The translations under genes were made by a program, and so were the position numbers. A DNA stretch of 45,570 bases, taken from IMG/VR virus record IMGVR_UViG_3300027740_000116, positions 1-45,570 of that record; one strand, written 5' to 3'. Under the pieces are notes generated by a model, which ran no database searches, was not told the origin of the DNA, and was given only the letters and a program-made list of their open reading frames with translations. The first letter of the stretch is position 1. Each line of letters opens with the position of its first letter. This document shows, piece after piece, positions 1 to 45,570 of this stretch. Origin of the DNA: a virus (Duplodnaviria; Caudoviricetes).

Positions 1-196
1 AGAAGTTGCACCAGCCGTCCAGGGAGAACTGCCGCGCCGCATGTCCCCGCGCTGCCAGGTCAAGCAGTTCCTTCTCCGACGGCGAAGCATCCTTCCAGAC
101 ATCCCTGACCTGCTCGACCAGCGCGTCGAAACTCACGCCCGGCGGAAGCGCCGCGCGAATTTCAGCTTCGAGTTCTGCAAGTCGTTCGTCGATCAT
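1..196 (-). CDS. terL: Terminase large subunit, N-terminal part (continues across the window junction into 45570..43940)
   Basis: ATG at 196, directly after the stop of the upstream ORF; manual translation MIDERLAELEAEIRAALPPG...FSLDGWCN is open to position 1 and joins in frame to FYWCIYRREYPQAHYPIAEALIESVK at the window end. Confidence 0.85.
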   Translation of the reverse strand, partial: MIDERLAELEAEIRAALPPGVSFDALVEQVRDVWKDASPSEKELLDLAARGHAARQFSLDGWCNF

Positions 197-197
197 A

Positions 198-407
198 TCA
201 ATCCAGAAAACAGATCACCATCAGACCCAGCACCAGAAGACCGTACACCAGGAACACCAGCTTCCAGAGCAGCCGCGTGAAGGCTTCCACCAATTCAGGC
301 TTGCCCTTGCGATTCACGACGATCACGCCGATCCCTACGATCAGCACCGTTACAACCGTTTGAGCAAAAACCATCTGCAGGTAATCGATCAGCGAAAGGT
401 GATTCAT
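198..407 (-). CDS. Small two-TM membrane protein
   Basis: MNHLSLIDYLQ... with two hydrophobic segments; TAATG coupling to the upstream ORF. Confidence 0.65.
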   Translation of the reverse strand: MNHLSLIDYLQMVFAQTVVTVLIVGIGVIVVNRKGKPELVEAFTRLLWKLVFLVYGLLVLGLMVICFLD

Positions 408-715
408 TACACCTCGAGCCGCGAAAGCAGCAACTCGACTCCCGCCCTCATACAATCGATGTGCCTGGTCTGCACCTGCAACTGGTCTGCCATCGGACAA
501 ATTTCCTGGACTGCGTCCTTCTCATTGCCCCCTGCCGGCATCGGCACCTCTGGAGCCAATACAGGCGAAAGCCGATTCTCCAACTCCACGAGACTCTTTT
601 CCAGAAGTTCCACAGAAGCGCCTAACGCCACCATTCTTTTGAGAACAAGCGGCTCCCTCATCGCGCCTTGATCTATCCGCGGCGGTGTTACTGCAAAGCC
701 TACACTTCCTATCAT
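407..715 (-). CDS. Hypothetical coiled-coil protein
   Basis: 102-aa ORF in the terS-terL gene run, with heptad-like leucine pattern. Confidence 0.55.
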   Translation of the reverse strand: MIGSVGFAVTPPRIDQGAMREPLVLKRMVALGASVELLEKSLVELENRLSPVLAPEVPMPAGGNEKDAVQEICPMADQLQVQTRHIDCMRAGVELLLSRLEV

Positions 716-988
716 GGGTCCCTGCCTTTCTTTTTAGAACTGAAATTCCTACAAAACCTGAAAAAATTCTCGCACAGGGATATATATATATACTTAATTA
801 ATTTTCCAAGGTGTCCCCTGCGGTGGGGGGCTCTTTTCTGTGCGATTTTTTTTGAACGAAAACGTTTTTCAATTTTGGGACGGCCTGCCATGGGTGGGTG
901 AGTGGTGCGCTTGCGTGTGCATGGATGCGTGACGCGTGCCTCCTCTTCGGGTGGCTCATAGCCTGGCACGTATGCCAGCATAGGCGCG

Positions 989-1531
989 CTATCCATTCGG
1001 GTCCTGACTGGTGGGGGAGACGTCAATCACCTCGCTATCTGCACTACTATGCGCAGTATTATTGGTTGCGGATATGGCAATCTCCGAAACAGACGAGATT
1101 TGACGCCTGATATATTCGAGTACAGCGGCTCCCAGCAGTGCGTGTACTGATCCTGGCTGGGCCGGCTGCTGCTGCGATTCTGCCAGTCCTGACTCTTGCA
1201 AGATGAAACGGGCCGCGTCCACCTGCTTTACACTTTTAGGATCTAGTGCTTTTTCCATGACCGCGGTACCGATCGCCTCCACTACTTGCATGTCGGATGG
1301 CAGCTCAACACTCTTGGATGCTTTTTGCAAGTGCTTGGCTGCACCCTCGAGTAACTTCTGCTGTTTTATTTCCTGGCGGCGCGCATGGTACGCGCTGGAA
1401 TTTTGGGCGGTAATGGCATATTTGCCGCCGCCTGGGTTGGCAACGATCCTGCCTTTGTCAATGTCATACACCGCGCCATTCTCAAGTATTCTTGTTCTGG
1501 GCTTGGCCTGATCTTCTTGCGTCTCTTCCAT
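989..1531 (-). CDS. Putative terminase small subunit
   Basis: 180 aa from MEETQED with GGAG RBS; helical core (AIGTAVMEKALDPKSVKQVDAARFIL) and disordered tail; upstream of terL in the same orientation. Confidence 0.55.
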   Translation of the reverse strand: MEETQEDQAKPRTRILENGAVYDIDKGRIVANPGGGKYAITAQNSSAYHARRQEIKQQKLLEGAAKHLQKASKSVELPSDMQVVEAIGTAVMEKALDPKSVKQVDAARFILQESGLAESQQQPAQPGSVHALLGAAVLEYIRRQISSVSEIAISATNNTAHSSADSEVIDVSPTSQDPNG

Positions 1532-1545
1532 AGCTCCACCAAAAC

Positions 1546-1585
1546 AAAAAGCGGAAACCATCGAATGACGGTTCCGCTTTTTTTG
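1546..1585. terminator. Hairpin / bidirectional terminator-like inverted repeat
   Basis: AAAAAGCGGAA...TTCCGCTTTTT between the divergent terS and integrase units. Confidence 0.4.
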
Positions 1586-1699
1586 ATTTGCTCATATATT
1601 ATCACAATTCCCGATTGCAATAAATACCCTGAACGGTTACACGATCATGCAGAGAGACATTGCAGTTTTGAAATCCCCCGAAACTGGCACCCCCACCCC

Positions 1700-1728
1700 T
1701 TGACAAGTGTACTAATATTTGGTACACT
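1700..1728 (+). promoter_or_regulatory. Sigma70-type promoter with overlapping palindromic operator for the integrase unit
   Basis: TTGACA (1700-1705), 17 bp, TACACT (1723-1728); inverted repeat AGTGTAC-N9-GTACACT (1706-1728) spans the spacer and -10. Confidence 0.75.
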
Positions 1729-1869
1729 ATGGACAGTAAGACGGCACCCTAACAGCCGAATGGTACAAAACGCCCGCCCCTGCGACAACAGGGACGGGCC
1801 GGCTCACCCGCAAAGGTAAAGCCGATCCCATTGTACCCCCAAAATATCACCCGCAAAGGAGAATAAGCC

Positions 1870-1959
1870 ATGAAAATCATTATGTTAGCCATCTGTTTTG
1901 CGATCTGCTACTTCCTCGCAGACACCGCCATGATGCTCTACCACATGTTCGGTGGATAA
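1870..1959 (+). CDS. 29-aa hydrophobic peptide
   Basis: AAGGAG RBS followed by MKIIMLAICFAICYFLADTAMMLYHMFGG. Confidence 0.45.
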   Translation: MKIIMLAICFAICYFLADTAMMLYHMFGG

Positions 1960-1990
1960 CCCAGAACGCCCCACCCGGAAGGAACATCCC

Positions 1991-2302
1991 ATGAACGATC
2001 AACCCGCCTACAATTTCAACGACGCCCGCTACGCAAAGAACTGCGTTGCCGTTACCATCCCGTCAGCCGACGGCTGGAAGACTCCCGCCCACGTGATAGC
2101 CGATGGAGTCAAAGCTCGCTTCTCTCACCGTGAGAAGGCTTACATCATGACCCAATCGCAGTTCCGCCGCTTTCAATCCGCCTTTCAGGAAATCTGCAAA
2201 CACTCACCGGATCGTCTCTTCTCCCATGTCTATCCTGACGGCTCCCTGTTCGTCGGCTGCTGCGACTGCGGCAAGCCTCTCTGTGGAGGCGCAACACTAT
2301 GA
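1991..2302 (+). CDS. Hypothetical protein with C-terminal Cys cluster
   Basis: AAGGA RBS; ATGA coupling to the next gene. Confidence 0.65.
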   Translation: MNDQPAYNFNDARYAKNCVAVTIPSADGWKTPAHVIADGVKARFSHREKAYIMTQSQFRRFQSAFQEICKHSPDRLFSHVYPDGSLFVGCCDCGKPLCGGATL

Positions 2303-2520
2303 CCATCCCTCCCACCTGCACCCGCAACGAGATCATGAAGCGTCTGGGCATCAAGAGCCGCACCGCTTTCCATCACCTGAGACGCCGGTATCCACACGCC
2401 TTCATTGTTGTCCATCAGGGCTCGAAGCCCGGCGATCCAACTCTCTACGACAAAGCTGCCGCGGATAGTTTCATCGACTGGCGCAATTTCGGCAAGGCTT
2501 ATAAAGGTAAAACACAATGA
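2299..2520 (+). CDS. Small winged-HTH DNA-binding protein (excisionase/AlpA-like)
   Basis: TRNEIMKRLGIKSRTAFHHLRRR HTH pattern plus TLYDKAAADSFI; co-transcribed with the recombinase. Confidence 0.55.
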   Translation: MTIPPTCTRNEIMKRLGIKSRTAFHHLRRRYPHAFIVVHQGSKPGDPTLYDKAAADSFIDWRNFGKAYKGKTQ

Positions 2521-3008
2521 CCAGCAAATACCCCACGATCAATCTGCCAAGAGCGACGGCTATCTACCAAATCGTGAACACCGTCAACGGCTGGGTGTAC
2601 ATCGGCAGCACCCGCGACACAGAGAGCCGCCTCCATACGCACCTTGTGGAGCTGTACAGGAACAAGCACACCAACAGCAAGCTCCGCCAGGACGCGAACA
2701 AGTACGGCCCGAGCGTTTTCATCTTCTCAATACTTGAAACCCTCCCTGATTCGGCTACCGAAGCAGAGATGTTCGAGAGAGAGGTGTACTACACCCGGCA
2801 GGCTCACAGGCATGGAAAATGCTACAACCCCAAAGACCCGCGCGTTCGTCACGGTTGCCCTAAAAGAGTCTGTTCTATTTGCGGCGGTACACACCGCTCA
2901 AATTGGATGTGCGCGCAACACCTTATGGAGTGGCAGGACTTCTCCCAGAATGTGTCTAAAATCTCCTCCGAGGATTACATTCAACTAACAAAGGAACATC
3001 CCCAATGA
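2517..3008 (+). CDS. GIY-YIG family endonuclease
   Basis: AIYQIVNTVNGWVYIGST...R..H...H.N.KL..D..KYG...F.FSILE...E.E motif set; C-terminal CxxC..H.....C..H. Confidence 0.9.
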   Translation: MTSKYPTINLPRATAIYQIVNTVNGWVYIGSTRDTESRLHTHLVELYRNKHTNSKLRQDANKYGPSVFIFSILETLPDSATEAEMFEREVYYTRQAHRHGKCYNPKDPRVRHGCPKRVCSICGGTHRSNWMCAQHLMEWQDFSQNVSKISSEDYIQLTKEHPQ

Positions 3009-3907
3009 ATACATCTCTCGCCCTCCCTGCCTTCGACTACTCCGCCCTCGACCGCGCCGACCTGGCAGCCGGCACCCGCCGGCACTACAAAGCCGCGATT
3101 GCCCTGCTCCTGGCGGCGCAGATCGACCCCTTCGACTACTCCGCCCTGGCAAACTACGCCTTCAGCCTGCCGTCCTCGGGTCGCTCCAATCTCAAGGCAG
3201 CTCTCGCCATCATCACCCGCGACTATGTCAACCGCGCCAAGGCCGGCGCCAGTCTCCACAACCATGAGGCCGTGCAGGCGTTCTTGTGGAAGGTGGAGGC
3301 GATGAACGCGGCGATCACCGTCAGCCAGCCCGACGCCGAGAGACAGCCGCACTGGCTTTCCCAGGACCAGGTCAATAACCTGCTCGCCCTCACCAGATCC
3401 AGCCGGGATTACATCGTGCTGGCGGTCCTGCTCGGCGCCGGCCTCCGCCGGGAAGAGCTCGAAAACCTGACCTTCGGCGCCCTGGCGAAGATCCCCTACA
3501 ACGGGAAACTGTGCGAGACCCTCGCCGTCCGCGGCAAAGGTGACAAGACCCGCACGGTCCCGATCTCCGCCCTGCTCGCCTCCCGCATCCGCGCCTGGCA
3601 GGCGGAGACCCACAGCGCGCCCGAGGACCGCGTCGCCCGGCGGATCAGTAAAGCCGGCAAGCCGGGAGAGAGCCTCTCCGCCTATGGTATTTTCCGGATC
3701 GTCCGCAAATACGGCCTCCTGCTCGGCATCCCCGACCTGGATCCACATGATTGCCGGCGTTCCTATGGCAGACTGCTATACGAGGCTACCCATGATATTA
3801 TGCTGGTCAAGGACGTTTTAGGGCATCAGAGCGTCGCCACAACGCAGATTTACATCGGGCTGCAGCTCAGGCTGGGTCTGCCTGAGAACGCCTTCCCGGT
3901 TGGATAA
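3005..3907 (+). CDS. int: Tyrosine recombinase (integrase / XerC-like)
   Basis: Catalytic residues GLRREE (R), RGKGDK (K), HDCRRS (HxxR), LGH and TQIY (Y). Confidence 0.93.
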   Translation: MNTSLALPAFDYSALDRADLAAGTRRHYKAAIALLLAAQIDPFDYSALANYAFSLPSSGRSNLKAALAIITRDYVNRAKAGASLHNHEAVQAFLWKVEAMNAAITVSQPDAERQPHWLSQDQVNNLLALTRSSRDYIVLAVLLGAGLRREELENLTFGALAKIPYNGKLCETLAVRGKGDKTRTVPISALLASRIRAWQAETHSAPEDRVARRISKAGKPGESLSAYGIFRIVRKYGLLLGIPDLDPHDCRRSYGRLLYEATHDIMLVKDVLGHQSVATTQIYIGLQLRLGLPENAFPVG

Positions 3908-3957
3908 CATACCGCCGCCGCCCCATGAGCGGGACGACGACAGAAAGAAGCAGAACG

Positions 3958-4254
3958 ATGAAACCAACAATTGAACAGATTCAGAATGAAATTGAGCAGT
4001 TGAAAGAACTCAAGCCGAAGATTCGGCACTACTCAGCGTTTGGCGACGACAACCGCGCGTCAGTTCAGGCGCAGATCGACGTACTTGAGCGCGGCATGGA
4101 CGAAGATGGAATTTATAACCGATGGGATGAAGGCGAACGAGATATGAATATCCGTGACGCCGCCCTCGGTGCTTTGCAGTGGATGACGAACGGCGAAACC
4201 GACGATGGCGAAACCGGATTAGCAGAGGGCTGGAAAGGCTTAGTGCAAGAGTAA
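3958..4254 (+). CDS. Hypothetical acidic phage protein
   Basis: 98-aa ORF downstream of int. Confidence 0.65.
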   Translation: MKPTIEQIQNEIEQLKELKPKIRHYSAFGDDNRASVQAQIDVLERGMDEDGIYNRWDEGERDMNIRDAALGALQWMTNGETDDGETGLAEGWKGLVQE

Positions 4255-4313
4255 CGCAAGACCGCGACCCAATAGGCTGGATCGCGGCCTGCAAAATAAG
4301 CGCTCCCCTCAGA

Positions 4314-4359
4314 ACGCCTCCCGGACTCCTGAACCGTCAAGTCGAAGTCCGGGAGGCGT
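4314..4359. terminator. Hairpin between convergent transcription units
   Basis: Perfect 14-bp inverted repeat ACGCCTCCCGGACT / AGTCCGGGAGGCGT. Confidence 0.6.
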
Positions 4360-4371
4360 AATTTATTACGA

Positions 4372-4731
4372 TCAAGCGTCGTGCGCGACCTCCGAATTTA
4401 TCCCAGGCGTAGGGCGAAGCAGCAAGCCGCCTTTCTTCACGTGCTCCTGGGTCCACTGGTCAAGACCTTTTATCGTCTCGGGTCTGTACCATTCAAACTG
4501 AGCAACGCGGGAAGGGTCGCAATGGTAGAAATTTGACTGCATCACGCCCTTGCATCCAGATGTAGCACGGCATGAAATCATAAAAGGCGTCACGCCTTCA
4601 TCGGTATCTATTGTGACGACCTCACCGCGGCAGGTGTTGCATGTATACAAATTCATGCGGGCATGACCGGTTGCGGCTCGCTCATCAAGCCATTTTTGGA
4701 CTTCCTTTGACAATACAAATTTCTTACTCAT
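4372..4731 (-). CDS. Hypothetical Zn-binding phage protein
   Basis: YTCNTC...GVTPFMISC...C...EWYRP...EHV..GGLLLR; AAAGGA RBS. Confidence 0.7.
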   Translation of the reverse strand: MSKKFVLSKEVQKWLDERAATGHARMNLYTCNTCRGEVVTIDTDEGVTPFMISCRATSGCKGVMQSNFYHCDPSRVAQFEWYRPETIKGLDQWTQEHVKKGGLLLRPTPGINSEVAHDA

Positions 4732-4774
4732 GGTCTATCCTTTATTTAGGTAACAACATACTTGACGCACAAGC

Positions 4775-4900
4775 CTATTTACCCTCTTTCTTTTTCGGCT
4801 TTTTCTTCGGTTGCTTTTTGGGTTTTCGTTTCTTCTCTTTTGGAGTGTTCACAACGGTTTTAGCCATGTCCTTGAACTTCTCAAACTCTGACTTTGACAC
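4775..4900 (-). CDS. Small Lys-rich protein at the IS1595 end
   Basis: GGAGGA RBS and GTG start; MSKSEFEKFKDMAKTVVNTPKEKKRKPKK...; alternative coupled ATG at 4948. Confidence 0.55.
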   Translation of the reverse strand: MSKSEFEKFKDMAKTVVNTPKEKKRKPKKQPKKKPKKKEGK

Positions 4901-4944
4901 AAATGTTCCTCCGCCGATATTTTGGATGTGGATGGGTCCATCTT

Positions 4945-5220
4945 TCATGGGTAAACTCCATAATTGGGATGACGACGGTCACAGTATTCACAGCCCAAAT
5001 CAGACCAGTCGTAAATATCTTTTCCGCAATGCGGGCAACACTCTCCCCCGTCGTCGTAATCATCGCCCATGCTTGCAACAACAGCAGACTCAGCTTCCCT
5101 GTCGCAAGCATCACAGTAATATGGTTCAGTCAACGGAATCGGAAAGCCTTCATCGTCTAAGTAAAATTCATCGGGGGCTAGGATTTGCTCACTGCAACCA
5201 GAGCATTTTATGTACGTCAT
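4945..5220 (-). CDS. Acidic Cys-rich (four CxxC) passenger protein
   Basis: CSGC, CDAC, CPHC and CEYC; ATGA-coupled to the transposase fragment. Confidence 0.65.
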   Translation of the reverse strand: MTYIKCSGCSEQILAPDEFYLDDEGFPIPLTEPYYCDACDREAESAVVASMGDDYDDGGECCPHCGKDIYDWSDLGCEYCDRRHPNYGVYP

Positions 5221-5645
5221 TGGTTCACCCTATAGGTTTCATCGGCTTCGACTTCGCCGGAGAGTTTTTCAAGAGAACCCTGTTGCATGGCATATCTAAT
5301 CCGATGAAGAACAAACCACGCGGATTTCTGAGTCATGCCGAGAGAGCGCCCGATTTCATAGGAGCTAATCCCGTTCTTGGCATTGGCAATCATCCAAATT
5401 GCACAGAGCCACTTGTCAAGCCCGAGGGCGCTATCCTCGAAGATCGTACCGACCTTGACAGAGAATTGCTTCCTGCAAGCCTTACAGCGCCATATAAGAC
5501 GGGTTTTGATAAACCACTGCTCCTGCCCTCCGCAGTGTGGGCAGATAACCCCATCAGACCAACGGAGGCTAACTATGAACTCATGAGCGTTCTGTTTATC
5601 AGCAAAGTAAATCATGGCTTCTTGAAGTGTCTTAGGCTGATTCAT
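5217..5645 (-). pseudogene. IS1595-family transposase, truncated after the first catalytic Asp
   Basis: RW.DGV.CPHCG...WRCKACRKQFSVKVGTIFEDS Zn-ribbon, KNGISSYEIGRSLGMTQKSAWFVLHRIR HTH, LSGEVEADETY, then a stop 4 codons later. Confidence 0.92.
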
Positions 5646-5829
5646 GTGATGCTCCTAAAGAAAAAACTTTCCACGCCTGAACCCAATTATCGTAATGCGG
5701 ATTTCGCAAGCACCACAAGGCAAACTCACAACGAACCACATAAACTACATCGTATAAAGTGCAATCAATCAGGTACGAAACTGTACCTGATGAAAGCGAG
5801 CGAGCCTGACGAAATAGGCGTTCGTTCAT
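5632..5829 (-). CDS. Hypothetical passenger protein
   Basis: 65 aa; overlaps both neighbours within the IS operon. Confidence 0.5.
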   Translation of the reverse strand: MNERLFRQARSLSSGTVSYLIDCTLYDVVYVVRCEFALWCLRNPHYDNWVQAWKVFSLGASHESA

Positions 5830-6164
5830 GTCATGTCTACCAGTCTGCAAGCGTCAATTTTGAGCAACTGAGCAACAGCCTGAGCAATCACTGGGGACGG
5901 CTTGTTACCTTGCAAAACCGCGACCGATGGGGAACCCCAAGACAGATCGAAATCAACAAGAGAGAAATAACCAAGCGTAAAGCGTCGATGATTGACATAC
6001 AGGCGGGAGTCGTTCCACATCTTGAAGCGGATCGTTTCGCCGTCAATCTTGATGCTCTTGCCGTCCAGCATTGCCATCTCAGCGGGCAGGAGTGATACGG
6101 ATGAGAACTCAAGCCCGCCAATGGCTCGTTCGGTCTTGCAGGTTAGTTGAAGTTGGTTTGTCAT
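5826..6164 (-). CDS. Hypothetical passenger protein
   Basis: AAAGGA RBS; first gene behind the IS-end promoter. Confidence 0.6.
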   Translation of the reverse strand: MTNQLQLTCKTERAIGGLEFSSVSLLPAEMAMLDGKSIKIDGETIRFKMWNDSRLYVNHRRFTLGYFSLVDFDLSWGSPSVAVLQGNKPSPVIAQAVAQLLKIDACRLVDMT

Positions 6165-6190
6165 GTTTATCCTTTCGTTATTGTGTTTTT

Positions 6191-6219
6191 AGTATATCAC
6201 GAAAGGTTTTGTGTGTTAA
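6191..6219 (-). promoter_or_regulatory. Inward promoter within the IS terminal repeat
   Basis: TTAACA, 17 bp, TATACT, with extended -10 TG. Confidence 0.65.
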
Positions 6220-6240
6220 GTATATTGTTACCTTTATTTA

Positions 6241-6903
6241 TTATGGATATCGGAACGGCGACGGGAACTCACCCGCCGGCAGCTTCTCCAGCCCGGCGTG
6301 CTCCTCGTTCCTCTCCGGCACGATGTGATAATACGGCTCGTCCACTGCCACCAACAGGGGCACATAAACCGGCAGCTCCCAGTTACTCTTGAAGGGGCGC
6401 ACGATCGGGACTGTACCTGTCGGAGTGACATGATCGTCGATGTTGACCGCCTCCCCATACAGATGATTGTCGAGGACGTCCTGCACGGACGGCAGAGGCT
6501 TGCGCACGTCGATCGCCTCGAAGTACATATTGTTCCCCGCCACCCACTTCTCCCTGAGCACATAACCGCCGAAGACCCGCGCTAGGTCGAAGCGGGGATC
6601 CGGCATATCCAGGTCCAGCCAGTTGACATAATCGGCGTGCCCCGGAAAACCGGTGCCGTTGGTCAGCGCCAGGGTATTGCCCAGGCAGCGCCGCCACTGC
6701 TCATTGGTGAGCTGGGGATTCAGGTTCCGCCACAACCACTGCGCGCCCTCGTTCAACGGCACTGCATGGAAGGGCAGGATGCGATTCACCTCCGGCAGGT
6801 TCTTCCGCCACAGGGGCGGGTCGTCGTGCCGGACGCGCCAGTGGACGGAAACGACCTTCGGGATATAGGTCCGGCTAAAAACAGAGACACTATTAGGAAA
6901 CAT
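6241..6903 (-). CDS. Hypothetical protein at the end of the lysis operon
   Basis: 220-aa GC-rich ORF overlapping the upstream gene. Confidence 0.7.
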   Translation of the reverse strand: MFPNSVSVFSRTYIPKVVSVHWRVRHDDPPLWRKNLPEVNRILPFHAVPLNEGAQWLWRNLNPQLTNEQWRRCLGNTLALTNGTGFPGHADYVNWLDLDMPDPRFDLARVFGGYVLREKWVAGNNMYFEAIDVRKPLPSVQDVLDNHLYGEAVNIDDHVTPTGTVPIVRPFKSNWELPVYVPLLVAVDEPYYHIVPERNEEHAGLEKLPAGEFPSPFRYP

Positions 6904-7492
6904 GGATTAACTCCATCTTCTCTAACCCGGCAGCCGGAAGCTCTACCGGAATACCAAATACCTTCAGAAGTTGAAATTCGCCTAGATAAAAAATTATCCT
7001 GGAAGCAATAACGGGGTCGTCATGGATAAGCCCTAAAACTGTATTGCATTGAGCACAAAGCAGCCCGCGCACTTGGTTTGTTTCATGGTCGTGATCAACT
7101 GCTAAGGTTTTTCCGTTGTTGCTGCCGCCGCAAATCGCACAAAAACCTCCTTGCTCCTCTAGAACTTTGTTATATTCGAAAGCATCTATCCTGTATTTCG
7201 TTCTCAACGCATACTCTCTAATTTTTTTGGGGTCTCTGCAGCGAGCCTTTTTTGTGCCCTTTTCTCTATCTTTTCTGTATTTCTCCTTCCGTTGGGCAAG
7301 TATTTTCTCTTTGTTTGCTTCGTAATATTTCTTTTGGCTTGCTTTATTCTCAACAAAATGCGTTGCGTAATACTGTCTTTGAACCTTATTTGAGCATGTT
7401 TTACAGCAGGGACGCAAACCACCCGCGCAGCCCTTCTTTTTACCAAACTCACTCGGCGGCTTTACTTCGCCGCAATTAGTGCATTTCTTCAT
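6893..7492 (-). CDS. Endonuclease VII-like HNH nuclease (probable free-standing homing endonuclease)
   Basis: N-terminal KKCTNCGEVK...CKTC; CAICGG...LAVDHDHETNQVRGLLCAQCN..LG...DD; AT-rich; ATGA-coupled to the lysin. Confidence 0.88.
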   Translation of the reverse strand: MKKCTNCGEVKPPSEFGKKKGCAGGLRPCCKTCSNKVQRQYYATHFVENKASQKKYYEANKEKILAQRKEKYRKDREKGTKKARCRDPKKIREYALRTKYRIDAFEYNKVLEEQGGFCAICGGSNNGKTLAVDHDHETNQVRGLLCAQCNTVLGLIHDDPVIASRIIFYLGEFQLLKVFGIPVELPAAGLEKMELIHVS

Positions 7493-8541
7493 GGCTTTAG
7501 CACATACGTCCTTGTCTCTTCGCCGATCGTCAAGCCGATCTCGGGAGGGAAAACATCGACAGGTGCAGGCGGCTCCGGCGCAGGCTCCTCCACCACCACC
7601 CACGCCCAGCTGATGTACTGCATCCTGGTCCCGGCACTCGCCCATTCATCCCCCACCACCGGCGTGTCGTTTATTTTGGTCAGGTGCAGCCACTGTGGCA
7701 TGGCGACGTCCTGCCGGTCGGCTTCGATCGTGTCACCGTCCCGCAGGTAGCGCGAAGGGGAGAACGTGCTCCCCGCCGGCGTCTGCCGCCGCGTGACACT
7801 CCCGATCACCGTGCCCCGGATGATCATCTTCGTCATGGTATCTCCATTCGGCGGGAGTTCCCCGCCCACTTGAAACGTGTCCTTGAATTTCTGCGCGCCC
7901 CCGTTGAAATAATTCATATCGATCTCGAGGCTCTCCGCCCCATACTGCTCTCCGATCGCCGGCGTGCCGAACTGCCAGAACAGGCACTCCGCCCAGGGTG
8001 ACGGGACGCGCGCCTCTCCGACAGGCACGTAGGCTGCCAGCCAGAAGGGGAAGCGCGCAAACCAGTCCCGGTTGATGAGACTCACCGGCGCGTTGGCAAC
8101 CCAGTAGTAATAATTGGAATAGATCCCGATCCTGCCTGTCCTGCCTGCCGGCAGTCCGCTGATGTTCTGGAACTCCACCAGCAGGTCTTTCCAGAACTGC
8201 CAGCCGGTCCAGGCTCCCCCGTAGTGCTCCTCCAGGTCCAGGAAGTGCGGCAGCTCGCCGGCGTCCTCCGAGAGCAGACTCCACCACAGGCGCGCCTGCG
8301 CCCGAGGGTCGGCGCGGCTATCATAGAACCAGTACGAGCCGCGCGGCAAGCCTGCCAGTTTTGCCGCCTGCCAGTTATGAGCGAAGTCCGGATCCCGCCA
8401 GTTGTTCTGCCCGGCGCGCACGATCACAAAACTGGCGCCGGCGGCGCGCATCTTCCCGAAGTCCACCATCTGCGGGGTGCTGTCCGCATCCTGGTAGAAC
8501 GAGATATCCGGTCCGTGGACGTTACAGTTCTCGAATTCCAT
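7489..8541 (-). CDS. Endolysin, glycoside hydrolase family 25 (lysozyme) with C-terminal cell-wall-binding-like domain
   Basis: GPDISFYQ, FVIVRAGQ, RGSYWFY, LDLEE, FWLAAY, FWQF and IDMNYF GH25 motifs. Confidence 0.92.
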   Translation of the reverse strand: MEFENCNVHGPDISFYQDADSTPQMVDFGKMRAAGASFVIVRAGQNNWRDPDFAHNWQAAKLAGLPRGSYWFYDSRADPRAQARLWWSLLSEDAGELPHFLDLEEHYGGAWTGWQFWKDLLVEFQNISGLPAGRTGRIGIYSNYYYWVANAPVSLINRDWFARFPFWLAAYVPVGEARVPSPWAECLFWQFGTPAIGEQYGAESLEIDMNYFNGGAQKFKDTFQVGGELPPNGDTMTKMIIRGTVIGSVTRRQTPAGSTFSPSRYLRDGDTIEADRQDVAMPQWLHLTKINDTPVVGDEWASAGTRMQYISWAWVVVEEPAPEPPAPVDVFPPEIGLTIGEETRTYVLKP

Positions 8542-8910
8542 CTATTCGTCCTTGAGCAGTTCGAGCAGCTCAGGCTCGTCCAGAAGTTCGGAGGGCGGCG
8601 CGGGCGGCCTCAGGCCGTGCCGCCGCATGATGTTGATGCACTCGATCAGGAATTTCCACAAAGCCTTGTAGCGGGTCCGCAGGGTGAGAAGAGCACTCTT
8701 GACCTCCGCCAGCTCCTGTTTGATCTTGAGCAGCTCGTCGGATAACTCCCCCACCTTACAGACCAGCTCCTGGAATGTCTCGATGTCCACCGCGTTGGCG
8801 TTCGACAGGTCGACCCTGGCGCTGGCTTTACTCTGCCCGCGGTTGCCGAACAGGACGATCAGAGCGACGATCACAGTGGCAACGGCCTGGATCAGGTCGC
8901 TATCACTCAT
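8542..8910 (-). CDS. Single-TM coiled-coil protein (holin/lysis accessory)
   Basis: N-terminal TM followed by a coiled coil and P-rich end; directly upstream of the lysin. Confidence 0.65.
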   Translation of the reverse strand: MSDSDLIQAVATVIVALIVLFGNRGQSKASARVDLSNANAVDIETFQELVCKVGELSDELLKIKQELAEVKSALLTLRTRYKALWKFLIECINIMRRHGLRPPAPPSELLDEPELLELLKDE

Positions 8911-9139
8911 ATTTCGCCACCGTGATGATGTACAGCAGGATGATCGTCTGGAAGAACGGACTGATGTCCGATCCCCGGACCAGCCCGAGCAGGACCGCGG
9001 CGTAAAAAACAGCAAAATAGAACGAGATCGCAAACCCCGACCAGAGCAGTCCGCGCCGCTCCGGCCTCTTCCTGGATTTATCCCAGTTGACAATCATCGC
9101 AGCCATTGCGACGAGAAGATTGACTACAACCCATATCAT
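8903..9139 (-). CDS. Small multi-TM protein (holin-like)
   Basis: 78 aa with three hydrophobic segments, in the lysis cassette. Confidence 0.6.
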   Translation of the reverse strand: MIWVVVNLLVAMAAMIVNWDKSRKRPERRGLLWSGFAISFYFAVFYAAVLLGLVRGSDISPFFQTIILLYIITVAKYE

Positions 9140-9147
9140 GTGAAGTT

Positions 9148-9179
9148 CAGGCGCCCCTGCCTTCCGCCCGGGGCGCCTG
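9148..9179. terminator. Intergenic hairpin in the lysis cassette
   Basis: CAGGCGCCCC...GGGGCGCCTG 10-bp stem. Confidence 0.4.
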
Positions 9180-9190
9180 CCATAACTTTG

Positions 9191-9577
9191 TTATTTGAAT
9201 GCCCTGACGCCGCGTTCCTTGAGTTTCACGAACACCAGCACCAGCGCAACCAGCTCGAGGATCAGGGTAATAGCCGCAACCGCCACACCGGCATACGCGT
9301 CCGGCACGGCGTTCTGGATCAAGCCGATCAACTCGGCTGCCAGCACCAGGGAGAACGGCATCCTGAACTCTTCCAGCCATTTCAGGAATGGGACCAGCTC
9401 GACGAGTTTCGCCAGGAAGAAGGCGACCACCGCGACCACAAGCGCCGTGATGCGGATCTTCGCGTCCTCCGGCAACTCCACGAATTGCGCGACTCCCTGC
9501 GCCGGGGAGCACGCCGACAGAAACAAAACACCGATCGCCATTGCCGCGAACACGAACAGGGACTTGACAACTTTCAT
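9191..9577 (-). CDS. Holin-like membrane protein with lipobox-like N-terminus
   Basis: AAGGAG RBS; signal-like segment ending LSAC followed by three TM helices and a basic C-terminus. Confidence 0.65.
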   Translation of the reverse strand: MKVVKSLFVFAAMAIGVLFLSACSPAQGVAQFVELPEDAKIRITALVVAVVAFFLAKLVELVPFLKWLEEFRMPFSLVLAAELIGLIQNAVPDAYAGVAVAAITLILELVALVLVFVKLKERGVRAFK

Positions 9578-9794
9578 GAGATACTCCTTTCAGAACTTGA
9601 TGCACCCACTCGCCCATAAAATAAAGAGCAGTAACAGGGCGAAGAGCAGCCAGGCGGCCAGGGTGCGGAGGACACAGGCTTTCATCTCAAACAAAAACGG
9701 GCGCGCAATTTCGGATTTCTCCGAAACTACACGCCCGCAAGCGAACGTTTCAAGATCACGTGCAAGCACGCAACCAGCTCAGTTGTCCACGCGC

Positions 9795-9803
9795 ATTATA
9801 GCA
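9795..9803 (-). promoter_or_regulatory. Extended -10 promoter upstream of the lysis genes
   Basis: TGcTATAAT on the minus strand in the intergenic gap. Confidence 0.45.
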
Positions 9804-9814
9804 TAACGCAAGCC

Positions 9815-10201
9815 TTACTGGCCACGTTCTACAACTTGCTTTCGGGTGACACCGCACTTACAGACATCGCTATCAACAAATTCATGGGCGTGGAGAGCCG
9901 GCCGCTGCACGTTAGGCTCCAAACAAATGGCATTACCATTGTGGGCGGCTTTCCATGAATCAAAAGCCTTTTGCAGATTCATCCAAAAATCAACAGATAT
10001 GCCGAAGGCGCGGGATAAGCCAAAGGCGATGATCGGTATAACAGGTTGCTTGCACTCGACTAGGTTTCTCACAATATCTTCAGGAACATGAGGGGACCTC
10101 ATTTGCCTTGCTAGCTCGGCAACATCCCAACCGCGCGCTTCCATTTCATCTTTCACAAATTCACCTGGGTGAAAACATTGTGCAGGGATTCTTTTTTTCA
10201 T
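9815..10201 (-). CDS. higA: HigA/VapI-like antitoxin (XRE HTH) with C-terminal extension
   Basis: HPGEFVKDEMEARGWDVAELARQM...AFGISVDFWMNLQKAFD signature. Confidence 0.8.
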   Translation of the reverse strand: MKKRIPAQCFHPGEFVKDEMEARGWDVAELARQMRSPHVPEDIVRNLVECKQPVIPIIAFGLSRAFGISVDFWMNLQKAFDSWKAAHNGNAICLEPNVQRPALHAHEFVDSDVCKCGVTRKQVVERGQ

Positions 10202-10482
10202 AATTCACCTCTCCTGGGGTCTGCGTCGTCTTTGATCTCCATCTGGTAGCCAGAACTTGCGGCGGCGAACGTCCGCAGCAGCCGGCGCTCAATGGCCTCC
10301 GCCACCTTCCAGGCCTTGTGTGCATCCTCGGCAGCCTTGCGCGCGGCTTCCAGGCTGTGCGTGACTTTCAGCACAAGGTCATACTCAGCCAGGACCGCCT
10401 CCAGGCATTTCCTGATCTTCGCCGTGGAGGTGGAGTCCGGGCCGTTCAACTCCAGTTGTTCTTTGTCGGTAGGGAGGGACAT
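10198..10482 (-). CDS. Hypothetical helical protein
   Basis: GGAG RBS; ATGA-coupled to the higA-like gene. Confidence 0.65.
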   Translation of the reverse strand: MSLPTDKEQLELNGPDSTSTAKIRKCLEAVLAEYDLVLKVTHSLEAARKAAEDAHKAWKVAEAIERRLLRTFAAASSGYQMEIKDDADPRRGEL

Positions 10483-10512
10483 AATAACTCCGATGATGAA
10501 AACGACGCGCGC

Positions 10513-10540
10513 ATTGTAGGACTGATTGGGCAGATGTCAA
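10513..10540 (-). promoter_or_regulatory. Sigma70-type promoter
   Basis: TTGACA (10540-10535), 16 bp, TACAAT (10518-10513). Confidence 0.65.
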
Positions 10541-10561
10541 TACAACCAGCCTGCCAAAAAG

Positions 10562-10783
10562 TTACAGCAGGGCTTTCGCGTGCGCTTCCGGGTAACAAAA
10601 CTGCCACAACGACGACCTGATCATCTCAGGCGGATACTCATAATAAACCACGCCGCTTACTGGAGTTTCCTGACAATCCAGTTTCACAACGCACAAATCC
10701 AGATCGATGTCAATAATCTCGCCCGGGAAGTCGCCTTCCCTAAGAAGTGTATTTAGAATTACTCTCTCACCTATTTTTTTCAT
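10562..10783 (-). CDS. Hypothetical protein
   Basis: AGGAG RBS; 73 aa. Confidence 0.6.
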   Translation of the reverse strand: MKKIGERVILNTLLREGDFPGEIIDIDLDLCVVKLDCQETPVSGVVYYEYPPEMIRSSLWQFCYPEAHAKALL

Positions 10784-10856
10784 GAAAACTCCTAAGAAAT
10801 AATCTTCCCGGCTTCCGCCATGATGATCGATGCCATGCACGGGCAGCCGCCAGCAC

Positions 10857-11501
10857 TCAAACCAATACCAATCCGCCGATATTGACGTCGCCCAATGCGC
10901 ACTCTTCGCAAAGCGTGATCTCGACCGATTCCATCATCGGCAAAGTCATGTCTTCATCTGGTCCCATGACTTGGGCAAGCACAACATCGCCGTCCAGCAT
11001 TGCTGCCAATCCGTCCTGTCGCTTGACCGCGCGCAAGTCAATCATGTGCCGTTCGACCTTGAGCACCCAGAAGCCAGGCAGGCCGGTGTGTCCGATCTTC
11101 TTCCCGCAATTTGAGCAGGTTGTATGTTTCCGTAATTCTTCCTCTTTCACTTCAACCTTCGCTTTCTTCAAATTCCGCTCAAGCCGGTTTGCTTGCGCGC
11201 GGGTTACTTTGATAGGGTTAGGACTCATCTCTATCATTGCCTTTCTCGTATCTCTCACCATCCTGCTGATCGCCTTCTGGATCGGCGTGCGTTTCCGGCG
11301 CTCCACCAGCCCGAGCGCGCGCAGGATCTTCCGTTCCTTCGGCAGCCACGCCCCGCCCGAGTTCGCGATCCGATTCAACGTCGCAAAGTTGACACGGTTC
11401 CGGTAGTCTTCCCGGGCGATCGCACGCCAGGAACGCCCGGAGCGATTTTCGCTCAGGAGCCGTTCTGCGAGGTCGAAGGCAGGAACAGTCAGGGTCGGCA
11501 T
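10857..11501 (-). CDS. HTH protein fused to a Zn-binding-like domain
   Basis: GRSWRAIARE...VNFATLNRIA HTH-like N-terminus; CSNC...CEEC C-terminus. Confidence 0.6.
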   Translation of the reverse strand: MPTLTVPAFDLAERLLSENRSGRSWRAIAREDYRNRVNFATLNRIANSGGAWLPKERKILRALGLVERRKRTPIQKAISRMVRDTRKAMIEMSPNPIKVTRAQANRLERNLKKAKVEVKEEELRKHTTCSNCGKKIGHTGLPGFWVLKVERHMIDLRAVKRQDGLAAMLDGDVVLAQVMGPDEDMTLPMMESVEITLCEECALGDVNIGGLVLV

Positions 11502-11556
11502 AGTAGGCAAATGTAACGCCCGTTACAGTGGCAAGGCGGGGTTTGCAGCGTCGATT

Positions 11557-11709
11557 TCACAGTTGCCTCAGCGTCATTTCGACCAGCCGGCGATTGACCG
11601 GCTCGAGACCATCCGGCGGAACCGTCCCGCGCGCCTTCTCCACGTCATAGATGAACTTCGCCATATCGGCGAGCATCACACAAAAGACCAGGGCTTGCAG
11701 GAAGTTCAT
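11557..11709 (-). CDS. Small hypothetical protein
   Basis: 50 aa (MNFLQALVFC...), ATGA-coupled. Confidence 0.4.
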   Translation of the reverse strand: MNFLQALVFCVMLADMAKFIYDVEKARGTVPPDGLEPVNRRLVEMTLRQL

Positions 11710-12059
11710 TTCGCCTCGCACCTTTTCCGCTCGGGGTTATCGTCTGTGCAGCCGCGCCAGATGTAACCGCCATCGATCTCGCACCAGTTGCCAACACAGA
11801 CGCCTTCCCGGCAGTCGCCGCGCCGCAGGCTTCCGACCACCGCGCCGTCCGGCTCGCTGCGGATGTAAACGTCGCCAACAATTGCCAACAGTCTGGCGGG
11901 GGAAAGTGTTGGCACTTCCGTCGGGGCGGGGGGGACTGCCAACACTCCGGCGGTCGGGGTGGGGGAAAGTGTTGGCACGACGCCGGTGATCGCCGGCACG
12001 ATCTCGGGAGAACATGCCGCGAGTGCCAACACTCCCAGGAAGATGATAAGGTACTTCAT
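11706..12059 (-). CDS. Lipoprotein with P/T-rich linker and bacterial SH3-like domain
   Basis: MKYLIIFLGVLALAAC lipobox; VYIRSEPDGAVVGSLRRGD...GNWCEIDGGYIW SH3b pattern. Confidence 0.75.
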   Translation of the reverse strand: MKYLIIFLGVLALAACSPEIVPAITGVVPTLSPTPTAGVLAVPPAPTEVPTLSPARLLAIVGDVYIRSEPDGAVVGSLRRGDCREGVCVGNWCEIDGGYIWRGCTDDNPERKRCEAK

Positions 12060-12328
12060 GGGGCTGCCAACACTTTCTCGTCTGTTGGCAAAACCTCAGC
12101 CAACACAATGCCAACAGTCGGATTCCACTCGGCGCCGCCAAAAATAACCACGACCACCGGATCGCCGTCCTGGTCCTTAGCCGTCACGATCTTCGCCAGC
12201 CCGCGCTTCTGGAGTTCCAGCAGCGGGGACGAGGCCAACGCCAGCAAGACTTCTGTGGGCTCTTCGCCATCTTTCATACGCGGCGCGGTAGAGCTCGAAT
12301 TCTGCGGGGTGGTTCCTTTTACCGACAT
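12056..12328 (-). CDS. Hypothetical protein
   Basis: AAGGAG RBS before ATG 12328 (alternative ATG 12277); ATGA-coupled to the lipoprotein gene; overlaps the upstream ORF. Confidence 0.5.
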   Translation of the reverse strand: MSVKGTTPQNSSSTAPRMKDGEEPTEVLLALASSPLLELQKRGLAKIVTAKDQDGDPVVVVIFGGAEWNPTVGIVLAEVLPTDEKVLAAP

Positions 12329-12587
12329 ATCTGGTCTCCTTCCTGTCCTTGTTCCTTTGGCGCCAGCACACTCCGCGCAGTTCGCCAGTGTTGGCAATGA
12401 TGCGCCACTCCCGGCGGTCAAGTGTTGGCAGTTCCTTCCCATTGCCAACACTTTTTATATCGGTCAGGTTCAAAGTGTTGGCAATGTCGAAACCGAATAC
12501 CTCCGCCGCCCCTACCCTCGGCGCGGAGGCCGGATAGGGTCCGGCGGGACTGTTGGCACTTTCGACTTCCGCTCGAAGTCCTGCCAA
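12177..12587 (-). CDS. Small basic, putative nucleic-acid-binding protein
   Basis: EWRII...VCWRQRNKDRKETRYVGK resembles the W-R...R-Y-(V/L)-G-K beta-sheet DNA-binding pattern; start uncertain. Confidence 0.5.
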   Translation of the reverse strand: MAGLRAEVESANSPAGPYPASAPRVGAAEVFGFDIANTLNLTDIKSVGNGKELPTLDRREWRIIANTGELRGVCWRQRNKDRKETRYVGKRNHPAEFELYRAAYERWRRAHRSLAGVGLVPAAGTPEARAGEDRDG

Positions 12588-13198
12588 CTCTTCTCGCCCT
12601 GCAACTCTCCGAGGATGGGAGCGTTGATCTCCGCCAGTTCCTTGTAGCGCTTCGCCCGGGCCTCCGCCATGCTCTTCTGCGCGTTGGCGTCCGCCTGCCT
12701 GATTGCCTTCTCCGCCTCCCTATTCGTCTTGGCAATGCTGCGCCGCAGGCTTGCCTCTTCGCTGAAGAAATAATGCAGCGTTGCCAGCACTCCCTGGAAG
12801 ACTGCCAGGAACGGCACGACGTACACGACCGTCTTCTGCGCCCACTCCGGGACCATCGCAAAAACGGTGAAGATATCCAGGCTGGCGTTCCGGACGATAA
12901 TAGTCACAGATGCCAGGTCGGTCACGGCGATCGAACCCCAAGCGAGGAGCGTCCCCAGAACCGCGGCGGTCGCCTGGACCTTGTTGCCGAAGTCCTCGAT
13001 CCGGCTCGCCCAGTACAGGCTCGCCCCCTCTGCCAGCAGGACCAGGGCAATCACATACAGCCAGTTGCCGGTGTACGACCAGGCGGCGTAGCCGGTCAGG
13101 CAGCCGGTGACGGTCAGGGCGGCATACCGCAGCCAGTGGCGCGCGAGCCCGCTCCAGAAGTTGTTCCACTTGCTGTCTACCTGATTCATTGTTTCCAT
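12512..13198 (-). CDS. Multi-TM membrane protein with C-terminal coiled coil
   Basis: AAAGGA RBS; about 4 TM segments followed by an A/K/E/R-rich helix. Confidence 0.75.
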   Translation of the reverse strand: METMNQVDSKWNNFWSGLARHWLRYAALTVTGCLTGYAAWSYTGNWLYVIALVLLAEGASLYWASRIEDFGNKVQATAAVLGTLLAWGSIAVTDLASVTIIVRNASLDIFTVFAMVPEWAQKTVVYVVPFLAVFQGVLATLHYFFSEEASLRRSIAKTNREAEKAIRQADANAQKSMAEARAKRYKELAEINAPILGELQGEKSWQDFERKSKVPTVPPDPIRPPRRG

Positions 13199-13209
13199 AA
13201 AATTCCTTT

Positions 13210-13410
13210 CTACTTGGAGGCTAAATAGGTTATGAGAAGCGCTATTGCCGCGAGCCAGGTGAGCAGGCGCATCCGCATGTTGTACTTCCCCGGCTCGTCT
13301 TTTTTGACCGGTCGCGTGATCTTCACAGCGCACACCGCACCGCAGTCACAAGTCGTCTCGCCATCGACGAGGCGGGCAGGCTTACCGCAGGCAGGGCAAA
13401 AGACGTTCAT
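13210..13410 (-). CDS. Small Zn-ribbon protein with C-terminal TM
   Basis: CPAC...CDC; AGGAG RBS. Confidence 0.55.
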   Translation of the reverse strand: MNVFCPACGKPARLVDGETTCDCGAVCAVKITRPVKKDEPGKYNMRMRLLTWLAAIALLITYLASK

Positions 13411-13421
13411 GGGTCTCCTAG

Positions 13422-13545
13422 CGGCTTAGATTAGCGGCTTGGGCGTATTGCAGAACTCGCAATACTCATGCCACATCGGCGGACGCGGAACAAAGTGGTG
13501 ATCGCAGGCGCGTAAGCCCAAGTCCGCCTGCGCGCTTTGTTGGGC
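13422..13545 (-). other. attC-like integron recombination site
   Basis: R'' GCCCAAC, GCGCAGGCGGAC-TTGGGC ... GCCCAA-GCCGCTAA, 8 nt, then G|CT. Confidence 0.6.
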
Positions 13546-13662
13546 GGACTGCTCTAACTGCGAAATCCTTTCAAGCAGAAACCCTACCAACTGGCGACGG
13601 AATAAATTCTGCCCTGCTTGAAATTTCTCCTCAATCTCTTTTACGTGTTCACGAAGATTCAT
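13426..13662 (-). CDS. Hypothetical protein whose 3' end is an attC-like hairpin
   Basis: 78 aa; C-terminal SAQQSAQADLG...CEFC encoded within the attC-like site. Confidence 0.6.
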   Translation of the reverse strand: MNLREHVKEIEEKFQAGQNLFRRQLVGFLLERISQLEQSAQQSAQADLGLRACDHHFVPRPPMWHEYCEFCNTPKPLI

Positions 13663-13922
13663 TGATTACCTTCTTCCTGGGCGGACCGCCCAAACGGCAG
13701 CGGGCGCAGCGGGTGTTCGGCGTCATAGTGTTTGCGGGCGAAATTGTATAGCGCCCGGATACTTGACCGATATGCAAGCGCGCGCCAATCACCCATGCGG
13801 GTGATTTTGCATTCGTATCCCTCATCGATAGAAATCCAGTTCCGAAACAAGGCGTATCCATGTTCCTGCAACCACCGGATTTCTTCAACTGTCAATGCGT
13901 TTCTAGGTAATCTCTTTTTCAT
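13659..13922 (-). CDS. Hypothetical protein (possible cassette gene)
   Basis: 87 aa from MKKRL; preceded by GTTGGGC; start uncertain. Confidence 0.55.
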   Translation of the reverse strand: MKKRLPRNALTVEEIRWLQEHGYALFRNWISIDEGYECKITRMGDWRALAYRSSIRALYNFARKHYDAEHPLRPLPFGRSAQEEGNQ

Positions 13923-14070
13923 AATGCTGCCCAACTCATGCTTTCTTCGGTTCACAGACATCCCGCGTCCCAGCCGCGAAACCACTCCGAGCGTTCCGGC
14001 TCCACTGTGTATGGGTTGTTTCTGCGCGGGACTTCTGACAGACAAGCGTCGAAGCCTTCCTGAAACGGGG

Positions 14071-14385
14071 TCATGGCAGCAGACCTCGTATCTCAGTAAC
14101 TCGCGCGTCGATCACCTCGCCGTCTGTCAGCAACAGCGGGGGGTCGCTGTAGTCCAGCACCGGTCGCCTGCTCATCTCCGAAGCCAGGCGGCACATCTCC
14201 GCGTGGTTACGCTGATGCGCGTGCTCGTTCAGACGAGCGGCGCGGCGGGCAATGACGCCTGTGTCGTCCTGTACTTCGTGGACATGCCGCGTCTCGCTTT
14301 GCTCCGTGTGTCCGCGGGGGATAGACAACAGGACGGCAAACAAGATGGCAGCCAGTAAAAAAACAGGGATCCACAAATCACTCAT
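14071..14385 (-). CDS. Single-TM membrane protein
   Basis: MSDLWIPVFLLAAILFAVLL...; GAGG RBS. Confidence 0.6.
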   Translation of the reverse strand: MSDLWIPVFLLAAILFAVLLSIPRGHTEQSETRHVHEVQDDTGVIARRAARLNEHAHQRNHAEMCRLASEMSRRPVLDYSDPPLLLTDGEVIDARVTEIRGLLP

Positions 14386-14558
14386 CGCGCCCTCTTCTCC
14401 TGCCGGTAGATGATATCGAACACTACCGCCGTGAAGAGGATCAGGAACACTATGATGGCGATCGTCGCAATGTCCAGCTTGATCACAGCCAGCACAATGA
14501 GCGCCCACAGCAGGATCACTATAGGAGCCACAAAGAAACAGCCTCGTGAAAAGTTCAT
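14382..14558 (-). CDS. Small two-TM protein
   Basis: MNFSRGCFFVAPIVILLWALIVLAVIKLDIATIAIIVFLILF...; ATGA-coupled. Confidence 0.5.
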   Translation of the reverse strand: MNFSRGCFFVAPIVILLWALIVLAVIKLDIATIAIIVFLILFTAVVFDIIYRQEKRAR

Positions 14559-14571
14559 TCATCCCTGCCTT

Positions 14572-14736
14572 TCAAAACAACAGAATGACGATCACCACGG
14601 CAAGCAGCACGCCGAGTCCCAGGGCGACCCAGTTCCAGAAGCGCTCGGCTTTCGCGCACTCAGCTGCCTCCCGTTCCACTAGCCGGCGGCGGTCCTGCTC
14701 TTCGGACCTTGCAAGTTCATCGGTAGTGACTCCCAT
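14572..14736 (-). CDS. Small protein with C-terminal TM
   Basis: GAGGTG RBS; MGVTTDEL...WNWVALGLGVLLAVVIVILLF. Confidence 0.5.
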   Translation of the reverse strand: MGVTTDELARSEEQDRRRLVEREAAECAKAERFWNWVALGLGVLLAVVIVILLF

Positions 14737-15028
14737 GTTTCACCTCTGCCTTTCTTTTTGGGACATATTTCACCTCTTTCTCCGAGTGGGTCACATCCGC
14801 CTCGAACGGGTGGAAACTCCGGTTTTCAATCGGCTGCGCAGCCCGTGCGCTCGATGACCCAAAACCTTCGACGTAAAAGACCGGCACGACTTTCATGGGA
14901 TAGATGCCTATGGAGGTCGTCAGGGCGCCGACGTGATGCACGGTCAGTTTCTCGCCGCGCACCCGGACGGGATAGAGATCCAGCACAGGCTCTTCGACAA
15001 TCTCGTGGTGACAATAGGGGCAGATCAT
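14717..15028 (-). CDS. Hypothetical protein
   Basis: MICPYC...; TAATG-coupled to the DnaC-like gene. Confidence 0.5.
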   Translation of the reverse strand: MICPYCHHEIVEEPVLDLYPVRVRGEKLTVHHVGALTTSIGIYPMKVVPVFYVEGFGSSSARAAQPIENRSFHPFEADVTHSEKEVKYVPKRKAEVKHGSHYR

Positions 15029-15828
15029 TAGAACCTGTATCCTTCCGGCATGACGGCGCGCCCGTCCGAGCCATTCAGGTACACCACCGGACCCACCCGG
15101 CGGTCTTTCAGCCGGCTCTTGAGATAGCCGTCCAGCGCCGCGGCGCTGCTGTTGGAGGCGATCACGGTCAGCGCCTCCTCGCGGATCGCCCGCACGTAAC
15201 GCTGGTCGAGCAGTGTGAATAGCGTGCTCTCTGCCCACTCCGTCCCGTTGGCTTTGTCGAGCTCGTCCAGGAAAAGCACGTCGCGCGAAGACCACCATTC
15301 CATCCGGCGCAGGAGTTCGGTCGTCTTGTGCTCCTCGTCGAACGCCAGGCGGATATCATCCAGCACGACCGCCATGTTGGCGTACGCGGCGCGCCTGCCG
15401 TCCCGCAGGGCGGTCGCCGTCAGGATCTTGCCGATCAGGGTCTTGCCCTGCCCCCACGTGCCCCACAGAAAGATCATGCCGTACCCCCGCATGTATTGGG
15501 GGCGTACTTCCTCCACGGCTTTCAAGCCGTCCGAGATGTCCGGCAGGACCAGCTTCCAGTCCATGCCGAGTTCGTCTTCCTTCAACCCCATGCGGGAGTA
15601 GTCCGGCTTGTTCTGCGCCGCGAGCAGAGCCCGGCGCGTCTCGGTTGTGCAGGGGCAGATGAACCAGGTCCCCAGGGTCTCGGACTTCTTCCAGCCCCAG
15701 CCGTTGCAGCGTGTGCAGTCCTTGTCGGCGTCCGAGTGGGGCAGGGCGGGTCGCTCCGGGGCGCCGGGAGGATTGGCTTGCAGCTTCGCACGGAAGGCTG
15801 CTGCGAATTCTGAAAGTTGTGTGGTCAT
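15028..15828 (-). CDS. DnaC/IstB-like AAA+ helicase loader
   Basis: C..CNG.GW...CPC Zn motif; Walker A GTWGQGKT; Walker B LFLDELD; T.IASN and SRL motifs. Confidence 0.9.
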   Translation of the reverse strand: MTTQLSEFAAAFRAKLQANPPGAPERPALPHSDADKDCTRCNGWGWKKSETLGTWFICPCTTETRRALLAAQNKPDYSRMGLKEDELGMDWKLVLPDISDGLKAVEEVRPQYMRGYGMIFLWGTWGQGKTLIGKILTATALRDGRRAAYANMAVVLDDIRLAFDEEHKTTELLRRMEWWSSRDVLFLDELDKANGTEWAESTLFTLLDQRYVRAIREEALTVIASNSSAAALDGYLKSRLKDRRVGPVVYLNGSDGRAVMPEGYRF

Positions 15829-17546
15829 GGTTTCTCCATACAGTAGATCGTCTCCCAGTCGATGCGGGTTTCTTTGTTCCAGGTCTCTTCTCTCTCGCCA
15901 CTGTCGGTGAAGGCAAAATACTCAGCCAGATTTTTTATTCCGCTTTTGTTTGGCGGGGTGTTTTTCAATTCCCCGTCGTCACCGATCGCTTTCTTTTCCT
16001 CGTCTGACAGGGCGTTGTAATCCTGCCACACAACATGATGTGACTTCTTCAGGTAGATGAACTGAACCGCGCGGTCAAGGGATTTCCAATACTTGTCCAG
16101 CGCGGCTTTACGTTCGGCGAGTCTGCGGAAGAAACTTTTGGAAGCCGTGGTGTAGATTTTTGTCCCACCTTCGAGCGTGTGCTGCGTGCCTTTGTGGTGT
16201 ACCAGCATGGCATGATGTTCGTGCATGGTGACGAAGCCGACCGCCTCGCAGAGCTGCCGCCACTGGTCCGAGAAGTGAACGATTTGCTTGTTCTTGACGT
16301 AGTTCTTCACCACCCACACAGCATGACCGCCCGGGGCGAGCGCCTGATAAACCTGCTCGACGATCGTCCGCGCCGCAAGCCAGAAGTCGTCGCCCGAGTC
16401 GTTGCCGAGCTGACCGGGAGTTTTCCCATAATCCGCGCGCTCGTTGTCCTTCTTCATGGAACGCATCTTTGCATCGAAGGACGCGCCGTTCCCTTTGGTC
16501 ATCTGCACCCGCGCAAAGGCTTCTGGGTCTTTGAATTTATCGGCACGCATGACGCCCTCGCTGCCTTTCTGGAACGGCGGGGAACTGACCGTCGCCTTGA
16601 ACTTGCCCGCCGGCATGTTGGCGAGGTTGCCGTCAGAATGCCCGTACCCCTGCGAATGGAGTTCCTGGGTGTGGCAGAACTGCTCGAAGGTCTGCCCGCC
16701 GCCTGATTTCCGGTAGACTTCGTACTGCTTCGCGCGGTCGATGCTCTTGGCGTTCTTCTCCACCTGCATGGCGGAGTAAGGAGGCGAGGCGACGACCGAC
16801 TCGAAGCCGCCGGCTTTCATCGCGCCGAGTTGACCGGGAGTGGAGCCGTAGTTATAACCACTATGAATCCGGTCGCTCATCTCTATTCTTTTTTCGTGCA
16901 TTTGGCGACCTGGATAGTCTTTCTTGGTTTTTGACCAATCAATCCCATTCGAGTCGCTGTTCACGCTGTCCGCATACGGCGGGCTGGATACCGCCACCTG
17001 CGCGCGCTCATCCAGCAGTTCCAGCAGCTTCCGGCTGTCGCCGTGGAGCAGACGCGCCGTGCCGAAATTGGGCATGGATTGGAACTTGTGAGTCCATAGT
17101 GGGATATTTCCCCGGAAGATGTGCAGTTCGCGGTGCGGGATCTTCCGATCGGCAATGTCGTTCCAGGCACGTTCACAGGTCGGGCACAGCAGGTGATGTT
17201 CACGAAAGAACGCGAGCATCTTGGGCCGGGAATACCATCGCCTCCAATCCTTCGGGTTGATCCCCAAGCAGAGATATTCTGCCTGCCCGAGTTCATGGAA
17301 CTTCTCCTCCAGTTCGATCCCTGTCCAGTGCAGACCCAGGCGCATGGCATCCAAGGCTCCGAGGGCTACGCCGCCGAAGGGGTCGAGGACGCGGTCGCCT
17401 GGTTTCACCCAACCCTCCGCCAGCATGTGCTCATAGATGCGCCTGATCAACTTGTTCGAGAATTTCGCCGGGTGCGCCATCGCCTCGGGAACGATCAGAC
17501 CTTTCCAGTTCGAGGGGTAGCAGCCGGTCCAGTTGTCTTTGGTCAC
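15825..17546 (-). CDS. Amino-DNA methyltransferase (N4C/N6A type) with three tandem SPP(Y/F) modules
   Basis: HPAKF, VLDPFGG, GIELE, GDSR, SPPY/SPPY/SPPF and L.PGG..VWVV motifs. Confidence 0.88.
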   Translation of the reverse strand: MTKDNWTGCYPSNWKGLIVPEAMAHPAKFSNKLIRRIYEHMLAEGWVKPGDRVLDPFGGVALGALDAMRLGLHWTGIELEEKFHELGQAEYLCLGINPKDWRRWYSRPKMLAFFREHHLLCPTCERAWNDIADRKIPHRELHIFRGNIPLWTHKFQSMPNFGTARLLHGDSRKLLELLDERAQVAVSSPPYADSVNSDSNGIDWSKTKKDYPGRQMHEKRIEMSDRIHSGYNYGSTPGQLGAMKAGGFESVVASPPYSAMQVEKNAKSIDRAKQYEVYRKSGGGQTFEQFCHTQELHSQGYGHSDGNLANMPAGKFKATVSSPPFQKGSEGVMRADKFKDPEAFARVQMTKGNGASFDAKMRSMKKDNERADYGKTPGQLGNDSGDDFWLAARTIVEQVYQALAPGGHAVWVVKNYVKNKQIVHFSDQWRQLCEAVGFVTMHEHHAMLVHHKGTQHTLEGGTKIYTTASKSFFRRLAERKAALDKYWKSLDRAVQFIYLKKSHHVVWQDYNALSDEEKKAIGDDGELKNTPPNKSGIKNLAEYFAFTDSGEREETWNKETRIDWETIYCMEKP

Positions 17547-18382
17547 TTCACACCTCCAAGTAATTTATCAGCCAGGGCGCGGCGCGCGGCTAACTTCTCC
17601 GGCGTCTCTGCCGGCGGGACGGGCTGGGCGGGGCGCTTGCCGTTGGAACGGGAGGGCTTCCTTGCCGGCTCCTGGTTTCCCTGGGCGCGCCAGCGCTTGA
17701 GAATAGCCTCGACGTACTTCCAGCTGCGCGCGTTGTTGGCTGCCGCCTCCCGGATGGCGTCGAGTACCCACTTCAAAGGGTAGGTGGTTGCGGCGTCCCG
17801 GAGTTCGTCGGCGATCATAGCCGTCAGCACACCGATCTCGGATTCGTATGCTTTCGTGATTTGGGCGAGCGCCTCATCCTCCTCAAAACCTTTATTAGAA
17901 TCTTTAATCAACTGACTCACAGAAGCAGTTGCCTTTCTGTGAGAAGCAGATCTGCTTCTGTGAGAAGCAGTTTCAATCCTTACCCCTGTGGCACTTGTCA
18001 TCACCACCAGGCCGGCGTCCACGTACACATGAGGCCTGTTTTTCAGGTCCGGCGTGGTGTCGATCAGGTACTCGTCCTCGCAAAGGACCTTCAGGCGGCG
18101 CATAACGGTCACATCGTCAACATTGAGGATGGCGGCTATTGTTCGCAGGGAGGCCTTACAAACCCCGTCCTCCATCTGGCAGAACCGCCAGACCACACCA
18201 AAAACGGCGGGAGTGATCTCGTCACGGTATTTCTCCAGAAGAGCTTCGAATAATGGATAAAAGCCGCTGATCTCCTGCACAATCCGGCGCGGCTCATGTT
18301 TATAGCCTGCGCCCAGCATCTCGCGCGCGTTCTCTGTGTTGTCTTCAACTTTGTATTTTCCGGTGAGTTCATCTGTTTTCAT
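17543..18382 (-). CDS. Replication initiator (N-terminal wHTH, C-terminal DnaD/DnaB_2 domain)
   Basis: YESEIGVLTAMIADELRD...WVLDAIREAA.NNARSWKYVEAILKRW DnaD signature. Confidence 0.88.
   Translation of the reverse strand: MKTDELTGKYKVEDNTENAREMLGAGYKHEPRRIVQEISGFYPLFEALLEKYRDEITPAVFGVVWRFCQMEDGVCKASLRTIAAILNVDDVTVMRRLKVLCEDEYLIDTTPDLKNRPHVYVDAGLVVMTSATGVRIETASHRSRSASHRKATASVSQLIKDSNKGFEEDEALAQITKAYESEIGVLTAMIADELRDAATTYPLKWVLDAIREAAANNARSWKYVEAILKRWRAQGNQEPARKPSRSNGKRPAQPVPPAETPEKLAARRALADKLLGGVK
17890..17970. other. Putative replication origin (iterons plus AT-rich tract) inside the initiator gene
   Basis: AGAAGCAG at 17921, 17942 and 17963 (21-bp period); TTCTGTGAGAAGCAG twice; palindrome CTGCTTCT-GTG-AGAAGCAG; adjacent AT-rich 17890-17912. 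Confidence 0.7.
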
Positions 18383-19038
18383 TTGATCACCTTGAACTCG
18401 AGCACCCACACCCAGGGATTGGCATCCCAGCCGTAACCGCGCTTGGCGTTGATGGAATCCCACAGATCACGGAAGGGCTTCCATCGCTCGGCTACCGTTG
18501 TGATTGCCGTTGCGTCTGGAAATTCCACGCCTTCGGAAGCAACATCTGCCCCTGTAATATCCTGCACCCTCTCCACACAGACACTCACAATCTCCAGAGT
18601 GATCCTGCTTGCCCAACGCGGCATGTGGTAGGGTGACTTCCATTTAGGGGCCTCGTCGTTTCCCCGAGCCTCATCTTCTGGCCAGTCACCGGGATAAGGA
18701 TTGCCAGTGTCGGCTCGATATTCAATGTAGTGATTTTCCTTGCGATCTGCTTCTGTCTCGCATTCACAATACGGAATAGCCACCTTGCAAATGGTTGCCC
18801 ATGTCTCACGAACCCACAGCAGATCACCGGCCTGACCATAGGGACAATATTTATTTACAAAAATTGGAAAAGATACCAGCTTGCAATCCACAGTTTTCCA
18901 GCTCACGTAATCCAATACATGATGTGGGTGATAGGAAACCGGCTGCGGCTTGATCACTCGCCGCGTCTGCGTCTTGCGCCCTTCCAGGATCACCTTGACC
19001 ATTTCGCCGCTGAATAGAATCGGATGCTCGTTAGGCAT
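18379..19038 (-). CDS. ASCH-like phage protein
   Basis: PILFSGEMVK.ILEGRKTQTRRVIKPQP, GD.LWVRETW, HMPRWASRITLEI and W..NPWVWV.EF motifs. Confidence 0.8.
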   Translation of the reverse strand: MPNEHPILFSGEMVKVILEGRKTQTRRVIKPQPVSYHPHHVLDYVSWKTVDCKLVSFPIFVNKYCPYGQAGDLLWVRETWATICKVAIPYCECETEADRKENHYIEYRADTGNPYPGDWPEDEARGNDEAPKWKSPYHMPRWASRITLEIVSVCVERVQDITGADVASEGVEFPDATAITTVAERWKPFRDLWDSINAKRGYGWDANPWVWVLEFKVIK

Positions 19039-19843
19039 TCGGAAACTCCTTGACCTTCCACAGCTCATCAGGGATGCGCCCCTGCCGGCCCGGGTAGGTG
19101 CCCGAGTCCTGCTTCATGAAGAACGGCACGCCGGCGGCTTTGCATTGTTCGTACAGGTCCTGCGCCCAGGCGACCTCCATGGGTCTCGCGTGGGGACCGG
19201 ACTCGCCGCCGCAGATCACCCAGTCCAGACGTTGAGGTTCGAATAGTTCAATGGGTTCGAGCATTGGCTCGACCGACAAAAAGTGAATTTTCGCGGGCGC
19301 TGCAAGCAGATGTCCAATGCGCTCGGTAGTGTCCCGATTCTCGATTGAAGTTCCAATCCAAACATTGTCAGGAAGTGCATAATGCGAAAATGCCATGATG
19401 TTCTCAGGGCGCTTTGTCAGCAGCAGCCAATCCAGGTTTGATGTAGCGGTGATCAGATCCAATAATTCAGATCGCCAGTCTGCGACCCGCGGGTTGTCTT
19501 CGAAGACATCCATCAGGCTGCCGCAGAACACGCGCTGGCGGGTTGGCTTTGTCTGCCTGCTCCCACAGCGGCATAGATAATACGGCTCATCGAGTCCGAC
19601 CTTGCCGCGAAAACCACAAGCAACGCACTCGCGCCATGTTTCTTTATTCCACTGCACCGGCTTCCGCCAGTACGCCTTCGAGGTGTGGATGCGTGTACCC
19701 TGCGGTCCCCACTTCACCTTCTTGTAGCGGGTCTCCATCAGTTCCTCGGCATAGCAGAACTTGCAGCCGGGTGAGACTTTCGTGCAGCCCATCCAGGCGT
19801 TGTGCGTGTGGTCGCACGTTTCGATCTTCGAGTTTTCAGCCAT
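19031..19843 (-). CDS. DUF5131 / phage Gp37-Gp68 family protein
   Basis: GCTKVSPGCKFCYAE, VFCGSLMDVF, LLLTKRPEN, FLSVEPML, DWVICGGESG..ARPM and FFMKQ. Confidence 0.9.
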   Translation of the reverse strand: MAENSKIETCDHTHNAWMGCTKVSPGCKFCYAEELMETRYKKVKWGPQGTRIHTSKAYWRKPVQWNKETWRECVACGFRGKVGLDEPYYLCRCGSRQTKPTRQRVFCGSLMDVFEDNPRVADWRSELLDLITATSNLDWLLLTKRPENIMAFSHYALPDNVWIGTSIENRDTTERIGHLLAAPAKIHFLSVEPMLEPIELFEPQRLDWVICGGESGPHARPMEVAWAQDLYEQCKAAGVPFFMKQDSGTYPGRQGRIPDELWKVKEFPNA

Positions 19844-20153
19844 TGTCTTCACCATCAGAATCACCGTCATCGTCTGGCCCTTTGAGTTGGCGAGAGGGCG
19901 AGGCATAGACCTGCATGGGCTCGATGTAGATGCTCTCTGCCGCGGCCTGTGCGATCTCCTCGGAGACCGGGGTGATCGAGTAGATCGCGCCGCTTCCGAA
20001 CATGCGGGTGAATGCGGGGTGGCACTTGGTCTGTGGCACATCCACGCGGATGAAGCCCTGACCGGCGATCACCTGCTCGGTCACGAGTCCGGCGATCTTC
20101 TGATGACCGAACAGTTCAACAACACAGTAATTCGAGAATGCGTTTTCTGTCAT
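19836..20153 (-). CDS. Conserved-looking hypothetical phage protein
   Basis: VVELFGHQKIAG.V.E...AG..FIRVDVP...AIYSITP; AAGGAG RBS. Confidence 0.75.
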   Translation of the reverse strand: MTENAFSNYCVVELFGHQKIAGLVTEQVIAGQGFIRVDVPQTKCHPAFTRMFGSGAIYSITPVSEEIAQAAAESIYIEPMQVYASPSRQLKGPDDDGDSDGEDNG

Positions 20154-20167
20154 GATGTTTCTCCTTC

Positions 20168-20198
20168 GGGAGGGACGGAGCCAAGTTCGTCCCTCCCT
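20168..20198. terminator. Intergenic hairpin
   Basis: GGGAGGGACG / CGTCCCTCCC 10-bp stem. Confidence 0.4.
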
Positions 20199-20213
20199 TG
20201 AATAGCGGTCAGA

Positions 20214-20585
20214 TCATCCCTTGCGAATGCTTACGCTCGGGCTTCCAACCTTGCGGAACTTCTCAAGTTCAGGGATGGCAACCATCAGACCTTCAAGTCC
20301 TTTGGTTTCCCATGTGATCCGCGGCGCGGTGTATACAGCTTGCAGAGATCCGCCTTTAGCTGTTGCGCCGGTGGTGATCACGGCCTGCTTGATCTCCGAT
20401 TCCAGCTTGGCAATATTTGCGTTCACCGTCATTTCCTTGTCGCAGCATTCAGCGGCGATGTCGTCGAGCCGCTTCTGCACTTCGGCAGGGATGGCTGTCT
20501 GCTCTGCGCGCTTGCGGTCGATCAGCAGCAGATCCTTCTGCGCGTATAACTCAGTGAGGCTTTCGAGTAGTTGTGTGGTGTTCAT
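20214..20585 (-). CDS. Coiled-coil recombination-module protein (Gam/Gp157-like architecture)
   Basis: Long helix followed by a beta region ending SVSIR; adjacent to the recombination gene. Confidence 0.55.
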   Translation of the reverse strand: MNTTQLLESLTELYAQKDLLLIDRKRAEQTAIPAEVQKRLDDIAAECCDKEMTVNANIAKLESEIKQAVITTGATAKGGSLQAVYTAPRITWETKGLEGLMVAIPELEKFRKVGSPSVSIRKG

Positions 20586-21640
20586 TGGGTTGGCTCCATG
20601 TTGAAGTCGATCTTGAGCACCAGTTTTGCCGCGGCGACCTGCCTGGGATCCTCGGAATTTGCGACGATCCTGTTCAGCTGGTCGACGGTCAGCTCACCCA
20701 GGAACCGCTCTTTGCCCCCCCTGGTGAGCACGATCACCTGCCTGGCTTCCTCGATGGATATCAGATCGGAGGTCTCCTCTTCAATTGGAACGCCGCCTGC
20801 CTCGGGGGGAGGTGGTGCATCCGCGGCTTCGGCGTCGATGTATTCAGGCAAGGCGAGTCGCTCGATCATATCGAGGGCCTGCCGGCCCCACACACCGCCC
20901 GCGGTCAGGTGGACAGGCCACGAGGTGCCCTTGGAAAGTTTGCCGCCCATGTTCTTGGTGACATCTTCTTTCCGGCGCCCAAGCACAAACGGAATGCCGG
21001 TGATGCTCTGCCCATAGTTGGACGCCATCGCCGCGTACATGCCAAGCTCCGCGCTGATGTTGCGGATGTCACGCGGGGAGGTAGGCTCAAAGACGAAGTA
21101 ACCCACCGCCAGGTGTGCGACCTCGGGGATCACAACCTGCAGCCGGCCGAGGGGCTTGAGGCAAACAGGGTCGCGGTTCTCGTTTTCGAGGTAATAGATC
21201 GGCGCGCTCAGGTCGACGGGCTTCTCGATGAACTCGCGCCCGGCAGTTCCAACCGGGGAACCGTTGCGCACAAGCACTTCCGAGGTGTCGGGGTCGCGGT
21301 AGAAGATCCAGTACGCGCCGTTCTCGTTGGTCCCCGCCTTGGCGATCAACCCGCCCTTTTTGTGGCACTCGAAGTTTGCATCCCACACTTCTCTAACCAT
21401 CGAGTCGGCGAAGCGGGTGTTTAGTTCCTGCGGACGATCTCCATACACAGAGCGGAAAGTTGCTTCGATCTCACCGGCGAGTTTGCCGGGCGAAAAGACC
21501 ACACGGAAATAATCCAGGTCGACAGGCTTTGTCCCCTTCGAGCCGTCCTTCATGGTGTATTCCACCATCTCACCCTTCTTGATCTTTCCGAGTTGCATGA
21601 ATGATTTTGGAGCATCGGTAAGTCCTGAAATTGGTGACAT
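20582..21640 (-). CDS. Gp3-like (recombination directionality factor-like) phage recombination protein
   Basis: LGKIKKGE...PVDLDYFRV...YGDRPQEL, C...GRLQVVIPE and GIPFVL.RR pattern. Confidence 0.65.
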   Translation of the reverse strand: MSPISGLTDAPKSFMQLGKIKKGEMVEYTMKDGSKGTKPVDLDYFRVVFSPGKLAGEIEATFRSVYGDRPQELNTRFADSMVREVWDANFECHKKGGLIAKAGTNENGAYWIFYRDPDTSEVLVRNGSPVGTAGREFIEKPVDLSAPIYYLENENRDPVCLKPLGRLQVVIPEVAHLAVGYFVFEPTSPRDIRNISAELGMYAAMASNYGQSITGIPFVLGRRKEDVTKNMGGKLSKGTSWPVHLTAGGVWGRQALDMIERLALPEYIDAEAADAPPPPEAGGVPIEEETSDLISIEEARQVIVLTRGGKERFLGELTVDQLNRIVANSEDPRQVAAAKLVLKIDFNMEPTQ

Positions 21641-21651
21641 ATAAACTCCTT

Positions 21652-22050
21652 TCAAAAACCTAGTTCGCGAATGTCTTGCTGCTTACGGCTCTCTCCCTCG
21701 CGCGGAGGCAGCCGCTTTTCGAGAAGTTCTCCCCACAGATCGGGGAGGTTGCGAATCACCACATGGAATTTCGCGAGCGATCGCTCCATCTCTATGTTGA
21801 CCGTCGTCCTGGTCACGCGCCCGCACCTTGTCACGTTGCCATGCTCCGGGCAGACCACCAGCACGCGCCAGTGAGATTTTCCGAGGAGGGTGGTGAGATC
21901 GCCGTGACACACGCCGCACACGAATTCGCGCCTGATCTGCTCAGCTTCGGTCTGGTCGAAACTCTCGTCATTGGATAGGATTTCAACCTCGCCGTATGCG
22001 ATCTCCGGCACAGACGCGAACCACTCAGGCGATCCAAATGATCCGCTCAT
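21652..22050 (-). CDS. Hypothetical Zn-ribbon protein
   Basis: CGVC...CPEH; GGAGG RBS. Confidence 0.65.
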   Translation of the reverse strand: MSGSFGSPEWFASVPEIAYGEVEILSNDESFDQTEAEQIRREFVCGVCHGDLTTLLGKSHWRVLVVCPEHGNVTRCGRVTRTTVNIEMERSLAKFHVVIRNLPDLWGELLEKRLPPREGESRKQQDIRELGF

Positions 22051-22310
22051 CCTGCCTCCATGCTGTTTTCTTCCACAGCCCTCTGCTTCAGCGGTTCGCG
22101 CAAGCTCCGCAGGGCTTCCCGCAGCCTGGCGTTCTCCTGCTCCAGCGCGTCGATCTCCTCCAGCGACTCATAGTTGATCCGCTTCTGCTTCGCCTCTTCC
22201 AGCCTGCGGACGCGGGCATCGAGACGATTGAGCCGGCCCACGAACTCCGCATAGAGAGCCACGAGGCAGAGCAGAGTAAGCGCGCCGAGGATGGCTAGAA
22301 GTATTTCCAT
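22047..22310 (-). CDS. Single-TM coiled-coil protein
   Basis: MEILLAILGALTLLCLVALY followed by heptad repeats. Confidence 0.6.
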   Translation of the reverse strand: MEILLAILGALTLLCLVALYAEFVGRLNRLDARVRRLEEAKQKRINYESLEEIDALEQENARLREALRSLREPLKQRAVEENSMEAG

Positions 22311-22390
22311 ACCTCTGCTCCTACCAGGACCATGGCGATGATGAGGATCGCCAGCAGGATAAAAAGGAACTGGATCTTCCGGGTCATTGA

Positions 22391-22570
22391 TCACCATCCA
22401 TGAATGAGTTGGTGGATTGCCCACCAGAACTTTTCCGAGAACGTCACATGCGCGGGGAAGTACTGGTTGCCCACCACTACCACGGTGTGATCGATCCTTG
22501 CGATTGCTGCCAGTAACGCAGCGCCGCCGATCACACAGACTTTAGAGCCGGAACGAATAATGGTGGGCAT
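22391..22570 (-). CDS. Small hypothetical protein
   Basis: 59 aa, immediately after the cassette junction. Confidence 0.4.
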   Translation of the reverse strand: MPTIIRSGSKVCVIGGAALLAAIARIDHTVVVVGNQYFPAHVTFSEKFWWAIHQLIHGW

Positions 22571-22576
22571 GGCGAT

Positions 22577-22899
22577 CGGGTTAGGCTTTAGCGGCGGGCG
22601 GTTGTGGGTAGGTATCGCAGTAGAAGCAGGAATCACCGTCTGGAATATCGGCTCCGCAATCGGGGCATACCCGCCCGTCCGCCTGCAAGCCTGTGTTATC
22701 TGGCTCATCGAAATCATCCGACACGGCAGGCATACATTTGTGACAATAGAAAAAGACATCATCGAGTTCGGCGTTATAGGATGATTCTGCGTCATCGATG
22801 CTGACCTTTACGCCACACTCGGCACATGCGACCAATGTTTCTATTTCGGACTTGAGATTTTCCATATCAAATTCCTTTGCTGGGAATGAGCCAGCTAAC
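22577..22899 (-). mobile_element. Integron-type gene cassette (gene plus attC-like site)
   Basis: Starts G|TTAGCTGGCTCAT; internal R'' ATGAGCCAGATAAC is its 13/14 complement; AGGCTTGCAGGCGGACGGGCGG pairs with CCGCCCGCCGCTAAAGCCT; ends G|AT. Confidence 0.7.
22581..22865 (-). CDS. Acidic double Zn-ribbon protein (cassette gene)
   Basis: AAAGGA RBS; CAEC, CHKC, CPDC and CFYC. Confidence 0.65.
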   Translation of the reverse strand: MENLKSEIETLVACAECGVKVSIDDAESSYNAELDDVFFYCHKCMPAVSDDFDEPDNTGLQADGRVCPDCGADIPDGDSCFYCDTYPQPPAAKA

Positions 22900-22906
22900 T
22901 TCTGAG

Positions 22907-22979
22907 TTGCGGGGGCAAGATTTGAACTTGCGACCTCCGGGTTATGGGCCCAGCGAGCTGACCACTGCTCCACCCCGCA
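22907..22979 (-). tRNA. tRNA-Met(CAT), initiator-type
   Basis: Full cloverleaf TGCGGGG-TG-GAGC-AGTGGTCA-GCTC-G-CTGGG-CCCATAA-CCCGG-AGGTC-GCAAG-TTCAAAT-CTTGC-CCCCGCA-A; three G-C pairs in the anticodon stem; A11-U24; no encoded CCA. Confidence 0.93.
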
Positions 22980-22984
22980 TCGTT

Positions 22985-23245
22985 TCAACTTGTGACAGGT
23001 TGGGGAACCTGTGCTATCACTAAGGTATGCACACCAGAAGCAGCGATGATCTCGGTCCAGCACTTCCCGCAGACGTGGAAATAAAAACTGGTGCCGTTCG
23101 AGCAGAAGAATTTCAGGATGCCCGCCTTCTGAGGCTGGCAGCACAGGGGTTCGTCTGCCTCCCGGACCTTCTGTAACTCCTGTTGTGCATCCTCTTTTGC
23201 GGAAGTGAGCGGCTTGAGCCAATCATTCAATAATTGCTTTTGCAT
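22985..23245 (-). CDS. Hypothetical protein
   Basis: AAGGA RBS; 86 aa with Cys residues. Confidence 0.6.
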   Translation of the reverse strand: MQKQLLNDWLKPLTSAKEDAQQELQKVREADEPLCCQPQKAGILKFFCSNGTSFYFHVCGKCWTEIIAASGVHTLVIAQVPQPVTS

Positions 23246-23268
23246 GACAAAATCCTTTATGCTATACT
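23240..23268 (+). promoter_or_regulatory. Antisense sigma70 promoter
   Basis: TTGCAT, 17 bp, TATACT, with extended -10 TG. Confidence 0.6.
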
Positions 23269-23274
23269 TGCGCG

Positions 23275-23355
23275 CAGATTGGCATTTCATTTCACGCCAA
23301 TCGTCGTTGCCTTGAGAGGGAGCGGGTCGCCGCCTGCTCCCTCTCGTTTTTTTTT
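23275..23355 (+). ncRNA. Putative ~80-nt antisense small RNA
   Basis: Promoter upstream; hairpin GATTGGC/GCCAATC; 13-bp terminator stem (23314-23345) followed by T9. Confidence 0.5.
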
Positions 23356-23457
23356 GATCCCTGCCGCCTCCGACTTATCGCTCACAAATGAGTTTTCCAC
23401 GGACGGTGGCTAATCCGGCAGGGAGGTGCTCGGGTGTTGGTTGTCGGTAGAGGAGAG

Positions 23458-23760
23458 CTACCGCAGCGCGCCCGGGGAACCCGATGAAACAATCTTCCTG
23501 ACTTGCTCGACATACGCAGCCCGCAGCGCTGCCGGCAGGGTGGACGGACAGCCGTCCAGCCGCGCCAGGCGCAGCAGCACGATCACCAGCCGCGTCTCCA
23601 TGCGCTTCCGCAGTTTTACGGACGGCTGAGATTCCAGGATCATGTGCAGGGCTTTGAATCTGGCTTCCAATTCCTCCCTTTCACTCAAAACACAAACCGG
23701 CCGCGTTGCATCCATGATGCGTTCGCAGGTTTCAGGTTTGAGAAGAGACGGATGATACAT
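23458..23760 (-). CDS. Hypothetical early protein
   Basis: 100-aa ORF, first sizeable gene after the leftward promoter. Confidence 0.5.
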   Translation of the reverse strand: MYHPSLLKPETCERIMDATRPVCVLSEREELEARFKALHMILESQPSVKLRKRMETRLVIVLLRLARLDGCPSTLPAALRAAYVEQVRKIVSSGSPGALR

Positions 23761-24026
23761 TGTCGTCGCTGCCTTTCGTCCACTCAGGACTTCGCCGGGT
23801 CCGATCTGAGTGGGGGTATTGTTTGTGAAAAAAATCGCTTTCGATAAGTATAATTACTGGTCAGATTGACAGTTTTCGGCACTTATTGGCAAAAACAGCG
23901 CAACACAATCCTTTCAGAAAGGGGTGCCGCGCTGTCATTTTCAGGTTTCCGTGGGGAGGTTGTCATCTTGTAGTGATCTCCATAAACATGACAATTTTTT
24001 CAACAAAAAGTTACGTATAGACTTGT

Positions 24027-24098
24027 AGTATAAAACTATTTTTGAGTTACGTCAAGGGTTATGAAGCCCTTGACGTAATTCGGAGGACTCTTTATAAT
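24027..24098. promoter_or_regulatory. Back-to-back divergent promoters sharing a palindrome (genetic switch)
   Basis: Minus: TTGACG (24055-24050), 17 bp, TATACT. Plus: TTGACG (24070-24075), 17 bp, TATAAT. Inverted repeat TTACGTCAAGGG-N8-CCCTTGACGTAA. Confidence 0.85.
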
Positions 24099-24123
24099 GC
24101 CAAAAACAAAAAAGGATGCTGAG

Positions 24124-24354
24124 ATGTTGGCTGAAATGAATATCACCCGAAAAAACCACGTATCGAAATTAGCTAAAGCGAAGGGGTGGAATAGAGCACG
24201 GTTTATCCGCGAGGCGCGCTACCAGACAATGATCTCGGAGCGAACCCTGGAAAGGGCCTATGACGGCGAACTCGATCTAAGCCTGATCACCGTGGAGCAG
24301 ATCGCCAAACTCTTCGGCGTTTCCAAGGATGAAGTGCTGGAGTCGGTCTGGTAA
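24124..24354 (+). CDS. XRE/Cro-C1 HTH regulator (repressor candidate)
   Basis: ISERTLERAYDG...LITVEQIAKLFGVS..EVL; ATG 24124 has an AAGGA RBS, whereas the listed ATG 24097 lies inside the -10 box. Confidence 0.8.
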   Translation: MLAEMNITRKNHVSKLAKAKGWNRARFIREARYQTMISERTLERAYDGELDLSLITVEQIAKLFGVSKDEVLESVW

Positions 24355-24381
24355 TCGGAACTGCACTGTAAATCAATCCTT

Positions 24382-24408
24382 GGCACTGTAACGTTCGGTT
24401 ACAGTGCC
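24382..24408. repeat. Perfect inverted repeat (operator, recombination site or hairpin)
   Basis: GGCACTGTAAC-GTTCG-GTTACAGTGCC; extra half-site GCACTGTAA at 24363. Confidence 0.6.
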
Positions 24409-24438
24409 TTCTACGATCAGTCCGCGGTGGATAGACAA

Positions 24439-24474
24439 CCGCCAAAATTCAGTACTTGAATTTTGGCGGCTTTT
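24439..24474 (+). terminator. Terminator between the convergent repressor and tail genes
   Basis: CCGCCAAAATTCA-GTACT-TGAATTTTGGCGG followed by CTTTT. Confidence 0.65.
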
Positions 24475-24629
24475 CGTGTATCATTATGGCGACCTCTCTA
24501 CCTGAGAAGGGAGCGTGACGGCTTCACTGCACCGACCTTCATTCCAGATTTGGTGATCCTGTAGACAATCAGAGACGGTATCCTGCAACAGCCTCCCCGA
24601 GGTTCCGAGCCAAATGGGGAGGTTGTGCT

Positions 24630-25052
24630 TTATTTCAATGGCGCGCCGTTCTCCGGCAGATCCGGCCAGACCTGGTCCCGTATGGCGATTTCCATCTTCG
24701 CCAGCCTGTCCAGCACAATACTCATCTTGATCAACATCGCCTTGGCGTCTGCCAGGTTCCCGATGGCGTTGATCTTTGCCGCGGAAATATTGGCGTCGCG
24801 CCAGGCGGCCCACTGCGCCTGATCCCAGGCGGCCCAGTCCGGGATTGCCTTCGCGGTGATGATGGCGGCTGTCCTCCGCGCCTTCACGCGCGCCCATCTC
24901 ACCATATCCACCACACAATCGGCAATGTCCGCCTCGGTCAGGTCGGGCAGGCCGGGGCAGACCAGCTGCCCACCCTCGATCCAGAAATCATCTGTGTTGA
25001 ATTTTTCAGCGAACTTTGCGCCATCGAAATCAGCGGGAATGGAAATTGGCAT
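24630..25052 (-). CDS. Tail-fibre-associated / chaperone-like protein
   Basis: 140 aa; last gene of the virion operon; function inferred from position. Confidence 0.55.
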   Translation of the reverse strand: MPISIPADFDGAKFAEKFNTDDFWIEGGQLVCPGLPDLTEADIADCVVDMVRWARVKARRTAAIITAKAIPDWAAWDQAQWAAWRDANISAAKINAIGNLADAKAMLIKMSIVLDRLAKMEIAIRDQVWPDLPENGAPLK

Positions 25053-25060
25053 TCGGCCTC

Positions 25061-25750
25061 TTACGAAATATAGATGTCAACCTCGATCACAACATTGGTC
25101 GGGTTCGTTACCCAGGCCGGCGTCACCAGCTTGACCTCCAGGTAATCCTCTGCTGCAACCGCGATCGTCAAACCGGTGACAGAGAACGTCGCGCTGCCAC
25201 CGCCCACCTGGTTGATGGTGAACGCCGAGGACAATGTTGTGTCCGTGGTGTTGTTGAGCCGCAGCGAGATGGTCATCACCTCGTTCGATCCCTGGGTGCC
25301 GGTGTTGTTTCCCACGGAAATATCAACGCGCGTAACTGTCCCGGCGCGCGGGACCATGATCTTGCGTATCGCAGCGGTCGTCGCGCCCACGTTCACGAAC
25401 GGACGCCCGAAGTAATAGGTAGTGCTGTCCGCCGGGTTGAACACGTTCTGCCCGCCGCGCAGCACATAGGGTGAATACTGCCAGGATGGGCTGGCGTCGA
25501 CGCCGCCTGTGTGCAAAAACTTGCCTACCAGTCCGGCCGCCAGGCGCTGCAAGCCGGAGGCGTCCCGGTAGAGGATATCACCATGCGTGGTCAGGGTGAT
25601 TGCAGCGTACAGGGCTGCCAAAGTGCTCTTCAGGACTGAGAACGCATACTGGAAGGATGTCCCGTCCGCCTGCTCGCCCTCGAAAACATCGTCGTCCGAG
25701 AGAGAGACGGTTTCCTCTGCGGTGATCTGGGAAATTTTCTTGTTGGCCAT
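25061..25750 (-). CDS. Tail fibre / spike-like protein
   Basis: MANKKISQIT N-terminus; LTTHGDILYR...RLAAG..G..L...G....PSW fibre repeat; beta-rich C-terminal domain. Confidence 0.65.
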   Translation of the reverse strand: MANKKISQITAEETVSLSDDDVFEGEQADGTSFQYAFSVLKSTLAALYAAITLTTHGDILYRDASGLQRLAAGLVGKFLHTGGVDASPSWQYSPYVLRGGQNVFNPADSTTYYFGRPFVNVGATTAAIRKIMVPRAGTVTRVDISVGNNTGTQGSNEVMTISLRLNNTTDTTLSSAFTINQVGGGSATFSVTGLTIAVAAEDYLEVKLVTPAWVTNPTNVVIEVDIYIS

Positions 25751-25751
25751 G

Positions 25752-25985
25752 TCACGCTCCTGCGCTCACATTGAGCAGGTGCCCCGGCACCTTGATCGCT
25801 ATCACTTCCGGGTAACTGAAGATCGCGTCGTCGATCACCCGCACCGAACCATCCGAGGTCACGCGCGTGTCCCCGTCGCTCAGAACGCGTGTGCATTCCA
25901 GGATGTTCTGCTGCCGGGTGGCCGTGAGCGCCGGCAGGGGGATGTGCACGATGTTGTTGGGTAGTTTTACGGTTGCATATCCCAT
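25752..25985 (-). CDS. Hypothetical virion-module protein
   Basis: 77 aa filling the gap between tightly packed genes. Confidence 0.55.
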   Translation of the reverse strand: MGYATVKLPNNIVHIPLPALTATRQQNILECTRVLSDGDTRVTSDGSVRVIDDAIFSYPEVIAIKVPGHLLNVSAGA

Positions 25986-25987
25986 CG

Positions 25988-26668
25988 TTACCCCAGCATG
26001 AATCCGAAGTTGGCGCTTGTGACGACGCGCGCCGCGCCGCTGTCCTGCCAGACCCAGAACTTGCAGTAATCGCCGTCGTCGAACCGGTCCAGGAAGAGGA
26101 ATGCGAAATTGGTCCAGTCGCTTGGGCTGGCATCCACATCGAACGAGTACCCGCCCAGCGAGACATCATCCTTGTCGAAGAACTCGATGTAAATATAACG
26201 CGAGCCGTCCGCATCCGTACCGAAGCCAAAATCGCCAAAAAAAATAATGGGGTACAGGGCTGGCACCCAATCCTGTTTCGTGAAGCGGTCCGTGTAGCCC
26301 TCGACCCATTTCGCGCAGCCGTACTGGTTTGTGGATTGGCTGTTGATCAGCCCGCGCGTGTCGGTGAAATCGATCAGTGTCTGGACGCCGTTAGGGACGC
26401 TGGTCACGGTGGTGAAACTGAACAGGATCGCGCGCGCCGGGGAGACGTGGAACTGTGTTTCTTCGGCGGTGATGCGCTGCATCTTCAACGACATGGGCTC
26501 GCCTGTCTGCATGGATTTGATCATCGCGTCACGCTGCGCCATCTCGTTGAATTGCTGCTGCAGGGTGTCCAGCTCCACAACGGAATAAGGCGAGGTGCCG
26601 CCCGGGTTTTTGACCCCTTCGAACAGGCCGCGCAGGATATCGCCGTAGCGGGTGGTGGTCGGGGGCAT
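25988..26668 (-). CDS. Putative tail protein
   Basis: 226 aa from MPPTTTRY; TGATG-coupled; beta-sandwich-like C-terminus. Confidence 0.6.
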   Translation of the reverse strand: MPPTTTRYGDILRGLFEGVKNPGGTSPYSVVELDTLQQQFNEMAQRDAMIKSMQTGEPMSLKMQRITAEETQFHVSPARAILFSFTTVTSVPNGVQTLIDFTDTRGLINSQSTNQYGCAKWVEGYTDRFTKQDWVPALYPIIFFGDFGFGTDADGSRYIYIEFFDKDDVSLGGYSFDVDASPSDWTNFAFLFLDRFDDGDYCKFWVWQDSGAARVVTSANFGFMLG

Positions 26669-26991
26669 CACAAGCCTTTCATCGACACGAATTCCAGATT
26701 CTGGTACAGGATGTACACGCCGGCACTGTGCGAGACCGCCAGGAAGTAGGTGTAACGCCCGGGCGGGATCGAGCCGGTGCCCACCTCGCCGGTCGTGACC
26801 TGCCCGCCCGAACACGACGGGGAGCCGGTCACGTAGCTGGAATCCAGGTTGGAGGTGGTGTCTTTCGCCATCAGGTAATCGGCGACGGCCGTCACGGTCA
26901 GGGAGCCGCTCTCCGGCACCAGGTTGATCGTCTTCTTCCACGTGCCGCCGATCACCAGGGTCTGGATGGGGGAAATTTCAATCGCGTTCAT
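26668..26991 (-). CDS. Small beta-rich virion-module protein
   Basis: 107 aa from MNAIEISP; ATGA-coupled. Confidence 0.6.
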   Translation of the reverse strand: MNAIEISPIQTLVIGGTWKKTINLVPESGSLTVTAVADYLMAKDTTSNLDSSYVTGSPSCSGGQVTTGEVGTGSIPPGRYTYFLAVSHSAGVYILYQNLEFVSMKGL

Positions 26992-29585
26992 GTGGGCAGG
27001 TACTCCATGTAAATCTGAAAAACGCCGCTCCAGCCGGTCTCGGGGTCGAAGGTCGTGATATTGGAGTTCGGCTCGGCAGGGAGGATCACGCGCTTGCCGT
27101 GCAGGAAGTGGAAGATGCTCTCCACGTCCACGGTCTCGGCAAGCAGGATGCGCCCGACGACCCACTCGAAGATTTCCTCGCCCGTCACATCCTCCTCTTC
27201 CACTGCGTTGACGTCCAGCATCAGGGCGGACTGCTGTTTTGTGCGTGTGAAGAGCGAGAGCGCCAGATTCTCCACGATCGGCGGGTTGGAGGCTTCGTTG
27301 CTCTCTATCCTCAGGCGCGGCCGGATCTTGTACTGGGAGCCCCGATTCAACTCCACCTTGTCCTGCGGGCTGATTCCGAAGCTGCCGGCGTTGATCCAGG
27401 TCGTCCCGGCGATATTGTCGTTCATCTGGTAGTCGAGGGCGACCTCCCGCCCGTACACGGAGGCGGTGTCGGCGTTGGCAAGTTTCTTCGAGGCGAGTGC
27501 AAAGTAGGAGAAGAACTTTGGGTCGTTGTTGAGCAGGTCGATGGTGGCGAGCTCGATCACCGCTTCATGCTGGTACGCCATCCCCGTATCCAGGACCGGG
27601 CGCACGCCGAACAGCGGCATCTCCTGGTAGAGCAACTCGCCGGCACATTCATAAGCCACATGGGCGCGCGTGTCGGTAAAGTTCAGCCAGGCACCGTTCC
27701 GCATCCGGCGCCCCGCGGCGTGGGCGCGCGCCTGCTCGTGCCAGGTGCGGTCCTGCAGTCCCATGCGCATCAGGGAAGAGGTGCCACTATCGCCGGCGTC
27801 CACCACCGCAAAGAGCCAGCCCTTCTCGGACCACAGATCCACAATGTACCCGGCGCGCCCTGAAGGCAGGTTGAAAGGCAGGTTCATTGGGTAGGCGTTG
27901 GAGCCGGAGAGCAGGAAAACGTCATGCTCGGCGGCGATGTAGAACTGCCCATCCGCGCCGGTGCAGGCCGCCACCCCGTTCATAATGTTCGGGCTGGCGT
28001 CGGCGCCGTAGCGGGTTTCGATGGGGATGGTGCCGGAGAGGGTGTAGAGGGCATCTTCCTTGGCAACGTAAGTCTGGTTGGAGTGCTTGTACAGTCCTGT
28101 GATGCGGTAGGTGTTGTCGCCGATCAGGATGGAAGCCAGGAACGTCATGTCGGTGCCGAAGGTCAGAGGTACACTGGCCGGGGAGGTGGGCGCAAACCCG
28201 ACCGAGATCGCCTTCCCGTTCGGCGCGCCGGAAGAGGTGGCGACGATGTTGGCGCGCGCCATCGCGGGTCCCAGGGTGGCGTCGAAGGAAGGACTGAGGA
28301 AGTAGGCGCGGTTGTGTTTGGTGTTCTCCGCATCGAAGCCGTGGTCATTGGCGTTGGTGTAGTTCATCTGCATGATGCGGATGTCCACAGAGTCGTCCTG
28401 CGGGAAGTACACCGTCCCGTTGGCATAGACCGGTTTGGAAGAGACCCACCCGAGCCCGTGCCCGGTGATCTCGCGCGTCCAGCTCCCGCCGTAGATCACA
28501 TATTCCGAGGTGGCGTCCGGGGTCACGTCCCAGCTGCTCGAGACCGTGATGATCGTAAGGGTGTTGGAGGAGATCGTGCGCACCTGCCCGCGGCCCGTCC
28601 CGCGCACGATCCGGATCTTCCAGTCCGAGAAGTCCGGGAACGCCCCCCCGTACTGCCCCGCGCCGGTGTCGGTCAGGGTCGCCGCGCCGCCAGCCGTCGC
28701 CCGGCCGCGGCACCCGAAGATGTAGAGGTGTGACGCGGCGCGGTCGTGGCGGCTGGTCACACAGTACCAGGCGCCGTCGAAGGGGAAGAGGAACAGGTTC
28801 TGGTTGACGTCCTCGTCGGTGATGCGGTAATAGGGGGAATAGGTGGTCGCGGCCCAGGTGGAATTGTCTGCCGAGTTCAAACCGGCGGCCGCGCTGTCGC
28901 AGAGCACCTCCCAGCAGTTGTTCGGGTTGTCCGCTGCCGCGCCGTAGAGCTTGATGTGGTAGGCGGTCCCCGATGTGACTGCCAGGACTGTGGTGGGCTT
29001 GAATTCGAGATAATAACTGATGGTGTCGGGCGCGTCCGTAATCGTCTTGGTCACGGTCTTGGAGGCGGCGTCCGGCTCGCCGGCCGAGTCGGCGCACCAC
29101 TCCTGTGTCAGCGTCCCGGGCGTGCCTTTACGCCGCAGGATCAGGAAGCAGCGCTGCCGGTTGGAGTCGGCGGAGGCGGTGAACAGGACGTCCAGGTAAC
29201 GGCGGTTTGTGTCGCTCCCGCTGCCGGGGTAGAGCGGGATCCATTTGTGGGTATCGCCGGGAGCGGGCATGTTCATCTCTGCATCCCGCATACCGGTGTA
29301 CCAGCGGATCAGTGGGGCAGGGTGCAGTTTATTTGGCGTCGAGGTCCAGGCGTTCAGGGAGTCGTAGAAGTTATAGGCGTTCGGCGTCCAGACTTCCGCG
29401 CCTCTCCCGTTGTGCCACGAGTTCTGCTCCAGTTTGACCACCGGAGGCTGGCGAGCCGGCGGGATGATGCGCGCGGACGAGGCGCCGTTCAACAGGTGCA
29501 GCCCGTAGCGCTTGCCGTTCGCGCCCAGGACGATCTCGTGCGAGTAGTCGTCGCTGCCCGGTTCGACGCCGTAGATATCCTGCAT
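26988..29585 (-). CDS. Large tail protein (nozzle / tail tubular B-like)
   Basis: 865 aa, beta-rich; follows the adaptor-like gene; contains a IRIVRGTGRGQVRTI.SNT...TV...W...PD.TSEYVI repeat domain. Confidence 0.6.
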   Translation of the reverse strand: MQDIYGVEPGSDDYSHEIVLGANGKRYGLHLLNGASSARIIPPARQPPVVKLEQNSWHNGRGAEVWTPNAYNFYDSLNAWTSTPNKLHPAPLIRWYTGMRDAEMNMPAPGDTHKWIPLYPGSGSDTNRRYLDVLFTASADSNRQRCFLILRRKGTPGTLTQEWCADSAGEPDAASKTVTKTITDAPDTISYYLEFKPTTVLAVTSGTAYHIKLYGAAADNPNNCWEVLCDSAAAGLNSADNSTWAATTYSPYYRITDEDVNQNLFLFPFDGAWYCVTSRHDRAASHLYIFGCRGRATAGGAATLTDTGAGQYGGAFPDFSDWKIRIVRGTGRGQVRTISSNTLTIITVSSSWDVTPDATSEYVIYGGSWTREITGHGLGWVSSKPVYANGTVYFPQDDSVDIRIMQMNYTNANDHGFDAENTKHNRAYFLSPSFDATLGPAMARANIVATSSGAPNGKAISVGFAPTSPASVPLTFGTDMTFLASILIGDNTYRITGLYKHSNQTYVAKEDALYTLSGTIPIETRYGADASPNIMNGVAACTGADGQFYIAAEHDVFLLSGSNAYPMNLPFNLPSGRAGYIVDLWSEKGWLFAVVDAGDSGTSSLMRMGLQDRTWHEQARAHAAGRRMRNGAWLNFTDTRAHVAYECAGELLYQEMPLFGVRPVLDTGMAYQHEAVIELATIDLLNNDPKFFSYFALASKKLANADTASVYGREVALDYQMNDNIAGTTWINAGSFGISPQDKVELNRGSQYKIRPRLRIESNEASNPPIVENLALSLFTRTKQQSALMLDVNAVEEEDVTGEEIFEWVVGRILLAETVDVESIFHFLHGKRVILPAEPNSNITTFDPETGWSGVFQIYMEYLPT

Positions 29586-30436
29586 TACATCCTGCCCAGT
29601 TCATGTGTGCGAGTGCGCCCGGCCGGCAGGGTGCGCACCGGGTTCTCGGCCTTCGCCCTCTCCGCCCGCTGTATGATATCGTTGTACATCCCCATCTTTG
29701 TTTTATCGACATACCAGCTCGGGCGCTTGCGCATGAGCATCTCCCAGGCGGCCTGCGAGCACACGGCGATCACCAGTTCCTCCGGGTACTTCTCCGAGAT
29801 CGAGTCGGAGTAGAGCGAGAGGGCGGTCTGCTTTCCGAGATACGTGACCTCAATGGTGTCGTCGTCCGGCTGGGTAAGGAAGACCAGTTTCTCGACGCTG
29901 CCGGCCGCCGCCGGGCGGATGCGGTAATCCGTCTTCTTCTGGTAGCCGTCTGTGGCGTTACCGATCCGTACTTCCTGGATCTCGTAGCCCTTGGTCGCCA
30001 CCGGCAGGCTGTATTCCAGGGTGTTGGCGGCGCCGGTCAGGGACACATCGGAGAGCTGCACAGGGGGCAGCCGGCGCATCCCCTCGTTGACCCGCGCGAT
30101 CATCTCGTAGAGCGGGATGGTCGGCTTCATCACGGAGTAGATGTCTCCCGCCGCGACCGCCGCGCTCACGGTGGGGATCGTGAAGGTCGGGGTGGAGGCG
30201 GAGAGTGTAAAAGATGAGACGACTCCGAACTCTGCTTCGGGCGCGGCGCGGTCTGTGGACTGGGAGACGAACAGGACATGCCCGCCGTTATTGCCCTGGG
30301 CATAGTAGCCGTCGCCCTTCCTGTTGATGATGCCGGTGTCCACCACCGTCGTGGCGGAGCCGCCGGTCGCGGCGCGGCGCAGCGCCAGCAATCCGCAGTT
30401 GAGATAGACTTCTTCGAGCAACTTTCCAAAGTTCAT
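29585..30436 (-). CDS. Head-tail adaptor (tail tubular A-like)
   Basis: 283 aa; MNFGKLLEEV start and VNEGMRRL...EYSLP pattern typical of podoviral adaptors; position. Confidence 0.55.
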   Translation of the reverse strand: MNFGKLLEEVYLNCGLLALRRAATGGSATTVVDTGIINRKGDGYYAQGNNGGHVLFVSQSTDRAAPEAEFGVVSSFTLSASTPTFTIPTVSAAVAAGDIYSVMKPTIPLYEMIARVNEGMRRLPPVQLSDVSLTGAANTLEYSLPVATKGYEIQEVRIGNATDGYQKKTDYRIRPAAAGSVEKLVFLTQPDDDTIEVTYLGKQTALSLYSDSISEKYPEELVIAVCSQAAWEMLMRKRPSWYVDKTKMGMYNDIIQRAERAKAENPVRTLPAGRTRTHELGRM

Positions 30437-30690
30437 TTACGCCTCTTCCGCTTCGGCTTCGAGTTGGCGATCCGCGCCGCGGCGCGCCGTAAAGCCTCGT
30501 ATTCCTGTTTTGGATACCAGACCTCATTCCACCAGAAATACAGCGTGCCGTTCATTCTCTTCCGGTCTCCGTTCCTGTGCCTGACCAGTCTAATCTTGAC
30601 GCGCTGATGGAACGAGTTCTGGTGGTACTTCTTTTCGTGAAAGGTGGGTCCGTAGTAGTCCGGATCCTGGGATGTGTTCTCGCCTTCCAT
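30433..30690 (-). CDS. Small basic hypothetical protein
   Basis: 85 aa, coupled to the downstream gene. Confidence 0.55.
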   Translation of the reverse strand: MEGENTSQDPDYYGPTFHEKKYHQNSFHQRVKIRLVRHRNGDRKRMNGTLYFWWNEVWYPKQEYEALRRAAARIANSKPKRKRRK

Positions 30691-30699
30691 CGCTTATCC

Positions 30700-31062
30700 C
30701 TACGAAGCAGTGACCAGGGCTGTGGATGGGACAGATGTGCCCTTCGCGGTAGCCGTCACCGACCCGGTCGTCCAATCCAGCCGGGCACGGAACCGGTGCA
30801 GTCCAGCCACATTGATTACATACAAACCGACGGCGGTTGCGGTCAGGGCTTTGACGCCGGTGGTGCGGTTCCAGCCCAGGACCCCGATCCAGTTCGTCCC
30901 GTCCACGGTCCCCTCGAAGTACACAATCACACTCGTCAGGGTCCCTGAAAGCTGGACGCAGACCGTCGCCAGCCCCTCGCAGGGGACGAACATCCCGTCG
31001 GCGTCCGCCCCCGCGGAAGTATACAAGTCAACGGGACCGAGTTCGAAATGTCTTTGGGTCAT
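30700..31062 (-). CDS. Beta-sandwich virion protein (head-fibre base-like)
   Basis: VQLSGT....VYFEGTVDGTNW...G...FRARL..TTGSVTATA pattern; AAGGAG RBS. Confidence 0.55.
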   Translation of the reverse strand: MTQRHFELGPVDLYTSAGADADGMFVPCEGLATVCVQLSGTLTSVIVYFEGTVDGTNWIGVLGWNRTTGVKALTATAVGLYVINVAGLHRFRARLDWTTGSVTATAKGTSVPSTALVTAS

Positions 31063-31071
31063 TTTCGCTCC

Positions 31072-31260
31072 TTACTGCCATTCTCCGAAATAGGTTTCGA
31101 TCACCGGCTTCACCAGGGCGGCTTCTTCCGGCGTGAATGTGATCCACTGCCCGTCCACCAGGACCATATAAATCCCCGTCAACAACTCCTGAATGGCTGA
31201 GATCCTTTCCATCTCGATCACGACAGTTCGCGCGATCGGCATCAGGGTCATGTCTGACAT
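31072..31260 (-). CDS. Small hypothetical protein
   Basis: 62 aa; GGAGG RBS. Confidence 0.55.
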   Translation of the reverse strand: MSDMTLMPIARTVVIEMERISAIQELLTGIYMVLVDGQWITFTPEEAALVKPVIETYFGEWQ

Positions 31261-31261
31261 T

Positions 31262-31774
31262 TCAACCTCCGTTCCACGCCAGCGCCATACCCGCGCTGGT
31301 TTTTATGTACACAGATTCCAAGTTGCTTTCATGGACTGCCGTAAAGACGCTCTTCATGTTCGCGTCGTGAAAAATAAATAAGCCATCCTCTTTGACGATC
31401 CCGCGCGCGTCCCGGATATCCTGGCTGCATTGTTCGAGGGTATGCAATCCGTCGATGAAAGCCGCGTCCAGATCCCCGACTTCTACTTTTTGGATGTCGT
31501 CGAAAAAGATCACGTTGGGAGGCAGAGTGGGGGCGACAGTCTTTTGCACCCACGGGTCGACATCCACCGTATAGACCATCCTGGCGCGGCGGGCAATTTC
31601 TCTCGTGGCCACTCCTAGTCCGGTCCCGATCTCCAGCACCCGCAAACCCCGGCACAGTTCGGAGACGATCCGCGCTTCCACTGCGTTCACGGACCAGCGC
31701 GGTTTATCCCGGCCGGGTTCGCCTGGATCGTCGGGGCAAAGGAACCCATTGGGAGCGGGGACTATCCTAAACAT
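31262..31774 (-). CDS. Class I SAM-dependent methyltransferase (Methyltransf_24-like; not a DNA MTase)
   Basis: VLEIGTGLGVAT, TVDVD, DAAFIDGLH and G..IFHD motifs. Confidence 0.85.
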   Translation of the reverse strand: MFRIVPAPNGFLCPDDPGEPGRDKPRWSVNAVEARIVSELCRGLRVLEIGTGLGVATREIARRARMVYTVDVDPWVQKTVAPTLPPNVIFFDDIQKVEVGDLDAAFIDGLHTLEQCSQDIRDARGIVKEDGLFIFHDANMKSVFTAVHESNLESVYIKTSAGMALAWNGG

Positions 31775-32480
31775 GGAACACTCCCACATGGGCGAGGTTC
31801 AGCGACCAGTCCACATGCAGGGGGATTCCAAGTTTCATCAGCTTCCGGCACAGCTTCATATCCTCGCCGCCGCCGAATGACTCGTAGGGTTCCGGACCCA
31901 GGGCCTCCGCCACTTCTCTCGTCATCAGCCAGCAACCCGCGCCCATGCCGTCCACCTTTTCCAACCCCTCGCCGGGGACATCCCGGTGCCTCCAGTGGCT
32001 CACCCCGTCCGGGGTGTCCTCGATGAAATCGTACACCGCCGGGTGATAGACCGTCTCCGGGCTTTCGGCTTCCGGGTTGATCACCTTCTTGTTCTTGTAC
32101 CAGCCTCCCACGATCGGGAGTTTGTGCGCCATAAGGATCTCGACCAGGTTCGGGGGAAATACAATATCAGAGTCGAGCATCATCAAATACGGGACGCCGG
32201 TGCTCTTCTTCACGAAGCGGCCATGGATCTCGTTCCGGGCCTGCCCGACATACGTCCCTTCGGTGGTCGCCCAGCTGTCCCAGGGCATGAAGTTGGCGTG
32301 CTTCACAAACCAGATGGTGAATTTCGAATAGCCGATCTCGTCGAACGGGACGCCCCAGCACACGGGGATGGTCCGGATTCGGATGGCGCGCTTCGCGCCG
32401 TCGATGAACTGCTCCCTGGGCGCGCCTCTCTGGAGGGCCTGGCTTACGATCTTCTGGAATGACTTGAAGCCTTTAGCCAC
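31767..32480 (-). CDS. GT-A fold glycosyltransferase-like protein
   Basis: ARNEI, YLMMLDSDIVFP (DxD), IVGGWY, GAGCWLMTREV, GEDMKLC and AHVG. Confidence 0.85.
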   Translation of the reverse strand: MAKGFKSFQKIVSQALQRGAPREQFIDGAKRAIRIRTIPVCWGVPFDEIGYSKFTIWFVKHANFMPWDSWATTEGTYVGQARNEIHGRFVKKSTGVPYLMMLDSDIVFPPNLVEILMAHKLPIVGGWYKNKKVINPEAESPETVYHPAVYDFIEDTPDGVSHWRHRDVPGEGLEKVDGMGAGCWLMTREVAEALGPEPYESFGGGEDMKLCRKLMKLGIPLHVDWSLNLAHVGVFHV

Positions 32481-32505
32481 TGATCGCCTTTCTACCCGCA
32501 GGTGT

Positions 32506-32533
32506 AAAGGGAGGCTTTCGCCTCCCTTTTTTT
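32506..32533 (-). terminator. Hairpin after the capsid and beta-helix genes
   Basis: AAAGGGAGGC-GAAA-GCCTCCCTTT on the minus strand, with a short U tail. Confidence 0.65.
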
Positions 32534-32534
32534 G

Positions 32535-33473
32535 TTACGCACCAGCCGCCGGTGCAGGATCGGCGTTGGTTGTCCCGGCTGCGGTATGGTTGCCGAGCCA
32601 GAACTGCTCTCCACCCGCATGTTCGATGGGAGTTGCAGATGACGGGACGGAAACATAGTTGTCGGCCGCGAGGGGTCCGCCCGCTGTGGTGTTGATGTCG
32701 ATGCCTTTGCAGCTCGAGCCGTTGGTTAGAGAGATCCAGTTGCGCCGGATCCACGAGTTGTAGCAGGTGTTATCCACGTCCACCAGGATGCCGGTCGTGT
32801 TTTCAACGTTGGAGTGGATGGTGTTGTTCTCGATCCAGCCGTTGATAAAGTAATGATCGGCTCCGCCATCCACCCAGATCCCGGCTGTCTTGGCGCCCTG
32901 GATGACATTCCCTTCGATGCGGCTGCCTTTCATGCTTGCCATGTGGATGCCATAGGTGGCGAGGGTTCCATCGCACTCGATCACGCAGTTCTTGATCGCG
33001 TTGTTATCCCCACCCGCGCAGTAGATGGCGGGAGCCGCGAAGTCGCAGTAGATGTGCAGGTTCTCGAGGGAGATACCCGAACCGGAGAAGGCAATCGCGG
33101 CGGTAGCGTCTGCCGCGCCGTCGTAGTTGATGGACACACCATAGTCCTTACCGGGGACCAGCGGGCCGCATCCGATGAGGCGGATGTTATAGCCGGAGAA
33201 CAGGATCTCACCCTCGTTGTAGTGACCCGGCTTCACCAGGACCACAAAGTTGCGGTTCTTGTCGGTGTAGCTGAGGGAGGTCGTCCCAAGTTCGTAGCGG
33301 GCAAAATTGAGCGCTGCCTGGAGGGTGTAATAGGGCTTCTTCCAGCTTTTCCCTCCGGTATGGGCATCGCTGCCTTTCATCTGGTCGACGCGCACAATCG
33401 TTGCGCCCGGGAACTTTACAGCCAGGACTTCATCGCTGAGGTCTGCGAAATTATGGGAGTGTATGTCGCTCAT
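32535..33473 (-). CDS. Right-handed parallel beta-helix (pectin lyase-like) protein, probable capsid decoration/spike
   Basis: G.SWKKPYYTLQAAL...VLVKPGHYNE, followed by repeated I.NC.I / IEGNVI / IENNTI coils. Confidence 0.75.
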   Translation of the reverse strand: MSDIHSHNFADLSDEVLAVKFPGATIVRVDQMKGSDAHTGGKSWKKPYYTLQAALNFARYELGTTSLSYTDKNRNFVVLVKPGHYNEGEILFSGYNIRLIGCGPLVPGKDYGVSINYDGAADATAAIAFSGSGISLENLHIYCDFAAPAIYCAGGDNNAIKNCVIECDGTLATYGIHMASMKGSRIEGNVIQGAKTAGIWVDGGADHYFINGWIENNTIHSNVENTTGILVDVDNTCYNSWIRRNWISLTNGSSCKGIDINTTAGGPLAADNYVSVPSSATPIEHAGGEQFWLGNHTAAGTTNADPAPAAGA

Positions 33474-33484
33474 GGGTTACTCCT

Positions 33485-34636
33485 TTAGGCGCTTTCGCTG
33501 AACTCCAGGACGGCGCCGTGCGAGTTGTTGTAGGCGATCACCAGGCCGTACTCCCCCACCACCTGCCCGAACGCATCCGTGTCCTTGGTCTTTGCCAGCC
33601 GCTCATAGAAGAACGAATCGAACGGATAGTAAGCGATATTCTCCAGCGAGAGCATCCACAGCTGCCCGGAGGGGCAGAGGCGGTCCACAACCACGTCGAT
33701 GATCTTCCCTGTGATCGGGTTTTGTAGTTTCTTGATGAGCACGCCGCCCAGCTGCTCGGAGCGCTCCGTGGAGACATAGTCCTCGTAGAACTTGTTGATC
33801 TTCCGCTGCGCGAACGCTCGTGTCAGGAACAGTCCCGGATCGCCGCCATCGTCGAAGATATTTTGCAGTGTGTCGTGGATATGATCCTCGGTCAGCGCCA
33901 GGGCTGTCCCGCCCGTTGCGCTGGTGTTGGTTGCATACGTCACATTCCCGCTGATGAACGAGGGGAACCCGCCGCAGCGCCGGCCTTCCGACGCCGAACC
34001 GACCGCCGACTCCATGATGTACGGCAGCTTGCAGAGATCCTGCATCAGCTCGTCCATATACTGGTCGATCCAGTAGTCCTCCCAGTTCGAGATGCCGTAC
34101 TCCAGGATCTTGCCTTTGGTGCGGGCGACCTCCACCGTCCTTTGCAGGATCTGGGTATAGTTGCTTTGTGACGAAACCTCGTTGCGCGGGCTGTCGTCGG
34201 CAGAGGCGCCGTCGATGCGGGCGCGTGAGGTCCGCGTCAGGGTCAAGCTGTTGGCGTGGGTCGCCTGCGAGCCGTAAATATTGCGGACGATGGTCATGGT
34301 CGTGGTGGACTTGCCCGTCACCAGCAGACCCTCGCCTTGGCACTCCCAGACGTCGCCCACCTGCCACAGATCCGCATCCGTCACGACCATGGTGGTCGTG
34401 GTGGAATCTGACGCGAGGCCGGATGCAAGCGTGTCGGTGCGGTCGTTGTAGGTTGCTTCCAGCCAGTCATATTGCTTGTTGCCCCGGTTCTGGAACTGGA
34501 ACTTACCCATGTCCGTCCCGAGGTAGCTGTACGTTTTGATGTCGTTTGGTTCGATCCGCAGAATGCGGTCTGTCACCATACGCTTATCAGGAACGGTGTC
34601 CTGATAGGAATTGAGCTGCCCGATTTGGCTAGCCAT
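33485..34636 (-). CDS. Major capsid protein (SU10/DUF5309-like)
   Basis: 383 aa after the scaffold; YDWLE, SNYTQILQRTVEV, R.CGG...FI, VVVDR.CP, LAKT.D....QVVGEYGL. Confidence 0.85.
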   Translation of the reverse strand: MASQIGQLNSYQDTVPDKRMVTDRILRIEPNDIKTYSYLGTDMGKFQFQNRGNKQYDWLEATYNDRTDTLASGLASDSTTTTMVVTDADLWQVGDVWECQGEGLLVTGKSTTTMTIVRNIYGSQATHANSLTLTRTSRARIDGASADDSPRNEVSSQSNYTQILQRTVEVARTKGKILEYGISNWEDYWIDQYMDELMQDLCKLPYIMESAVGSASEGRRCGGFPSFISGNVTYATNTSATGGTALALTEDHIHDTLQNIFDDGGDPGLFLTRAFAQRKINKFYEDYVSTERSEQLGGVLIKKLQNPITGKIIDVVVDRLCPSGQLWMLSLENIAYYPFDSFFYERLAKTKDTDAFGQVVGEYGLVIAYNNSHGAVLEFSESA

Positions 34637-34667
34637 TTTTTCTACTCCTTAGCGGCCGCTAAAGAGT

Positions 34668-35345
34668 TTAGGCAAAAGTTACTGCATCGATGTTGACGCC
34701 CTTTTTCCTGTACTCCTCTTTGAGCGCAGTTCTCTGAGCGTCTCCTGCCCTTCCTCTCGGCGCGGCCAGCATTTTTGTTTGATATTCGGTTGTGAGCGCT
34801 TCGACGCTCTTCTCTCCGCCGGCACTCAGTCCGCCTGAGGGCGGTAGGGCCCCGGCAGGGCCGGCGGGTTTGGTGCTTGCCTGAGTGACCTTCAGCTTCG
34901 CCAGCTCCGCGATCAGCTGCGAGGGTTTACCCTCGTATGCCTTTTTTAGAGCCGCGACCGCGACATCATTCTCAGGAAAGTCCATTGCTTTGACAACGGT
35001 TTCGACATCGAAGCTCGGTTCGCTCGGCAGCTGTTTGCCATCAGCCGGAGCGATCGGCGCGCTCTGGTCTGCCAGCACTCGGTCTATCAAAAGTTCGCGA
35101 TGGATCGCGCCTTCATCAAGGCCTTTTGCGTTCAGTTCCAAAATGCGCTTTACGTCGTCTCGGACCTGACCGATCTGCTTATCGGTGCCCTTTTGGAGGC
35201 CTTTGAGTTGCTTTTCGGCTGCGTCGAGGCGCTGCACCAGAGCTAAAACGTCCTCCTTTGAAAGTTGGCCCGGTTCCTGTGAAGTAGCAGGCGTTGGCTG
35301 CGCCGGCTCTCCTGCGGTCGGGTTTCCATCGAGGGGAGTAGCCAT
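34668..35345 (-). CDS. Capsid scaffolding protein
   Basis: Disordered N-terminus and coiled coil; directly upstream of the capsid gene; AAAGGA RBS. Confidence 0.7.
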   Translation of the reverse strand: MATPLDGNPTAGEPAQPTPATSQEPGQLSKEDVLALVQRLDAAEKQLKGLQKGTDKQIGQVRDDVKRILELNAKGLDEGAIHRELLIDRVLADQSAPIAPADGKQLPSEPSFDVETVVKAMDFPENDVAVAALKKAYEGKPSQLIAELAKLKVTQASTKPAGPAGALPPSGGLSAGGEKSVEALTTEYQTKMLAAPRGRAGDAQRTALKEEYRKKGVNIDAVTFA

Positions 35346-35710
35346 GTTGTTATTTCCTTTCATATTCGATTGGTAAAATGCAAACAGCCGGACCGGGTGA
35401 CGGTTCGGCTGTTATTCACTTGGCTGGGCTTAGTCCACGACGCAGAGCGTCCGCGATGTCGCCCAGAAATTACACTTTATAATCCAAATGCCTGCCCTAT
35501 CAACATCTGCTCGGATTCGATCTTCCGCAAGGCTTCCCGGTAGCGATTATAGGCAGGCAATGCAGATTTCATTTTTCCCATCTCTCATCTTGAAATCCAA
35601 AAAAATGGATTGAAGCCGAGTTTTGGGTCGAAGTCTATGATCTCCATAACTTCGTCGGAGTATTTTCTCGCTCCGTAGGCTTTCAGGATTTCGTCCATGT
35701 CGCCATTCTA

Positions 35711-38700
35711 CTACGGCTGCCCGGTATTTGCAAAGGGGTTGGCGGCTGCCTGGGGTTGCTGCGCGCCATACCGCAGGGACAGGCTGGCGGTCCGGAGCAT
35801 GTCCTTGTAGTCGTAATAGCCCGCTCCCTTGGCGAGGTAATCCAGTTCCTTCTGCGCCCGCGTGGAAATCTTCCTGCCGTCGTAGGCATAGCTGGCGATC
35901 TCCTGCTGGAGCCACTGCGGCATCCCCTGCGAGACACTGCTCCAGGGCGGGATGGTCTCCTGGGGGCGGAGTTCCTCGAACATCGTCTCCTGCACGCCGG
36001 ACTGCGGGACGAAACCTTCCCGGAACTGCGCGCCCTTCGGGTTGGTGAGCTTCGAGCCGAATTCCATGAACGCCTTTTCGTTTTCCTTGTCCAGTTTGGC
36101 TTTGTCGGTCCAGAAGCGCCTGAGCTCCGGGTGCTGGCTCAGGTAGCCCCTCTGGTTGGTGGCGTCATAGTAGGCGGTCTGGATGGCGTAGATATCCCGC
36201 CCGTACCTGGTCTCCAGTTCCTGGCGCACCGCGCCGGACAGGTAGGCTTCGAGATTGTCGATCCCGCCGTAGTAGGCAGACAGCAGAGGGGAGGAGGCGA
36301 TCGCTTCACCTTTCATCTGCAGGGCCGCCTGCACCTCCGGGTGCTGCGCTTTGAACTGGTCGGCGGCATCCTTGTCGTCGTCCCTGAGATCATAGTAGTG
36401 CGAGACCATGTCCCACACGCCGCTCTTGAGCACCTTGCCGCGCGCATCCTTCTCATAGGGCATCCCGAGCCGGTTGGATACATCCTCCATTGCGTCCTTA
36501 TAGCCACTGCGGGCATCGTCCCACTCCTGGCGCGTGGCATCCTCCGGGATCGCCAGCATCGTGGCAATATTTACAACCGCCCTCATAAAGTCCTCTTTTT
36601 CACCCTTTGTGAACTTTACTTTCGGGTCGGTAAATCCCTTAGACGCGTAGAACTTCGAGATGTCGTCATTCGAGGACCCAATAGCTTTGAACACGTCGCC
36701 CATCTCGCCGGGCGGCAGCCTCCCCAGGACGCTGTAGGTATAAGCAGCGTCGCGCTTGTCGCCGCCCTTCTTTGCCAGCAGCACCGTGTCCATCATCCCC
36801 GGCGGGTAGCTGGAGCGGATCTGTTCGTACTGCTCCTTGAATTGCTCGCTCGTCAGGGTGTCGGACATCGCCCAGAGTTCATTCAGGTCGGTGTACATCT
36901 GTTCTATCGTCACGTCGTTGGTCGAGCGCGGCTTGAAACCCACCCCCAGGAAGTAGGAGGAGATGGAGGAGGCTGCCCGCGACTGGATGGCGAGCCGGTA
37001 AGCCTCGTCCCACGCCGGCCCCTCCTGCGCCTGGAACTGCTCCTGGAGCTCCTCGGCGGTGTACCGCCCTTCCCGGATCAGTTGCGCGGCGGCGTAGCCC
37101 ATCCGCCCGCGCTCGGTGGAGTCGATCCCACCGGAGAAAAAGTTCACTGCTGGATCGAGTTCCACCGGCTTCCCGAAGAGCGAGGTCACGGCTTTGACCT
37201 GGGCGGTCTCGGGGATCAGTCGGCTGCCCCAGCGTGAGGCGGCGTCAGCCTCGCCATCCATGAAGAGCTTGGCGGCGATCGCCATCTGGATCGGCGCCCA
37301 CATGGAGGGACCGAACTTCCCCATGTCGTCGATCGAGGCGGTCACGGCGTTCGTGCGCTTGGCGGGGTCATAGAAGTCTGTGCCGGTCAATCCGTAGAGC
37401 GGGTTGAAGGTCGCCTCCAGGTTGAGGAAGAACGGGTGGTCGGTCTGGATGCCCAGGAGTTTGGTCACGTCGATCTGCTGCTTATACCAGGCCGGCACAT
37501 CCTTGTTGATCTCCTCCAGCGCCCTCTTGTACTTCCCGTAGCCCGCCAGGATCTCGGGGTGAGTGGCGACACGGGAAATCCAGTTCGGGTAGGAGTGGGT
37601 ATAGTAAAAGTGGTAGGGCATGACATAGGAGAGCGCCACGTCGCCGTAGGTCTTCGCGCCGTAGTTCAGGAGGGTGAAATTCCTGTTCTCCTCGGCGATG
37701 CGCAGGGCGATGGCTTTCATCTCTGCCATCTTTGGTGTGACCTCGGTCTGGATACGGGCGAGGGCGCGCTCCAGCTCCGGGGAGGCGGTCATCGCCTCGT
37801 CGGTCTGCCCCCACAGTTCGAGGATATTGTTCTTGATCCGGTCCAGGGTGTACTTCGCGCCCCGTGCGCTCTCGTTCCAGGCGCGCGGCAGGGACGGCTG
37901 TGAGCCCAGAGGGTGGGGAGGCGGGACGGCGATCCCGGCGGCGGGCGGCAGACCCTTCTCCTGCCGCAGCTGCTCGAGCACGTTCATGACTTCGTTCGTC
38001 GGCACGTCCTCGATCTTGGCGAAGGCTTGCGCCCCCGCCGGCAGTTTGTTGTTGATCGCCTGTAGAATCTCTTCCGGCTTGACCCCGTACTGCTTCGCTG
38101 TGTACGCGACGTCCGCGCCCGGGCGGATCCGGATCAAACCCTTTTCGAATACACCGGAGCGCAGCGCCTGCGCCTGCTGGGTGAGGTGCCGGGTGCGGAC
38201 GGCCATGGACTTCAGTTCGGTGGCGTCCACCACGCTGCCCATCTGCTTCAGAACCGTCTCGCTCTCGCCCACGATCGCGTCGAAGGAGGCGTTCCAGGTC
38301 TCGGTCACTTTGGCGAAGCGCTGCCCCCAGAGTTCCTTGAGCAGAGATTGCTTGTTCAGATCCAGCGGCGGCTCGCCCATCAGACCCGCCCTGCTCCATG
38401 TGGACTTCAAAAACTCGGGGGTCGGGTTCTTCTCGGCTTTGATCGCATCGTTCCAGCGCCAGGCGTCGGCGGTGATCGTACGCGTCTCTCGGGCGGTCGC
38501 GGGGGCGGCCTTGCGCAGGACTTCTCGGACCCGGTTCATCTCCTGCCCGACGCGCTGCGCCTCGACCGTCTTGCCCTCCTGACCCAAGGCGTTCATGGCT
38601 TTCAGTGCCACATCGTCGAGCAGGGTCTGGTACTCCAGGCGCGCCTGCTCGGCGCCTTCCATGATCGCCGTGAAGACCTGTTGCTGCCCGGGGTCGAGGT

Positions 38701-41149
38701 GGCCCTCTTCCACCGCTTTCATCAGGTCGCCCCAGGTCTCGGCGGCAGGGTGGTCGAGGCTCAAGCCGATGACGTCGCGCGTCGCCAGTTCACTGCGGCT
38801 GTCGATGCTTTTATTGAGCTTCTCGAAGACCTGCTCCACTTCATCGGTGGAGTTCGTGCCCCGCGCTGCCAGGTCCTCGATCTCGTCCCAGTACCCGAGC
38901 CCTTCCAGCCCGTCGCGTTCGAAATCGGAGACGTAATTCAGGTTGCGCCAGGCTTCCACCGCGCCGGTCTTGTAGAACTCACGCCAGGCTTTTTCTGTCC
39001 GCTTGACGTCCCCGTTGTTCTTCAGGAGCAGGGCGGCGTACTTATCCACCTGCTGCTGGGTCAGAACGCCCGCCTCGATCTCTTTGGAGAGGTCCGGCAG
39101 GGCGGCCGGGATCATCTTCTTGAAGGTGTCGCGTACGGAGGCGGCGACTACCGTGACCGCGCCGGACTCCTCGCCCTTCTCCATCAGCTTGCCGAAGCCC
39201 CAGGCGGGGCGGTCGGTCATGGCGCCGACCAGCGACTTGAAGCCGTGCGCCGATTCCGGCAGGTCTCCGAAGGCGTCCTTCAGGAAATCGACCTTGCTGG
39301 CTTTCGACCAGTATTTCCCATCCTTCAACCAGGCCGAGGGACCCATGTCCAGCAGGATCAACTCGTTGTTGGAGACCACGTTCTTGACCGCCACGCCGCC
39401 CTGCAGGTTGAAGTACAGGGGCGAGAGCACCTTGTTGATCGGGTTCTTGACCTTCGACAACGCGCTGTCGATCTTATTCAAATACTTGACATGGTTGGGG
39501 AGTTTCTCGAAAACCCGCGCCAGCTCGCGCGTGCGCTTCCCGACCTGCGCGCCGGTCCGATCCGCCTCCGCCGCCAGCTTCGCCGCCTTCCCCAGTTCCG
39601 AGACGTCCGGGAAATTGGAGGCCGCCGCGGCCGCCATGAGCTTTGTTGCCTGCTCTGCGAATTCAGCCGGATCGGAGACCCGCATGAGTTTCGCCAGGCG
39701 CGAGCCGTCCAGGACCCCGCTCTCACCTTCCAGCAGCCGGCGCACCAGGGTGAAGGCATCGACATAATCGTCCGAGAGCCAGATATTGGCGTTTGGTAAA
39801 TGGCTGAGACCCGCCAGTCCTTCCCGCACCACGTCGGCGCTCTCCGAGACCGACTTGGCACCGTGGAGCACCGCCTCGCCGATCGCGTCGTAGGACATGC
39901 CGGACTCTTTCAACGCCAGCGCCATGTTCCCCAGCAGGGTCTTGCCCTTGGTGATCGCCCCGTTGATGCGGGAGGTGGTGGTCAGGTCGGTGATCCCGTA
40001 GCGCACGCCCAGCAGTTTGCTTTTTCCGAGCGCGGCGGCGTTCGCCTCCAGCCTTGCATTCGTCAGGGCATCCAGCGCCCGGATGGCGGTCCCCTCGTCC
40101 TCCGCAGCCTGGACCACCCGCCACGCCTCCAGTCCCGCCTCGGTCTTGAGGATGTTGGAGGCGGTCAGGGAGTCGCGCGCCGCGTCCAGTTGCTTCGCAG
40201 TCTTGGTGGCTTTTCCGAACGCGCCCACCAGGTTCAGGGGGTCGAGCACGAGTTGCCCCACCAGTTCCGCCATGGGGTTTTGCAGTTCATGCGCCAGCAG
40301 GGCCGGGTCTTCGCCGCTCCGGTAGCGCCGCAGGAACTCCTCCTTCAGCATGGGGTCGAGCACCTGGCTGTACAGGATCCGCCCGCTCTGCCAGCCCTCC
40401 TCGATCTTCTGGGCGGCATACTCCCATTTGTTGTCCGAGGGGGAGAGAGCGATGCGCGCCGCGTCGTAGGCGATCGACAGGGGCGGCATAGCCTGCAGGG
40501 CAAGCCCGAACTCGTCGCCCCGCAGGCGCGGCAGGAGGCTGTCCAGCTCGCTGGCGGCTTCCCGGAAGCCCAGGTACGCTCCCCCCGCCTGCTCCGTCTT
40601 CTGCCCCCCGAGCGAGAAGAGGTCGCCAAGAGTCGTGACCGTCGCCCCGACCCCTTTCAGGATCGGCGCGAAGATCGAGCCCTGGTTGGAGGCGGTGATG
40701 TCCTGGTAGCCTTTGGAGACCGCCTCGCCGGCCGTGGAGAGTTGCTCGAGGTCTTTGTCGGAAAACCCGGTGACGTTGCCGGTGATCGCCTTCAACGGCG
40801 CGAGGGTTGCGTTCAGGTAGGTGCCGCCGAGCCCCTCCGCCTCCACGCTCTGCTTCCACCTCGCCTTGAGGTCGTCCCACTCGCTCTCGTCCACCTCCTG
40901 GACGTCCTTGGTGAAATTCCAGTGCCATTTCTTCAGGATGCCGGCGATGGAGTTGTCAAAGATCGGCTGCCCGCTGGTCGGGTCACGACCCACGGCGCCC
41001 GGGGGCAACTCCATAGGCTGCTGCGGGAGCGCGAGCGGCGCGGCCTGCTCCGTCTGTTTCTTTGGTTTCTGCGGCTTTTGCGCGCTGAACGGGTTGCCTT
41101 CCGGCGGCGTCTGTGTGGGGGAGACCTTCACGGCGAAGGGGTTGGGCAT
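35711..41149 (-). CDS. Very large alpha-helical protein, probable internal virion / DNA ejection protein
   Basis: 1812 aa, Ala/Glu/Lys-rich; LVLDPLNLVG motif common in large internal virion proteins. Confidence 0.65.
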   Translation of the reverse strand: MPNPFAVKVSPTQTPPEGNPFSAQKPQKPKKQTEQAAPLALPQQPMELPPGAVGRDPTSGQPIFDNSIAGILKKWHWNFTKDVQEVDESEWDDLKARWKQSVEAEGLGGTYLNATLAPLKAITGNVTGFSDKDLEQLSTAGEAVSKGYQDITASNQGSIFAPILKGVGATVTTLGDLFSLGGQKTEQAGGAYLGFREAASELDSLLPRLRGDEFGLALQAMPPLSIAYDAARIALSPSDNKWEYAAQKIEEGWQSGRILYSQVLDPMLKEEFLRRYRSGEDPALLAHELQNPMAELVGQLVLDPLNLVGAFGKATKTAKQLDAARDSLTASNILKTEAGLEAWRVVQAAEDEGTAIRALDALTNARLEANAAALGKSKLLGVRYGITDLTTTSRINGAITKGKTLLGNMALALKESGMSYDAIGEAVLHGAKSVSESADVVREGLAGLSHLPNANIWLSDDYVDAFTLVRRLLEGESGVLDGSRLAKLMRVSDPAEFAEQATKLMAAAAASNFPDVSELGKAAKLAAEADRTGAQVGKRTRELARVFEKLPNHVKYLNKIDSALSKVKNPINKVLSPLYFNLQGGVAVKNVVSNNELILLDMGPSAWLKDGKYWSKASKVDFLKDAFGDLPESAHGFKSLVGAMTDRPAWGFGKLMEKGEESGAVTVVAASVRDTFKKMIPAALPDLSKEIEAGVLTQQQVDKYAALLLKNNGDVKRTEKAWREFYKTGAVEAWRNLNYVSDFERDGLEGLGYWDEIEDLAARGTNSTDEVEQVFEKLNKSIDSRSELATRDVIGLSLDHPAAETWGDLMKAVEEGHLDPGQQQVFTAIMEGAEQARLEYQTLLDDVALKAMNALGQEGKTVEAQRVGQEMNRVREVLRKAAPATARETRTITADAWRWNDAIKAEKNPTPEFLKSTWSRAGLMGEPPLDLNKQSLLKELWGQRFAKVTETWNASFDAIVGESETVLKQMGSVVDATELKSMAVRTRHLTQQAQALRSGVFEKGLIRIRPGADVAYTAKQYGVKPEEILQAINNKLPAGAQAFAKIEDVPTNEVMNVLEQLRQEKGLPPAAGIAVPPPHPLGSQPSLPRAWNESARGAKYTLDRIKNNILELWGQTDEAMTASPELERALARIQTEVTPKMAEMKAIALRIAEENRNFTLLNYGAKTYGDVALSYVMPYHFYYTHSYPNWISRVATHPEILAGYGKYKRALEEINKDVPAWYKQQIDVTKLLGIQTDHPFFLNLEATFNPLYGLTGTDFYDPAKRTNAVTASIDDMGKFGPSMWAPIQMAIAAKLFMDGEADAASRWGSRLIPETAQVKAVTSLFGKPVELDPAVNFFSGGIDSTERGRMGYAAAQLIREGRYTAEELQEQFQAQEGPAWDEAYRLAIQSRAASSISSYFLGVGFKPRSTNDVTIEQMYTDLNELWAMSDTLTSEQFKEQYEQIRSSYPPGMMDTVLLAKKGGDKRDAAYTYSVLGRLPPGEMGDVFKAIGSSNDDISKFYASKGFTDPKVKFTKGEKEDFMRAVVNIATMLAIPEDATRQEWDDARSGYKDAMEDVSNRLGMPYEKDARGKVLKSGVWDMVSHYYDLRDDDKDAADQFKAQHPEVQAALQMKGEAIASSPLLSAYYGGIDNLEAYLSGAVRQELETRYGRDIYAIQTAYYDATNQRGYLSQHPELRRFWTDKAKLDKENEKAFMEFGSKLTNPKGAQFREGFVPQSGVQETMFEELRPQETIPPWSSVSQGMPQWLQQEIASYAYDGRKISTRAQKELDYLAKGAGYYDYKDMLRTASLSLRYGAQQPQAAANPFANTGQP

Positions 41150-41998
41150 TTAGCCGCTCCCCAGGTGCAGGTCGAGCACCGTCTGTGGGGTCGTGCCGGC
41201 GACGGTCGGCTCGGCCGGCGCGGCCTGCCGCACTAGGTTGGTGCCCGAGGCGCGCTCCCCGTAACGGCGCTGCCTCTCCCGCTTCCACTGGGCGCGCGCC
41301 CATTTCAGGTTCGTGGTAAAGCGGCTCTGCCTGTTCTTGGCGTTGCGCCGCCAGATGAAAGTATGAAGGCTCGGGTTGGTCTCCCAGTTGTTGCCGGTTT
41401 GATGCACGTTCGCGGCAGCGGAGGAGCCCTTCTTGACCCACATCGCCGTCGCCTGGTTGTACACGTAGCCGTTGGCGACCATCAGTTCCGGCGTGGCCGG
41501 CACCCCATTGATCGTCAGCAGCGGCATGACCACGCCCGGGATGGTATCGGGCGGGACCGGAGCGGTCTGGATGGCTTTCGCCTGGTTACGCAGATTTTGC
41601 ATCGCCGGGTCGCCGCGCCCCTCGCCTGTGGGCGCCGTCTGCGGGTAGGGAGCCGCGAACGGCAGGGCAGTGGAGGACGGGTTGGCGCCCACCTGGTAGC
41701 CGCGCCCGCGCATGGCAGTGTTGTAGCTGGTCGGCTCCGTCTGCGGGTTCAGGCTGATATAACTGCCCTTGGGCGGGACGATCAGCATGTTATTGTTTTT
41801 TTGCAGCTGGGTCTCTGCGAGGCCGTTCTGCTTGGCGATGGTCTTGAAGGTATCCCCGGCCTTGACCTGGTAGGAGGCGGGCAGGGCCGGCTGCACAGAT
41901 TGCGCATAGGGATCATAGGGCTGCGGGTTCAGGAGGTTCTTGAGCCAGTCCACGACCCCGGAGACCGGGTTTTTGGGGGAAGTATTGGGTGGGAACAT
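41150..41998 (-). CDS. LysM-domain protein
   Basis: YQVKAGDTFKTIAKQNGLAETQLQKNN...PKGSYISL; remainder P/Q/A-rich. Confidence 0.8.
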   Translation of the reverse strand: MFPPNTSPKNPVSGVVDWLKNLLNPQPYDPYAQSVQPALPASYQVKAGDTFKTIAKQNGLAETQLQKNNNMLIVPPKGSYISLNPQTEPTSYNTAMRGRGYQVGANPSSTALPFAAPYPQTAPTGEGRGDPAMQNLRNQAKAIQTAPVPPDTIPGVVMPLLTINGVPATPELMVANGYVYNQATAMWVKKGSSAAANVHQTGNNWETNPSLHTFIWRRNAKNRQSRFTTNLKWARAQWKRERQRRYGERASGTNLVRQAAPAEPTVAGTTPQTVLDLHLGSG

Positions 41999-43939
41999 TT
42001 AGCCTCCGATATTCCTGCTGCTGCGGTCCAGGCCGCTCACGGCTTCACGTGTGAGGCCGGGCATCATATTGGTGCTCGACATCCCGCCGCCGGGCGGGTT
42101 GAAGCCCTGCATTCCCTGGTCGCCCAGAGGTCCGAAGGCGGTCTCGGACAAGCCTCCGCCGGGAGCAGGCATTCTGGTCGCGGGTTCGGCGGTCTCGGGC
42201 GGCTGCGTTTCATTCATGCCCTGCTGCATCTGCAGCTGGTCGCGCATCTCCGCCTGGCGCATTATGCTGGCGAGGGCAGCCTGCACATCGGCGTCGGTGA
42301 AGTCCTCCAAAATCCTTTGCTGTTTCAGGAGGTCCACATTCTTGTACCCCAGGTGCTGGAGCAGTTCCTTCCAGGGCAGGGGGGACTTGTCATGCAGCTG
42401 GATAGCGGTCAGGACCTGCTGCTGGAAGTCGGTCGGGGTCTTCGGGCGGATCTCGCAGAAGGCTTCGAAGTCGTAGGCATCGAAGTCAGCGTCGGTGATC
42501 ACCATCTGCTGGCCCGGCAGCATCTGCCGCCCGCCGATGTTCGCGCCGGTCTGACGGTACGCCAGGAGCGGGACGCGGTTGTGCTCGACCCACTTCATGT
42601 TGATCTTGGCGTCGTCGGCGCAGGAGAGTCCGATGTCGCGGCGCTGGACGTCCAGCCGCCCCATGACGATCTGGATGATGGCGTTGAGGGAAGCGAACGC
42701 CGAACCCTTGGCGGCGTTGATATCCCCCAGCGCGGTCGCGCCGGTCGTCCGCACGATGGAGGCGATCAGGCGGTCGACGATCCCGAAGGTGTTCGGGTCC
42801 ATCTGCGGGAAGGTCAGGCGCTGCACGCTCTCGCTCGGGCGCCCCACGATTACCCCATCCTTCTCTGGCAGTGTCTGCCCGTCCAGGCTCGTCTGGAGTT
42901 CCACCGCCCGCTCCAGTTCCGAGATGGGCTTCGAGAGCACGATGGACTGGATGATGTTCATCGTCTCCCAGATGTTGGAGTAATACAGCTGCGCCAGCAT
43001 GGGGTTGAGCTGGTACTTGGGGTTATCCTCGATCCGCGAGCCGCCCGTGCGCACGCTCCAGCCGATGAAGCCCTTCTCGTTCTCGCTGTCGGCGAAGATA
43101 ATGTCGTCCTCGTAGCCGCTCACGCCCCTTTTGGTCATGAAGGCCGTCGCGGCGTTGGTGTCAATGTCGGTCTTGTCCGGCGCGAAGTGCCCGTGCCGCA
43201 GGACCTGGTTGTGGTCTTCATAGTAATACTGGCAGAACCACAGGCTGCGTGTGTTGACGCCCGCACCCTGCTGCGCGTCCATGTAGGTCTTCATCTTGCG
43301 GCGCGCCTCCGCCACCCGCTTTCCATCGTCGGTGTCGTCCTCGTACAGCTCCCAGTATTTGTACACATCCCAGGCGCGCAGGATCTCCACTTGCAGGAGC
43401 GCGACCATCCCCATGTCCGAAATTTCAACATGGATCCCCTTGGGCTTGTAGACCCGGTGGATGAAGCGCCCGCCGGCCCAGGCGTCGCGCTGGTAGGGCG
43501 TCCACAGTTTGCGGTTCTTCGGCAGGATCGAAGCCAGGTCGTCCGTGCGCGTCGCGATCATGTTGTACAAAATGCTCGAGCGGGCTTTGTCGAAGAGCAC
43601 AGTGCCGGTGCCGCGCGCATTCGATTTCTCGAAGTTGCAGTCGAGCAGGTATTCGATCTTGTTGGCGCGCTCGTACTCGTCCAGGTTCGTGCCGTAGGGC
43701 GGCACGGTCCAGACCGGGCGGGTGTTGGAGAGAGCGATGGAAGCATTCTCGACCGCGTCCGCCGGGGTGCTATCCCGGATGGTGCGGATGTCCGGGCGCG
43801 CCTTCTTGAACTCGGCGGAGAAGTCCCAGTCCACCCTTGCCATCTTGTCGATGTAGTCGAACAGGGTATCCCGGTCACTGTCCTTGTCGATCAGGTCCTG
43901 TTCGTATTCGTAGATATAGTCAGGGGATTTTTTTGTCAT
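41999..43939 (-). CDS. Portal protein
   Basis: 646 aa directly after terL, with a Q/M/P/G-rich tail typical of podoviral portals. Confidence 0.8.
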   Translation of the reverse strand: MTKKSPDYIYEYEQDLIDKDSDRDTLFDYIDKMARVDWDFSAEFKKARPDIRTIRDSTPADAVENASIALSNTRPVWTVPPYGTNLDEYERANKIEYLLDCNFEKSNARGTGTVLFDKARSSILYNMIATRTDDLASILPKNRKLWTPYQRDAWAGGRFIHRVYKPKGIHVEISDMGMVALLQVEILRAWDVYKYWELYEDDTDDGKRVAEARRKMKTYMDAQQGAGVNTRSLWFCQYYYEDHNQVLRHGHFAPDKTDIDTNAATAFMTKRGVSGYEDDIIFADSENEKGFIGWSVRTGGSRIEDNPKYQLNPMLAQLYYSNIWETMNIIQSIVLSKPISELERAVELQTSLDGQTLPEKDGVIVGRPSESVQRLTFPQMDPNTFGIVDRLIASIVRTTGATALGDINAAKGSAFASLNAIIQIVMGRLDVQRRDIGLSCADDAKINMKWVEHNRVPLLAYRQTGANIGGRQMLPGQQMVITDADFDAYDFEAFCEIRPKTPTDFQQQVLTAIQLHDKSPLPWKELLQHLGYKNVDLLKQQRILEDFTDADVQAALASIMRQAEMRDQLQMQQGMNETQPPETAEPATRMPAPGGGLSETAFGPLGDQGMQGFNPPGGGMSSTNMMPGLTREAVSGLDRSSRNIGG

Positions 43940-45570
43940 CTACCCTCCAAAATAAGTATAAGACCCAAGTGCTTTGATCGGCGACAACGGCGTCTCCTGC
44001 CGGCCCGTCTGCACCACGCCGCTGCTCACATTTGTATGCACCCGCGACCAGACGCGCGGGATATCCAGGACGGCGATGCAGACCGCGTCCAGCACATCCG
44101 CCTCCGGCTCGTCGTCGCCGAAATTCGGGTAGCGGTCCAGGGCGCTCTTGGCCAACCGCAGGAACTCGTCTGAATCGCTGTCGCCGGTCGGACCCTCCGC
44201 CAGGAGCAGGATGCCGTTGGAGAACAGCGGCTCCAGGAACTTGAACTGCCGGGCGATCTTCGACCCCGAGCCGATCTCGCTCACGCCATGGAAGTGGACG
44301 GCCAGTCCCACGTTGCGGGTCACGAACCCGATCGCGGTCGCGTCGATCGCTTTCTTGGCGGTGCCGGCTGCCCCGGCTGAGTTGCTCTCGATGGAGACGG
44401 CGCGCAGGTTGCGGTGAGTGCGGGCGAAGCTCGCCAGCGCCTGCTCGCCGATGTCGGAGGCGACCTTGCGGACATAGCCCCCGCCGATCACCAGGTTGTT
44501 GTACGGCGTCTCGTAGACGTTCCCGAAGGCGTAGTGCGACTTGCCCTTGCCCTTGCTGACGCCGGTCACGGAAGCGGTCGGGTCCACGCCGGTCGTGATG
44601 GGCCACTCGCCCCATTTGATCTCGGCGGTCGGAAAACTGCGATAGGCGTAACTGACCTCGCGCGCCGTTGTGTCATCCAGCAGGTACATCTGGTAGAACC
44701 TGCTGAGAGAGGCTTTGCAGATCTGGAACACGCGCGCCATCGGGTAGGCTTCCGGCCAGGTCAGTTTAATCTTCCTGCCCGCCCAGCCGCCGGTCGCAAT
44801 GACCTGCTCCTCGTAGACCACCGTGTCCGGCACCGTCTCCCCATCCGGACTCTCCACGAAGATCGGGATCTGGATCAGGTCGAACAGCCCCGTCTGCAGC
44901 AGCGCGTGGTACGCGTCGCGCGCCGAATCCCACGGCGTACACACACACGCCATGATCGGATGCCCCTGCGGCGTGAACCAGGTCGGGATAATATTCCCTT
45001 CCAGGATGCTCACGACCTTCTGCATCTCAGCCATGGAGCGCGTGTTGCGGTCATCGTGGAGGTCGTCGAAGTACATCCCATTCGTCGGGTGCCAGCCGAT
45101 GATCAGACCGCTTTCCACGCCGGCGCACATGATCGAGCTCTCCGTGGGATGGTCCGCCAGGCACATCTGCCGCCATTTGGCATAGCCGGCTTCGTAGCTG
45201 GGCGCGTCCGGCGTACCCGTCACATTTGTGTCGATGACGTTGTACCCCTTCTCGGAGGACCAGCCCGCCTTCTTGTCCGGGATCACGTTCGGAAACGACG
45301 CCTTCCAGCCGGTGTGCTTCTCGATGATCTCGGCGATCACATCGCCGGTCAACTGCGCCTTCGGGTCGTTGATCCTCACGAACCCCGTACTGCCAAGGGA
45401 ATTGATCCCCACCATCCAGACGACGAACAGCAGCAGGTCGGTGGACTTGCCGAAACCGCGCCACGCCTGCACCATCTTGCCCCGCTTCGTTTTGACCGAC
45501 TCGATCAACGCCTCCGCGATCGGGTAATGCGCCTGCGGATACTCACGCCGGTAGATACACCAGTAGAAGT
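43940..45570 (-). CDS. terL: Terminase large subunit, main part
   Basis: Walker A AWRGFGKST, Walker B MYFDDL, VCTPW, nuclease GVDP and DVLDA; frame open to the window end. Confidence 0.9.
   Translation of the reverse strand, partial: FYWCIYRREYPQAHYPIAEALIESVKTKRGKMVQAWRGFGKSTDLLLFVVWMVGINSLGSTGFVRINDPKAQLTGDVIAEIIEKHTGWKASFPNVIPDKKAGWSSEKGYNVIDTNVTGTPDAPSYEAGYAKWRQMCLADHPTESSIMCAGVESGLIIGWHPTNGMYFDDLHDDRNTRSMAEMQKVVSILEGNIIPTWFTPQGHPIMACVCTPWDSARDAYHALLQTGLFDLIQIPIFVESPDGETVPDTVVYEEQVIATGGWAGRKIKLTWPEAYPMARVFQICKASLSRFYQMYLLDDTTAREVSYAYRSFPTAEIKWGEWPITTGVDPTASVTGVSKGKGKSHYAFGNVYETPYNNLVIGGGYVRKVASDIGEQALASFARTHRNLRAVSIESNSAGAAGTAKKAIDATAIGFVTRNVGLAVHFHGVSEIGSGSKIARQFKFLEPLFSNGILLLAEGPTGDSDSDEFLRLAKSALDRYPNFGDDEPEADVLDAVCIAVLDIPRVWSRVHTNVSSGVVQTGRQETPLSPIKALGSYTYFGG

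Follow-up and report, generated by a model that had tools for sequence, protein, structure and literature searches.

A dense DNA motif array inside a membrane-protein module of a temperate phage, and a predicted reader that -1 frameshifting would probably join to the membrane protein

The DNA considered here, referred to below as the window, is a virus record of 45,570 bases that represents a temperate phage, as indicated by a tyrosine integrase gene in the Pfam and PHROGs annotation. Other recognizable genes encode DnaD- and DnaC-like replication proteins, a GH25 endolysin, an SU10-type major capsid protein and a terminase, and among the 55 open reading frames (ORFs) scanned the four genes of the module described here are without a Pfam or PHROG match. 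The host is probably a bacterium of the Anaerolineae, since homologues of the module's membrane proteins sit in genomes of Chloroflexia, Anaerolineales and Anaerolineaceae; filamentous growth is common among Anaerolineae. The window also carries a tRNA-Met gene (22906-22979, minus strand) and, at 5217-5645 on the minus strand and in its vicinity, a transposase-like fragment with a zinc ribbon that we take to resemble IS1595. The module consists of the following features.

12512..13198, minus strand: gene A (zero frame), a 228-residue predicted membrane protein followed by a charged coiled-coil-like helix (hydropathy and sequence)
12536..12542, minus strand: predicted -1 slippery heptamer G GAC CCT, of the relaxed XXXYYYZ form (sequence)
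12499..12530, minus strand: predicted stem-loop 5 nt past the heptamer that includes the TAG stop of gene A (folding z -1.7)
12177..12536, minus strand: -1 frame extension of about 119 residues, a linker plus a basic domain; predicted reader of the array (sequence and structure model)
about 12240-12416, minus strand: basic domain of the reader, RREWRI...RYVGK, predicted as three strands and one helix
12056..12277, minus strand: ORF B, 73 residues, helix plus beta-meander (model, conserved start)
11706..12059, minus strand: gene C, a lipoprotein with lipobox, Pro/Thr linker and SH3b-like domain (homology to the lipoprotein of the related locus L221)
11789..12558, both orientations: array of 14 exact copies of TGCCAACA (exact word count)
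12440-12454 and 12472-12486: perfect 15-bp inverted repeat built from two array sites, with a 17-nt spacer

Gene A shows about four hydrophobic segments by eye and two by a strict hydropathy script, which finds two to four in most related loci. Its protein has no Pfam family at cut-off, and a single-protein search of viral contigs returned no match. The lipoprotein of L221, to which gene C is homologous, matches Pfam SH3_3 (E 5.9e-11). A count of lipoboxes by regular expression (13/34 loci) was discarded, as it missed lipoproteins visible in other loci. Past the lipoprotein gene lies a small hydrophobic ORF (11557-11721, minus strand) that is kept in L221 and is without array sites.

The array was first noticed in a preliminary description of this DNA, and most of what was reported there about the word itself is borne out. 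Exact copies of TGCCAACA start at 11789, 11883, 11937, 12024, 12065, 12109 and 12443 on the plus strand, its complement starts at 11907, 11970, 12083, 12389, 12423, 12476 and 12551, and, as was also claimed, the word is absent elsewhere, with no copy outside 11789-12558 in the 45,570 bases. The four near-matches listed at 11873, 12098, 12582 and 12782 are present, and further ones were found at 12727 and 13031; outside the array, copies with one mismatch occur at background level (49 found, mean 34.9). Five copies extend to the 12-mer AAAGTGTTGGCA, again as described, and the inverted repeat, given as perfect over 14 bp, has the reported 17-nt spacer and is one base longer. In 100 dinucleotide shuffles the word occurred on average 1.34 times and at most four times, against the 14 observed, and no 8-mer of the genome is more clustered, with 14 copies in 1 kb versus five for the best unrelated word. 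Across the family the core of the word is GCCAAC, and the longer consensus can be written approximately as A-n-TGCCAACA-C/G.

The sites fall in two codon phases and in four genes, where they encode the peptides VPT, LPT, IAN, VGN/VGI and VLA/LLA. Draws that preserve the proteins yield far fewer copies, both with the codon usage of the phage (5,000 draws; mean 0.17, maximum 3) and with synonymous permutations within each gene (20,000; mean 1.10, maximum 6). Because the 14 sites exceed all of these protein-preserving shuffles, selection acts on the DNA word, as the preliminary description had proposed.

Related loci were gathered by the protein motif RREWRI-x4-G-x-L-x-G, a pattern that leaves the array word unspecified, and three earlier loci were added. 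This gave 66 sequences including the window, 61 of which match the domain profile; with L181 (a spurious match) and L163 (the window's own record) left out, 59 remain, corresponding to 42 non-redundant loci. These homologous loci likewise carry local arrays. Within the module zone, defined as -400 to +1000 relative to the domain, the exact word occurs 322 times in 49,530 bp, compared with 12 times in 91,816 bp of flanking sequence. Two or more exact sites are present in 40/42 loci and four or more in 36/42, while at least five GCCAAC hexamers occur in the zone in all 42; the two loci without the exact 8-mer have a divergent domain and the bare hexamer. The sites are located mostly between -200 and +700 of the reader core, with no preferred spacing or order across loci. 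The two orientations are nearly equal in number, both family-wide (286 forward, 288 reverse) and in the window (7 and 7), which favours recognition of double-stranded DNA. The upstream membrane proteins form six clusters among 33 sequences and one motif accompanies all six, so the motif is not tied to gene A. Reader distance correlates with the motif flanks (Mantel rho 0.73, 39 loci), a value that is not proof of coupling between reader and motif because it is confounded by shared ancestry. A separate search of viral contigs with a pattern for pairs of sites returned mostly chance matches or tail-fibre repeats; 7/120 such loci had at least four sites, only L090 resembled the module, and none entered the counts.

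The preliminary description treated 12177..12587 as a small basic gene. It is unlikely to be an independent gene that begins at a TTG, and it is best read as the -1 extension of gene A, since its core has no ATG upstream. In all 38 informative loci (four of the 42 had too little upstream sequence) the stop codon of the membrane gene lies inside the basic (RYVGK) frame in a -1 relation. A slippery heptamer is found within the last 15 codons in each of these 38 loci, canonical in 26 and relaxed in 12, versus 173 of 519 control windows from the same genes, 24 of them canonical. The commonest form among the relatives is A AAC CCT; the heptamer of the window is relaxed and not canonical, and relaxed heptamers are common. 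Asn-Pro or Asp-Pro dipeptides are coded as (A/G)AC CCT in 19/22 cases at the gene end versus 0/22 in the gene body. Among 38 other genes of the phage, a canonical heptamer occurs in one and in none together with an open -1 frame; a relaxed or better heptamer occurs in 18, six of which have an open -1 frame. A candidate frameshift stimulator is provided by the modelled stem-loop at 12499..12530, although against dinucleotide shuffles this hairpin is not significant (z -1.3; 21/200 shuffles fold equally well). Downstream of the heptamer in the related loci, hairpins have z below -1.5 in 21/38 cases, with a mean of -1.8.

Coupled initiation of the reader frame instead of frameshifting is unlikely: an ATG is present in only 8/38 reader frames and the start has a Shine-Dalgarno-like word in two of 38, although 33/38 contain an NTG codon of some kind. 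With a conserved -1 overlap and a slippery heptamer under synonymous constraint, it is likely that a programmed -1 frameshift joins gene A to the basic domain. The predicted products are the 228-residue membrane protein and a fusion of about 340 residues with the basic domain at its C-terminus.

The basic domain is rich in Arg and Trp, and its structure model has three strands and one helix (pLDDT 87-93). Three-stranded beta-sheet DNA-binding domains include those of the lambda Int arm, Tn916 Int and AP2, and the predicted topology is like theirs, but the domain of the window is without a significant sequence or fold match. Fold searches gave a best Z of 4.0, to unrelated proteins, and no Foldseek match, and searches of PDB sequences were without a match. 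The Pfam profile of DUF6788 (PF20586) detects 0/54 reader members at E <= 1; an Atlas score of 0.78 for DUF6788 clusters is a lead only. The reader was not found in named genome contigs (two matches were rejected on inspection) or in annotated phages or plasmids, and has no convincing match in 401 sampled Chloroflexota genomes (two borderline, E about 1e-3). It also occurs at the C-terminus of HNH and MUG113/T5orf172 nuclease-like proteins (P0071, P0073, P0076), a possible source of new cassettes.

ORF B is a genuine overlapping gene. It starts inside the last helix of the reader at a conserved TAT-G/TTT-G, and the Tyr/Phe codon that supplies this start is TAT or TTT in 35/37 loci versus 76/123 for other Tyr/Phe codons. 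A predicted complex of the reader with ORF B scored 0.06 and is uninformative.

The exchange of one reader for another is seen most clearly at L221, which was found by an alignment search with gene A and whose gene A is 76% identical to that of the window. L221 has the same slippery site as the window, whereas its -1 domain (YWQW...RPYGG) is unrelated and its array differs. Compared with L127, it is identical at 162/164 positions through the hairpin and at 327/345 in the lipoprotein, and at only 199/483 in the cassette between these flanks. The L221 cassette contains 12 copies of CAGTATC and none of TGCCAACA, whereas that of L127 contains nine of TGCCAACA and none of CAGTATC; two sites of the old type persist in the lipoprotein gene of L221. 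The other phages with the second type of domain (L225, L226/L227 and L234) also have CAGTATC arrays and no TGCCAACA, as well as slippery sites read by eye from the sequence, so that CAGTATC arrays accompany the second domain in 4/4 phages found. The consensus of the second array type is TGCCAGTATCG, and both motif types begin with TGCCA. Profiles of the two reader types show no similarity to each other; type-2 readers have sub-threshold matches to Arm-DNA-bind_1 and Integrase_DNA. The motif thus changes with the cassette that holds the basic domain, and the reader and ORF B form one swappable cassette. Only one swap pair is clean and the type-2 phages number four, so the independent events are few.

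The preliminary description had also listed the product of 10857..11501, an HTH-like gene, among the proteins to be examined for DNA binding. A role for it as binder of the array is unsupported, because the gene is free of sites and is retained in L221, whose array motif differs. Directly upstream of it lies a palindrome TGTAAC-N4/5-GTTACA (11512-11527), with a second copy at 24387-24403 and another in L221 at the equivalent position (4725-4741); the palindrome is a candidate operator for a separate regulator.

Homologues of the membrane protein are found in 46/251 genomes of one Chloroflexota family. Inspection of 31 of these genomic loci, some with weak matches, showed a canonical heptamer in 15, and by eye the -1 continuation is a zinc finger in 10 and a B-like domain in nine. 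The C-terminal half of the B-like extension matches ORF B (hhalign probability 89%, E 2e-6, 8/9 aligned). No dense array was found in any of the 31 loci. That these homologues carry zinc-finger or B-like extensions without a dense array suggests that the reader, rather than ORF B, recognizes the array.

We consider it fairly probable that the array is the binding-site cluster of the frameshift-appended domain, which is itself predicted to bind DNA, and that the module tethers phage DNA to a complex in the membrane. Translation would usually end at the TAG codon and yield the plain 228-residue membrane subunit, while a minority of ribosomes would slip at G GAC CCT and produce the subunit of about 340 residues with the reader, the rate of slippage setting the ratio of structural to DNA-binding subunits. 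The short subunits would form a membrane oligomer in which the frameshifted minority grips the array, with ORF B as a cytoplasmic partner and the SH3 lipoprotein as the wall-side anchor, and the target would be the phage's own double-stranded DNA. The preliminary description had envisaged an array with its own binder and envelope anchors; the general arrangement is retained here, with the difference that binder and anchor are probably one polypeptide joined by frameshifting, which was overlooked at that stage.

As to purpose, the one we favour, with about half the weight of this explanation, is holding or passing an unpackaged phage circle at the septum of a filamentous Anaerolineae host, in the way that Spd proteins serve Streptomyces plasmids; the other half goes to positioning for replication or segregation. 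A more specific and decidedly tentative version is a motor-less septal channel of temperate phages of filamentous Chloroflexota, with DNA specificity plugged in by the -1 frameshift. Here short subunits would form the pore and a few extended subunits would hold the array, a swap of the 500-bp cassette would re-address the channel, and unpackaged genomes would travel along the filament from one cell to the next. A counterpoint to any tether is the integrase, because of which a lysogen needs no tether, together with the lack of a motor: in agreement with what was first noted, ParA and FtsK are absent from the 55 ORFs searched with Pfam and PHROGs, and a six-frame P-loop scan of the window has the DnaC-like loader as its sole credible match.

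Several other explanations have to be weighed. One that requires no motor is autoregulation, in which the reader bound to the array would serve as a repressor of, or roadblock in, its own operon, with the membrane part as a sensor or sequestering device. We regard it as unlikely; all sites do lie inside the operon and mostly surround the reader core, but the promoter region and the 5′ 600 bp of gene A are site-free, the sites being downstream of most of gene A. The 14 to 18 sites in both orientations are presumably more than operators need, and the conserved SH3 lipoprotein is left unexplained.

It is somewhat less likely again that ORF B reads the array and that the -1 domain has another role. 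ORF B travels in the same swapped cassette, and its model resembles half a winged helix in the top Foldseek rows (probability 0.97, E 0.38, 34 columns; not significant). The protein is however hydrophobic and poor in basic residues, it varies more across the family than the motif does, and the nine genomic loci with B-like fusions and no reader have no array, so that B-like domains alone come without arrays.

Membrane proteins paired with lipoproteins in temperate phages recall superinfection exclusion genes, as the module does. The membrane reader might catch incoming motif-bearing DNA of related phages, a swap of the cassette changing the exclusion group, and such swapping fits diversifying selection. 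This reading is improbable, as the many copies of its own motif would make each phage the best target of its own reader, and across 42 divergent loci the core of the motif is conserved and is not escaping.

Recruitment of a host protein by the array, such as a nucleoid, segregation or uptake factor, is very improbable. A GCCAAC core conserved family-wide would be in keeping with it, in the manner of the sps element across plasmids, for which an interaction with host functions has been proposed (PMC4170104), as would the shared TGCCA at the start of both motif types. The motif nevertheless changes with the phage cassette between otherwise near-identical loci, and 10 of 151 candidate host genomes contain a single convergent pair of sites, versus seven for a control pattern; on these two grounds a host-factor array is disfavoured. 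Just as improbable is a role of the repeats as mutually complementary segments of mRNA or single-stranded DNA that tune frameshifting or translation, for although equal orientations permit pairing and the 15-bp inverted repeat is joined by a terminator-like hairpin at 12420-12453, there is no preferred spacing or order across loci, and pairing requires neither that the word stay constant through 42 loci nor that it change along with the domain.

The preferred reading, a membrane complex that grips the phage's own array through a frameshifted subunit, has partial counterparts in known systems. SpdA2 of the Streptomyces plasmid pIJ101 binds sps within its own gene, and synonymous removal of sps from the SpdA2 coding region lowered segregational stability; sps is a 12-bp palindrome in one to three copies, and its reader is a separate protein of 117-163 residues with a putative N-terminal DNA-binding domain (PMC4170104). 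The module similarly has a conserved motif inside its own coding region, but there are 14 asymmetric 8-mers over four genes and no 12-bp palindrome, and the predicted reader is fused by frameshifting to a membrane protein and is phage-borne. SpdB2 is an oligomeric pore former with four transmembrane segments, a coiled coil and homologues on actinophages, and in pSVH1 the genes for SpdB2, Spd79 and SpdB3, together with TraB-clt, present an operon of coupled small genes, wall-binding partners and 8-bp cis repeats (PMC4447253). Coupled small genes and 8-bp cis repeats are likewise features of the module, which also has a predicted membrane protein with a coiled-coil-like helix and a putative wall partner. 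SpdB2, however, binds DNA non-specifically, and the clt repeats are direct and are read by the FtsK-like motor TraB (PMC4447253), whereas the module has no FtsK/SpoIIIE-like translocase and its repeats are in mixed orientation. DUF2637 has no match in the membrane protein of the window at E <= 0.5 by profile comparison, and reaches E 0.0034, below cut-off, in one of 25 homologues (L147). By analogy, the module would work like Streptomyces Spd/sps without being a member of it. Nor can it be placed among ParABS, ParMRC or TubZRC systems, as Pfam, PHROGs and P-loop scans detected no cognate NTPase beside the array.

RicO/ricS of Staphylococcus aureus offers a case in which one polypeptide bridges a specific DNA motif and the membrane with no motor of its own; RicO is chromosomal, has an N-terminal DNA-binding domain and a C-terminal amphipathic helix, and its sites are spread across the origin region (bioRxiv 10.64898/2026.03.06.710092). 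The predicted fusion likewise joins a DNA-motif reader and a membrane anchor without its own motor. Its domain order is reversed and its predicted anchor is multi-pass, and the abstract on RicO does not mention a frameshift. In recoding of the lambda G/G-T type, a conserved slippery site yields two products in a set ratio. The -1 frameshift of phage tail assembly chaperones uses a slippery site near the gene end to make a short and an extended product (PMC3711429). The predicted frameshift of the module resembles this recoding in form only. The module does not lie in a tail operon, and what would be added to its membrane protein is an interchangeable domain predicted to bind DNA. No description of this module was found in the literature covered, which left out most subscription journals.

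Should this reading hold, the module would be a compact system with which a phage seems to direct its DNA to the membrane, and its two natural reader-motif pairs would serve as mutual controls. Beyond tail chaperones, it would be a further predicted case of programmed frameshifting, here one by which a membrane protein of phages and of Chloroflexota genomes would acquire exchangeable domains, and would extend the logic of Streptomyces Spd to another phylum. An old suggestion by which phages would spread DNA inside filaments (PMC4447253) would become approachable.

Some related loci differ from the window in their gene content. In L234 an extra membrane-protein gene (3627-4106) is inserted between ORF B and the lipoprotein and carries four array sites, from which it seems that the array occupies the zone regardless of gene content; L179 also has an extra membrane-protein gene downstream of ORF B, before the lipoprotein. 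L090 (1-628) carries five copies of TGCCAACA where a membrane ORF with a terminal NP meets a different basic domain (RRRAYWKDRSR), which may be a third reader. Membrane homologues in L002, L148, L152, L153, L168, L169 and others have acidic DxDGDG loops, which gene A of the window does not have; some show sub-threshold EF-hand matches, and the loops may bind calcium. Among the array-free genomic loci, L190, L191, L199, L201, L205-L207, L211, L218 and L219 have CxxC zinc-finger -1 extensions, and some loci with zinc-finger extensions adjoin recombinase genes. In four others (L194, L197, L198 and L202), also array-free, a B-like -1 extension is followed by a ParA-like ORF, recognized by a Walker A motif only, with an SH3 lipoprotein between the membrane gene and this ORF in three of the four; these loci may represent a motor-linked version of the module.

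Follow-up and report, generated by a model that had tools for sequence, protein, structure and literature searches.

Can a phage gain a gene as an integron cassette, and can the recombination site of that cassette at the same time encode the end of the cassette's own protein? The question is raised by a 322-bp unit (positions 22577–22899, minus strand) in a soil virus record of 45,570 bases, which was analysed over its full length and is referred to here as the window. The genome is 99% complete (CheckV) and carries capsid, terminase, DnaD-like, methyltransferase and lysin genes. The unit lies in a leftward operon, between a tRNA-Met, which is the sole Rfam match, and a gene of 59 codons (Table 1); a sigma70-like promoter (24055–24027) is located ahead of this operon. 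The original prediction, made from the letters of the DNA, was that the unit is an attC cassette inserted beside the tRNA, that its ORF reads through the attC, and that the phage gains accessory genes in this way without an IntI of its own. The elements that it described are all present: a G|TT start next to the tRNA, with the G 7–8 positions past it, a leader with a ribosome binding site (RBS) and a 94-aa gene, an R''-like complement of the cassette start, a bulged attC stem, a G|AT end, and a stop codon at the far end of an attC whose loop encodes a CPDC..CFYC Zn-ribbon.

The attC spans 131 nt from R'' to R'. The extended R'' (22708–22695) is a 13/14 complement of the cassette start (22899–22886), and everywhere else on both strands of the window, R'' itself excepted, the agreement is below 11/14; R'' (AGATAAC) differs from RYYYAAC at the single mismatch of this complement. 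When the two arms are paired, three bases of the left arm stay outside the helix and the spacers are 3 and 6 nt long. This agrees with the description of attC sites, which have an unpaired central spacer and two to three extrahelical bases in the arm that lies opposite the AAC of the bottom strand (PMC5027507). The 69-nt loop falls within the 3–100 nt given for the variable terminal structure (VTS) of attC sites (PMC7439510). The gene departs from the layout in which it stops before or within R'', which is the usual arrangement rather than a strict attC criterion: its TAA (22583–22581) lies in the unpaired L'-R' spacer, 4–6 nt ahead of G 22577, and residues C67–C83 (CPDC..CFYC) are coded within the attC loop.

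Table 1. Coordinates of the cassette, its neighbours and related features in the window
Feature	Position	Strand	Remarks
Tyrosine recombinase, Xer/phage-integrase type; the only one in the phage	3005..3907	+	TIGR02249 43.7 bits vs cut-off 265
Second read-through unit: 78-aa ORF (13662–13426) through attC (13545–13416), R' G|CT, loop CDHH..CEFC	13416..13662	-	
Cassette 5' of second unit, likely decayed: 87-aa ORF from 13922, G|TT at 13935	13659..13935	-	model weak, E 0.63
59-aa gene 3' of cassette	22391..22570	-	two full-length homologues, identical start
Right junction G|AT (G 22577), preceded by stop codon in L'-R' spacer	22575..22583	-	
94-aa ORF: N-terminal CxxC..CxxC module (residues 11–45), acidic linker, attC-encoded CPDC..CFYC tail	22581..22865	-	
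attC right arm with L'	22584..22601	-	end shared with viral loci L040, L189
Loop, 69-nt VTS, encoding second CxxC..CxxC	22602..22670	-	
attC left arm: L'' and three extrahelical bases	22671..22691	-	arm recurs in bacterial sites L006, L019
R'' (core 22701–22695) with extended complement; translated D-E-P-D-N	22695..22708	-	
RBS AAAGGA, 7 nt ahead of ATG	22873..22878	-	sequence
Left junction G|TT, crossover after G 22899; cassette's own R' and extension	22886..22899	-	13/14 complementary to own R''
tRNA-Met (CAT), initiator-like; left neighbour, outside cassette	22906..22979	-	ARAGORN; Rfam 22907–22979

When both strands of the whole window were scanned for arm pairing, the cassette site came first among all AAC..GNT candidates, with a score of 14.6; a perfect palindrome (17909–17972) scored 14.3. 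An attC covariance model had been suggested as a check, and two were built in this analysis, distinct from that of IntegronFinder; both recognise the site. Model R1, from 20 bacterial sites, matched 22571–22701 at E 3.7e-7 (runner-up 0.54), a score that is partly circular because 12 of the 20 training sites were retrieved with the left-arm motif of the cassette site itself. Model R2, trained on 34 sister-type viral sites, matched at E 5.2e-5 and is independent of the cassette site, which does not match the sister-type motif. The left-arm motif was found in 39 stretches of GTDB genomes, many by chance; about a dozen of them also possess a right arm that pairs with the left one and ends CGCCGCTRAAGC-N7-GTT. 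This right arm was absent from the search pattern, and the stretches without one were discarded. Several of the dozen lie in arrays and several in Chloroflexota. The same attC subtype, with the same terminal stop (..AAKA*), is also present in two other phage records (L040 and L189), within tandem arrays where every cassette start complements its own R''. The predicted recombinogenic folding of the cassette attC is weak: for the circular form the fold has a predicted probability of 0.0014 and lies 5 kcal/mol over the minimum, and for the integrated form, with the R box unpaired, the probability is about 0; five bacterial control attC gave 0.0001–0.37. The inner stem of the bottom strand favours another register in the predicted folding, and the integrated bottom strand has an overall folding z of -1.7. 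We regard it as very probable that the unit at 22577–22899 is an integron-type gene cassette.

No IntI was found in the phage genome, where TIGR02249 gave 43.7 and 24.6 bits against a cut-off of 265, and the only tyrosine recombinase of the phage (Table 1) is ruled out as an IntI since it scores far below this cut-off. The 99% complete genome thus lacks the intI gene that defines a complete integron. Removal of the 322 bp rebuilds G|AT, a GWT-type site that is weak evidence alone, as it is a 3-nt motif. GWT is the consensus for genomic attG insertion (10.1101/2022.09.11.507474), and an altered second base in one of the recombination partners is tolerated (PMC2811028); the attG hotspot motif CRGM is not present at +6..+9 of the rebuilt site. 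The insertion would have landed 6 nt ahead of an intact gene because the start Met of the 59-aa protein is identical in both of its homologues (P0022 and P0023), and judged by these full-length homologues this is a real gene. With a single attC, no integrase or att site close by, and the nearest other attC about 9 kb away, the cassette resembles a SALIN, and it falls outside the CALIN definition of Qi et al. (at least two attC within 3 kb). The exact 24-mer of the empty site had no match in IMG/VR, and the downstream 59-aa protein had none in IMG/VR or in 401 genomes of the class. A 1.7-kb stretch compared with GenBank phages matched in the tRNA only, among the 20 of 238 matching records listed, and a 2.2-kb stretch gave short matches only against 50 and 43 sister viral records. 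Nor was a joint or circle found in the contigs of the likely source run, which cover one sample. As neither an empty-site relative nor a joint in these contigs was found, the insertion is a step that we infer.

The attC family, which is the basis for assigning a host, suggests that the phage infects Anaerolineae. Of 151 genomes from the class to which an Ardenticatenaceae MAG belongs, 13 contain the sister attC type, and this MAG has an IntI gene 2.8 kb from a sister-type attC. IntI above the cut-off was also present in 6 of 45 sister viral records, which had been picked from motif matches, and because IntI occurs in both settings the integrase could be that of the host or of another phage. 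In the four records whose 3' ends were examined, the phage intI is co-oriented with the array and ends 6–14 nt ahead of the first G|TT. The capsid protein had no match in five sister records, and these are therefore not close kin of the phage. The claim that the phage gains attC cassettes without its own IntI stands as to the identity of the cassette, the absence of IntI and the GWT-type site; it has to be modified in that the cargo is of phage type and looks less like a captured host gene (see below), and in that the integrase need not be the host's. In the phage-borne integrons L190–L195 a full-length intI is co-oriented with the array and the putative attI overlaps the intI stop, a layout unlike the divergent one in bacterial G056. 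An attI-like TGTACA..TAAA..CATAG|TT, 22 nt ahead of the first cassette, is conserved before the first cassettes of L056, L057, L068, L070, L076, L098, L108, L123, L134 and L170.

A second read-through unit is located at 13.4–13.9 kb (Table 1). Its attC matched the covariance model at E 1.2e-4, which is partly circular for the left arm. The 87-aa ORF of the likely decayed cassette upstream ends in a remnant of an attC left arm (about 13736–13689), and the cassettes at 13416–13935 look decayed. The presence of this unit and of the upstream remnant indicates that the phage took cassettes more than once. The G|TT at 13935 is preceded by an attI-like end, and the right end of the attC at 13545–13416 matches that of an attC in L186. 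A third candidate attC at 9815–9915 (minus strand) went undetected by both models and is unproven; at this position the end of a HigA-like HTH gene (NCBIfam 47.5 bits vs cut-off 47.7) resembles a degenerate attC, with a CKC motif and a stop near GTT.

The explanation that we prefer, and hold to be probable, is that a read-through cassette was inserted at G|AT, a secondary (attG) site, by an IntI acting in trans, and that its protein tail is under selection. The IntI would have come from the probable Anaerolineae host or from a co-infecting phage, and the cassette from a phage pool in which genes lose the stop before R'' and use the stop within the right end of the attC; the loop, unread by the integrase, would then be free to evolve as protein and be selected for a small Cys4 knuckle tail. 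The circular cassette, in which the bottom strand would pair the R box, would have recombined at the G|AT located 6 nt before the resident gene and landed in the sense of transcription, its own RBS included. Ribosomes ending at the attC stop would be likely to re-initiate on the resident gene, which is plausible because its start lies 10 nt past the stop and no SD motif remains before it; this would accord with the short ORFs known from attC sites (see below). Since the R box no longer pairs after integration, the unit probably excises slowly or not at all, and it may be on its way to becoming a normal phage gene, a course that the second unit also appears to follow.

An alternative would be that the unit is what remains of a former phage integron or array. 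The cassette would have joined it in an ancestor that possessed intI, by recombination of its attC with an attI or with another attC, and its neighbours would since have been lost; G|AT would be what mutation has left of the G|TT of the following, decayed cassette. Sister phages do carry intI with arrays directly downstream, the second unit ends in G|CT and has decayed neighbours, 5 of 7 positions in the right flank of the cassette agree with cassette starts that are common, and the left GTT is preceded at 6 nt by an AAC, which is the arrangement of a simple recombinase site. We nevertheless consider a former array unlikely, as there is no attC within 9 kb up- or downstream, the left flank is the end of the tRNA and lacks TGTACA..TAAA..CATAG|TT, and the downstream gene keeps the start Met of its homologues.

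Is the reading through of the attC peculiar to this phage? A two-arm motif was found at a minimum of 138 viral loci in 57 of the 64 parts of the viral set. As the motif itself fixes a TAR in L', the test is which of the frames stays open. Frames were counted at the 141 distinct viral sites, of 149, that have 300 nt upstream, in records some of which may be proviral or contain host DNA. From 60 nt before R'' the frame of the L' stop is open at 94 of the 141 sites, against 8 and 20 for the other frames, and at 82 of 111 non-redundant sites (8 and 15). Bacterial sites with the same motif, from genomes of the Anaerolineae class, have this frame open in 4 of 57 cases (12 and 14 for the other frames) or in 2 of 25 when one large array (G134) is left out, and at 41 of the 57 the longest frame upstream does not extend past R''. 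A CxxC is encoded in 49 of 141 viral loops versus none of 57 bacterial ones. Paired knuckles occur in the read frame of 37 of 116 non-redundant viral loops, against 0 and 1 in the other frames, and against a mean of 0.45 and a maximum of 3 in 200 dinucleotide shuffles. The original prediction regarded the read-through and the Zn-ribbon loop as an oddity of this unit; with 94 of 141 sites open, read-through is instead the majority state of a large phage-cassette family, of which the cassette is a typical member and which is apparently so far undescribed.

The best reading of the read-through is that the loss of the stop was tolerated and that the loop was then selected as protein. The sequence of the loop is not read by IntI (PMC5027507). 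Translational coupling as a general driver of read-through is not supported, since SD motifs before the next gene are equally common at read-through (37/69) and other viral sites (18/34) and attC sites have been reported to have little polar effect (PMC11511950). The frame preference of the Cys knuckles suggests that those of the family tails are under frame-specific selection. Neutral read-through, in which a gene can afford to lose its stop and the base composition of the loop gives rise to the Cys motifs incidentally, would account for tails that vary freely between homologues, for the three of ten attC-tailed proteins without paired knuckles (see below), and for the many viral tails that are a host-type loop read as a low-complexity peptide. 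We give this explanation a low probability, as base composition would hardly place paired knuckles in the read frame of 37 of 116 loops with 0 and 1 in the others and a shuffled mean of 0.45, and as the bacterial loops have no CxxC. Tails could be exchanged either by top-strand recombination at R'', in which both L boxes stay together, or by homologous recombination in the conserved left arm.

The 94-aa protein had no Pfam match above cut-off and no match in NCBIfam, PHROG or PDB (E 0.17); the sole return of the first single-protein viral search (L041) was rejected as a chance CPDC match. AlphaFold predicts the N-terminal module to be a small zinc-finger-like unit of beta strands (pLDDT 76–80) and the linker to be disordered, while the C-terminal knuckle is poorly predicted (pLDDT about 55–62). 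The CxxC motifs suggest that the protein may bind zinc. Ten homologues have residues 1–54 in common, after which 9 of the 10 switch to peptides of the translated-left-arm type with differing tails; by eye, paired knuckles are present in 7 of 10 attC-tailed proteins, the cassette protein included, and missing in 3. The tail of P0002 is that of the cassette protein, the tail of P0005 is identical to one on an unrelated gene body in L096, and L057 and L146 have a common body with different tails. A profile search retrieved further homologues without sign of an attC tail: the N-terminal module forms the end of several phage-like proteins (P0028–P0031), and in P0025 and P0027 it is followed by a native Cys-rich end. 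The DNA encoding P0025 (L201 and L202) is an ordinary phage gene without an attC match, and a proposed attC remnant in L202 was discarded, having no model match and a likeness that is faint and by eye only. Because the cargo module is also present in phage genes that lack an attC, the cassettes look more like packaged phage genes than captured host genes. The last 16 residues of the attC-borne tail of P0009 are also those of the native C-terminus of the attC-less P0031, which hints that loops may take their sequence from a gene's own 3' end.

The attC-less homologues would also be expected if gene and attC had been a passive hitch-hiker, brought in from the array of another phage by ordinary mosaic recombination, homologous or illegitimate, with the attC kept as coding sequence but otherwise a non-functional fossil. 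The weak predicted fold and the mismatch in R'' are consistent with this; both ends of the unit, however, coincide exactly with the predicted crossover points. Illegitimate recombination would not produce such ends, and a passive origin is improbable. A chance arrangement or terminator-like hairpin that is no attC, to which the folding z of only -1.7 might point, can be dismissed in view of the matches to two models, the unique complement of the start, and the near-identical arms in bacterial and phage arrays. Insertion of a read-through cassette by an IntI in trans thus stays the explanation that we favour.

Integron cassettes are treated as a gene plus a noncoding site, and coding attC have been reported as engineered constructs. 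The SALINs, according to the accessible text of Loot et al. (10.1101/2022.09.11.507474), resemble the cassette in being single, in having no integrase or att site near, in flanks that rebuild GWT, and in insertion downstream of a resident promoter; they were described in bacterial genomes, whereas the present cassette lies in a phage and its gene is translated through the attC. Phage attC without IntI are known from the phage CALINs and integrons of Qi et al. (2023, PMC9892861), who demonstrated recombination of phage CALIN attC sites by IntI1. Their survey, which required two attC within 3 kb, found 21 of 10,705 phages, and its main text makes no mention of read-through or coding loops. The cassette described here is solitary and, unlike that set, belongs to a family of Anaerolineae type, for which a single motif scan gave about 140 more viral stretches. 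The synthetic coding attC of Nivina et al. (2020, PMC7439510) likewise combine attC structure and ORF on the same DNA; as presented in the accessible text these are engineered linkers and lacZ inserts, whereas the site of the cassette is natural and terminal and has a Cys-knuckle loop. Translation across the hairpin is also known from short ORFs in attC, proposed to aid the downstream gene (Jacquier et al., 2009, as summarised in parts of PMC8876359 and PMC11511950). Those are separate short ORFs past the stop of the cassette gene; in the present case it is the cassette gene that runs on, with no stop ahead of the one in the attC and about 40 residues added to its product.

Phage attC and integrons (PMC9892861), lone attG cassettes (10.1101/2022.09.11.507474) and engineered coding attC (PMC7439510) are thus already published. 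No report of natural attC loops that code for protein tails was found in the literature searched, which mostly excluded subscription journals. New are also the occurrence of the cargo domain in attC-less phage genes, the homologues with different attC tails, the single tail on two unrelated bodies, the IntI in 6 of 45 sister records, and the second, decayed unit. A natural family in which the hairpin is the C-terminal 40 residues shows the extent of sequence freedom that IntI tolerates and provides a route for modular protein evolution in phages. As the same protein module occurs with and without attC, the family offers a handle on the origin and domestication of cassettes. The case also suggests that lone read-through phage attC are undercounted by surveys that need clustered sites. 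It is tempting to speculate, although we consider it doubtful, that Anaerolineae phages run an integron economy of their own, with their own genes packaged as cassettes, intI co-oriented with the array, and the attC serving as an exchangeable C-terminus, so that gene bodies would trade zinc-knuckle tails by recombination at R'' or immediately past it, with the hairpin left intact. If so, the attC-less and attC-bearing forms of a gene would be snapshots of cassette genesis.

Several other features of the genome may be mentioned. The tRNA-Met (minus strand, Table 1) has an anticodon stem with three G-C pairs, which is initiator-like, its CCA is not encoded, and it has a C at position 33, where tRNAs usually have U; this is possibly an anticodon-loop change against host nucleases. 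On the strand opposing the operon a promoter-like site is followed, about 45 nt on, by a strong hairpin and T-run (23239–23350, plus strand), which might yield a small antisense RNA covering the start of the ORF that precedes the tRNA. Divergent near-consensus promoters at 24027–24098 have a 20-bp inverted repeat in common and a Cro-like HTH gene on the right, and this pair is likely a genetic switch. A GIY-YIG-type endonuclease is encoded at 2517–3008, and a fragment of an IS1595-family transposase at 5217–5645 (minus strand), within 4641–5645, overlaps a long open frame on the other strand. The perfect palindrome at 17909–17972 lies within the DnaD-like replication gene and is a candidate origin element.
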